A DNA stretch of 63,454 bases, counting the filler, from Pelomyxa schiedti (lineage: Eukaryota > Protista > Evosea): the NCBI GenBank assembly GCA_020536535.1. It is 9 parts of 9 records of this genome, joined end to end, with 100 filler letters (N's around TTAATTAATTAA, not from the genome) between each part and the next. Parts side by side here need not be neighbours in the genome. Positions count along the whole stretch, not along the records: positions 1 to 25,259 come from JAHLWZ010000576.1; 8 more parts are not named here. The stretch is one strand, 5' to 3'. The stretch's first letter is position 1. Every line of letters starts with the position of its first letter. Below, piece after piece: positions 1 through 63,454 of this stretch. The notes beneath the pieces are model-generated. The model saw only the letters and a program-made list of their open reading frames with translations. It was not told where the DNA came from and ran no database searches. A program made the translations under genes and the position numbers.

Positions 1-314
1 TTTCCTATTGTATAATTTAACGGGTATTGGAATCCAAACAGAATCAACTTCAGTAGCAGCTTTTTCCAACGCGCAGTCACCCCGTAGCATTGCAATCTGT
101 TGTACAAGGTCTTGGTTCTCAGTTTTTAACAGTTCATTTTTCTCCTGGCACATACAACATAAGTGTTGGGTGGTGCTAGAGATATCTACATTTAAATCTG
201 TGTTCAGTTTCTGGAGCTTTTTTTCAGCCTCAGACTGTGTTTCGCCCAGTGTCTGAGTTGCGGACACTGGAGGGATGAGTGAAAGCAAACTTTGGGTACT
301 ACGAAGCTGCGGCT
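1..314. repeat. Inverted duplicate of 1622-1935 (probable amplification/assembly chimera)
   Basis: 1-309 is the reverse complement of 1627-1935 with about 3 mismatches; the outer end coincides exactly with the edge of the N gap at 1936. Confidence 0.9.
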
Positions 315-419
315 GTGGTTGCGAGTGCGAGTGCGAGTGCGAGTGTGGCTGCGTGGGCGGCGGCGGGGGTTGGGCGGCAAATGGCACTAGTAGTTGTAGT
401 TGTAGTAGTTGTACTAGTA

Positions 420-3400
420 TGAATAGAATCCAGGCAGATAGAGGAGGTGTATCATTATTATTACCACCATCATCGCAACAACAACAGCACCAGCAGCACG
501 ACCATCGCACAACTTCCGGGCAGTATTTCGCTCATCCTGTAAATCAAGAATGTAAAGATCATCAACAACCAGAACCGCAGGATCGAGCACTAACTACAAG
601 TATAGCAACAATAGTTAATACAGAGGGAGACCCGCCGGATATACTTCCTCGCTTGTCCATCATTCTTCGGGATACACCTCATACACCTCCATCATCACCC
701 AAATTGCAGCCACAAAGTGAAATCCCCTCCAAACCCTTTACAGTTCCCCCCAGTGAAATACAAGTTCCACCCATTCCTAGAACTCAGTCGTTGATTTCAC
801 TCACTGTACCTGCAAGTGCTGATCTTGGAACTCCACATTGTACAAGCGACAATCCAGTCAGAAATATTCAGAAAACTGGTTTGGCTACTAAACCTGGTAG
901 CGCTTCAGCTGGAAACCAAACACAACAATACAACCCTCATGGGCAGACTACAAACTCGCCCCCTGTTCCAGTTAATAAGACCAATGAAACAGTTCCTCTG
1001 ACCAGTTCAAACTCTTCCAAGTGCCTTGGTACATCGGAGATGGTTCTGGAAGCAATGACAATAACATCAACTAAAACCGTACAGCAAGTTACTGTATGTA
1101 ATAGCCTCCCTGGCGTTCCAACAAATTTGATCAATCTATAGTTGTATTTGATAGATGTGAGATGGAGAGATACTACTACTCGAAGTTGCGTTGAGTACAC
1201 TGTGGAGAAGCGATATCAGAATTTTGCCGATCTACACGCAAAGGTGAAGATGCAATACGCAATGCTTTATTTCTTATCTTTTGCAGCTTGCAACGTCGTT
1301 CAATGTCCTTCCTTCTCTTCCTGGGAAAAAGATGTTTGGATCTCAAGATCAGGCTTTTGTGCAACAGAGAAAGATGGCCCTTCAAAAGTGAGGAGTAGAA
1401 GCTTTTTTGAACTAATTCGAAATTAGGTACTTAAGCATCATGGTCGAAACTCCGGGAATTGTGTCCTCCAAGACCTTCCAAGATTTCGTTGTATTTATCC
1501 TGCTTTATTCTTAAACTTTATTGACTTCCTGCAGGCCAACCCTCAGTACATTTCCGACAGAAAAAACTACATTTCCTTACCTCCCTTAGGAATAATCAGC
1601 AAAAGGACCTTACACCTACCAAGCCTCAGCTTCGTAGTACCCAAAGTTTGCTTTCACTCATCCCTCCAGTGTCCGCAACTCAGACACTGGGCGAAACACA
1701 GTCTGAGGCTGAAAAAAAGCTCCAGAAACTTAACACAGATTTAAAGGTAGATATCTCTAGCACCACCCAACACTTATGTTGTATGTGCCAGGAGAAAAAT
1801 GAACTGTTAAAAAATGAGAACCAAGACCTTGTACAACAGATTGCAATGCTACGGGGTGACTGCGCGTTGGAAAAAGCTGCTACTGAAGTTGATTCTGTTT
1901 GGATTCCAATACCCGTTAAATTATACAATAGGAAANNNNNNNNNNNNNNNNNNNNNNNNNNNNNNNNNNNNNNNNNNNNNNNNNNNNNNNNNNNNNNNNN
2001 NNNNNNNNNNNNNNNNNNNNNNNNNNNNNNNNNNNTGAGAACCAAGACCTTGTACAACAGATTGCAATGCTACGGGGTGACTGCGCGTTGGAAAAAGCTG
2101 CTACTGAAGTTGATTCTGTTTGGATTCCAATACCCGTTAAATTATACAATAGGAAATGGAAGAGCGCTTCTTGTATTCAGAAGAGATTCTTAGAATTCGG
2201 GAGTCCGAGCTCTCCTTAACTACATCAAAATATAATGACGTTATCTCTATGTAAGTTCCCAGCTACCTATTAGTATTTCTTTAAAATTCTTTGTAGGGCA
2301 AAAACTACTGCAGAGAAGAAAGATAGTCAACTCTCTAACATGCAAAAGAAATTAGAAGTGGCGCAAGAAAAAATACAATCTCTTTTGAAGACTGTTCATG
2401 CAGGTAGTGCAAATTCGCTTCTCAGATAGTTGATGACTTTTACAGCACAGGAAGAGGCTATACTACGTGAAAGGAGAATTTCCACAATTCAGAAACAACG
2501 AAATCAGTTCCAACAGCAGCTTCAGCAAGCCCAAGAAACGATCCAAGCACAGTCTATAACTATTACGAATCTAGCCATTGAAAATATGTATTGAAGAGCT
2601 GTTCAATTTCAATAGAAAAACCAATATAATAGCGATGTTCCTGTAACAAAGACGTTGAGACTGAAGTCGCCTGTATCACTCAAGTAAATCTTCTCCATTC
2701 TTTTCTCTTTTTCACCTCTTTGCAGTGGGTCAAACAGTGAAAACCTACTACAACTACAGAAGGAAAGGAGCGCACTTGCTACTATTCTAGCCGCCAAAGA
2801 TGCAGAAATAGAATGTAGAGTGTCATAGATACTCACTGACACTGACCTCTACACAAGCTTTTACAAAACAGGCAAACATTCAATTACTTTCAGCCAGTGC
2901 ATGCTCTCCGCCTCCTTCTGAACAACCTTGTGACCAAATTTTTGAAAGTGAGCTCTTGAAAAGCAGAGCATACATTACACGTCTTGAGGCAATTTGTACA
3001 CGATACTGATGTTCATTCATATTCACACAGGGTAGAATTGTGGAACTTGAAAATAGTACTTCTGCACTCAATGAAGAACTGAAGGAAACCAAGGCTACCT
3101 GCAGCACCACAAATGGCCTCCTTCATGAGAGATTGGACACAGCCATTAAACAGCTTGCAACCTCGAAGTACACATACCTGTGCCTCTTGTAATTTCTGAA
3201 AGGTTTCAGGTCTGAACTTGCTTCTCTCAACAAAAGACGATTTGCAGCGGAAGAAACTGCCCGGCAGCTCTCTGGTACAAAGGGTCACCTCTGGGAGCAA
3301 TATACTGTATATGTTAGTTCTAAACGTCATACAGCTAAGGCCAATTCAATAGGATCTTCAGAAGAAACTTCAGAAAGCTCAAGGTGAAATTCAAAGGAAG

Positions 3401-4911
3401 AGCAACCAGATTGACTTGCTTCGAGTTGAGCTGGAAGGAGAAAAAAGAGTACCTTTTTTTTTTCCCGCCTAAACCCTGAACTTGCAAAAGAAATATGAAG
3501 TTGACATTTTGACCCCCAAGAGTAAGACTCTCACGAAGGTATTTTTTCTTAGTGAGTGTTTGGGTTGGACATAAATGTTTCCTAGGCAGAAGCTGAAGAC
3601 CAAGCCTTGCGGCAGGTTTTGGACATCCTATTCACATACTCTCTCAACATTTTTTAGGCCAAAGCCTACCAAGAACAGCTTTCTCACATGGCATTTGAAG
3701 TGCGTGCTATCTTTTACTTGCTTGATCGTCTCAAACGTTTTATAGATTGAACGCTTGAAATCAACTGTGGCCCTTGCGGAAGCAGAAAAGAATTTTGAAA
3801 AGCAGCAGCACCAAAAAGATTTGGCAATTGTAAAGTTAAATTACATCAAGGTGTCAATGGCAATGAAAGCAGCCGGGTTGATGGTATACAATAGATCCCA
3901 TCTCCTATTTGTGAGTAATCTGCACACATACTTTACAGCCAAAATACAATGAACTGGAAAAATATGACCAACTGGCCTCCAAGTTGTGCTCGATCGAAGA
4001 AATGTCTGCCGACCTCAAAGATTTGCAAGAAAAGTAGGATGGCCACCACCATTTTTTGCCTTTCTGTTCGACTCCCTGCTAACCCATCACCAAGATACTT
4101 CTTCGCACTCGCAATGAACCTGAAGATGATTGACAGCTCAACAAGTGCCATTGATGTCAATCACCTGTGGTCTCTTGCGCAGGCCCAAAACGTGCCACAC
4201 AAATCCTGGCAAGGTTGGATTCTGCGAACGGTGAACCCAACATCATCAGCGCCGCCGACGATGCGCCACACCCTCACACCCCCAAACTCAGCCGGGTCCG
4301 CGGCTGCTCCTTCAACACCACACCGCCGCGGCACCGTTTCGCAAACAGTCCAACCGGACCAGGCAACAACAGCATCCACCACACCCAAACTCGCGCCGCA
4401 ATCACAACAACAAACACAGCAGCCACCACCGCAAACCTCAACACCAACTCCAACACAACTATCCACAGCAACCGCATCGCCGTCATCACTGTCACCTCTG
4501 GAAAACCACACTCAGAAGCCACAACCTCCGCAACAACAACAACAACCACAAACCGGCACAACAACAACCCCTTCCTCAACAACTTCGGAAACGGCAACCT
4601 CCGGGTCCATTCCAATCCCCGGAACACACAACAGGCCACGCAATCAATCACAGCCCATTATGCCTTCGGTGTTATCACTTGGAAGGTCACTATCCACAAC
4701 CGCACTCATGGCATATTATCACCCCAACAACGCCACAACAGCCGTGCAACCCAACCACACTGGTGCAGCTACTACCACCGCTAGTAATTCAGCAGCATCA
4801 AACACAAACACTGCCACATCATCAACACCATCAACACCATCAAAACCACAACAACACAGAAGAATGGATTCTGAGAGTCCCTGTGCCTACTCGTACACCC
4901 CAAGGTTTTGA
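420..4911 (+). CDS. PX-domain, long coiled-coil protein with Ser/Thr/Pro/Gln-rich termini (multi-exon)
   Basis: Splicing 1094-1490 gives LYLIDVRW...YTVEKRYQNFADLHAKL...LPSLPGKKMFG...FVQQRKMALQKYL...FQDF, a PX consensus. Coiled-coil exons follow to ~3900, then the last exon ORF 3949-4911. The start is uncertain because the 5' flank is chimeric. Confidence 0.75.
1815..2156. other. Scaffold gap (100 N, 1936-2035) with 121-bp duplicated flanks
   Basis: 1815-1935 equals 2036-2156; the same pattern occurs at the other two 100-N gaps. Confidence 0.95.
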
Positions 4912-4994
4912 ATCTATGCACTTTTCTTTTCAACCACTGTCGCCCACCACACTTATCACCGTCTCTGAGAGGGAGCCTCCCGGAAATCCGGAGA

Positions 4995-7900
4995 ATGAGT
5001 TTGGTGATCCGGTACACGCACTGCTTCGTGGTTGGGCCGGTTGGCCTCGTCGGCGACTTTTTCACGCACCTCACTTGTAGCGGCACCTTTGTTGTGCGTC
5101 CCGAACAAAAAGGGACGCGTCCCGTACTCACGGTAACCAAATCCTCACCAACCTCAACAGCATCAGCAACAACAGCCGATCCCAGCGATGCGATTGATTG
5201 CGTGACAAAAACCGACCCCACTCTTTCCTCACCATCACCATCACCATCGCAACCAACAACACCCCAAAGGGATGAGATTCTGCACACCCTCAAGTATACA
5301 CTTGCCCACCAATGCTCCGAATTGAGGTTGTGGGACACCCCCAGAATTGAAAACGAATCCTCAGGTGGTGGCTACAATGTTAATTCTGATGAAGAGAAGC
5401 CGTCCAAATTATGTTATACGTTCTACCGGTGCTGTGGAGACAATTCTCTTACAAGTCAGTCACAACTTATTCACACTGTGTATGTGCATAACCTTTTCCT
5501 TTTTTTTTTTTCACTGACTTTTTGGTTCCAAGCTCTGGCAACAAGGTGCTCCTGATTCTGCACAGTTTTCAGGACAAGTATTTCCACATGGAAATACCCA
5601 CCATACTGAAGAATTTGCTGGCTCCAGATTTTCCCCGACCAGAGGCAACTCTGTTCCTGGTTGACTGCAGTGAGCTTAGCGATAAAGATGGAGGACTACT
5701 GATCACAGAAAGAGACATAGTGAAACAAACGCTGGTCTTAGTTCATCTGGCTTTTTCTGTGTGTAGTATCCTCTCTGCCTAGTTTTTTTTTTTTTTCCCA
5801 ACAACACTCACCTTGCTACCAGTTTTGTGCTCACAGTATGCTGAAGTGCACACAAAAACCTGGAAATTTGGACATTCTGCTATCGCTGTTCTCAGATCTC
5901 CCATTGCACCACAAACTAATAAGTCCATTGTATTTCCCAGACTTCCCAGGGGAACAATCATATGAGCTGGTTCCATTGCCTGAGCTACCCACCATCCTTC
6001 ACATCATGCGTGCCGATGTCACAACAGCGCACATGATCATGCAACTTGTTCACAATTACAGGTCGCAGTTCCCATTCTTCACAGTGTCAATGGCACTCAG
6101 GACTTGGCTGAGAGCAAAGAACGAGGCTGCTGTTGGTGTTGTGTGCCTTGCTAAGTCTATCACTGACTCTGAAAACATTGACCTTTCTGACTTGCATTTG
6201 TCACATGTTCCTGATTCATTGGGGAGATTGACGTGCAGGACACTCGACCTCTCCAGCAACAAAAACATCCATATGATTCCCAAGTGGTTGGCTTTAATGC
6301 CCAATGTCAGATTGGGAAGAGGTGACAGATGGCTGCTTAATGAGATGAAGGGAGATGAATTCACCAATTTCAAACCCAACAACACACACAAACTTGTGAT
6401 TTTTGGAGACACAGGTGTTGGAAAGACAACACTGTTGAGGTGTATGATGGAGGACAAGAAGAAACTGAGCACAAAGCATGTTCAACACACAGGAATTGCT
6501 GTGCATCACGATGTGAGGTTTAAATACAACAAGGGAACCAGCTGGACTGTCTGGGACCTTGGTATTGACTCTGATTCTTTTTTAGGAGCTGACACATGAA
6601 AACACAGGAGGGGAATCACTGTCACCGTTCCACCACTGGTTCCTCCTCAGCAGGTCTGTTTTCATCATCGTTTTTGATGTCTCCAAAGCACTGATGATGA
6701 AGGAACCACACATGGCAGTTTACCGATGGTTGAATGAATTCTCAGTTGCAAGGAGCCGTGGTTCCAAGGCAAGGGGGAGCATCTTCGTCGTTGGGACCCA
6801 CATGGAGGGAATTGATCCAAATGATCCCAAGCTGTGGGAGCTTATGAACTACATTTTCATTCAACAAGAGCACATATCCTTTGTCTTCTTAATGCAACTC
6901 AGCAATGGAAAGGGCTGGCGGTGCCACAACCACTCTTGCGTGACAGAAGAAGATTCCCGATGTGTATCTTCACTCCTGAGCTCTCTTCCATATGAAGTAT
7001 GTGATGACGGTATTCCCCAAGCTGTTCCTGAAAGTTGGATGATACTGAACACACAAATCATCCGAAATAGGGATGACAAAGTGAGAACCACTTCATTGAC
7101 GTGGACACAGTTTGTTCAGGTGGCAAAGAAGTGTGGTGTCTCAGTAAGAACACCACAACTGGTGGAAATCGAGCAGTGTGCTGACTTCTTGGCCGACATT
7201 GGGACCATTGTTCACTTCAGGTACCATGGCACCCTCAGTGAAATCTTGAAGGAAGACTTCATCATTGTGGAACCTCATTCCTTTTTGCGGTGCCTGTGTG
7301 AGACCATTTGTTCAAAGGGGGCACAAGTACTGCGAGAAAGTGCCCTTCCTGTGAAGCTAGCACTGAGAGCAGTTACCCGTGAGTTTAGTAACATTCAGGT
7401 TATCCTTGGACCTCCACCCTTTGAGAAGGAATCAGTGTCCTTTCTTCCGAGCAGTGTCATGACACCCCCCTCCTCCACTTTTCATAAATTCCAAAACTTC
7501 ACTGGTGACACCACAGTGAGTGGGAGAGTACTCAAGTTCTCCCTGTTTCCTCGGGCCTTGTTCCTCAAAGCCGTTTCTTTCATCTCAGGCTATCTTCACA
7601 ATGATGGCTGGCACACACATTTGTTTGGCAGCTGCGTTGTTTTTTCACATCATCCTATTAGTCAACCCGAAGAGTCATATTTATTCATGGCCTGCAAAGA
7701 AGAGAACACAATCTCGATTTGCATGAAACACTACCTTCCAATCCAGAAGCAAGTGGAAATCTGGGCAAAACTGAAACACACCCTCTGTCAAATCTGGCAG
7801 TCAGAATGTTATAGATATGAGGAAAGAGGTGCTTCTGAACTACTATCCACTGGGGTTTTTGTTGTTGAACTCTTCCCCTGTACATATTGCTTGTGGAAAG

Positions 7901-9054
7901 GCTTTTCTCCATCACAAAACTGGTTCAACTCTGCCAAACCATCTGCTCTGCCGCCAAACTTGTTTTATTTCACCAAAGACGACATCGTCCAGGCACTTAA
8001 AAATCAGCAACATCAGCTGACATGTGGTGGAAACGCACATCATGAAGTGGACCTTGTTGACGTGGCTCCTGACATGGTGGACCAGCATCTTCACCAACAG
8101 GCAGCATCCACATCACCAGTATTGGCAGCACCAATTGTACCAGCAGCAATTGTAGGAATGGTTGATGACATCAACAACCACAGCATCACGTTGGGGGAGC
8201 TTATGAAGTTACTCCTCCACAGGGGGAACGGGACAACATCTGTTCTTGACCAAGTTCTCCCAATCAGCTTGAAGATGAAGATTCTGCACGATGTGGCATG
8301 TAGCTTGATAGAGCTTCATGAACCAGCCCCTGATGACAACTATCGTTGTAGGAGCCATGGCAGAGTTTCCCCCGGTCTGAATTCCTTTTTCTTCCACATA
8401 GCGCAACTTACAGTAAAGAAACAGATAGCATCATTGTTCTGTCACTGGATGAATCAAGGGGTCCTTGGGCAGTGGTTTGGAAAGATTATTAACATACCCG
8501 GCGACTCACCCTTTTCAGATCACCAACACCAAACCATCGATCTTTCCTCCTTTTTGGCAGACTCCTTCAACAGCGGTTCCACTTTCACTGGGAGATGCGG
8601 ACTGCAGTTCTCCAGAGGTTCTCTGTGGCATGCCAGCTGGCACACATTCCGATGTTTGGAGCTTTGGTAAAACTTCAGTTCCACCCTAATCTCAGGTTGT
8701 TGACATTGACATTCAGGTATTACAGCAGGCATACTGTTGGACCCTCTGAAACAACCGTACTCACACATCACATCCAGATACCTCTTCACAGACTACAACA
8801 ATAACATCAATAAGAACAACCACCACCAGCCCTTGCACCTTTACCCCTGGGCCATTGGGCAGGACCTCCTCAGGGGTGTAATCACTCCATTCCCCCCACC
8901 ACCAACTCCACTTCTTGGGGGTTCATCATCAGAGACCAACAACAACATGTTCCAATTGGGATGTGAGATTGTAAGCATGTGCCTGGAACCCAAACCCAAC
9001 TCCAGGCCGTCCATGGGCACCATTCTCAAAGTGTGGAATTATTTTGTAACTTGA
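4995..9054 (+). CDS. Roco-family protein: degenerate N-terminal GTPase-like region, LRR, ROC, COR, C-terminal pseudokinase (multi-exon)
   Basis: LRRs IDLSDLHLSHVPDSL and TLDLSSNKNIHMIPKWL; ROC P-loop KLVIFGDTGVGKTT; spliced WDLGGE...SVFIIVFD; VVGTH; COR-like VPESW...FLADIGTIVHF; kinase C-lobe SPEVL...SDVWSFG...CLEPKPNSRPSM. Confidence 0.85.
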
Positions 9055-9289
9055 TGCTCAAGCTTGCAAGGGCAACTTTTTTTTTCTTTTGCCTGAAGTC
9101 GAAAACCAACTTCAGGCCAGGCCACATCATGGAGAGGTGTAGGTTGGAATGTGGAAGTGTGGACTGTAGGAGCCCAGTGGAGTGGTGGGTGCGTAGGAGC
9201 GAGAGCGAGAGAATGAGAGCGAGAGTGAGAGAGAATGAGAATGAGAGTGAGAGCAAGAGCAAGGGGTGTTAGTGCCGAGGTGAAGTGGG

Positions 9290-10650
9290 TGGAGGCGGAA
9301 GTAAAGCCTGACATTGCACTCTGTTCGGCAGTCCTTCTGGCATCCCACAGGGTCCTGTTGTTGTTGAGTGGGGTGATAATAAAAAGGGAATGTACCTTGG
9401 TAACAGATTGAGTAACTACACCTAAATAATATCTTGAGCCTGGAGAAAAAGTCAAAAAAAAAAAAAGAAGAAGAAGCCACCTACCAAGGAGGTCACAAAG
9501 TGCTGGAAATGCAGAAAAGGGCAGAGATAGTCGACACATTTACCTGTCATGGTTTAATGTGGTGATCATACAAAGAGAGAGGGGGATTACCTTGGTGATG
9601 ACAGGCTTTCATCAGCAGCTGGCAAGTTGCTACACCTGGTCTCAAGTGTGAGAAATCGAAAAAGAAAAACAGAGAAGTACCTGGTTCAAGTCTGTCTTGG
9701 TGCCACAGAAATCGAAAAAGAAAAAAGGAGGAGTCACACACCAGCGCCACAAGGTGCCGGAAACAGAAGACCCATTTCAACACAGGTGGAATGCGGGAAA
9801 AGAAAAAACAAATCTGGGGATTGGAGGTCAGGGAATAGTGGGGCGGACAATGAAAAGGCGAAAACCTGATGAGGAAAAGCGGAGCAGAGCTGCACACGCA
9901 ATTCCCCTGAGTGGCGTCAGTAGGGGATACCTATTATGTTTAAGTTTGGGGTGACGATGAAAAGGAGAGGGGGATTTACCATAGTGACCAGGCTGTCATG
10001 GCAACCAACTGTACAAGGTGAGACGAGAAAAAGAAGAAATAACATACCAGTGGCTGAGCTGCTCAATGCCAACACTCCCATGTGCATACAGCGTGAATGC
10101 GTAAAAAGGACCTAGAGAGTGGAGGTGAGTGATATATTGGGGGGTACTCAAAGAAGAGGAATACCGGTGGAATGGAGCCGAGCCGCACACGCATTCTGCT
10201 GACGTCCACAACACCACCTGGTTTTCAAATGTGAGAATCGAAAAAGAAAAACGGAGAAGAGAAATGGAAACATACCGCTGTGCCCCTTCTCCTCGTCATT
10301 GAATCTTCAATGACCTGTGTTGTTGTGAACAAAAACAAAAACAAGACTAGCCAAACGAAATAAAACAAACTTAAATCACACGAGACAAAGAAAAACAAAG
10401 TAACACAAAAAGAACTGTGTGAAGCGTAGCCTCAACAGTTCGAGAAAAAAAAAACCAAACAAAACCGAGAAACAAAGACTGGTGCGATAAAGCGCAATAA
10501 AAGCAACATAAAATAAAAAAATTAAAACAAGCACATTGGGGAAAAAAACCCGATACCGACTGAACGACCTGTGTCCCCAAAAGGCGACGTTCTGTAGCAC
10601 CACCATCCGCCGTTACGCCACACCCGGCCCGGCCACCGAACGGCAAAAAT
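9290..10650 (-). other. Multi-intron transcription unit with no long ORF (lncRNA or decayed gene)
   Basis: About 10 consecutive 40-55 nt GT...AG pyrimidine-rich introns separate 15-70 nt exons; no spliced frame I tested exceeds ~75 codons. Confidence 0.4.
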
Positions 10651-10974
10651 TTATATTTTATTTATTCCTTTGCAATTGAAACGAAAGAGTCTGAAACAAC
10701 ATTTTCCCCTAAACTCCACACACTAAGCACCAAGTCAGATCGTCTTGCTGCAGTCTGCACCAAATGAGAGGAGACAAGTGCATAAACAATGAACTCAGTT
10801 AATTAATCCTGGGCGCGTTGTTCCCTTCCCAGTTGGCGCAGATGGATGGACTTCTGTCTGACTTAGTGTTATGGAGAGACTCCCCACTTTGGGTTTCCAC
10901 TACCAATTTGGGCACGAATTCAGCTCTCCAATGTGCATACAAAATTGTGTTAAAGCTCCCCGATCCCATCCAAA

Positions 10975-11388
10975 TTGGGGAACGTGGGCACACTTTGGAT
11001 TCAGGGTGGTTACACAGCATGGTTTGTTGATGAAGATGATGAGGCAAGGAACTTTGTTGTTGTGGAGCCTCTGATGAGGTTCGAAGACCAACCAATGAAC
11101 CTGAAGATTGAGTTTGGCATGGTGAGGTCCATCCGGAAGGGGTTGTTGGTGTTGACGAGGAACGGCTTGAGGTTGGTCAGTGCCTGGACGAGGCACTCCA
11201 CTGACGCGTGCGCGCTGGTGAACCCAAAGATGTTCACTGCAAGTTGGAACGACTGGAATGGGAACCCCGCGTCCGCAAATGTGGTGCGCAGCTTGTCAAA
11301 GTTCTCAGATGATATCTCCATGAACACCACAATCACTGTGGGACCTATGGGTTGTGTGTGTGTGTCGTTGGTTGGATTCAAGAAGTAG
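10975..11388 (+). CDS. Hypothetical protein (3' exon; 5' structure unresolved)
   Basis: 137-codon ORF with globular-protein composition; no recognised motif and no start exon I could join. Confidence 0.35.
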   Translation: MGNVGTLWIQGGYTAWFVDEDDEARNFVVVEPLMRFEDQPMNLKIEFGMVRSIRKGLLVLTRNGLRLVSAWTRHSTDACALVNPKMFTASWNDWNGNPASANVVRSLSKFSDDISMNTTITVGPMGCVCVSLVGFKK

Positions 11389-11399
11389 ATATTTTGAAA

Positions 11400-12833
11400 C
11401 TATTTAGGAATGGAAAAATTACGCCAAGAAAATCTCTCTGGAATTCCGGCAACAGTGGCTTCCGGCACTGTAAATATTTAATTAATATGTGCGGTAACAA
11501 AAGGAAGAAAAAACTTACGTTGTGAAACACATCGACTGTCCACACAAGTCTGCAGATTAAGGTGGTCAATGTACAGTCCGGATTTAACAGCAAGCTCTTT
11601 GCCAAAGTAAACTGTCCGAGTAATGCCCTCGAAGAAGGGTGATGGCAGGTGCAGATACTTGTTTGTGTAATCCACAAATGCCAGGGCACGAGAGGAGGTC
11701 CGCGGAACTACTATGGTTGTTGGTGCGTGTCTGATTGCCGGGACAAGTGAATGATTTGTTGGTGTAGTTGTTGTTGTTGTTTTTGTTGTTGCGGCTGGTT
11801 GGCTGATTGTGGAAAGAAGCGGTACGTGGCACCGTGCTCGGAGTGAAAGTGGCTTTGAGGTGACGGGGGGAAGGTTGCTTATTCCACTCACAAGGAGAAT
11901 AACTTGAGATCTCAAGTGCTCTCTGAGAGGGTAAACTGCGTTAGAACTACGAATAACAATAACCTTTGAAGAATTTTGAGTGCTTGAACCTGCTGGAAGT
12001 GCACCGAGTTGATAATTCAAAAATTAAGTCATCTGTAAGTGAAGAAGCAACACTTTCCCGCACAACAGCATCAGGAAGTGAAAGGAGTTGGATATCTACA
12101 GGAGGTTCACCTTGCGGGCAACATTTTTTACAGGCAACACCTAAGTTCCACAATTAGAAAGGGAAATATATGTATTTATCTCACTCTCAAAAGTCCCGTA
12201 TTTGAGCCAAGTGCCACCAATTACTTTCTGAGCTATTTCTGTAAAACTTACACCACTGGTAATTCGCCAAGAGCGGCACACGCTCACTTTCATCTGTGAT
12301 CTAGCAGTTAATAACTAACGCACACAAAAAAAAAAACAACAAACAAAAAAAAAAGGAGGTGAGAGAAGGGTGAAAATTTTCACCACATAAACAAAAAATA
12401 ATAAGGTAACCTTGTATCTACGGAATCTATACAGCACATCATCAATCACATGTATCCAACACATTTGTTTCTGATTGTCAACATCATCACTCCCAATCAC
12501 ATGGTTCTCCTTCATCAAAGACGACGAGGAAATTCTGCTATTAATACTTGCCCCCGTTCTCAATGTATTTACAATCCCATAACTGGAACCTGTTGCTGCC
12601 ACGCCATTGGCACGTCCACGGGCGGCCCCGATACTGGTGCCAGGGCAACGTGGTGGCCGCAGGGAACCAATGGTACTTATGGGCGCGGTGGCGGACGTGG
12701 GCTTGTACCTGTGCCGGGGCTTGTGGTGCTCAACCACAATTGTGGGAGGGAATGGTACAAGTGGCAGAGGAGAAGGAGGCCCCACCGGGGGAGTCGGGGG
12801 CCTGGATGTAGCCGTACCGCAATTGTGGGTCAT
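11400..12833 (-). CDS. Hypothetical protein with a CxxC...CTSSRxHL domain (possible DNA-binding domain; multi-exon)
   Basis: Phase-consistent splicing gives ...CKKCCPQGEPPVDIQLL...FELSTRCTSSR|EHLRSQVILLVSG...VTSKPLSLRAR; ATG at 12833, stop near 11400. Confidence 0.55.
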
Positions 12834-13174
12834 ATGTGTATGGGTGTGGCCGTATCGTATTATTGCATGAACGAAGAAACAGATTCGTGGCACAATTTGA
12901 TGGCCTGGAACGCGAAGATTCCGTAGTTGATGGCGATGTCTCTCAATGCTCACTCTGTTATCTATCCACTGTGTCGGGGTATCCACGCTATGTTGATTCC
13001 CTCGGCTGATTCGATGAACTGTTCCTCCTTTCAATTGTAGAGGTTCTGATTGCCAGCTTCCACGAAGCTGAATCACCTTCGAATCAATTTGCCAAGGACA
13101 CGACACGGGGAGTGCGTGTAGAGTAGCCAAACGTGATCCACAGCAGCAGTATCAGTAGTAGTAATAGTAATAGG

Positions 13175-14355
13175 ATGGTGGTGGTTGGTCGCGGTGTCGC
13201 AGTGTGGGTTGTGGTTGCGGTTGCGGCGGTTGTCGTGATGCAGGCCCGCGTGGGATCTTGCGGCTGGGGCAGTGTGTTTGTTGACATCGGGAAAAAAACG
13301 TCGGGCGAGCGGTGTTTTGTAGAGGACCTTCCCGCTGATACACTGGTCAGAGCAAGGTTCGTGTGTGGTCTATGCTCAAGCTTTTTTTATTTTTTATTTT
13401 TTTTTATTTTTCTTTTTCCTCGGTTGTGGTGACGGGTGAAAATGCAATAAAACTCCCAGAGAGTGTAACTATATGGGTGAATTGGAGTAATATATTGGGG
13501 ACGTTGACGAAAAAGAAAGGTACTCGCTGCATGACCACGTGCCGGATGAGATGATGAAACCACCTCCTGGTGGTCCTGGAATAGTAGGAGAGAGGCTCAG
13601 TGGGCAGCTGTTAGGTCTTATTTTTTAATTATGTTTGCATTGATTCCTCCGTTTTTACATTGCCCCAGATCAGGTAGCTTCTCGGTTTGGAATCCCTAGA
13701 GGGATTTCATCCAGACGCAATGTGACGGGCACTGGTGACATGGTAGCCGGCTTGCATATTGTAACTTCAGCTGTTTCTCCTTCGGGAAGGACTATACCGG
13801 CCGACCCTCTTTCCATCCTTGGGACGGTTGATGGAGAATTTTATTTCACAACAGCTGAAGAAGGCGAGCATGAAATATGTTTCCGAGTTGCACGGGAAAA
13901 GAGAAGAGCCCCAAAGGATGAAATTTTGGTAAGATTATTTCCGCATCACCAGTCCTGATTATTTGCAGAGATTGTTTGTTGAAATTCTGACTGGAGTTGA
14001 TGCTGTTAACTACATCGATGTCACATACACCGATGATATTTCCGGTGACTGCTAATTTTCTTTCCAAATGTATTTACACAAGGCAGCATTGCAAGAATAC
14101 GTGAATCGAGCCAATGATCTTGTTGCGGAAATCAAGGCGGAGGTGAGCCTTGATATTGACAGAGAAAAGTCCTTCCGAGCAACTGCCGACCGCGCTAGAA
14201 CTAAGCTATATCTTTGGGTTTCCCTACAGTTCGTTATTCTCGTTGCGTGCTGTGGCTGGTAACTGCCCATTTTCTTCCTATTCAGTAGCACTCACTATGC
14301 ACATAGGCAAATGATTCATCTGCGGAACTATTTCAAGTCAAGAAAGTTTTTCTAA
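13175..14355 (+). CDS. p24/emp24/gp25L (TMED) GOLD-domain cargo receptor (multi-exon)
   Basis: Signal peptide; ERCFVEDLPADTLV; GEFYFTTAEEGEHEICF; coiled coil REKSFRAT; TM LWVSLQFVILVACCGWQ; tail HLRNYFKSRKFF. Confidence 0.9.
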
Positions 14356-14643
14356 ACGATAGGCCTTTCTTTTTTTTTCCTCTTCAGATGTTAGCAGAAA
14401 GTCACTTGTCAAGTGCGTTGATGATAGCCTTTTAAGGACCATGATATGCCGTGTGGAATCGGAAGAGAGATGGAAGCAATTACATCGGGAACACACTGAA
14501 AACTGCGGGCAAACACACGAGAACATCGGCTTTTCGCCAAAAAAAAAGATTCATCGTTTATTCGTTGTACAAGAAAAAGAGAAACAATAATAAAAAACAA
14601 CAAACACCAACCAGCCACCCAAGAGTAAAAAAACAAAGACAAA

Positions 14644-16036
14644 ATGATGAAAGCCAATAACAACAACGTTTGCGTTGAGGAGCAATGCACGCCCCCAATT
14701 TCGAAACGATCACGAGTGGCAAAATGTGTGTGCAACAAACATATCTCCAAATTATATGTTTGCATGCAAAAAAGCAAAAATAAAAAAATAAAATCACAAG
14801 CAATAAGTACTTATTGTATTTATTTTCTTAATTCAGCATTTTAATTTGTATTTTCCAGACCCCAACAATAATAATGACGAGGACTCTAATCAGTCTCTCG
14901 ACGCTGCAGCACTTGCACTCCAACTTCTAATCAGAAGTGCACAAGCTCGCCAGCAACAATTACAAGTACAATCACAAGAACCCACAATTGCGCCTTTGTT
15001 GGCCAGCCCATGCGGCTCTCCTCTGAGGCCAAACAACTCACAACCACATTCGCCGACTGGTGCTCAAACCCAGGCGAAATTGCCTGTTCAAGTCATTCAC
15101 CAAATCAACACGCCGAACAGCGGGCTCTCTTCCAAACCAGCACCTCAGCAGAACCAACAAAAGACCGCAAAGCGGAGGCTCACTTGGGCTGAGAAACTGT
15201 CCCTGTACTGCCACAGATGCGGCAGAGTGGAAACTCCTGAATGGAGAAAGGGCCCCGACGGTCCGGCAACGTATGTTCCTTCATACCAATAATAATTTGT
15301 ATAAGTTATTCTTTTACGGGATAAAGCTGACTCCTTTTTCTCCAGTTTGTGCAATGCTTGCGGGTTACAGTGGAGCACAAACTCCCTCATGCACAAACGC
15401 CGGGTGAGAAAATCAACTGGAACAAGGAGAAGAACTAAGAAAGCTGTTGAACCCCAGTCACAGCCCCCAGTTCCTACCACTGTTACGCTATCTCCGCCGC
15501 CACACCACCGCTCCATTTACAACATTCCGGAGTCATCCATCAACGAACTTCTATCTCTATCTCCGGTCCATTCTGCACCAACATCCACCTCCTCCAGCCC
15601 CGCATCAAGCCTACCACCATCCCCCGCACCCAGCCCCACATTTCATCCTGTTCTGATAAACAGTTCCGCTCCACACAAGTTCTTCCTGTCACCAACTCAC
15701 CGGTGTTCCCAGCAGGAATCCTCACCATCACCATCAAGGACATCACCCCTCATCCTCGCGGAATCTCCATCCATTCAATCTTTGCTGATTTCCACACCCG
15801 CAACACCATTATCCCCCAAGCCCCATATTGTATCCAATCCAAGTCCAAATACAAACACAAATACCAACCCAACATCAACCAATGACAGAAACCCACTGTA
15901 TCTACCTAGTAGCTGTCACCTTGAGGCCGACTTATTCAACCACCCACCATTCCGACATATACCCTCTCAATGTGTCTCTGTGGACAACAACAAGCATGAA
16001 AGCCTCATTGGACACTTGAGACGAATTATGTCATGA
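14644..16036 (+). CDS. GATA zinc-finger transcription factor (C-X2-C-X18-C-X2-C)
   Basis: CHRCGRVETPEWRKGPDGPAT|LCNACGLQW across one intron, then a basic region; start at 14644 or 14764. Confidence 0.9.
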
Positions 16037-16101
16037 ATGTAATTTGCAAAATAAACTATCTGGTGTTGATACTGTAAAAAATTTTGACTTCGAAATTGAG
16101 A

Positions 16102-18771
16102 TCAGTCCCTTGACCCCAACATAGTTCTTGCTGCGTTTGTGATTTTGTCCACGTTGTTGGCTGGTACTGTCCTATCAATCCACCTGTTTTTTTGTTGGTT
16201 TTTGACAGTTGAATGGATAGTAGTACCTATTGGCTCTGAGGGAGAGTGATTGCCAATCGGACTTGTGGTGTGAGTGCTCTTTTTCGAGATAGGCAAGAAC
16301 TAGGTAGTGGATATTATAATTTATATACAGAAAACCGGCGTTTTATTTTGTACTAAAATACAAGATAGATTATAATATAATAGATCTCTTATTTAGAATC
16401 GAAAGAGTGAGGGTGAACAAACCTAGGCATGTGGGCCAGGCATGCTTAATGATCGCGAGTGATGGAGGTGATTGTGGTGTGTTATCATCAAGAATGCGGA
16501 TGGACTGGCCTGCAGAAAATTAATTTTCTTTCTAGGAGGGTCTGAAGGATACCAATTACAGCAGCCAACTCGTCACTTAAAATCCATGAGCCATCAGTAA
16601 GTTGTAAGGAAGCCTTAACGGGGTTAATAAATCAAGATATGGCGTCAAATAGGTACCAATTTGTCTATTGGGTTCAGCATGGGCAATCGCGGAATAACAA
16701 CCTAGGTGCAGTTAAATTCGGAACTCTGCAGGAGTGGAAAAATACCACAGCTGGGAAGAGGGTCTTTTGAACTCGAGGGAGCGGCGAGTTTCCGAGGCCT
16801 CCTGCTTCTGTTTGAAGACATGCCGCCAACACACTTACATCCACTGTGCAAGTTTTGATTCTAAGGGTAAGTGCACTCTTGCCTGCTTGACTATCCCCAA
16901 CAACGACAACTAAGAATATTAGAGTGTTACAGTTATTAGAGCTTACCTTTATGAGAATAACAGTTAGAGCTGTATCCCTTAAGATATATGCCTAAATAGT
17001 GGTTAGACAACTCCATGAGAGAAAATGGACTCGCATTGAATAATTTCTTTTAAAAACCGGGGAACATTTTCCCCACTCGAAGCTGATACTTCATGGAATG
17101 GAATGCTGAAAGCAGTAGCTAATGCCTCTCCTTCAAGTGTGGACACCTGGAGCTTTTATTCATAACTAGCCCAAATAAAGGCAGATAACCTTCCGTTCCG
17201 AAACAAGATCTATTTTGGACCCAACTAGTACTATGATTGCATCTCGGAGATGCTCTTTCGCTTCTATAAGCCACTTGGAAGCATGATCAAAAGACACGCG
17301 ATCTGTACATGAATATACAACAATAACCGCTGAAGAACTTCTGTAGTAACTGGAGAAACTGTTACTTGAAGATAGGTATTTAGGTGCATACGTGCTGGCA
17401 AGTGAGCGATATTTTTCAATTCCAGCTTTTGATTGTTATTTTTCTTCTCATTTGAATTTGGGGAGGGATTTACCTGTATCCTGTAGCCATGTTAGTGCAA
17501 AGGGTAAACAGTACTATCATACCCAAAACTGAATTTTGAAAGACTGAAGCCCTTGCGTGTTTGGCTGAACGAGCATAAATTCGGCACCTACTGTGGAGGA
17601 GTATGCGGGTAGAACACATTCCCCTAGTGTCACTGATATCTTGACATAAAGTTTGAATCCAAAAAGAAAAAAATGGGGAAAATTACCTTTTCTGCTACTT
17701 CCAAATGTGCTGGTTCTTGTTCTGTTGGAGGTTCTGTCTCTCGTTCTTTCGGGGTGCGGTGTTCCTCTTTTGGAGTGAGTTGTTCAGCCTTAGGTGTGGG
17801 CTGATCAGCTTTTGGCGTGAGAGGTTGCTTAGGAATTTCATCTAACGGCAATTCAACCTGGTATGCACTTATTGGAAATATGGGAAGGGAACAACTTACA
17901 AGTTGGGAAGAAGGGGGCAGCAAGGGAGGTGCAGGACGAGCACCAGTTGACGCCCTAACTGAAGTGCTAGGACTTGTACATTAAGAAGTTAAGGAACACA
18001 AGATATTGGAAAGGTGTTGATATAGCGGTGTAAGTATGATATGGGTCTTCCTGTCTCATAGGAGTCTTCCGTCCCCCCAACAACTTCTGAGTCTCATCAT
18101 CAAAAAACTTTGCCAAGGCCGCCTAGTCATTTTGTAAAAAAAAAAAGGAAATAAACTGGATGAGACAAGCCATTCGCCACTTATGGGACAAACCCCTCCA
18201 CCCCCATCCCATCCCATCCCATCCATCCACCCTCTCGTAATTATTCCCAAGATATCGAGAGACACACGAGTAGATTCCCGTTTGACATTTCGATGTACTC
18301 TATTGCCTGGTGCTCGTCGGCCCTAGTGGCAGCACGGAACTCCTTGACAACCTCGCTCATCACAACCACTCCCCCTCCCCCTCCCCCTGCCCCTGCTCCT
18401 GTCCCTGCCCCTGCCCCTGCCCCGCTCTCCCTCGCACTAACAGCCCCACCACCACTAGCTGTTGTCGCTGTCGTGATGGTTGTGGTTGTGGTTGTGGTGG
18501 TGGTGGTGGCGGTTGGTGTAGGTTGGCTGCTGGCCGCGCTGCCCGCACCACCCCCACTCCCACTCCCTGTAGTCGTCGTCGCTGGTGTCGTTGTAGCCGC
18601 CGAGGTGGTCCCACTGTCTGTCGATGACGGTGATGAGGACGTCGTTGTTGTGGACGATGACGATGAGTCGGGCTGTTGTTGTGCTACCGACGAGCAGGCT
18701 GTTTCCGTTGATGCTGCACCGGATGGACCCGCCGAACCCGAAATCGAACCGTCGCCCTCCCCTGCGCTCAT
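16102..18771 (-). CDS. UBA-like domain + circularly permuted Rab-like GTPase + VWA5A/PARP4-like C-terminal helical domain (multi-exon)
   Basis: UBA-like VVKEFRAATRADEHQAIEYIEMSNGNLL|AALAKFF. GTPase motifs in the order STVGAEF, WDTAG, GSKID, EVSA, then KVVVVGDSQAGKS. C-terminal SLQLTDGSWILSDELAAVIG...WPTCL|VLAYLE...DWQSLSLRANRWI. Confidence 0.8.
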
Positions 18772-18916
18772 CTCTTATTCAATTGATTTTTTTTTTGAAA
18801 ACTTCTTCCTGTTTCCCTAAAGGGGCATGGGCATATGGACGAGGGAGGCGATAAAGTACAGTAAGGGTGTTGGGTGGGTGTGCTGTTTGTTTGGTGATGT
18901 TGGTGCGGGGGTATTC

Positions 18917-21900
18917 TCAGCACGAAGCAAATAGAGACTCGAGGGTGGTAACCACAGTCGAGAACGCTGTTGGTGTTAACATGTTAGGTGAAGCAGGGAA
19001 GATAGATAGGTAAAGAATATGGATGGTGGATTGGCATACGGGGTCGGTCTGTTGGTGCGGTGGCCCAGCACTCCGTGATGAGCGTCTTGCACTCTGCCGG
19101 CACTTTGTTTTCTGGAAGAGGAAGCCTCTGCGAGGGTATGTAAGAAGAGAGGAAAGAAAGGAGGAAGGTCGATGGAGGATACACACATTCCCGTTTATTA
19201 CAAACTCCGCGATTTCTGTGTTTGGTTTATGGTTAGTGTGCCGGTAAGGATTAGTTGTTGTTGGAAAGACTTACTCCACGCGGAGGGAAATTCATCTTCA
19301 CCGAAAGGAACTGTTGAAAAAAAAAATGAGGGTAAAAGTAAAGAGGAGAAGTCATTACCTTTCTCCACAAAAAGGGAATAACACAACACCGCAAAGCTGT
19401 AAGTGTCGGTGGAGGCATCGTAGTTAGCGTTTTGAAGAATTTCTCCAGAGNNNNNNNNNNNNNNNNNNNNNNNNNNNNNNNNNNNNNNNNNNNNNNNNNN
19501 NNNNNNNNNNNNNNNNNNNNNNNNNNNNNNNNNNNNNNNNNNNNNNNNNNGGGTAAAAGTAAAGAGGAGAAGTCATTACCTTTCTCCACAAAAAGGGAAT
19601 AACACAACACCGCAAAGCTGTAAGTGTCGGTGGAGGCATCGTAGTTAGCGTTTTGAAGAATTTCTCCAGAGTGTCAGTTACGTACTATATCATTGGGAAA
19701 CATACCAGGGCTCATGTAAGAAGGTGTTCTAGGATGTGTGATTAAGTGAAGTAAGAGCCACGTAGGAATTTACCCAATTGCTTTTGTCATTTGAAGAGCT
19801 TCTTTTGACGTTTGCACATCCCTAGTCGTTCCAAAATCGGTTATTTTTGCACAAACGGCACTAGCCGGATCAAGTGAACACAAAAGTACGTTATCCGTTT
19901 TGAGGTCTCTGTGTATTACACCGCTCTAGGGAAGGTAAGAAAAAGCGTAAGAAGACATTTGCAACCTGATGTAAATAGTTCATTCCTCTTGCAGTGTCCA
20001 AAGCAATTTTATACTTTTGTTTAATGGAGAGCTTGGTGTTCGCAATGGTAGTTGTGAGACTGCCTAATTCCATAAATTCCTACACAGCATCAGGCAAAAA
20101 GGAATAGAATCAGGAGGATTACAGTTAGAATTGCCAATCTCCGTTTTATATGTACAGCTCCTACAAAGCCCACAATCTAGTGATTGATAAGGAGAGATAA
20201 TAAAGTAGTAGTACTACCTGTGGACACCGGAAGGATTCCATTGTTTTGATCTACATTGGGTCAGATATATCACGTACTTAGTTTTAGCTACAAACCTCAT
20301 TAAGGAAGTCCTTGTAGATTTGAGCAGAGCCCAGCTCTTGGTTTTTTAGGATCTACACATATATCGATATATTTTCAGTTTGTACCCAACTGTCAAAAAA
20401 AGGTACCTTTACGGCTACTTGTTGACCTCTCCATTCTCCTCTGTAAACGAAACCAAACGAGCCTGTGGAAGTTAATACAAAAGAAAGAAAGTCAAGTCCT
20501 AAATCACCTTCTCCAATCGGCGGTGGATGTAAAACAATTTCATCAGGATCAAGTTTAGTGGAAAGCTTATGTTTGAGTGAGGAATTGAGAAACATGATGG
20601 AAATTTCTTACCTTAGATTCGATTTTAATGGGGAGGGAAATGTGTTGTAAGGGTCTTTCCGCATATACATGACCTAGGTTTTATTTAGAGGGAAAAAATG
20701 AGAAGGTAATTACTGTCTACCTACAGAAGCTGCTAGTATTAAGCTGGAGTCAAGAGCTGTTGTACACAAAATTGAAGCTCCAATTTTTACTCTGGTTTCA
20801 CCTGACTACTCATTTTAGTTGTGAATAGTCAAGAAGAATACCAACTGGTGGTATAATGCCTGCGGCCGGCTCAAAGAGAGTGTTGATTTTGTATGTGGCA
20901 GGCGGGAACCATTTGAAGGAAATGTACTTTTTCGAAGTATTCGTGAGGATAACAGTTTCTTCAAGGTGTTGATCAACAGATGCACGGTGCCCATTCAGCC
21001 CCAAAGAAATGCTAGTTACCGACACCTTACAGATTTGTTAGAAAGTTGGAGAGTTCTGAGGAAGAAACTTGGAGCAAAAAGTCTGTAACGGATACAGCCC
21101 TAGAAGGAGATGAGAACTTTCACTTACTGCTATGCATACGTAGAGTGGGATTCATCGAACACCTCCTTCGAGGGATCATCTTCCTGCATTGTAGTCCACA
21201 AGCTACTCATTGCCACTTCCTTTTCAGGATTCCTGTGGGACATTAAAAGGCAAATGGTCGTGTGAAAGTGCACACATTTTCTTTCTTCTGAGAACAGCGA
21301 AAACAACAATACAGGCCAGGCCTGCAGTAAACACGAACGCTCCTGCAACGCCCAGTCCAATGGCCAGGCCTTTCCCTTTCTGTTTCACACAACGAAGTCC
21401 ATAGGCAGAACTATGCTGGGATGCTACAGTGACTATCACTTCATCCCAAGGTTGAGAATTTGATGGCAGCTGGCACTTAAGTCCACTGTTGGGAAGAACG
21501 AATTTTAAATCTGTGCAAGTCCGATGCCCAACTGATACTGAGATCTTATTGATAACAGATCCAAAGTTTGCGCCTATTCTTTGATAAGAACAGCCATTTT
21601 AATAATAAGAGAACCAGAAATGTTCAGTTCCCCCGAACAAGACCCAGCATTAGCGAAATCAATTATTGGTGCTGCGGTAAGGATTGATGGAAGTTCAATA
21701 AGGACTTGAATTTACATAGTACCTTGGTAGGAAAACACTATAGCTGACGCCGTCTGTGAGACTGGAGAGTCGTATGGAACGGTAACCTATCAGCCAATTA
21801 ACAGAAAACGGTTTCAGAGTAGACTCACCCTAACAGTTTTATTTGTTCCCACACCAGCCGGAGGAAGACATGAAATTTCAGATCCAGGCGTTGTGACCTG

Positions 21901-24900
21901 GGCGTCCTCACATTTCTCTCCTCCAATAGTTACATGCACCTAAACACATTTGATTAGGCTAATGACCGGTACTGGGTTTTCATTATCCCACCTGTGTGCT
22001 CAGGGGTCCGAAGTTCAAACCAGTGATTTTAGTATATTCATCTCCTGCTGTGCCGGTTGCGGTAGCAGAGAAGATAGAAGGCCCTGGAAAATGTTGGTGC
22101 TTACATACAAAGAAGTGAGGAGTACCCTGATAGTCAAAGAGTATGGAATTAGACTTCTGTCCCTTGACAGTGATAGCCAGCGTGTGGTGGATACCAGTTC
22201 CTGCTGGAATATGCACTAAGATGGCAGTTTGATTTATCAATGTGCCAGAGAAGAAAATATCGTCACTATCAATGAAAACATAAATACTGTAGATAACTCC
22301 TCCTGGTCCAAAATTTATGCCCTTGTAATATCTGTTAGTTATTTTTCTTCCCCCTTACCACTCACTTTTAATATAATGTGTTCACCAAGTGTTTGTGTAG
22401 CTGGAAAAGTTTCAATAACGGGTTCTGATAAACGAAGTTACAAAAAGCAATGAGAAACAAACTGCACTACTTTCATAGCAGTAATCAGTCATGTATGCAG
22501 ACTGAGCAGAACCTTTCGGTACGTAAACTTGAAGAGCATTCCCGCAACCAACACCGGGAGGGGGATAACACTGTGATAACAAATTAAGGAATAAACCACA
22601 AGGGTGAAACAAATCTTCCGAACCTCTATCTCTGTGTGGGGAAACACAACAGAAGCATGAATACACTCAACACCCCATATAGTTGCACTCACAACAGTTT
22701 CTAATGGTCCAAAATTCATACCAGTGATAATCGTCCTGTCATAAATTGTGACTATTTTTGCAACGAAAAAATGTCCTACTTAGAGTCCCCAGTCGTATTT
22801 GCAGGAGTTGCTTGAAGGACTACAGGACCTGAGAATATAAGACGACTTGTCGAAGAGTATGAGATATACTGTCGTAAGAAAAAGTGCCAGGTGCACTTTG
22901 CTGTCCACTTCCCACATTTGGTACGGTAATTATGACTGTATGATCTGTACCAGTCCCTTCCGGAGGAAAGCAGGAAACCATAGTGTGGGCTGTTTCAACT
23001 CTAGCATCTTTGCAGATAGCTTCTCCAACAAAAACTCCAATACTGCTATTGAGGGGGCCAAACCCTGTTCCATATATCTTGGTTCGATTTTGGCCATTTG
23101 TTGGGGCCTTTGTTGTGTAGCTGATTGTTGGAGCTGAAAATAGGAAAGAAATGTTGTAAGTACCCCGTCAGAGGAGATGAAAAATACGATCATAGGAAAA
23201 GATCGCTGCAGTTGCTGTCTGAGCTGTGTCAGAATCTGGAATGTAAACAGTAACATTCAAGCCTGCTCCANNNNNNNNNNNNNNNNNNNNNNNNNNNNNN
23301 NNNNNNNNNNNNNNNNNNNNNNNNNNNNNNNNNNNNNNNNNNNNNNNNNNNNNNNNNNNNNNNNNNNNNNAATGTTGTAAGTACCCCGTCAGAGGAGATG
23401 AAAAATACGATCATAGGAAAAGATCGCTGCAGTTGCTGTCTGAGCTGTGTCAGAATCTGGAATGTAAACAGTAACATTCAAGCCTGCTCCAGCTCCTACA
23501 GGAGGAGAGCAACCAATCTGTGTGTGGGCAACTTTCACACGTGCAGAGCTGCACACATCCCCATTTATTTTTACTCCTACCTGGTAAACGCATGAACAGA
23601 ACTGAAAAAAAAAGAGTACAATACGTTAGTTCCAAGTGGTCCAAAATTGGAGCCATAGATGATAGCCTCTTGTCTTCCGTCAGTCCCTGAACCACCTGCA
23701 GAGGACAAGGTGGGGACTGCCAAAGTTAAGTTGGACAAGAAAATTTGACCCACAGTACCATTATAGGAGAAGATCGACTTAGTACTGGAAAGAGGGAAAC
23801 TGTATCCTGTAGAAGTTGCTGGGATGGAGACTTGAACAGGCAATAATCCTCCAGCCCCTGGAGGCGGGATACATGTTATTTCCACATGTGCTCGGCTCAC
23901 AGAGGCATTAGCGCAGATTTTTCCATCAATTGTAACAGCAACAGACGAATTCAATGGTCCAAAGTTGCTTCCAGTAAGAATTACAGGTATGCCTCCTTTT
24001 GTGTCGCAGGAAGTTGTACTATCCAGCTTCGGAGCTATCAGAGTTAGCATCATTTATTTGATTGAAATGCACACCATTGTATGAGAATACATTGGAGGAG
24101 GCATAGTGGTCAAGGCCAGGAACCAATACCTCAGTTTGGGTTTGTTAAGTGCCACAAGTTTATTGATGGTTACCTCCACTTTCATTGAAGATCCACAGCC
24201 CGGTGGAGGGGAACAGGCAATTTGCTTATGTGCTACTTGTACAAAAGCGTTTGGACAATTGACGGAGTTTATACGAACGGTCACGTTTGCCCCAATGGGA
24301 CCGAAATTCGCTCCACTTATAACTGTCTTAGATGGGGCATCAGTATCGATTGGACTTGCAGAAGTTATTTCAGGAGCTGCGGAATTTCAACCAATTTGGA
24401 GGAAAAAGACATCACACCTTTGTAAGAAAAAACAGAGTCTGTATGCTGGGCATGATTTGGATCTGAAGGAATCCATAGACGGAGGGGGAGTACACCATAT
24501 CCAGGTGGTGGGTAGCAAGAAACCTTGGTATGATTCTTCGACACCCAAGGTTTGCGGCAAGGTTGCCCTCCAATTGTGATATTGAACGTTGCATCCAGAG
24601 ATGATCCTAGGTTAAATCCTTCGATTGTAAGCGACTCATTTCCATCCGTGTTGGCACGTGAGACAGAGGAAATTGAAGGTGCTACTCATATTGAGATTGT
24701 GCAAAGAATGTGAAAAGCAGACCTGTGTAGTCGAATACAGAAGAATTACAGCGCTGGGAGCCAAACTTACCCTCAGCAGGTACCCAAACACCCACATCAA
24801 CATCAGCTCCAACACCAGGAGGCGCAATGCATTTAATCTGGAAATGGTCTACCCAGATAGTGGCATTCAAGCATGGTTTGCCACCAATTCGTACAGAGAC

Positions 24901-25259
24901 ACCTCCGGCAGCATCCAAGGTGCCAAAATTAGTGCCATATATCATTACACTGGTACTTCCTGCTGTATCAGCAGAGCTGGCGAAAGATACAGTTGGAACT
25001 GCAGTGGGAATAGTGTAAAAAAAAAAAAAAAAAGTGATCCTGTACAATTGTAAGAAAAAGCACTAGCCGAGTACTGCAATGAAGGACGCCCAAATCTGGC
25101 AACAAAGACAGTAACTGTCAACCCTTCAAGTTTCAAACTGAGAAAGCGGCACCATGGGGAAACGGGGGAAGGACACACCAGCACCAGTAACATTGGCTGG
25201 TGGGTAACACTGAATCTCATGATGCGGAACAGAAACGGCAGCCTCAGTGCATTCACTTC
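18917..25259 (-). CDS. Transmembrane receptor kinase with tandem IPT/TIG ectodomain and TKL kinase (5'-truncated, many exons)
   Basis: At least 8 GxNFG(P/T/S)...C...HxxIxCxxPPG repeats; TM GLAIGLGVAGAFVFTAGLACIVVFAVL-RRKK (~21290-21370); LSTKLDPDEI, GEGSFGFVYRG, VAVK, HRDLKTDN, DFG, ECW...RP. Confidence 0.9.
19330..19671. other. Scaffold gap (100 N, 19451-19550) with 121-bp duplicated flanks
   Basis: 19330-19450 equals 19551-19671. Confidence 0.95.
23150..23491. other. Scaffold gap (100 N, 23271-23370) with 121-bp duplicated flanks
   Basis: 23150-23270 equals 23371-23491. Confidence 0.95.
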
Positions 25260-25359
25260 NNNNNNNNNNNNNNNNNNNNNNNNNNNNNNNNNNNNNNNNN
25301 NNNTTAATTAATTAANNNNNNNNNNNNNNNNNNNNNNNNNNNNNNNNNNNNNNNNNNNN
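25260..25359. other. Artificial contig-concatenation linker (also at 27002, 32491, 34619, 53261, 55081, 60672, 62205; 100 nt each)
   Basis: N-run, TTAATTAATTAA (stops in all six frames), N-run; identical at 8 positions. Confidence 0.97.
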
Positions 25360-25939
25360 TCCTTAAACTTTTTAACTCCGTTCCTTAAACGTTCCTTAAA
25401 CTCATTAACTCCGCTGCCTAAACGCGCCGGAAACTCTACAAGCGGGAATAAAAATTGGTTTTATCCCCGGAGGAGGGTTGGATATCGATAGTATTCTTGC
25501 TGCAGATCAAAACAGAACCAGGCAAATCCTGAACACTGTCATTATGGCAAGACATACTGATAGTAAAGAGCCTAACCCGGTTACCAATATTATAAACAGG
25601 AATCAAAGAATTTGCAGCAGGAGGAGACGAAAGCCGGCAAGGTCTCATGAACGCCGCCCCAGTATCACTGCAAGCAGTGCCAGCAGTGCCTGACAAACCA
25701 AAATTCTTGGCCGAAAGTCTGAAAGTGCCTCCAAGAGAACGTATTTTTTCCCCTCCTTCTCCAGGCTTGGGTGATAGTTATTTGACGTCATCACCAAAAA
25801 ACAGAAGGCAGAACTGTGTTTACGACACATTGATGAATGAGTTCCATTCAATTCCACGCTTTAGTGTAGAGTGTGGAAGCAACACTGACAGCATCCAAGT
25901 TGGTAAACGAAGAGGCCCACCTAAAATCCAATTTCCAAG

Positions 25940-26194
25940 CCACCTATTGACAACGGCTTAGTAATGGTAACCTACCTGATGCCTGAGCGAGCCGCCATGG
26001 CAATCTCTGCCCTGAATGGAAAAACGGTGAACTCTACCCCTGGCCAAACCGATACCATCAGGGCTGTACTTAAAGAGGACTGTGAGAAGACAGTGGGGAA
26101 CATAGGTATCCTCCAACCACACCAACCGGCAAACTCCAACTTGCAAACCCACAGAGAGCTTGACAGTGTGGATCTACTTCTACTTCGATGGTGA
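25940..26194 (+). pseudogene. RRM-like fragment
   Basis: NGLVMVTYLMPERAAMAISALNGKTV resembles the RRM beta3-alpha2 segment; no intact gene around it. Confidence 0.3.
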
Positions 26195-26712
26195 ACAGCC
26201 CTACTCCATCCCACCACCCTCTGCCTTCCAAGCTTTTGGTGACATTACTGATTACCAGGATTTGACGCTCCCAGGAGGATTTGGCACAAGTGGTCAGTAA
26301 AGGTCTTTTGGCCTTTTTCTAATGATACCTCCTAGTTCAAGTGACGTACAAATACCCTGAGGCTGCCCAATTTATCTGTGAAAAGTTTAACCAAGCAGAA
26401 GTACTTTTTTTTGTTGTCCCTCGCGTCAAAAAGTGCCAGGGTTTGTTGTAATGCCATAGCTATGGTGTTTTCGCATTAAGCAGTACAACTAACTGCTCTA
26501 AGGGTTGTTGTAGTTGCGTTATCATCCCCATGGCCTTCCAACAGCTCTTAGCTTTAGATCATAGTCCTTTTTTGTTGGTTTTGTTCCACTCTCTTTATCA
26601 TAACTAGGAAATGGTCCTCCACTTCTGAATTGAAGCAGCCTGGTCCAACTTTCAGTCTTGAGATGCGTGAGTTATTTGTTTGATTGTTTGTTAATCTCAC
26701 ATGTTTTGTTAG

Positions 26713-27001
26713 ATGATCCAAGGAGACCATTTGACATCTCAACAGAAAGAAGAGCTCATATCTCTATTGAACAGTAACCGCAAAGTATTCGCCACATGTG
26801 CGGAAGAACTTGGAGAGATGAAAGGAATTGAACATGAAATCAAGCTAACGTCTAACGTACCTATTGACGACAGACGCCAAACGGCAAATCCGGCCAAGAG
26901 AGAGCTGGAAAAGCAGGAAGCGCAGAAGTTACTTGATACTGGTGTAGCAAGATGGAGCAAGAGCCCATACTCAGCGCCAGTAGTACTTGTCAAGAAGAAA
27001 G
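26713..27001 (+). mobile_element. Ty3/Gypsy pol fragment (linker and start of RT), truncated by contig end
   Basis: LTSQQKEELISLL...VFA...LGEMKGIEHEIKL...LLDTGVARWSKSPYSAPVVLVKKK. Confidence 0.85.
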
Positions 27002-27478
27002 NNNNNNNNNNNNNNNNNNNNNNNNNNNNNNNNNNNNNNNNNNNNTTAATTAATTAANNNNNNNNNNNNNNNNNNNNNNNNNNNNNNNNNNNNNNNNNNN
27101 NACCACTAATGCATGAGGTCCACAGTAACCGTTTAATATGAACTTTTGGAGATGCCAAGATCTTCACCACGCCTCGGCATTGAGCCGGGGAACGATGCCA
27201 AAAATCACTACGCACTGCCCTTTCCTCTGATGTAGTTAACTCCTTCGCATCGCCTTTTGTTTGCCTGGTTTTTTTTTTTTGAAGAGGTTTTTTTTCGCAG
27301 CCATCACTTTCTCATCAGCCAGTTGCCAAGGGGGGGAATTTATAGGAGTTCTTTTGCCGATTCCCCCAGTATTGCACTCCACCGTCCTTCCAATCAACTT
27401 AGCCAGGCACCCGTTTGGTGTTTTGAGCGGGGCCATCAGATCGTCGTTTCATCTCCTTTTTTTCGGTGTTTTCATTTG

Positions 27479-29199
27479 ATGATGCGAGGGGGTTCATCAA
27501 ACCAACGGGCGCCGCCTCCGTCTGCCCAGCCCAAGTCCGCCCCCGTGCCCGGCCGTCCCCCATCCTCGCCCCAGCCGTCTGCGCTGCGCACGCAGCGCCA
27601 CGCGCAGCAGGCCGCGCCGCCGGCATCGGCCGCCTCCGCGGCGCGCTCCAATACGCGCACCTCCTCTTCCGCGAGCCACTCGGCCACAGCGTCCGTACGA
27701 CAACCGGCCACGAGCTCCAGAAGCCCGAGCCCTGGCACTGCCTCGTCGGCAACGCAAATTGTGTCACGAGGGCCTGGGGCTGTTGCACAAAGAGTCGCTT
27801 CGCCGAAGCCTGCTAATACTCCCTCTAGCGCTGTTAGGCCATCTCCACTTAGAAACAGTTCTAATTCCACCACCACCACCCCTACTAAACCCTCTAATCA
27901 ACCAACACCAAACCGTTCGAATTCCAGTTCCAATTTTAGTAGTACCAGCACAAGAGCAAATACTACAACTACCACCACAGCAACACATACCCCACTATCA
28001 CCTGTCAAGCCGGCATCACCCAATTTTGTCACTAAACCGGCTACACCTACTGTTCATTCACATCACCCTCCTCTTCCGGCTACCACAGCACAGCGCAATA
28101 CATCGACCTCACCCTCTCTACCATCAACTAGTTCCAAGTTACAGCCACACACTTCTTCTTTACATCCCACAAAGCAAAATTTTGCAACCCAGTCACCCAC
28201 TGCTAATCATTCCCCACACTCAGCACAATTACCTTTATCTGAGTCAGGTATTCATTCATCTGATAATACAAGTATCCATTTCACTTTCAAAGTTGAAATC
28301 AAACTCAATAACTTAATTAATTTATGACTTCCCATCCCATAGTATCTCCTCTCTAATCAAACAGAGCACATGGAGAACTCCAATACCTCCGTTACTCCAT
28401 GTGATTTTGTTATTATGGGTAGTCCGGCACATCAGATCCTACTTCTCAAAGAACAAGTAGCAGCTCACCAGGCTGTGGCAAATGCTGCCAACAACCTAGT
28501 CTCAGCGAAACAAGAGGAGTTATCTTTCCTCGATGGTAAGCATTTTATCCCTTTGATTTTCACCCTTAATTCAACTGTTCCATTTTAGAAAAGGATAGAG
28601 AGTTGAGAGAACAAATTGGTATTATGAACAAAAAAAACGTTTTTTTTATTTATTGATTCATGCACTAGAGAGAAGAGAGGTGGACATAGCTTTGCTTAAA
28701 GGTTGCTTCTTAAGATGATGTTCAATTACTCATTCAAGCATAGGCCAACTGGAACTGAAGTGCAGTGAGCTGACACACTTCCACGATTCCAATGATACAC
28801 TGTCCGCAAAGCTTGCTACCTTTCAGGACTCAGCACATGAGTTGGAAAGTAGTATTATTTCATACATCATTTCTTTAAAGTAAGCCGCTCCCTCCTTTTT
28901 TTCTCTCCAAAGTGTCTATTGAGACGATGAAGAAGACCCACTTAGAAGAATTAGAGGCTTTACAACAACGCAAAGAAGAGCATCGAAGAAGCATGGCTCA
29001 ATTCTATGAAAGAATGAACCAAATGGCCCAAGCCATTGCACCCCCAACACTGCACAACCACCACTCTGAAAACTACCACCGTGTGCAGTCACAATCAATT
29101 ACATTGACATCCTCACCATCACACAAAGGTGAGAACGGAACAAGTAACCACCCAGTAAAGCCACCAGACCAAGACCAAGCACAAATTGAGAAGGACTAA
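27479..29199 (+). CDS. Ser/Thr/Pro-rich N-terminus + coiled-coil protein (multi-exon)
   Basis: Long low-complexity exon from ATG 27479, heptad-rich exons 28370-29020, stop at 29199. Confidence 0.6.
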
Positions 29200-29275
29200 T
29201 GTGCTATTTAGTGTATTCTATAATTTTGAGGCAACATAAAACTAGAACCCTTATTAAATAAGGGAGTACATATTT

Positions 29276-30531
29276 TCAATCCTTTTTCACAACAAATGCC
29301 GGAACTCTTTGCAATAATGCTTCCTTGTGTAAATTCTCCTCAATATCTGGAATAAGGCCCCCCTACCATAACCAAGAAGTATTACAAGAAGAAGGGGAAA
29401 TGATGAGGGATACCTGAAAAGAAAGGTCCCCAAACGCCATTAAGTCATCATACACCCACCACCCAAATGTAGTTGGAGCTACAACCTTGTAATGACAGAA
29501 TTCGGATTTCGGGTGCAAAAAGAAGCTCAGCTGTTAAAGTGTAAGTGTCTCTTCTCGATAACTTCAGGTACCATACAAAGGACACCAGGTGGTATTTTTG
29601 CGTAAGGGAGTCAAGAAGTTCTGCGGAAAAAGATTTCGCAATGGCATAACCCGTATTAAATGCCACAATATACACATTGTTGAAGCCCTTACTGGACTTG
29701 GCTAGAGCTGAGAGAATACTCTGTGTTGTTGTGCAAGTTGATATATCTACTTAAAAGTTAACCCCACGATTCCTTACACTTTACTTACTACACAGAATCC
29801 AACCAGAAGAATCCACTGGCAGCCCCGAATTTAAATGAAAGGGCATGCACTCAGTCAAAATTAAAAGTAAAGCCCGCAGAGAACAGTGTGTTTGCCCATA
29901 TGCAAATCCGTGTCTCTGAAACCAGTCCCAGACTGGCTGATACTCTTGGCGGCACGTGGCAGCAACTCTCCACTCTTGAGGTTAGAGAAGTACACAATGA
30001 CATTGGTAGTGATTTTAGAGTGGTACCTGCACCAGAGTTGGAATCCTCATTTCCATCGATTATAACTTGAATGAGGGCACCCAAGCCATGAGGCAATGAC
30101 ATGACTTCTCTTCACCCTGACGTTAAGGCGATGCGAAAAAGTACAAAAAAACGGATATGTCACCCACAAGTCCACTTCACAAACCTGTTGCTGTGCTTAC
30201 TGAATGCAGACCTCTGCCCCAATTGCAAAACATGACACCTCAGCGGGGTTACCGTGGCAGCAAGCATCACGGCCGCGTCCAGCCAACAATTCAGACCCTT
30301 TGAGTGACATGCCGGCCCACCAAAAACATGGCTCACAACGCTGTACTCAGCAGTGCACACGTGGAGCCTGTGTGCAACAGCCCCAAACGGCGTCACAACG
30401 CGATTGGCCTTAAATAGCGCCGAGGGCGTGGATTCTACGGCAGCCCTGACCTTGGAATTCTTCTTGCCTCGGTTGTGTTGGGACAGCCGTTGTGCCGTTC
30501 GCGGTCTTGTGTACCTCACAACACAACTCAT
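29276..30531 (-). CDS. Hypothetical protein (multi-exon)
   Basis: ORFs 30160-30531, 29851-30102 and 29448-29675 are separated by short GT-AG introns; last exon ends ...VPAFVVKKD*. Confidence 0.45.
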
Positions 30532-30614
30532 GACAAGAAAGAAACAAACAACGGCCGTTGTTTTTGGGTTTTTTTTCAGGAACAGAACGTGCCCGAGCGG
30601 TTTTTGTGCAGAGG

Positions 30615-32490
30615 TTACTTTTTCTTGCTGTGTGTGGTCCTCTTGGGGGCTTGCGAGGTGGATTCTGCCTTGTGCCTTTGTCTCTTGTTGAGAACCTCAA
30701 GGTAGTGCCTAGGAAGGAGTGTTATAATGCTTCATGAAGCAGTATTTCAAAACCTGACTGGGAAATACACAAAGAGTACAAGTAAAACGGAAACTCCTAC
30801 GAGAACCCAACCTGCCTTTACGAGAAGAGGGGCTGGCTGAGTAAACTTCCCTGATCCCCATTTAACAGTGATCATTGTTTCCAATGTTACAACTGCAGTG
30901 CATATCCATGCATTGGGCCCAAAGAACTTCACATTCCTTTGTTTAAGTTGAGAATTGGAAAAACAAAAAAGAAACTTACGGGTCAATAATGAATTCGTAG
31001 TATTCGCGCAATGCTGGCCCTGTCAATATAAACATAACAAACAGTCGGCAAATGTTGATGGGATGAGGAGGTGGAATCCAAAGAAGAAATTTGAGGAAGA
31101 AGGCGCCAAGGTCCACCATAGTGATCTTGAGGAATTCAGAACAAAAAGAATAACTCAGGAAACTCACCATAAATAAAAGCAATAGGACATAACAAAATCT
31201 CTTCCAAGACGAGAACATCCCCCAATGATAACGCTTGAGAGATTCAGGTAAGAATTGCCCAAATGCTCTCTTGACTGTTCCTTTAAAGGTCCTTATTCGA
31301 GTCACACCAGTCCAAGAATATGTCTGGAGTAGAAGTTGGAAAAAGAGGGTCTAGCTTGGCGGGGAAGTACTTTGAGATCGAAAATCTGCAGAGTAAAGTA
31401 GCCCATAACGATTCCGAGGCCATTGCAAAAGATTATATCCAAAAGGATCTGGCAACTGTGAGAAACTAAAAAGTAAAAAATAAGTGCCGACATACATGGT
31501 CCCACCAGCACTCGGCAAAATTTGGGAGCCAATGTTGGAATGCAAGCTCAGTAAACTCGAACATTACACTGGCGACGAGTACTAGATTTAAGTCACGAAG
31601 AAGAATAGTCTTGCACCACCAGCAAATTCTATTCAGGTTAAATACAATGACTATTATAGGGGAATTTCAACATATGCCCAATGAAAAATTCGTCTTTCAC
31701 TGTGTCCTGTAACAAATTACTTCAAGTCTTTAATGCAGAGCGACATACCCACAGATTTTTCATTGGATTGCCCGAAGGATCATCTGGTGTCCACAATTCA
31801 CAGTGCGCAGCATAATCACGCTCTGGCAAAGGGACACCCTTTTTCCCTGTTAAAATAATTGGTAGTATGCATTATATTTACAAGTGCGGGGTCAATATAT
31901 TTCAATAGCTGCCGTGCGTCATCTACATCCTGAGAAAAGAATTTCAGTGTTGCAATAGGTGAGAAAGGTTACTTGGAAGAACAAGAACATCAATATCATC
32001 ATATAGAGAAGAGAGACACCAGTGACAGCTCTCCACAAAAGTGGGTGTGGACGACTGAACAAGCCATCCTTCAGTTGCAATGCACAAAAAACTACAAATG
32101 CCAGAGCCGAACTGAATAAACCCCTATAAAATCGTGTGAGTACAGGCCGTTGAAACCAAGAGTTTCCCAAAACAGGTGCGCACCACTTCACATTGCTGCC
32201 AGTACCAGATGTAGCATCGCGCGTGTAACCGAAATAAACCAGCAAAGCGGCGCCCACAACGATAGCGGTCACCGTGTGCGGTTGCATAACAAACTCTCCC
32301 AAGTCGAAGTTCTTGTGCTCTTTCCTTATCTCCTCGAACGCAGCACGAGATGAGTAAGAAGCGGGGGGAGGGAGCCGGATCTGAGACAACAGCGACACAT
32401 GAGGGGAGGTCTACGATGGGGCAGGGACTGAGGACCAGTGTGAGCGAAGAGGCCGCGGGCTTGGAGGAAGAAAGGGCTGCGTTCGAGGAG
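30615..32490 (-). CDS. PTDSS: Phosphatidylserine synthase, base-exchange type (5'-truncated)
   Basis: PHTVT, DGLFSRPHPLLWR, ERDYAAHC, FEFTELAFQHWLPNFAECWWDH|ILLDIIFCNGLGI, KRAFGQFLP, FFLKFLLWIPPPHP, ALREYY. Confidence 0.95.
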
Positions 32491-33425
32491 NNNNNNNNNN
32501 NNNNNNNNNNNNNNNNNNNNNNNNNNNNNNNNNNTTAATTAATTAANNNNNNNNNNNNNNNNNNNNNNNNNNNNNNNNNNNNNNNNNNNNGAGTTTGGGT
32601 GGGTCTGGCAGCATCAGTCATTTTGGGGATAGCCAGCAGCAAAGCAAGCAAGCAAGCAAGCAAGCAGCATTTTGGGGGCATACAGAGTACAACAGAGGCT
32701 ATTGTTACATTTGCAGCAAAAACACCCTTCTTCTTCTTCTTCTGGTAGATAATACAGGCGGGGGAATTGCCTCGTGCTTGTAGGGGGTACTCCCAAAAAA
32801 AAAAGGTGTTCCTTGATTTATCGTATGCATGCTTTTTAGCTGGATCCGGTTGGTGTTTTGGTGCCGGTTCGGTACTGAAACGCCGTCTCCCCTTACACTA
32901 GGAAACCCCCTTCCTTTAAATCAAACATCAATCAAGATTGTGTGAAATCAAGAGTAAAACAAACCGCGTTGTAAGCGGGTTGGGTGTAGGACGTACTTCC
33001 TGGAAAGACTGCCTTTTGGGGCTCAACCTTGTTGTAATTGAAGACATACATTAAGCTCTGTCAATCGAACTCTGTTAAGTCTCTTACGAGTTAAATTCGG
33101 TCGTCACTGCAACCATACCTGCTTGGGAATCGGGAACCAACAGGAGGAGATAATCTGTTCCAGGGCTGGGACGATCCCTCCAGAACTCTGGTGGATCCAC
33201 AGTGTGGGCCCCCTGATTTCTGGGGGGCAATATCTTCAAAGGAATAGTTTTATAAAACACGAAGTCTCATTTTCTAGGTAGCAACAACTACGGTATAACG
33301 GAAAAAATCCTTCACGACTTGTTCCTTCCCACTGAATCCAACAAAAAACTCGAAAAATAGAAATTTACGAAATTTTAATTGCAAGAGTATTTGTACAACA
33401 ACAGAGGGGCCAGGACGGTTTTGGG

Positions 33426-34618
33426 CTAGTTGCTGCCTGGAGTTGCTTTTTTGGAATCCCCCTCCTCACCATCACCATCACCTTTTGGGGTTGATGTTGC
33501 TTTATGGTTATCTTGTTGTGTCTCTTTGGTTGCTGCTGGAATGACAAGGCTGGTGCTGGTGCTGTCTGTTTCTGTTTGGTTGGAATTGTTGATTGTAGTG
33601 GTGTGGTTGTTGGGTTCTGTTGTAGGTTCTGTGGGTGTATGTGATTGTGGTTCCTGTGGCTTCTCTGGTTGCGTTTCTTGCCTCTGCTCTGGTTCCGGTT
33701 TCAGTTGTGGCTGCTGGTCTTTTTCCTGTTCCGGGTTTGGTTTGGGTTGCTGTGACTGCTGTGGTTGGTTGTGTAGTTGGTCACCCAGGATTGTCTGAAT
33801 TTCGAACAAAGTGGGTGTGTCAAGCAGCGCAAATAGGTTGAGATCGATAGTGCAATGAGATTGGATGGAGGTACTTCCATCATATCGCCGGCCTTTGTGA
33901 TTGTGGTTACTAAGGAGCGCAAGGTGAGGGTGGTGCTGCTGAAGTATTTCGGCGATTTGACACAGCTTCTGTGCGGATGGGGCATCCCTCAAGAACTGCT
34001 CGAGTGATACTTTTATGTAATCAAGTTGATCTTTGAGATTCTGGTCCGGTTCAGATTCCACTTCAGTGGTGTTTTGAGAATGCAACATTCCTCTCCTGGG
34101 GTGGAATTGCTTGTGTACTTGGAGTGCTTGGTTTATTTGTTCCTCATGGCTTTTAGCCAAGAGTAACATGTTTTCCTTGGAGGATCGTGGTGTTTGCCTT
34201 CCCGACGAAGACTGTATTAAGCGGCCTAGATGCCTGCTCTTTGTAGATGGCCTAAGTGATGCGGATATGTCGGCCGAATGTTTAGGTGATGTAGATGTAT
34301 GCGAAGTTACTTCAGCAACTCGGCCCGGTGGATCAGTGCAAGGCAGTATCTGTACGGCAGGGGTGGATGTGGAAGGTACACCATCAGTTGCGGGAAGGGT
34401 GGCAGTGTTTGAGTCTTCCAGGTCTGGAACATTAGACGATTCAGAAGTGGGGAAAACTCGCTTCAGTTTTCCTTCTAGAACTTTTAATAACTTCTCAGCT
34501 GCGAGGTGAACCCGATGGCCTACTGGATTGTACAGCATAGCATTGGCAAAAATAAGCCTCATGTCGGATGCAAATTCCAGGCAATTTCTGTAGCTGTCCC
34601 TGCTTGCTAGCTTATTTT
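33426..34618 (-). CDS. Bromodomain + ET-like domain protein (BET/GTE-like), 5'-truncated
   Basis: YRNCLEFASDMRLIFANAMLYNPVGHRVHLAAEKL (bromodomain C-half); KLCQIAEILQQH...IDLNLFALLDTPTLFEI (ET-like). Confidence 0.85.
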
Positions 34619-34759
34619 NNNNNNNNNNNNNNNNNNNNNNNNNNNNNNNNNNNNNNNNNNNNTTAATTAATTAANNNNNNNNNNNNNNNNNNNNNNNNNN
34701 NNNNNNNNNNNNNNNNNNCCCCCCCCCCCCCCCCCCCCAAAAAAAAAAGTGATACGTAC

Positions 34760-34893
34760 GACAAGGTCTTTATGCCCAAAACGGATCCCACATTTGCGAA
34801 GAACGAGTGCAAAATGTCCGCAGTAACCGCCGAGGCTACGTTTCCCACAATTACGGCTTTTTTACCTGATGCAGCACCGTCAATCTGCGCCAT
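34760..34893 (-). CDS. First exon of an RRM RNA-binding protein (rest lost at contig end)
   Basis: MAQIDG...KAVIVGNVASAVTADILHSFFANVGSV (RNP2 and alpha1), followed by a gtacgt donor. Confidence 0.7.
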
Positions 34894-35226
34894 CAAAGCG
34901 CACCAAGCACCCGCCTGTTTTCCCCTTTGTTTTGTTTGTTTTGTTTCGTCGTCCTTCGATCCACAAACCTGGCTCACCCGTGAATCTCCAATACCCTGGC
35001 CGGATGAGAACACTGCTGTGTCCTAGTCATCAGATCTTCTCAGAGGCAATACTGCTGTGGCTTGGGACTCAGGAGTGATCGGCACATCCAAAAAGGACAT
35101 ACAATGCAAAGTGTACTAACAGCGGGAATTTCTGTGATTCCGCTAATCGCATAGATTCGCCCGGTAATTAACAAACTTGCAGTGCACAAACAAACACACA
35201 TAAAAAAACATAAAAATTGAGATGCA

Positions 35227-37558
35227 ATGCTGCTGGTAAAACCGTCGCCGATTTCCGGTGCCGACGACAGCAGCAGCGGTTCCTGCACAGACCAAGATCT
35301 GGGCCACATGAAGATCTCCTCCTCCTCATCCTCATTCCCTTGCGACGAACCTAAAGGCCGGACTTTGTTGCAGAACACTCCTTCAATTCAGCGCTCGCCG
35401 TCCTCTTCGCCGCTAGTTTCGCCCGTTTCCTCGCCGTCCCCGACAGTATCTCCGATTTTCTCGTCTATGCGCAATCCACACTCTGCGGCGCCGCTCGCTT
35501 CTGAAAACACGCACGCTCCATCTCGCCTGGAGTCTTCAATTGCCTCGGCTCTTTCGGGCGCGGCATGTGGCGAACCCATGAACACCGGGACAACGACTAC
35601 TGTTGTCGACGTTGCACTGGCGCTGTCTTCTTCGATGTGCCGCAACAACTCGGCGCAGTTTCGGCAGCACAAGCATAACCACAAGCACCATTGCAGCTCG
35701 GGACACCATCACCGGTCTCACAATCACCAGCCTGTCAAGGTTGAAACCTCAGGGGAGCTGTTTGCTGGTGTAGACATAGTAAGGCCCATTTCTGATGTAG
35801 CAGCACCAGCCTCCGGTATCTATGGGGAACCTCGTGGGGCGAGCTCTGGTCTGATAGGGCCTCTAGGGACTTCTGAGAAACCCGGACAGCCGAATTTCAA
35901 ACTTTCCAGAGGGGACGGCTATTTTCTCCAAGATAAGGAAATGAATGAAGCTTACACAACAAGTCAAAGGCCCCCTCTTCGTCCTGTTGCTCAACGAAAT
36001 GCTCAAATGCCAGCAATTTCTAGCAAGAGCACAACTCATATCTCTCAGGGACCCTTTCCCACCTTCATATCGCCGTCACTATCGCCGGCATTGACACCCA
36101 CCCCATCACCGAATTGCTCTCCCAAGGAAGAAATCCGGATACCACTCCTGAGTTCACCCTATCTGCCTCCCATCCTCTCCCGCATGCAAGCAACTGCTCC
36201 TGCACTACAAAAAACTGTACACGTGAACTGCAGTAGCGCATTGGAAAGAGTGCAACTAGATGTGCCTGTAACGTCTTGCACCACAGTAAGAGAATTCAGT
36301 GGTGTGGCTCAGTCATTGTTAGCCAACAAGCTCGCGCATTCTCTTCCCGATATTAAAGGTTTTGCACCACAGCCGGGATTGATACTGGATGCAACAAGGG
36401 ATAGGTCAAAAGGATACAACAAATACCTAGACAGTCCGATACTGCACTACATCGAGTATGTACTTTGAATATACTTTTTTTTTGCTAATTTTAAAATGAT
36501 TTAGAGACAACTCATTCCTTGAGTTGGTTTCGTACCCTGAATTCTCGGAAGAGAAGCCTTACTCTATGATGCGCAATTCTATGGACAACCGCTATTTAGC
36601 AACCACTTCACTTGAGGAAAAATGCTTGGAAGCCATGTCTCCCTTGGAATCTCGATGTGAAGAACAACCTACCAGCACTCCACTGCAGTTTCAACAGCCT
36701 GAGAGAGAGGTTCTCCAACCGCTATGTCTCAAACCCAATCCTGGGCATCAGGCCCATTGTTCCCCCAAGCTATCATCTTCCTATCCGACGAAATCTGACC
36801 AGTGCCAAAACAGTGCAGAGCGACCTCAGTCGACACTTGGGGTAGACGCGAACATAAATATGTTGGCCCCTAGCCCTGTGCAAATTCCAATACAAACCCC
36901 TATACCAATTCCGGCAACGTCGTTGACACCTCTTCCATGTACCTCAGAGCCTTCAACTGGTCTCTGCCACAAGACGCCTCACCCTAAAAAAAACCATGAG
37001 CAGAAGTGCGTAAAACACGGAAATAAGCATGCTCCACACGAAGGGAACAGATACAAAGAGAATGAAGAAAAAGCTGACACTGAGCGGAACTCTAGAAACA
37101 CGACGAGCTGCGGACCTGACCACACACACCTCGACAACTTAAGCCAAAGAGACTGCACTGATAGTGATGACACTGCTACAGAGCCCGAGCAACCATCACC
37201 AAAAAAGATGAGGTTTCAGCCTGTCTTTGAATACAGCATGATGGACATTGCCGAGTCTACACGCAAAACTGCACAAAATACGAGCTGTCACCGTTGCAAA
37301 ACACGCAAACCACAGGTTCTTGCCCTCCCTGTTCATTCACCATCGCTCATCTTCCCCAATAGTGCCTAGTATGCCCAATGAACGAAAAGCACAAAGTACA
37401 TTCCTCATTCCTTTTTTCTGCATTCTCATTAAGCTAACCCTTTCCAGTTCTGTGTTGTATGCCTCGAAAGACACCACAATACGCTGGTGATACCTAACAC
37501 TGGATGCCCCCTGTGCACCCAATCTTGCACTTGTGCCATGTGCCGGAAAAAATTTTGA
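35227..37558 (+). CDS. Protein with C-terminal zf-4CXXC_R1 (CDCA7/R1-type) zinc finger and a central ubiquitin-like segment
   Basis: Spliced TSCHRCKTRKPQ|CLVCPMNEKHK|FCVVCLERHH...GCPLCTQSCTCAMCRKKF*. Confidence 0.8.
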
Positions 37559-37683
37559 TAGTTGGCACTTGAACCTCTGGATTTTTGGCCCCTGTTTAGT
37601 GTTGTACTAGGAAAAAAGCTAAAGAGCAAGAAACCATATCTTATTTTACACATAGCCAAAGGATTGGGGTATTGATTTCTCTT

Positions 37684-40600
37684 TTAGTGAAGTGAGTTTT
37701 GGAGTGTGGGTGGCCTGTGTCTAGCTGGAGTGTATAATAAGCAGTATCCCGTGGGTAAGGAAGGATCAGGGGCAGTTGGCTTCCGGGAACAAAATGTGTC
37801 AAGAGCTGCATTTTTGGGAACTTTGGCCATTACTTGACTCCCAGTCTGTGGGTCCCTTTTGTTGAGAGTAAGTTCACTGTGGGATAAAAAAGAGAACTCC
37901 ACCCACCACCAATTAAAATCAAACCAAAAAAGGAAGAATACAAGAAAGAAGAAAAAGGGTCGTACATTGTGAGCTGCAAAAGGTCAATGAACTCACTCTG
38001 GCTGCATATGAAATCGGGAAGAGTTTTGTTAAGAGCGAGGTCTTTGCGTGATACAAGATAATGTCTTACAGAATTAGCGGCACGAAACCCAATTGCAAAG
38101 CTGCCCGGATGGCTGCACGGAAAAAGGAGGAGGAGGAAAAGAAAGTAAGTGAAAAAAAATTATGGGTGAAGCTTTGTAACAAACGTCTCACTGAATCTGA
38201 CAATGAAGGCCCCAGGTTCTACTTGTAGTAAATAAGAATCAACTTCATTTTTGGCAACGAAACCGTAAACCAACCTAAAGTTTTTTTTGGTGAACAAATA
38301 TTGATTCTGTGAAGTACAGTACCCATTTGTCCAGAGGTTCAAAATTGGTCTCTGGTGTCTCAGGGTGTTCAGTGTATCACCTAACCTGGGCACTGGTTAG
38401 TATCACATTTCATGATGATTGGCTAGAAACCATTGCCAAAATCTCTCAAAAGAATTGAGGTGTACTAGGGTACCCTCACCTATATCGAGGAAGTGTTATT
38501 ATGTGCAAGTACTTCAGCCTAACACACCAAAGAACGTCTTGTGGAAATAGAGGAAATCTCTTGTGGAAAGGGGTCTTTTCGGTGAGGCTAGTGGCTGTCG
38601 GGAAGTACGTATAAAATGCCTCTGAAGAGTATTTGCAAACTGAGGCCAGGTAGCTTCAGTCTGGTAGGATGAGAATATTGGTAAAATAGATTTTGTTTAC
38701 TTGCTGGCCAAATGCGTCTCTCTTAAGAAGAGCACCAGCACTCCCCCTCCATTGATCTTTGTGAGTGATTACAACGAAGTATGGAGTAGGGTTGCTCTCC
38801 ACTGTGAGAGCAATAGTAAGGGGTTGAAGTGGAAGTGCTGATGTGGGTTGTGAGACTGCCATTTTGGGTTGTATTTGCACAGAAAACTTGAGAGACACGG
38901 CACTGTTCTTAGAGCCTGGGTGGAAATGAGGATACATAAAAATGAGGATATTTTGGGTTACCGTCTAGAAACTTGAAATTGAAGCGGGCACAAAGGGTTG
39001 AAGGATCAAGAGCAGCATATTCTGGTTCTAGGAGACCATGAACAGCAACTTTAAGTGCATGCTGGTTGTCTGACACAACACTGACCTGCACATATGAAAT
39101 ACGTTCTACTTGAAAACTGTATGCAGTAATTGTTGGTAATATAAATCTTCACAACCCCTTTTACCTTGGAGGTAATAAGAGCTGTACTTCAACAGTATCA
39201 GCCCCGAACAAGTGGTCATTTTTTCGCAAAACAAGAGGAAACGGGTGCCTCTTAACAATAAGAATAGGCAGGGCACGTGAACTAAGTGGAAACATTAATT
39301 GCAATTGGGACTGATAAGAAGATGACCTTGCATTTTGACTTCCTTGTGGAAGATAATTTGTATCTGGAGGGGTAGAAGGGGCCAGTGTATGTGGAGACGG
39401 GCTGGGAATTGCTAAAGGGGTAGTTGCATATATCGATGTGCTTGGAGAGAATGGTGGTGTGTGTGATTGTACAGGTTGTGTATTTAAATCGCTCAGAATG
39501 AGGTTAAGATGTGGGATGAGAGTGTTGAGATCCAGTACAGCCAGTCTGACTGTATCGAGATCTGGGGAATCTAGTATGGTGCTTTGAAACATCACGGAAA
39601 TTTGCTACATGGTTGGTAGAGGAAAATAGCTCGCTCGGAGTTGACTTACTTGGAGTTGTTTCTCTGATTCGTTCAAAAGAAAATTTGCTTCACTGAAAAT
39701 GGAATTGAATTCAGCTGGATTTTGGTGTTTTAGCCACTGACGGTGCCTCTATTTATGATTACCCAATAGTTTTGAAGCATGTAATACCTCTGATAATTGA
39801 TAGACATGAGCTGTGTGCAATGCGAGCGAATTTTTGATGGCCAAAAGCCTATCAGTGACACTTTCTGTTTCCAAGGAATTTTGGAGTGGGAGTTGAGGTT
39901 GTGGTAACTGTGCATGAGGAGATGGTGGTGTAGACTGGGTAATTGGGTGAGAATTGGATGCACCTTGTGGATAACTATATCCCTGTGGGAAACTGGCTGG
40001 TGGAGTGGGTGGTGCACTGTGGGAATACAAATGCGTTTGACAAGGGCTAATTTGTGGGTCTAAAACTAGGCCATTTGGGCATGAAGGGGAAGTGGACAAT
40101 GAACCTGGCGTAGAGCAAGCTGATGGAGAGGAAGGTTGAGTTCTAGCAACCGATTCAGAAGAGGATGTGAGCTGAGGAGACCTATTCTCGAGAATTGCTC
40201 CACCATTGCAATAAAGTTCTGTGGCTGTGTAGGAGTCATACTCGAAGGGAACCTGGAGAATTAAGGAAGAAAATCAAGGAGTATGTTTGCTTGTACAAAT
40301 CGGTGATAGTATGCAGGATTCGTGTTCATTTTTCCCGGTGTAGATAGTTGTGGTGTAAAAGCACCCTGCGCTGGAGCTGTATTTACATTGAGTTGAGGCT
40401 GACCCGTTGTCAACCAATCTGCACAAACAAAAAAAAAAGAGTGGCCATGTCATTTCCACAATCAGATGTAACAAATGGAGTAGGGGAGGGGAGAAAACAT
40501 ACCACAATTCTGAGGTAGCATGGTAGAAACACTACTGCTTTGCACTAAATTTTCAAACATTGCATCGTCCTTGACAAAACCCAAAACGTCACATGAAGAT

Positions 40601-40854
40601 AGCCAAACTTCCAAATACACAACAACAAAGAAGAAGGAGAGTAGAAAGGGGAAAACAAAAAAAAAACGGGTTTCTACAGAATGAAGGGACACGTCAGATG
40701 ATGGGGGTGTGATGTCACTCCCCGGCATTATTGGCATGGCCATTGGCATTGGTGGCGTCATCAATGGCGGCGGCGGTTGTTGTCTCAGTCCCTCAGTCGT
40801 ACCTGTGGTGTTGGTACCATTCCCCACGTTGTTGTTTCCTCTCGGCACCCACAT
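37684..40854 (-). CDS. STAT: Dictyostelium-type STAT transcription factor (multi-exon)
   Basis: HPFPLVL, FNFKFLDG, SLKFSVQI, VESNPTPYFVVITHKDQW, TWPQFANTLQRHF, FWQWLGDTLNTLRHQR, SH2 YGF...PGAFIVRFSE, C-terminal GY. Confidence 0.92.
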
Positions 40855-41002
40855 CGAATCGTTGACTGATTGATCAGAAAAGAGCAAGCGTTATCTGTTA
40901 TCAAAGTCCTTTGTTTGGTTTTCCGGCGGAAGAAAAAACGCGCATCAAAAAGTGTTCTGGTTGTGTTTTATTCCCTGTAGTTCCCTTTGGTTTACTACAA
41001 AC

Positions 41003-43579
41003 CTAAATCCTCGTTGGGTTTGTATTGGGAACCTCACTTTTAGTGGGTACTAGTGGATTGTTGTTAGCAGAAGTGTTCATAGAAGGAGGAGTGGCTTGTG
41101 GTATGGTCATTGTTGCTGTTGTTGCATTGCTAAGTGCGGGAGGTATTTGATGTTGCTGTTGGTGTTGATTGGTTGTTGCTGCTGTTGTGTGTTGAGTCCG
41201 GGCAGCAATCCGTTGCAGTTCTCCTTGTAACTGTAATTTGTGTTACTGTTACTGGCTTTTTTCGAATAAGAAAGGGTGGCAATTGCTTACCACTGTTTTG
41301 ACTCGTTGCACAGCAACTTGGGATTTCTCGGGACCAGATACAGTCTCTGGCGTATATGGACTGGCTATAGTCACGTCATCAAATACTTTAATGTCACCAT
41401 TGGGCTGCCAGCTGCACCGGAGCCTGTATGTGTTGTTAGTATTTAACTCTTACTCACGGTAAAGTTATGAAACACTACAGAAGCATAGCACACACACGTT
41501 TTTGAGAGTGAGTTGTAGACTTCTTGGGCATGGGTCGTTACATTCACTCCAATTTTGGCTGCTTCAGTGGCTTTCTCTCTTAGTGCTGCAGCTTCCCGAG
41601 CTTGCAACAGCTGATAATTTGGAGGCCCGGGAGGTAAAAATGGACTGTGTCCTTGATGCATGGGAAGCTCTATTATCTAATCGAGTGTAAGAGATATCAG
41701 ATATATGAAATGAACCTTTAATGACTTGACACAATCTCCATTCACAATCTTCAGGATTCTTTTACCGGCATTCACTACATAAATTCGTTTAGTAAAAAAG
41801 AAAAGGGATGTTGCACATACACTCGATTAGTACAATGGACTTGCTTGGATGGCGATAAGCAACTATTTCTCCTTCGACCACGTCGCCAGTTACAAGTGTC
41901 AAGTGTACTTTGTTCCCCACGGCAGTGCTATAGGAGGGTGCACCAAAACTGTGTTTACAACAGCAACAAGGCGGTCTCCCCCATTGCTCAGGTGTAACAC
42001 CTCCCCCAAAGGTCTCAGTCATTCCTGATTGAGTTGGCAGAGCATTTTGGGAGGGTCCTTTTTGGTTCGATTGTTGAGACGTTGCCATAGTGTCCTCCAT
42101 TGGATTCTGTGATGGACGTTTCTGGTGGTGAATGGCATCAATTTGCGCCGTATGTTGTAGATTATTTGTTTGAGTGCAAGTAGCAGTTGCTGCCCGATTG
42201 TCGTTTGAGGTTGGAGTATCACTTTTTCTTCTCTTCTTACCTTTTTTTGAGTGAGATGGGGATAAATCAGGAGCACCCTCACGGTCAAAATTGGTGTCTG
42301 CTGAAAAGGTATTGTTGGGTTTTGTGGTAGTGGTTGAAGGCCCAAGGACTGGGTGACTTGAGTTTTCCTGGTGCCGGCATCGATTAACTTCTAGCTGCGA
42401 AGTAGTACTGTGCTTTGTTTCTCCATATCCCCCACCCTCATCACTGTATTCTTCATACTCCTCATCACTGCGCTCGTTGCGTGGCAGCGAACCCCGCCGA
42501 TCCTGCAGCAAGTGGCCTGTCTGGCTAGTAACTGAAATGTGGGAAGGTTGTTGCTGTTGCTGGAATAGTGCGGGATTCTGGTTTATAGCTTCCTGCCTCT
42601 GCAAACCACCGGATGCCGCCGCCATCATCACCGCTGATGCTTGTGTTTGTGCTTGTTGTTGTTGTTGCCCCACACAATCTCCCGTGGATTCCTTCGTAAG
42701 TGAAGCCTGATGCTGCTGCTGCTGCTGCTGCTGCTGTTGTTGGTGTTGTTGTTGTTGCAGTTGTAGCTGCAGTTGCTGCTGAGCCTGCAGAGATGGAATT
42801 ACTTGAGGAATCGACGGGGCCATCAGCGGCTGAGTGAGCGGCGACCCAGGCGGCGCCATACATGCCAAGCCCACCGGCGTCGGGCCCAGCGGAGGGCTGG
42901 GGCTGGGACTCGCCGACTTTATCAGATACGAGGACCCTCCGCCTCCCCCGGATCCCACTCCCCCGCTGCCCCCCATCCCAATCCCCATCCCCATGCCCAT
43001 GCCCATCCCCATTCCCAGGGACATGGCTGAGGGCCCCAGGGTGAGGTCCACGCAGGGGGGAGTCCTCGACGTCTTGAGGATGGTGATGGTCCGAGCGTTG
43101 CTCGAGCACGTGACGGTCCTCGTCGTCGTGACCAGCGGCGGGGTCGGCGACTGGCACGGCAATGCTGGCGACGATGACGACGACGACGTTGGGGAGGAGC
43201 CAACTACTACTACTACTCCTCCTCCTCCTTGTTGTTGTTGCTGCTGTTGTTGTAGTTGCAGTTGTTGCTGTGGCTGTGGTGGTGGCAGCGCCGTCACCGT
43301 CACCGTCACCTGTGGTGGTTGTTGCTGTGGCTGTTGTTGTTGGTTGGCCGTGGGTGATGATTTAGGTATTACTGTTGAGAGGCTCTCGTTGGTTGTGATG
43401 TTGGTGTTGGTTGCATTAACATGGGCTGTTTGTTGTGGTACATTGACTTGCTGCTGCTGCTGCTGTTGTTGGGCTTGATGGTGGTACTGGTATTGCTGTT
43501 GCTGTTGGTCTTGCTGTTGTTGGTAGTGCACGTGGTTGTGCTGTTGTTGCCTCCTTGGCCTCATATTAGCCGATGACAT
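41003..43579 (-). CDS. LSM12: LSM12-like protein (Lsm + anticodon-binding AD domain) with a long polyQ N-terminal extension
   Basis: VGNKVHLTLVTGDVVEGEIVAY; AAKIGVNVTTHAQEVYNSLSKT|LRCSW...IKVFDDVTIASPY...VQRVKTV|L. Confidence 0.85.
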
Positions 43580-43710
43580 ACCCCGAGTGTTGGTGACCTT
43601 TCGATTGGGTTACGCGACACCGATGTCCGATTTTTTTTACCCTTTCTCTTTGTTGGTTTCTTTGGTTTTTTTTTTATACTAAGTGGTGATTGGGGGTAGT
43701 ATCGAGGGTT

Positions 43711-46700
43711 TTACAGGGAGTAGAAGACTGAGGGGTCGTGGTCGTGGGGTTCACAGGGGGCACCTAGGTTATTGGATGCAATGAGGGAATTTATCATCTC
43801 CACGAGTGTGTGGCTGGTTAGTGTGTCATGGGAGTCCCCAACTGGAACAGAAAGCCGAACGCTTGCTTGTGGGTCATAGGATACTCGCGTTACTCTGAGA
43901 TAGTGGTTTGTTTGTTTGTGTTTGGTGGTTTGTGATTGTTGAGAAAGTGGAATGGTGATGATGAGGAGGAGAAAAACCTTTTGTGGAATGGGCGTCCTTT
44001 GACTTTGGAAATGGTGAACGGTGTTGACTTCTCGTCATTGAAACTCACTCGGACAAGGAATGTTCCCTCAGCTTTATTCATAAGCCTCCTTTCAGACTTG
44101 ATGCGGTCAATGTCCATATGGAACCATTGTTGTTGCAAAAGTTCAATGATCTAGATTGGTCAGACATCCTTGCTGCTGATGTTTTTTTTTTTTTGCTCAC
44201 CTCTTCATAAATCGGAATACCTTCAGGAGTAAAAAATGGACCAAACCATTTACAGAACTGCCGAAGAATTAAAGATTAAAAAAATTGAGGAGGTAGGAAA
44301 ACTAACAAACTTGGCCAAATCTTTCTAATGTAACAACTTTGATTCCTGTATCAATAGTTTCACTGGGTGGATTTACTCCTTTGGAAAAGTTGAGAATTAA
44401 TTACCCAAAAGAAGAGAAAATCACCAATAAATTTGGAAAATAGTGGCAGGCTAGTTTTAATCGAAGGTGAATGTACAACACAGAGAGCATCTGTGAAGTC
44501 TTCAACAAGGATCATGTCTTGAAGTCGCTATAAAAATGGAAGTTAAATAAGAAAACTAGGCAGGAAGGAAACCTGGCTGCAAAAGTGTTTCCTCCAAAAC
44601 AGTCTAGCAGCAGGATCATCAAGCAGGCACTCCATCAAAGAGGTCTCCAAAACAGAGAGTAATTCAGGGAAAGAAGGTCGCTTGCTTGGGATTGGATCCC
44701 AACTTGCCTTTATTCCAGCTACTAAGGAAGGTGGCATGGATTCCTCCGGAAGTACTGGTCGTTCGTTTCGAACGCATACCGCCTTATTTTCTTTTAAAAA
44801 AGGATGTGGGAAGAGGAAACTACATCAAAAAATGAATCCAAATCAGTATATTGAGAGAAGGGCTCTGAACCAGTAATGAGTTCATACAATATCAAGGCAA
44901 AAGAATAGCTGGAGGAGGCGAGTCAGTTAAAACAAATGAGAGCACATTCACTAACACATCAGCTTTTTCATTGAACTCGTCCATTCTCATCACTTCAGGG
45001 GCCATATACAGAGCTTTTTGGTTTTTTTAATTTTAAAAAAGATTGAAAGGGAAAAAGAGTACCAGTTCCTTTTGGCCCTCTCATGTCCTTCATGTTTCTG
45101 TTTGTCCTAAGTGTTTCACTGAATCCAAAGTCAGTGACCTATTACTGAGAAAGTCAAAGAATAAAGAAATGGAAATTTACTTTAATGTGGTTATGCTCAT
45201 CGATTAGTAGGTTAGCTGGCTTCAAATCTGCTCGCAATTAGAACAAAAGGAGGATTTATTACAAACCTCGGTGGAGAATATGGCATATTCCATGAAGCCA
45301 GTTCATTCCATACACCTATTGCAGTAAGTCTTCCTGGCCCGTTTTATTGTGAAGAAATAAAAAGAAACGTACTGCATCTCTAGCCATATTGAGCTTTTGT
45401 TGCATAGTGAGTTTTTCAAACAAATTAGGTGCATGGATGAGTTGGTCCAGATCTCCATGCAACAGTTCAGTCACGATCATTAAATTACCAGGGTTCGTGC
45501 ACGCCCCTAGGCACAAAACCACTGCACCACTGATTAACACAAAAAGAAAAATTGTTGATGGAGAAACCGTTTGGATGGAATATCTTTCTGTCTTTCGCGT
45601 TAATAGGAGAAAAGAAAAGGAAATTTAAGTACCTCATAATCATGACTTCATGCCGGAACATTTGAAGCTCTCCTGGGGTGAGATTTTGCTTCAAAGGTAC
45701 TTTTACAGCAACCGAAGTGCCTCTGCAGTTTGCTGTTGGAAATTAAATGAATAAAGGAGGACAACGGTTAGATAAACTGTGAACCTTTGTAAACAGAGCC
45801 AAAGGCACCACCTCCCAAGTAGTCTTTAGTTTTATCAAAAACAATTTCGGAGGGAGGAATTTCAGGAGGGCCAGCGTTTTGAACCTAAAAGTAATTAGGT
45901 GTGAAGTGATATACAAAGGGAGGGACCCGTTGTTCATTTTGCTGGGAATAAGCCACCGTGTTGGGGCCATAGACACCACCCGCTTCTACTGGTTTTTTTG
46001 GGGTGTCACTAGGCACAGATGTAGGAAGAGCTGCCGTAGGACTTCCAGTATTTGGTGCTGTGGGAGCATCACTATTAGTTGGGGCACTGGCAGCTCCAGA
46101 AGAATTTGCTTCAACACACTGGAGGTTTGTAAGAAGGAAAAATGAAGACGATAATAGGACCTCTGCTGAATTAACTAAATCGGGTCTTGTTTCAGCAATT
46201 GTCTGAAGAAAAGGGTCAGAGGAAAAAAGGAGTAACACTGGTCTCTACCGATACTACATCAATTACACGAGCGATTTCATTTACTACTTTGCTGAGTTCT
46301 CGATCTGCCTCCTGAATCCAAAGATTACAACCCGAGAATTTAAGATGGATTTCATAGCAGAGAACACGAGAAGAGGGTGTGATAACCACACCTTAATTTT
46401 TGCCTTTTCGCGTTCGTGAGTCCGTATGTATTCCAATAAATCACTCTGTAGACCACATAATTTATGCAGTGTGCTCCTCAGAGGCCCAATGCCCGAACTC
46501 GCATCCAATCTTTTACTTTTTTTTTGTTGTTTTTGAAAGTCAATATAGTGGTGTTGCCAAACGCAACCGCAATTTTGTTTTTGTGCTTGTAATATTGGCG
46601 TTATGGGTGGGAATGAGGAAAGGGGGACGGAGAAACTTGATGAGGTCCTCTGCGAATTTGATAAGTGCAGTTAGGTCCTGGTGTGTGGGCTGTGGCGGTG

Positions 46701-46743
46701 GCGACGTGGACGGTGTGGTCGTTGTCGTGCTAGTGGTTGCCAT
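43711..46743 (-). CDS. shk: Shk-family TKL kinase with C-terminal SH2 domain (multi-exon)
   Basis: LPEIPPSEI, LGGGAFGSVYK, VAVK, GMNWLHG...HR|DLKPANLL, DFG, YMAPEV, ARLFWRKHF, WFGP, SH2 WFHMDI...GTFLVRVS...PFTISKV; start at 46743 or 46508. Confidence 0.92.
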
Positions 46744-46945
46744 TTGATTTCTTTACAGAGGAAAAATTGGCATTCCGAGAAATCGCCAGATCTAAGAAGG
46801 GATCACTACTGACCGGCGGCAAGCCTTCTCGGCTACATTGGGTATGACGTGTTACATTCAATCTTGAGGGTTTGCGCAGTGGCACTTCCAGTGACTGCTT
46901 GATGAGTGAGGAAGAACCATCTGATCAAAATTCGGTTTGAAAAAA

Positions 46946-49361
46946 ATGCGATTCGGGGAGTACGAGAACCTTGAAGAGGCGCAACGGTACGGTTGTGTTA
47001 GTGAATGACTCAAACTTCACGTTTCGGTGGTGTTGTGGGTCCCATAGCTGTGGTGGTTTTTTTTTATGTGTCCTTTCTTTTTCCTTTCCTCTCACATGCG
47101 TTTCTAATTGAAGAGAAAAGGTCTCGGATGGCGGCGCGGGGGGTCGTCGCAGGCCCAAACCAAGTTGGTGGGTTCGCGGCAGCCCGGTGGCCTGGGCGGC
47201 CGTCGTGACTCTCGGGTTCGTAAGCCTCGTGCTCGCCACGGTCGTGGGCTACCTCGTGGCCGGCGCCAACGACGACGGCGACGCCGTCCCACAATCCGCC
47301 GACGGGTGCCTCTACACCTCGCAGGAGATAGTAGATCTGACTCTCCAGGCCGAGGAGTTCTACGGCTGCGTCCTGTTTCACAGCAACGCACTCTTTGCTT
47401 CCCTGTCAATCGACGACCTTGATGACTGCTACTGGGACCTGGGATCCAATCAAACGATACAGATTCTTGCTTCGCTGAAGGACCGGGCCGAGGCGGCGAT
47501 GTTGGACTCCAAAACAAAAAGTTCGGAGAAGATAGGACTGGAGACCATAGCTAATGATGTATCTATGGCACTAACTCTTGTGGAAAAGGGACATTATATT
47601 GCTGGTACTGCTGACCCATGGAGGGACTATGCATGGTTGCCAGATTGGATCATTGAGGGTTACTACATTCTCTCTGTGATCACGTGGGGTGATATGAGTG
47701 CCCAGGAAGGTTATGAAGATAGTGTTCTGCGATGGCTCGGCAGTTATAGTGATGCTGTACTGACGTGGTACTCGGCTATGCAGAAGGCTGCAGCTGAGCA
47801 CAAGGTCCATGCGAAAGTGGTGATGGATATTCAAAGTCCGTACTATCTTGAAGCATATAGTGCAAACTACACTCAAATATGTGCCACATTTGTCACTGAA
47901 GCTGGAAAGTCACAATGCGTTACACAGACATCAGTAATCAATGGCGACCTTGCTCGCATGCTATCGTTTTTCCAAAATTCTTATCTTCCAGCATGTGAGG
48001 CCTACAGGCCTGATGAAAAATCCGGACTGGTGAACATTCCGGATGGTCTTGAAGTTTATCAAGCGTGGCTTGACTACCACCTTGGCTATGCTGAAACTGC
48101 CCTGAATATATATGAAATTGGCGTACAGCGGGTAGAGGATAACAGGCTTAATATTGTATCCACAATTCAAGTCATTGATCCTACTATTCTGACTTTCGAG
48201 GAGGCTTCAATTTCTCTCTCTAATGCAAATGACTCACGTTGGTACATTTGCACCAACGACGTATCCTACGTCATAAATTACGTCACATTACTCAAGGCGG
48301 AAATTGAGAAGTACATAATACCGGACTTTGAATACTTCCCGGGAATAAGGGCTGATGTTACTGTTGATGGAGGGCCTTCAACTTATTCATCACCAGGTGT
48401 ATATGACCACGAATACAACTTCTGGGTATCTCCAGCTGCCTACAATGTTGGACAAATGGAGTACTGCTACACGGAGAATGGCACTCAAGCTTACTATTAT
48501 GAACGCAATGTAATCAGTACTGTGGCACATGAAGCTAGTCCCGGACATGCTCACCAACTTGCAATTGGTGCGGAGGTAGACTGTCCTCTTGGTGGCGGCT
48601 ATTCATCCGGCTCTACACTGTTCATTGAAGGGTGGGCATTGTACAGTGAAACGGAACTGTATTCCATGGGAAATTCTGATTTTGGGCCCAAGGGTCTATA
48701 CGAGGACCCATACAACGAGCTAAGTTTCTACACTGCACAAATGCTTCGTAATGTAAGGCTTGTTGTGGATCCCGCGATGCACGGTGATATCTCGCCATAC
48801 CCGAATTTTTCCTGGTCTGATTGTGTAGAGTTTATGGTTAACAACTCTTTCAGTCTGTATTTAGCGCAAAGTGAATGCGAGAGATACTTACAGATGCCGG
48901 GTCAAGCAACTTCCTACATGCTTGGTAATATCAAAATGCTTGAGCTGCGAAAGTACGCTGAGCAGCTTATGGGAGCCTTATTTGTGCCGGCACAGTACCA
49001 TAATTTGGTTCTCAGGTGGAATGCCATGTCCTACGATCAACTTCACAGTTTGGTTGATACTTGGGTACTCTCCACCCTCGATCCAACAAACGAAACCCTT
49101 TCCACAATGTTTGGGTATGATTTGATCACAGAGGAAATGTTCTCTAGAACAAGACCAACTGTAGGACTGGGCAGAGCAAAAGTGAATGAGACGAATTCGA
49201 ATTCTGCCGGAAGCAAGCAAAAAGTTTCGTCACATGGAAGTCAAGCCAAAAAAAGCCCAAGCCAAACAAAACTGCTCCTTACTCTAAATATGGACAGACA
49301 CAGCCATTTGGCTGTTGGGGACTTGGCAAAACCTTGTACTACAAAAATAACTAAAAAATAA
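46946..49361 (+). CDS. DUF885-family (zincin-like) protein with N-terminal signal anchor; one 5' intron
   Basis: VAHEASPGHAHQL, FIEGWALYSE, RNVRLVVDPAMH, ECERYLQMPGQATSYMLG; TM at ~47190-47260; probable first exon 46946-46986 spliced to 47114. Confidence 0.9.
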
Positions 49362-49427
49362 GTGCTTCTTTTACCTCTTTTTATCCTTTTTTTTTTTAAC
49401 AACGTGGTTCTAACAAAACAGTTTGTC

Positions 49428-51049
49428 CTAGTCCCTGGTACTAAGGTGCACGAGTTTTGTTCTTGTCTTTTTGAGAATAGTCGCCTTGGCACTGTTTTTG
49501 ATTAGGACTGTAAAAAAAGATGGAATGTACCAAGCCGGAAGGCAAGGATTGTAGGTCAAGGGGTAGGAAGCATGGAGAGCAATGTGGGATACTCGCGGGT
49601 CATTTGGATCAAGCTTAAGTTCTGTCAGAATGGCGGCCACTTCAGGATGAATAACAGTGCATTTGCCAAACCCATGCCAGGAATATTTGGGTGGTTTCTG
49701 CCCTGGCACTACAAATACAAGCTGTGTGGTGATGAGTGCTTCCAAGGTTTTTCCGTTTATGGACTTACCCTTGCTCCCTGCCCAAATCCATTTCCATCCG
49801 TAGCAAGCTTCCAAATACTGGCGTATTTACCAGGGGTTTTTGGCGCAACCTAAGAAAGTTAGGACTAACAGATGTAGAAAGAAAAGCGTACCAGTTGTAT
49901 AGTTACATCCACTTCCTGGCCAGGAAGTGCAGGTGGAACTTGAGGACAGGTTGCGGTCAAATCTTCACTTCCGGACTTAAAAGAATCCAAGGTAATTGTA
50001 GTTGTGGCAGGCCATGCTTGTTTCCCATTGTTTAGCATGCGCCAGGTTTTGGTAAACACTGTCTTGTGAAGAGTTATTATCTTTGTGTTGTGTGGTTTGT
50101 TTGTAATACCCCGGCTTCGATAGGTGTCCCCTTGGGCACAGTCACATCAGATAAAACTCTGGCAGAGAGTGGCCCGCATGAAGGGGTATTTTTGCAACAA
50201 CGGCTTCCACGTCCCCATGCGCTCCAGTTCGTGCCCAAAGAAGGGCATGGTGTTGTCCATTTGCCGAATCCACAAGAGGACATATTAGGCAGGGCGCAGG
50301 AAGACCCGGAACACGATGTGGCACAGGAAGCAGAGCAGGGAGTAGAATTGCATGATGAACCACAAGAACCGAGAGAGCAAACAGGAAGGCCGCATTGCTG
50401 TTGCTGAGGAGTCGGCTCAGTGAGTATCGGGTAATCCAGAGGAGGTGCAGAAGGGGTCTGTTGCTCCGAAGTAACAGGGAATGCTACCAGTTGGGTAGGA
50501 GTTGTCTGCAAGGGCTGAAAATTTGGCATTGGGGGCGGTACAGTTGGTGGCAGTGGGAACGCAGCTTGTGCTGAATTTGTGGTAGGTGGTTGTGTTGCTG
50601 GGGTTATTTGTGTTGCCGTTGGGCACTCAGGAGGTGGGCAAGTGGCAGTCATGCATGGTGGGGGAGGTGGAGGGCAGACCCAGAGCCTGAGAAGTGTGTC
50701 ACAGCTCTCTGTTATTGCTGATGCAAGCTCAGAGTCGGAGGACAATGTTATGAAGTCTCCCTCGTCATCCTTGTACTTGAGGGTGTAAGGTACCGTGGTC
50801 AATGAGAACAACTGGTCAACAGTTGACCTAAGTACCTACACTAAACTCTGAGAGGATTTTTTTTCATATATACAATACAATTATAACTCTTGCCTACGGA
50901 AATATAAAGGAAATAAAATAGCGTGCACGTGTTAATTGTTAGTTTAAGGTTGAGGTATATACCTGAAAGGAAGGCGTAGGAATAACAAAACGCCTAACTT
51001 CTTCAAAGAAAAATGCCTTCACTTTAATCCCTGTAACTGCTGTTGTCAT
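49428..51049 (-). CDS. NBR1-like protein: PB1 + FW (Nbr1_FW) domain (multi-exon)
   Basis: PB1 IKVKAF...EEVRRF...LKYKDDEGDFITLSSDSEL; FW ARVLSDVTVPKGT...FTKTWRMLNNGKQAWP...PGQEVDVTIQL|VAPKTPGKYASIWKL. Confidence 0.85.
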
Positions 51050-51429
51050 TTTTAAAAACTTATCTCCTTGGTTGCCCTCTGCTGGCACGAAACGCAACGG
51101 TTTTGTTTTTCCCTTTTCTCGTCTTTGTCTGGCCACAACTCCCCTGATCAACAACGAAAAATTCGTTGTCTTCCAGGTGCTGATTTTCGGGTGTTGTTGC
51201 TTTCTTCACACAAAGGTAAACATGGAGCGCTTTCTGTGGATGTGGCCATACAGCCAGGTCGGATTGAAAACAAAAAACCAGGAGGTTATGCTGTGAACTG
51301 TGGCTTGTCAGATTGTCAACAGAAAGGGTGGTGTGTTTTGTGTGGAGTTGAGGTGGAACTGACTGGTACTTCCCCGCAATTTGGTGTAGTGGATGTGGTA
51401 GTGGTGTTCACTCAATAGATTCGTGCTAT

Positions 51430-53260
51430 CTACGAACTATTGGTAGGGAGCCCAGTTTCGTCATTTGTCAGGGTGAAAATGGGTGATCCACAACCCTCGC
51501 ATACAGAATCCACGAATTTATCCACAATGCCTTGGGTTTTTTTTTTTGTTTGTTTGTTTTTTTTGTTTAGTTTGATTGCTTAAGTTAGCTTGAATAAAAT
51601 TGTGGATTGTCTACCTGCAGACATAGCACTGCGGAAAACTTGACTTTGAGGTGGTGAAAATGATGTAGCAAGTTCCGGTAATGGGGTGTGAATAGGTGTG
51701 GTACTGTCAACAATTGTGACATCCCTCTATGGAAAGAAGTTAAAAACCTGATATAGTAAGCATGCACTACAAACAATGTGAGGCATTCTTCTTCTGGCAG
51801 TCAGACAGGTCAAGAAAGCATTTCCAGTGATACAGGTCACGGCCGCATTACTTAGACAAGCAAGTGTCCCAAGTGCTGTGACTAACTCTGAAGGACAAGT
51901 TTCGGACTGTTGTACCCTGAGAAAGGTAAGGTTATTCAAGACAAGCAAAAAAGCAAAAATACACACAGGAAAAGACAAATGTTCTTTAAATTCAGTGTCT
52001 TTAATCTTGTAAATTGCCCTGCGATTTGTGAAGGTACAAGTGCCACATTTGTGCAGAAAATAATATCCTTCAGTCGTCTGTAAGTCCCACAAAACACATA
52101 CAAGACATCATCAGACAGCAGCAGTTGTCTCTCGGAAAGGAAAAAAGGTTTAACCTCTAAAACATTATCTAACTAAGAAAAAGAAAAGCGAGGAACCTGC
52201 ATCAAACAACACGATATGGTTATAATTCATCGCTGCTGATACAAGGTGATTGAGCTGATAGGCCAGATAGAGGTTTTTGGTTACTTCTTGCCCGCAGATA
52301 GTGCTCGTTCTTCCTAACCGAGCATTTAACCCATCCATATCGAAGGAACTTTCCATCTAAAAGAAGTTAAATATACTCTCAGTGATTACTTTACATGCAT
52401 AAGTTTCAAGGGCTTGGTTGCATATCGCTAGCTTTGACCTGAGTACCTTGTGTTGATGCGGAGTTTTGGCACTAGAAAGGCAGTAAAGCAGATAGAGTTT
52501 CTGGATAACAAGGGATGCACATTTGATCCTATCTTCATAAGGCAATGAAACAGGGATCTTGTGAGTTTCGTCATCCATGACAGCTTGCAATATTTGGTTT
52601 TTTTTGGTTCCCACGTTGTACGAGGCCCCCAATGCCCGCCGGAACAGTGGTAATGTATAACCATGTGGCAACGCCAATGGCAGGCCTGCAGCATCACGTT
52701 GGGAACAAGGTATATCCTTTCCCACCTGTTCAACAATACTCCCAAGTCTCTCTCGTTTCCCTGGCTTTTCTTGATGGATTTGTGTGTTGAACTTGGCATT
52801 TTGTGGTGTTTTCAACAGTCCCACTGGTTGTATTTGTGATAGTGCTTGTGCTTGTGCTTGCACCTGTTGAGCTTGTGCCAGTGCCAGCGCTTGTGCCTTT
52901 TGTGCCAGTGCTAGTGCTTGCACTTGCATCTGTTGTACTTGTGCTTGTGCTTGCGATTGCAGCTGCAGCTGTTGTGTCTGTACTGGCACTGTTTGTTGTG
53001 TTTGGGGCAGTGTTTGCATTGTAACCTGGGGTTGACCATTCTCCTGTGACAGTTGCTGAGGAGGTTGAGGTTGAGTTTGAGGTTGAGGCTGAGGCTGAGG
53101 CTCAGATTGAAACTGAGGTTGTGACTGAGGCTGAACCTGGGGGTGTGGCTGGGGTTGGGCCTGAGGGGGCTGCGCCCGGGCATGCTGGTTCCAGGCTGGG
53201 GGTGGTTGTGGATGTGACTGCGGTGGTGGCTGGTAGTGATAGGGGGGTTGGAAGTATTGA
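51430..53260 (-). CDS. Gln/Ala-rich hypothetical protein, 5'-truncated (multi-exon)
   Basis: Open Q/A/P-rich frame from the contig edge to 52357, then exons near 52165-52356 and 51727-52092; 3' end approximate. Confidence 0.5.
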
Positions 53261-53499
53261 NNNNNNNNNNNNNNNNNNNNNNNNNNNNNNNNNNNNNNNN
53301 NNNNTTAATTAATTAANNNNNNNNNNNNNNNNNNNNNNNNNNNNNNNNNNNNNNNNNNNNGTGCTGGCTGTCAAACGATTTGCTGGCTGCCACACAACCT
53401 GCTGGCTGCCACCCCTTGTGTCAGCCCCCACGCCGCGTGCTGGCTGTCAAACGATTTGTTGGCTGGAAGACAACACCCCAGCTGGCTGTAGACTGTTTT

Positions 53500-54906
53500 A
53501 GGGGAAGTCTAATGAGGGAAGAAAGTGAGACAATGTCAATGATGTGCCTGTCAGTGGTACTTCCTCATTTCCAGCAACTGAGGCAGAAACAACTTGGTGG
53601 TTTTCATCAACTCCAAACCTCTTTTCAATTTCCATTTTCACAATCTTTTTGTTTGTTTGCTTTGTGAGAGGAGGGAAACGGGGGGGGAGTGTTGTTGGTG
53701 ATTACCTTGTCAAATGGACACAGAGTGCAAAAGACGTCTGTAAATGTGGTGTTGTGTGTTTCCAATGTGACTGAAACTTCCTTCATCACACACATGTTCC
53801 AACTTGTTTGTTGTTGTTCTGTAGGTAGCAAAGAACAACACGCTGGTAAAAGAGATTTGACCCAAGAGCCTTGTTGAATGTGGTGCAGAATGTGGTTGAT
53901 GCCTAATAAGCAAAAAAAAAAATAATACAGTGTGAGTGAGGAGAGAGTTAGTTGTGGAGATCACAGACAATTTGTTTGGCTCTCAAGTTTCTGTTGCGCA
54001 AGTTCGAGGTCCCTCACCAGGTTTTCATTCACAGCATCCTTTTCATCCATAATTTGTTTCATGGCATTGTCGTGCTGAGTCTTTTCACATTCCACACTGC
54101 TTGTCTTTCCAAAGCAAGCCTGCTTATTCGTTCTTTCTATGGCATCCTTTTTGTAAAGGTGTGACATGTGTTAGAATAAAAGATGTGGCATGACAAAAAC
54201 TACTCACTTCCAGATCTTTCTGGAATCTTGCCTCCATTTCCCTTTTTTCCTTTGTGTGTGCTTTTTTCAGAGAATGTTGTCTGAGGCAACAAACAACAGA
54301 GCCCACACAAATCAGGAAAAGGGAGAGAATTAGAACCAAAAAGCTCTCAATGTGCTGATGGTGCTCAAACTGCAGCACAGGGGACCCCATCCGATGCTGT
54401 GTGATTGCGGCTCCACTGCCTGGTCGTTGTACCAGGACTGTGTTGTTGTTGAGGGTGCCCCTCCATTGCCCCATGGAGGCCATGCAGGCGAGAAACACGG
54501 TGCCCTCACCATCGCACTCCAAACCACCTTGCGAACATTGCGTGAATGTTCCTTCAAACTGGTCACCATTTGGCCACGTCCTCGTTCCTTCCTTTGGCAC
54601 ACCCATCTCCCACGACCCACTGAACGACGACCCATCCTGTGGCCATTGCTTTTCACCTTTCCCGTGCTCCTTCCCGCGCTCCCAGTCACCCTCGTATCTC
54701 GTCCCATCACCCCAAATCCTGACACCCCGGCCATGGAACACGTCGTCGCCCGCCCACTCCCCGCTGTACATGCCCCCCTCCTGAGAGAGGGCCGCGCCAG
54801 ACGCCGACCTCCCCTCTCCGCTCTTCCCGGCACGACACGAGTCGTAATCAATCCCCGTTCCACCACCCTTGCTCGAGTCATCTCTCACCGATGATGTGTG
54901 CGACAT
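53500..54906 (-). CDS. MORN-repeat + coiled-coil protein (3' part possibly decayed)
   Basis: YSGEWAGDDVFHGRGVRIWGDGTRYEGDWERGKEHGKG...GSSFSGSWEMG...NGDQFEG; coiled-coil exons 53961-54270. Confidence 0.75.
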
Positions 54907-55212
54907 CTTGGCATCTGTCGAGTCGTCGCTGTGTGCGCCCCACCAAGGGCCCTTGTTGGGATCACCTGGCCTCCACTCGCCACCACCCTCTGGGGGGGGC
55001 TCTTGGTCGTCTTTGTCGCCGTGGTGTGGGTGGTGTGTGCCCCTGTCGCCGCCCCACCTGTCGTCCTTCCACGGTCCCTCNNNNNNNNNNNNNNNNNNNN
55101 NNNNNNNNNNNNNNNNNNNNNNNNTTAATTAATTAANNNNNNNNNNNNNNNNNNNNNNNNNNNNNNNNNNNNNNNNNNNNCTGAGGCTCAGATCCGGACT
55201 TAGACTTTTAGG

Positions 55213-57029
55213 TTAAGAGCTTTCTATTGGTAAGTCTATTGGATAGATGTCTTTTCCGGACACTTCTAAGAGTTTTTTTGCCCCCTGTGGGCAATGGATA
55301 TACTTACTGTCATCAAAGCAATTTCTGGAGACTTTTAAGTCTCCATTCAAGTCCAGGACATTGAAGCCATAAAAAAAAAGGAAAAAAATTTGTGCAGAAT
55401 CTTTTTTGTTTGTCTGTTTTACAACTTTGGGTTGGAAATCGTTTGTTTTGGGAGTTGTCTCTGGTGGGTCTTGTGTTTCAAGGCTGTGAATACAGGGTAC
55501 AGCTACAATGAAACCACATTGCATGGCAAGTTTGGATTCTGGTGTTTCCTGCTGTGTACCTATACAGTTCCTCCCAAGATCCGGTCTTCAGTGTTACACT
55601 TCGTGAATTGTCAGAACAGGAGCTGCAGATCTGGTTGTTGGCTGTTAGGAGCAGTTTAAATAAGTGCTTTTGGGTGGTACCTCCACTTTAAGTCTACAAT
55701 TCTTGTTAACAACAGAGCTCCCAGGAGTAGTAGGAACTGACCCAGTTGATAGTCCAACTTTGATGGAAAGAAGGATACCAGGGCCGGTCTTGAGGGTAGA
55801 GACTTCAGGAGTTGCTTTGAATGATAACGCCACTGCTGAACTGGGGATTGTTAACACACATTGTGCGCTTTGAGGGGCATCTAGTGTGGTGTCCGCCTCT
55901 GTGGCTATTGGGGCAACGTCTTGATAATTTGCGCCAACAAGCGTGAGGATGAATGTGATCCCGTCACGGGTCTGACTTGGAATACTGTAAACCCTTAACT
56001 GCATGTTATCTGTAGGATTGTTGTGGCGTTAGGGCAGTTGGTGGGAATTGCAATTACCTTGTGGTGCCAGCTGTTCCGCACTATTCGGAAGTAGGGCCTC
56101 GATATTTGACAGAGAGAGAAGTTGCCTATGGGTGCTTGCCTCAGCTGTCAGGGCTGTATCTAGTATTGCCTTCAGGTGTCCCGGGAGCACAATCTATTTT
56201 GAAATCATTAGTGCCAGCCACTACTTGTTATCAGCCATGCCTTGCTCTTTTTGGATGTGGGTCCCAAAGCGTCTTCGTCTCCTGTGGCTGCAGGACCAGC
56301 AGGACTAGTTACGGTTATCACACAAGTAAAGGCTTGTAGCGCGGCTGCGACAGTTCCAGCACCACCAGACACCACAGTCTCCATGAACTCCGTCAGCAAT
56401 TTATGGAGATCTGAAATATTGGAGCTGGTGTTGTCAGTAGATTTGTCACTGGAAGCCCTGTCAGCAGCTTCATCACTTGCTGCATTTGATACACTGCAGG
56501 TAGTATGACTATGCGTAGGTGCAGTTGACATGGCAGGCGATGTTGTTGATGGGATCAGCTGTCTGGAAGGGGTGGTGAGTTTACTTTGGGGTTTTCCTTC
56601 TGCTGGTAGGAAAAAGGGGCTGTTTGGATCTTCCAAGACCGATGTACAAAGAACCTGCTCATCATCTTTTGTGCGGCGGGACTTGCGTGCGCTGCCTTGG
56701 CGGGATCTCGCTGACTTCACTTGTTTCCTCGATTTGTTAGCGGTAATTTGTTCGAGATTACGAAGGAGAGTGGGGTCGACACTGGGAGATGTGGTCACTG
56801 CTGGTCCTTGAGGAACCAGATCAGGCGTGGGGGGCAATGATGACCGAGAATTGTCGTTGTCGTTTGTGGTAATGACCGGGGATCCGTCAAGCAATGATCT
56901 TGGAGCTCTCGGGGGGAGCGACGGGGAGGGGGACGGCGTATCTCGGCTATTCCGCAGAGTGTCAGCCGCGTTTATCTTGTTGGGGTCGTTGGTTGGCTCA
57001 TTGGGGTGACCGTGTTGTCTCCGCGACAT
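55213..57029 (-). pseudogene. Decayed long ORF of unknown family
   Basis: ORFs 56208-57029, 55645-56004 and 55213-55524 are linked by frames carrying scattered stops and frameshifts, without clear introns. Confidence 0.35.
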
Positions 57030-57339
57030 TAGCGAGTCAAAAAAAAAAGGAAATGTGTTGTTGAGTTGTTAGCGGTTTGTAAAAAAAACTTTGAAATGTG
57101 TTAACTTTGTTGTTGCCCTTCCTCGAGAGATGCCCGTGACATGATTCCCCTGCTTGTGAACAAAACGGAAATAGAGATACAATCTCCGAAATCAATTGTT
57201 GACCCTCAGTCTTTTATTCTGAGGTCGCGCAGGATCGACAGGCTGGTGGTTGTTTTATTCCGCCAAGGATTGACCTACTATCGGACACTCACAGAGGCCC
57301 TGACCAAGTAGAAGGCAGAAAAAATAATCAACAGACCGG

Positions 57340-60300
57340 AACGCTGTCAGATACGGGAATTTTTTTTATTCAGCCAATTGTTGGTACAGAACTGTTCTGT
57401 AGTAGTAGATCGTTTTCTTTTCCCCTGGCGGAGGCCATTAAGAAGGGAGGCTTGTTCCCTTTGTGATTCAAGTGTTTCCATAGACCACAAAGCCTTTCTC
57501 AACGTTAGAACGGAAGAAGAAAGGAAGACCTTACCCTCTTCCACATCTCACTCCAACACAACGGAAAAAGAATATGGCGATTCTGAGAAGTATTGGAGCT
57601 CAAGCTAATCTCTGAGTAAGATTGTCTGATACCCTCACAGTCAAAGCAAGGATAGATACCGGAGCGGATGTCTCCGCAATCAGTTCGGAATACTATCATG
57701 TTTTGAAGCCGGGAGTGGAGCCAAAGCCTTCATTGGTACAGCTAACTCTCACACAAGCCAAACAAGAGGTGATGGTTATCGGTGAAGATGACCTCACAAT
57801 TGAAATTGGGGCCCGATCAACCTCAATCAGAGTTTTCATCGTCAATGAGTTGTCCTTCCCTATGGTTCTAGGGTTGGATTGGCTTACAACTGTCGGCGCT
57901 ATCATAGACGGTGGACGAAAGCATATCATTTTGCCTTATCTTGCAAAGGTGAAATATGCTTGCGTGGTCCTATTCTGATATTTCGGACTGGGATGTTGGC
58001 CATTCCTACTCTGCATGAGCTGGTTTGGCAACATTTCACCTCGATTTGTCTCATTTGGAGAAGAAAGATAGTAAACGAGTGCGGAAATGGCTACTGAAAA
58101 ATCTTGATGTCATGAGTGATGGGATTAGTACTGGGAAAACAACCTTGGTGAAGCATGACATTGATACAGGAGATGCTGAACCAGTGGCTGGTGTAATGTA
58201 CAGAAGATCACCTATGGCTCATGACCTGATTGAACAAGAAGTTCAGAAGAACCTCAAAGCCGGAATCATTGAACCATCAAACACACCATGGGCAGCTCCA
58301 GTTGTATTACAGAAGAAGCCTGACGGGAGTGTTAGATTGTATTGATTATAGGAAATTGAATGAAGTTACCAAGAAAGTGGCGTTTACAATGCCACGTATT
58401 GATGATACTTTAGAGAATCTTGGAGGATGCGATTGGTATACTGGGATTGATTTGAAGAGTGGATATTGGCAGGTTGGAATGGCTGATGCAGCAAAGGAAA
58501 GAAGCGGTTTTCGAACCAGAAGTGGCCTTTATCAATTCAAAGTGATGCCATTTGGGCTCGTGAATGCGCCTGCAACCTTTCAAAGGTTGATGAACGTTGT
58601 GTTAAGTGGTGTATCACCCTTAACAGCGATGGTGTCTCTTGATGACATTATGTGTTCACCAAAGGCAATTTGAAAGAACATCTAATAGCCGTAGAGAAGG
58701 TTTTCACATTATTGTCGGATGCAACTGCAGTCTCCTCACTCTTGACCACAGCTGGAAAATCAAGGCTAGGAGGCCACAGAGGTGAAGCTAAGATGGTCCT
58801 CGCTATCTCACAAAAGTACTGGTGGCCTGATCTTTGGGCCGATGTAAGTAATTGGGTCAAACACTGTGAAGTTTGTCAGCAATTCAGTAGATACAGACCA
58901 GCATACACACCAAAGAGTATCTACGCACAATACCCAGGAGATTATGTGGCTATTGATTTCTTTTTCCCAACAGCAAAATCCCCTGAAGTACATTCAGTAG
59001 TCTTACTGATGGTAGACCTGTACACCAGATTAGTGAAGATGAAAGCATTGAAGGATATAGAGACACCTACAGTTTTGCGAGCTATTTAAAGGAGTGGATA
59101 AGATATCAAGGATGCCCGAAACATTTACTTAGTGACCGTGATCCATCATTCATCAGTGAGCTGAATGAGAAGTTCTATCAAGCTTGGGGCATGAACAAGA
59201 TCACTGTGACAGCTTATCAGCCTCAAAGCAATGGAGCGGTTGAAAACGCAGTGCAGTCTGTAAAGATAGTAATGAGCAAGTACATCATCAAGAATCCAGA
59301 AACATGGAAACAGAACCTTCATTGGGTAGAGTTGGACATAAACACAAGTATGGCAGTATTGACAGGAGAAACTCCGTTTTTTCTTTATCATATGCGAGAT
59401 CCATTGTTACCTATTGATACAGAAATGCTTAGTACTGAACCATTAGAAGAAGATGTTTCAATTCATCCATATATTGAAAAGACTTTATAAGTCAGAACAG
59501 AAATAAGGAAGATAGTAAAAGTCCAGCAAGAAAAGGAGAAAAGAAGACAGCAAGAAGAGATGAAGAGAAGATTAAAGCAAAAGAGAGATAACCTTGAGAT
59601 AGGAACCAGAGTTTGGATGAAAGTTACACCAGGAGAGCAAAGGCCTATGCAGCCTAAGTGGAAAGGCCCTTACAGAGTAGTTGGAAATCCCACATAGTTA
59701 ACAAGAGAACTAGATTTAGGAACAGTGGGAAATCAGTATGAGATATTTCATCTAGATAAGCTCAAACCTTACTACGAGAGCTCACAATTGCAAAAACAAG
59801 CCAAACATCCACAAGGTATTGAAGCACCAAGAATTCAGAAAGAGCCAATAATGGAAAGAGTTTCCATTATTGAAGGAACTTACTATCTAGTGAAATTGAG
59901 ACATGAAAAAGCTAAAGATGCGCGATGGTATGAGGAGAAATACATACCTCCTGCAGCATTGATGACTTCGTGGCGAACGAGACAATCTTACGAACAACAA
60001 CAATCGGAAAAGCGGTCTGCGCGAGAAGCACCGCATTATGAAGATCCCACCGCCAATAGACCCGAAGTATTAGCCTCAGACACAGGCAAGAAGAGGCGTG
60101 GACGCCCACCCAAGCCAATCCTTCCATTTATACCAGATCAGTCACAGCAACCACAACAAGAAAAGATACCTTCATCGACAGTAGAAACAAGAACAACGGT
60201 TATCAAAGGGCACAATTACGGCACCAAGATCTGAGGTACCGCCTCAACATACACTACGCGCCGACGCCACTGCCTTGTTACGACCTTCACTATCGCCCTC

Positions 60301-60671
60301 TTTGACCCTCGTCCAGTGATCTTTAGTTTGCAAATGAGTGGGCAATTCCTGTAGGGATGAAGGGGTGTAGGGTACCCTGCAGGATTACGAACCGATCGTA
60401 CGAAAGGGATAGGGATTCTCTTAATTCTCGTTATCGTCTGTGTTGTGTGATTCGTGCTTGGAGTGATGATGAGGTAGGTTGTTTGGTGAACCAAAGGCTG
60501 AGGCGATGAAGGGGCACCAAAGGTAACAAGATGCGGTGGCAAGCAGTAGTAAATGCATGGGGTGTAAGCACCAAGCCCAATTGTGGTCACAACACCCATG
60601 TCAAGCAAACATGTACCTCAGCCTTGGGTGCCAAGCCATTCCCCTCTGTGTGCCCCAGGGTTTGGTGGAGT
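57340..60671 (+). mobile_element. Degenerate Ty3/Gypsy (chromovirus-like) LTR retrotransposon
   Basis: Possible gag knuckle remnant CSLC...H; protease IDTGAD; RT CIDYRKLN, DLKSGYWQ, MPFGLVNAPATFQR, SLDD; RNase H absent; integrase GHRG...CEVCQ, AIDF, SD, SNGAVE, KGPY; frameshifts and stops. Confidence 0.93.
60353..60671 (+). repeat. Polypurine tract (60353-60365) and start of putative 3' LTR (TGTAG at 60366)
   Basis: AGGGATGAAGGGG directly followed by TG, just downstream of the pol stop; no matching 5' LTR in this contig. Confidence 0.55.
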
Positions 60672-60771
60672 NNNNNNNNNNNNNNNNNNNNNNNNNNNNN
60701 NNNNNNNNNNNNNNNTTAATTAATTAANNNNNNNNNNNNNNNNNNNNNNNNNNNNNNNNNNNNNNNNNNNN

Positions 60772-62204
60772 CTGGATCAGGAAAATCCAGGTTGCTTGAC
60801 TACATTGCCACAGCTGACTGGGCCACTTACTGTGCCAATGGGAATGTTCACGAGGCTGTGAAAAAAGCCAAATCATGGGTCCCAGTATTGATATTTGTAC
60901 CCTTCTAGATAGAGGCTTGGTGGTGCCTCTGATTACCACACTGGATGCCACCCAGCTTCAAAATGATTGCAGAGGCTCTGCACGGTAAGAGATGTCTTTG
61001 TCACGCTTTTTTAAAACATTTACAGGAGAATACACTGGATTCCTTTACCATCACTGCAGCTACTCGACTCACAATCTCTGTTCAAAGACTTCAAGCCCAA
61101 CGTGCTGGAAAATGCAAGCATCAAGTGCGCTATTACAGCTTGTGGTGGGCATCCTCGAACACTGGAGTGGCTCCATGACGCTGTGAAGGATTTGATTGAG
61201 GAGTCAGTCCCAAAAACTACGGAGCCACTGTCACCATCACATGGGCTGAAATCTCCAGCTCCAAAGTCAACACCCGAAGAGGAACTAAAACCTGGGGTGG
61301 TGTTCGACACTAGCGTACTTGACACAATAGTATTCCAATGTGGCGGTCTGGCCCTGAAACTGGAGAAGAAATGGAAAAGAAGCGCGCTTTTTTTCCCTCT
61401 CTCTGGATTCTAACGCATAGTAAGGTTCGTGACAAGCGTTCTCTCTGTTGCAATACTTAGGCCAGTTCTACTTGGTGAAGAATGTAGTTTGACAACGGAT
61501 ATCGGAGGCACAACAGTATCCAAGCTCATTGAAAGCGGAGTATACTCCCATGGCTTGAACAGTGATGGATTAGATACTGGGCCTGTCATTCCATGTGTCC
61601 CACCCATGCATATATACCTGTGGGCGAAAAAGCAGCTTAATAAAAAATCTGAGCTGGAATGCATCCTGGCCAAATTAATTCTGAATGACTCGATTACTGA
61701 TTTTGCGTGGATTCCTGGGAGCAAGGCAGGCACAATTTTCATCACGCATGGGAAGTGATGGTTGGCACGCTCTGTGCGTCACAATGCCTAACTCTTCCTG
61801 ATCACTTCAGAGGTGTAGTTTTCCCTGGCACAAATGCCGAAATTTTGTCGACGGAACTTAAATATCCTGAAATGATGTGCAAGCCAATTCGTGCTCTGGC
61901 TCACCACTTCAGTTACACAGAACATGGTCCCCTCCTCAACAAATCTGTTCTCTTGCCTGCATCTGGTAATCCAGGGTACGGCTTACACAATTCCTGCAAC
62001 CAAGAATCTCTCAATCTTAAACAAATAAAAAAAATTGCACAGGTTTGATGTTGCTCGTGGCTTTGTGAGACAGAGCGACAATGCCCTACTACCAACTGTC
62101 ATTGAGCTGAAGTTCTCTGAAGAAGGAAAAAGTACCAGGTTCTCCACCAAAGATATCCTGAAGAAATACAATTTGGCAACGAGCTCTTTCCCAATCGGTA
62201 CAGA
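60772..62204 (+). pseudogene. Crinkler-like P-loop NTPase + PD-(D/E)xK nuclease gene fragment (frameshift near 61710)
   Basis: Spliced LITTLDA...SAR|RIHWIPLPSL...ACGGHPRTLE; FHHAWE; GNPG|FDV...VIELKFS; truncated by both contig ends. Confidence 0.6.
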
Positions 62205-63454
62205 NNNNNNNNNNNNNNNNNNNNNNNNNNNNNNNNNNNNNNNNNNNNTTAATTAATTAANNNNNNNNNNNNNNNNNNNNNNNNNNNNNNNNNNNNNNNN
62301 NNNNAAGAATTACATGAATCTTCTTGAAATATGTTTGGTCCCTGTGTATTTACCCACAGTATCCAGCTTTATTACAAGGGACTTCCTGGAGACTCTTACG
62401 CATCCCCTCTGGGTACTGTCTAAGTACGTACACTCAATATGTTTCCTTTACACACGCCGTATAACGGAATCAATGAACATTTCCCGATATTGATAGAACT
62501 TGGTGAACTTATGAGACTCTCCATATCGAAATGGGACGATTTGTGATCCTATGACTCAATCAGCTTTTTGAGTCAAGGAAGCAGGTAGAAGCTGGTGCTG
62601 TCACGTGTCAGTTGTTCATCCCGGCAGTGTGACATCACAGGGGCTTCCCAAACAGTTGGGAATCCTCAGAGTGCCTGTTGGGTGAGAGACACAGGATGAG
62701 GGAGGACCCTTCTCCCATTGGCGTTTCCTGTGCCTAACAGTGGCACAGTCATTACGTCCACTATCAGAAGAGGTATTCAGGGAACCCATAATTATTGTTT
62801 GACCCCATTGGCCAACATCCCCGCAGAGGACCATCACCAATCCTACGGAGAACCCCTGAGTGTACCTGTTTGTACTTTTTCATTTTTTTTTTCCCTTTTG
62901 TGCTACTGGCCCAGTTGCAAAAATTTCGAAATTTTTCTTCATCAAAACATTTAAGGCGCAAATAAGAGCAAAAAAACATTTTAGCAAAACAAATCCACTC
63001 GAGCAACATCACCAGCAACAACACCAACACACGGAGGCGGTGCAAGCCCAGGTTAATTCCCTCCTATCAATTGTTTTATGTGGGTGTGTTGCGTTTTCGG
63101 GTTTCGTTTTTTTCTGCTCGAGTTGGTGGGGTGGTTTGGTTTTCCTTACCTTAAATACTTACAGTAAGTTTACGAAATACTTGTACGTATTTTCGTTACA
63201 CAGTCTTGCATACTTGATTGCTGCTAGTACAGTATCTCTTTTCTTGTTGTTCTATCATTGTTTAGATTATTGTGGAGAGTTCTATCACACTGTGTGAGCA
63301 TGCCGAGAAATTGTAAAAAACTTAAAGTTCCAGTTCATCTCTTGGGTTTGCGGTATTGGTCTTACCTCTTTATAACCTAATTTACTACATTCGATTATTG
63401 GGAGAATAGTAGAATAGTTTCATTGCACACCACTGTGAGATACTACTTGAAGGC

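Follow-up and report, generated by a model that had tools for sequence, protein, structure and literature searches.

The window analysed here is a stretch of 63,454 nucleotides of Pelomyxa schiedti DNA made of nine joined parts, of which positions 1 to 25,259 come from JAHLWZ010000576.1. On its minus strand, between positions 18771 and 16102, lies the gene of the NCBI protein KAH3760935.1 (608 aa), annotated merely as "rab protein 6". Directly upstream lies a large gene (18900-25250, minus strand) whose product combines TIG/IPT repeats with a transmembrane stretch and a kinase domain; the 3' end of this gene is supported by RNA. The same region contains a Roco-like gene (5838-8670, plus strand) that matches Roc and COR-A weakly and ends in a kinase-like region, a gene of the p24/GOLD family (13100-14300, plus strand) and a GATA zinc-finger transcript (14846-16036, plus strand), which is convergent with the gene under study and meets the 3' end of its long isoform at 16065-16072. 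Three gaps of 100 N (1936-2035, 19451-19550 and 23271-23370) are flanked by repeats of the same sequence and are probably scaffolding artefacts; they do not affect the gene described here.

The first exon (18268-18771), predicted by the NCBI model and devoid of RNA coverage, encodes an S/T/G/A low-complexity region and the first part of a UBA-like domain (Pfam UBA_4, E-value 9.7e-5 on the exon). The complete UBA_4 domain (aa 140-179, 18090-18354) is interrupted by a 145-nt intron and is detected in KAH3760935.1 with an E-value of 1.5e-8 (34.8 bits); that it is spliced to the exons of the GTPase is a prediction. A linker rich in P, E and K follows (17687-18122; exons 18122-17998, 17954-17900 and 17857-17687), which contains no P-loop and is covered by RNA for 17791-17687 only. 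The next exon (17523-17639), present in RNA and aligned to Rab1 and Rab2 from switch I on, encodes switch I with the G2 motif (STVGAEF, 17597-17577), beta2 and beta3. A microexon of 7 nt (17474-17480), whose letters are found between the two sides of the joint in the RNA contig, falls within G3 (WDTAG). The exons 17425-17392, 17349-17190 and 17146-17035 (17035-17425 as a whole), supported by RNA and by Pfam Ras exon by exon (E-values of 3e-13 and 4.6e-4), encode switch II, with Ile at the position of Gln61, then G4 (SKID, 17222-17208), G5 (17092-17078) and alpha5. The exon 16947-16991, recovered in the RNA contigs X3 and X4, comprises the end of alpha5, an 11-residue linker and the start of beta1. 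The relocated beta1, the P-loop GDSQAGKS (16898-16875) and alpha1 are found at 16851-16909, followed by a C-terminal tail (16102-16850, RNA joints) of 151 aa in the long isoform, with a stop at 16372 or 16104 depending on alternative splicing. The UBA-like domain, the tail and the substitution of Gln61 add to the initial annotation of this DNA.

In that annotation the minus strand had been spliced by hand from 17639 to 16909 onward, and the unbroken frame so obtained has the order G2, G3, G4, G5, alpha5, linker, beta1, P-loop, alpha1. The introns removed in this way measure 37-48 nt; five of them are GT-AG and one is GC-AG. GC-AG introns represent 1.59% of the introns of P. schiedti (PMC8887013). 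All seven exon boundaries proved real, since they agree with the intron ends and with the RNA contig X3#16 (994 nt), which extends over 17791-16375 as a single spliced molecule without any of the six introns and has four extra letters, corresponding to the microexon, between 17427 and 17522. In the contig X4, the two junctions that lead from alpha5 to the P-loop are seen again, together with a longer 3' isoform. X3 and X4 represent one sample, and all four runs (two of RNA, two of DNA) come from one study and were used as assembled contigs rather than raw reads. The P-loop exon extends from 16909 to 16746 in continuous RNA and the frame then passes through more exons to either stop, remaining open across 16 exons; the three coding differences between runs, a very small sample, are all synonymous. 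A transcript end or a frame change before 16909, envisaged initially, is thus contradicted by RNA running through the P-loop exon. The linker of KAH3760935.1 is 5 aa shorter because of a different donor, whereas X3 and X4 are both spliced from the donor at 16946 (16947-16965 in the window). The first letters of the RNA contig at 17791 match what we take to be the terminal letters of the template-switch oligo used in Smart-seq2, and this start is most likely that of a truncated cDNA; the exons further upstream, including those of the UBA-like domain, are therefore joined by prediction. One spliced mRNA encodes the segment from switch I and beta2 to alpha5, the 11-residue linker and then beta1, P-loop and alpha1, every element being present once.

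The genome was obtained from whole-genome-amplified cells (PMC8887013) and the 5' exons have no RNA coverage, so that an artefact of assembly, amplification or splice modelling, or a missed upstream exon carrying the P-loop, had to be considered. The Smart-seq2 transcriptomes were made separately (PMC8887013) and show the junctions, the DNA contigs X1 and X2 from two runs are each unbroken over 15900-18356, with no trace of the chimeric join that had been feared near 17000, and as far as the next gene no P-loop exists in any of the six frames. We consider such an artefact extremely improbable.

The profiles used here derive from 49 natural Rab-like proteins. That of the Rab N-terminal part (beta1, P-loop and alpha1) has a single match, located after alpha5 (25.5 bits, E-value of 3.5e-10 for one sequence), and no other match in the protein or in the six frames of 15900-19400. 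The placement of the P-loop after G5, the lack of a GxxxxGK motif in the upstream P/E/K-rich exons and the single occurrence of each G element, all claimed initially, are thereby borne out. The profile coverage is complementary: the body corresponds to positions 6-140 of the C-part and the relocated piece to positions 3-23 of the N-part, and positions 27-160 of Pfam Ras align to aa 297-430. The protein is recognised as a single domain by a re-permuted Rab profile, with 144 bits versus 120 for the canonical order. There is no second Rab body downstream: when compared with the Rab body, the tail reaches -4 bits, a score in the range of shuffled sequences; these 151 aa have no match in Pfam, NCBIfam or Atlas. 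A hidden upstream P-loop at KISVTLGE was rejected (-7 on the beta1 matrix versus 17 for the true strand), as was a second, degenerate Rab reached from alpha1 by splicing out an intron at 16838, because RNA is continuous over 16909-16746. The gene is real and expressed, and it very probably represents a small-GTPase fold circularly permuted in a new way.

Residues 284-462 of KAH3760935.1 (the NCBI isoform with the linker shorter by 5 aa) were submitted to AlphaFold together with aligned natural Rabs, 35 bodies and 25 heads entered in separate rows, nothing pairing both segments; the rows were chosen for correct register ahead of any fold result. The five models all have a pLDDT of 73-74, with 80-85 for the C-terminal beta1 and alpha1 and 30-50 for residues 284-328 (switch I, beta2 and beta3); the single-sequence fold gives 34. 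The C-terminal beta1 is modelled in its usual position in the sheet, with the P-loop completing the nucleotide site in cis, a result to be read in the light of the prior of AlphaFold for the Rab fold, which may dock any available beta1 and P-loop. The model matches Rab6, Rab8 and Rab3 with Z-scores of 15-16 over model residues ~17-152. Model residues ~46-179 align in sequence order, across the junction of alpha5 and P-loop, with YqeH, YjeQ, RsgA and YlqF (Z 10.1-11.3, rmsd 2.5-3.0), notably YqeH 3h2y (Z 11.3, rmsd 3.0, 120 aa), YjeQ 2yv5 (Z 10.5, rmsd 2.5, 112 aa) and YlqF 1puj (Z 10.1, rmsd 3.0, 126 aa). From this collinear match to solved permuted GTPases, the relocated strand and P-loop of the model would sit as they do in those structures.

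The relocated segment might instead act in trans, in a domain-swapped dimer or by complementing another headless Rab. Split small GTPases do reassemble from separate chains, and a separate beta1 fragment of Cdc42, Rac1, RhoA or KRas can restore a GTP-binding domain with the rest of the protein, although these engineered proteins are cut at a site different from that of the Pelomyxa gene (10.1101/2024.01.03.574079). The predicted model closes in cis even with the shorter linker, and we judge an action in trans very unlikely.

The residues kept in the domain are the P-loop G-x4-GKS, the Thr of G2, the DTAG of G3, the Lys and Asp of G4 and the Ser-Ala of G5, and all P-loop residues invariant across the 49 natural Rabs are retained. 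Other positions are changed: Gln61 (Gln in 46 of 49) is Ile, the position of Gly13 is Gln, NKxD of G4 is SKxD, SAK of G5 is SAS (Lys in 44 of 49), an Asp found in 47 of 49 is Ser, and the aromatic residue of position 28 (Phe in 42 of 49) is absent on either side of the cut. By established Ras and Rab biochemistry, such substitutions lower hydrolysis and nucleotide affinity. Given the changes at Gln61 and Gly13 and the loss of the Phe28 aromatic, the domain would hydrolyse weakly and bind loosely. No prenylation cysteine or motif is found, the isoforms ending in ...RSIIL or ...LGSRD. The replacement of near-invariant residues (Gln61, Phe28, the Lys of G5 and the Asp now Ser) would also suit a permuted fold that has become a nucleotide-free pseudo-GTPase, where the packing of beta1 and alpha1 merely stabilises a scaffold; the GKS of the P-loop, the Thr of G2, the Asp and Gly of G3, the Lys and Asp of G4 and the Ser of G5 would be needless in a pure scaffold, and we hold this reading to be unlikely.

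The genome of P. schiedti has at least 172 Ras-family matches. The order G2-G3-G4-G5-G1 is absent from the other Ras-family loci fetched (a minority of the family, screened by motif pattern, L042 excepted), and neither the P-loop plus tail exon nor the tail has a second copy in the genome. Among 1.84 billion representative proteins, the P-loop plus tail exon, used alone as query so that permuted relatives with another tail would escape, has exactly one match, KAH3760935.1 itself, which forms a one-member cluster. No outside homologue was found by searches that were insensitive, recovering at most KAH3760935.1 and not even ordinary Rabs, and a metagenome scan gave two canonical Rabs and no permuted homologue. 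The gene is provisionally a singleton. In a tree of viral and MAG Rabs and 14 Pelomyxa paralogues, without Ras or Rho outgroup, it has a long branch (2.1) and is placed with no parent Rab or subfamily. The P-loop piece scores 55-57 against Rab1-like heads and 53 against Ras heads, and two introns coincide with positions in other Rabs, which is about chance level. The locus L040 (G000 C720:64201), considered as parent because of an identical 7-nt microexon (GATACAG) in G3, was rejected since it belongs to the Rho family; the microexon is probably convergent.

Several loci of this genome display neighbouring G domains. At L032 (G000 C354), a Ras-type domain is closely followed by a Rab-type domain, with several further Ras-family matches on the contig. 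At L025/L058 (G000 C562) and L075 (C1001), a Rab domain is followed ~800 nt on by a second, Roc-like P-loop, and these probable Rab-Roco fusions have one intron position in common with the permuted gene.

With such tandem or fused domains in the genome, a long branch and a singleton gene, a decaying tandem Rab could be imagined, in which a headless first domain is followed by the leftover, unpacked head of a second. The losses are exactly complementary, the P-loop is intact despite a tail within the range of shuffles, the frame is open over 16 exons, the variants are synonymous and the predicted model packs; we find this history improbable. The motif residues retained in the P-loop and in G2 to G5, while the rest of a putative second copy is unrecognisable, point to selection. 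As a whole, the data are best explained by a Rab-type G domain that is truly circularly permuted, an explanation that we estimate to be likely. The origin of this domain would lie in two Rab genes, fused or produced by tandem duplication, with subsequent reciprocal loss of the head of the first copy and of the body of the second. We infer this from the exact complementarity, from the last residues of the linker (Y-x-x-K, as at the N-terminus of Rabs, right before beta1) and from the expansion of this family, in which fused G domains occur.

The domain would fold in cis and bind GTP loosely with fast exchange (loss of the Phe28 aromatic, SKxD, SAS), and its intrinsic hydrolysis would be poor (Gln61 to Ile, Gly13 to Gln), hence it would probably be mostly GTP-bound. 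Switch I, having no covalent tie to alpha1, would hang from the upstream linker. The protein would probably be a non-prenylated, soluble adaptor tying the ubiquitin-related partners of its UBA-like domain to Rab-type effectors. We lean slightly towards a third topology for the GTPase fold in nature and a first permuted Rab that binds nucleotide, with switch I freed from alpha1, and in which the UBA-linker and the tail could pull on two new ends to control the switch. If true, the chain of this third permutation is cut just before the effector loop, where it connects the Mg/phosphate site to switch I, and the gene is a natural test of whether the continuity of alpha1 and switch I is needed for binding and switching. 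It would also illustrate cleanly how duplication and reciprocal loss produce a permutation, and would give a natural template to those who engineer small GTPases in permuted or split form. Annotation pipelines hide such proteins, this one being listed as a standard Rab and given a splice in the linker that is contradicted by RNA.

The protein would work like a Rab-derived G domain. Its body aligns with Rabs (Rab1/2/6/8 groups; PF00071) from switch I to alpha5 (PDB E-value ~1e-26), G1 to G5 are all located, with substitutions in G3, G4 and G5, and VGAEF, KIQFW, KYRSLA, YYRSS and VVYSCT are in register with Rab1 and Rab2 as degenerate versions of the RabF1-F5 consensus. Unlike Rabs, it has beta1, P-loop and alpha1 at the C-terminal side instead of the canonical order G1-G2-G3-G4-G5, no prenylation cysteine, Ile for Gln61, a predicted UBA-like domain and an orphan tail.

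No paper on the order G2-G3-G4-G5-G1 or on a permuted Rab was found by a full-text search, with most subscription journals outside its coverage, in agreement with the initial statement that no description was known. Permuted GTPases of the YRG or YlqF/YawG type (RsgA, YqeH, RbgA, Nog2, Lsg1) share the connection of alpha5 to beta1, and the segment G4-G5-G1 is collinear by profile and model: the RsgA profile spans the junction (345-458) with 23.9 bits, below its cut-off of 30, and that of YqeH (349-456) with 14 bits, below 297. YRG GTPases also carry a hydrophobic residue at the catalytic Gln position. They start at G4, as had been noted (G4-G5-G1-G2-G3), and are ancient ribosome-assembly factors, whereas G2 and G3 are upstream in the Pelomyxa protein and the identity is 12-23%. 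The cpRAS proteins are likewise natural eukaryotic permutants of the Ras superfamily, have alpha5 joined to beta1 within a larger protein and occur in Amoebozoa. Their order, first given to us as G4-G5-G1-G2-G3, is in fact G3-G4-G5-G1-G2, the chain being opened from beta2 to beta3 (Elias and Novotny 2008, PMC2430557), and the Pelomyxa order differs from both. They belong to the RAS family, with TIE in G2 and VWA or alpha-2-macroglobulin-like (COG2373) partners (PMC2430557). The Pelomyxa protein opens between alpha1 and switch I, its Rab-like body being accompanied by a UBA-like partner; nothing resembling G2 follows alpha1, its G2 is of Rab type (TVGAEF, no TIE), and VWA and COG2373 are absent, Pfam giving UBA-like and G-domain families only. 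As related in PMC2430557, a systematic survey had argued for a single viable permutation of the GTPase fold, and cpRAS was published as the counter-example. RNA, profiles and the structure model support the cut proposed initially, independent of the known permuted GTPases, and our best reading of G2-G3-G4-G5-G1 is a third, independent GTPase permutation that arose through duplication or fusion and reciprocal loss.
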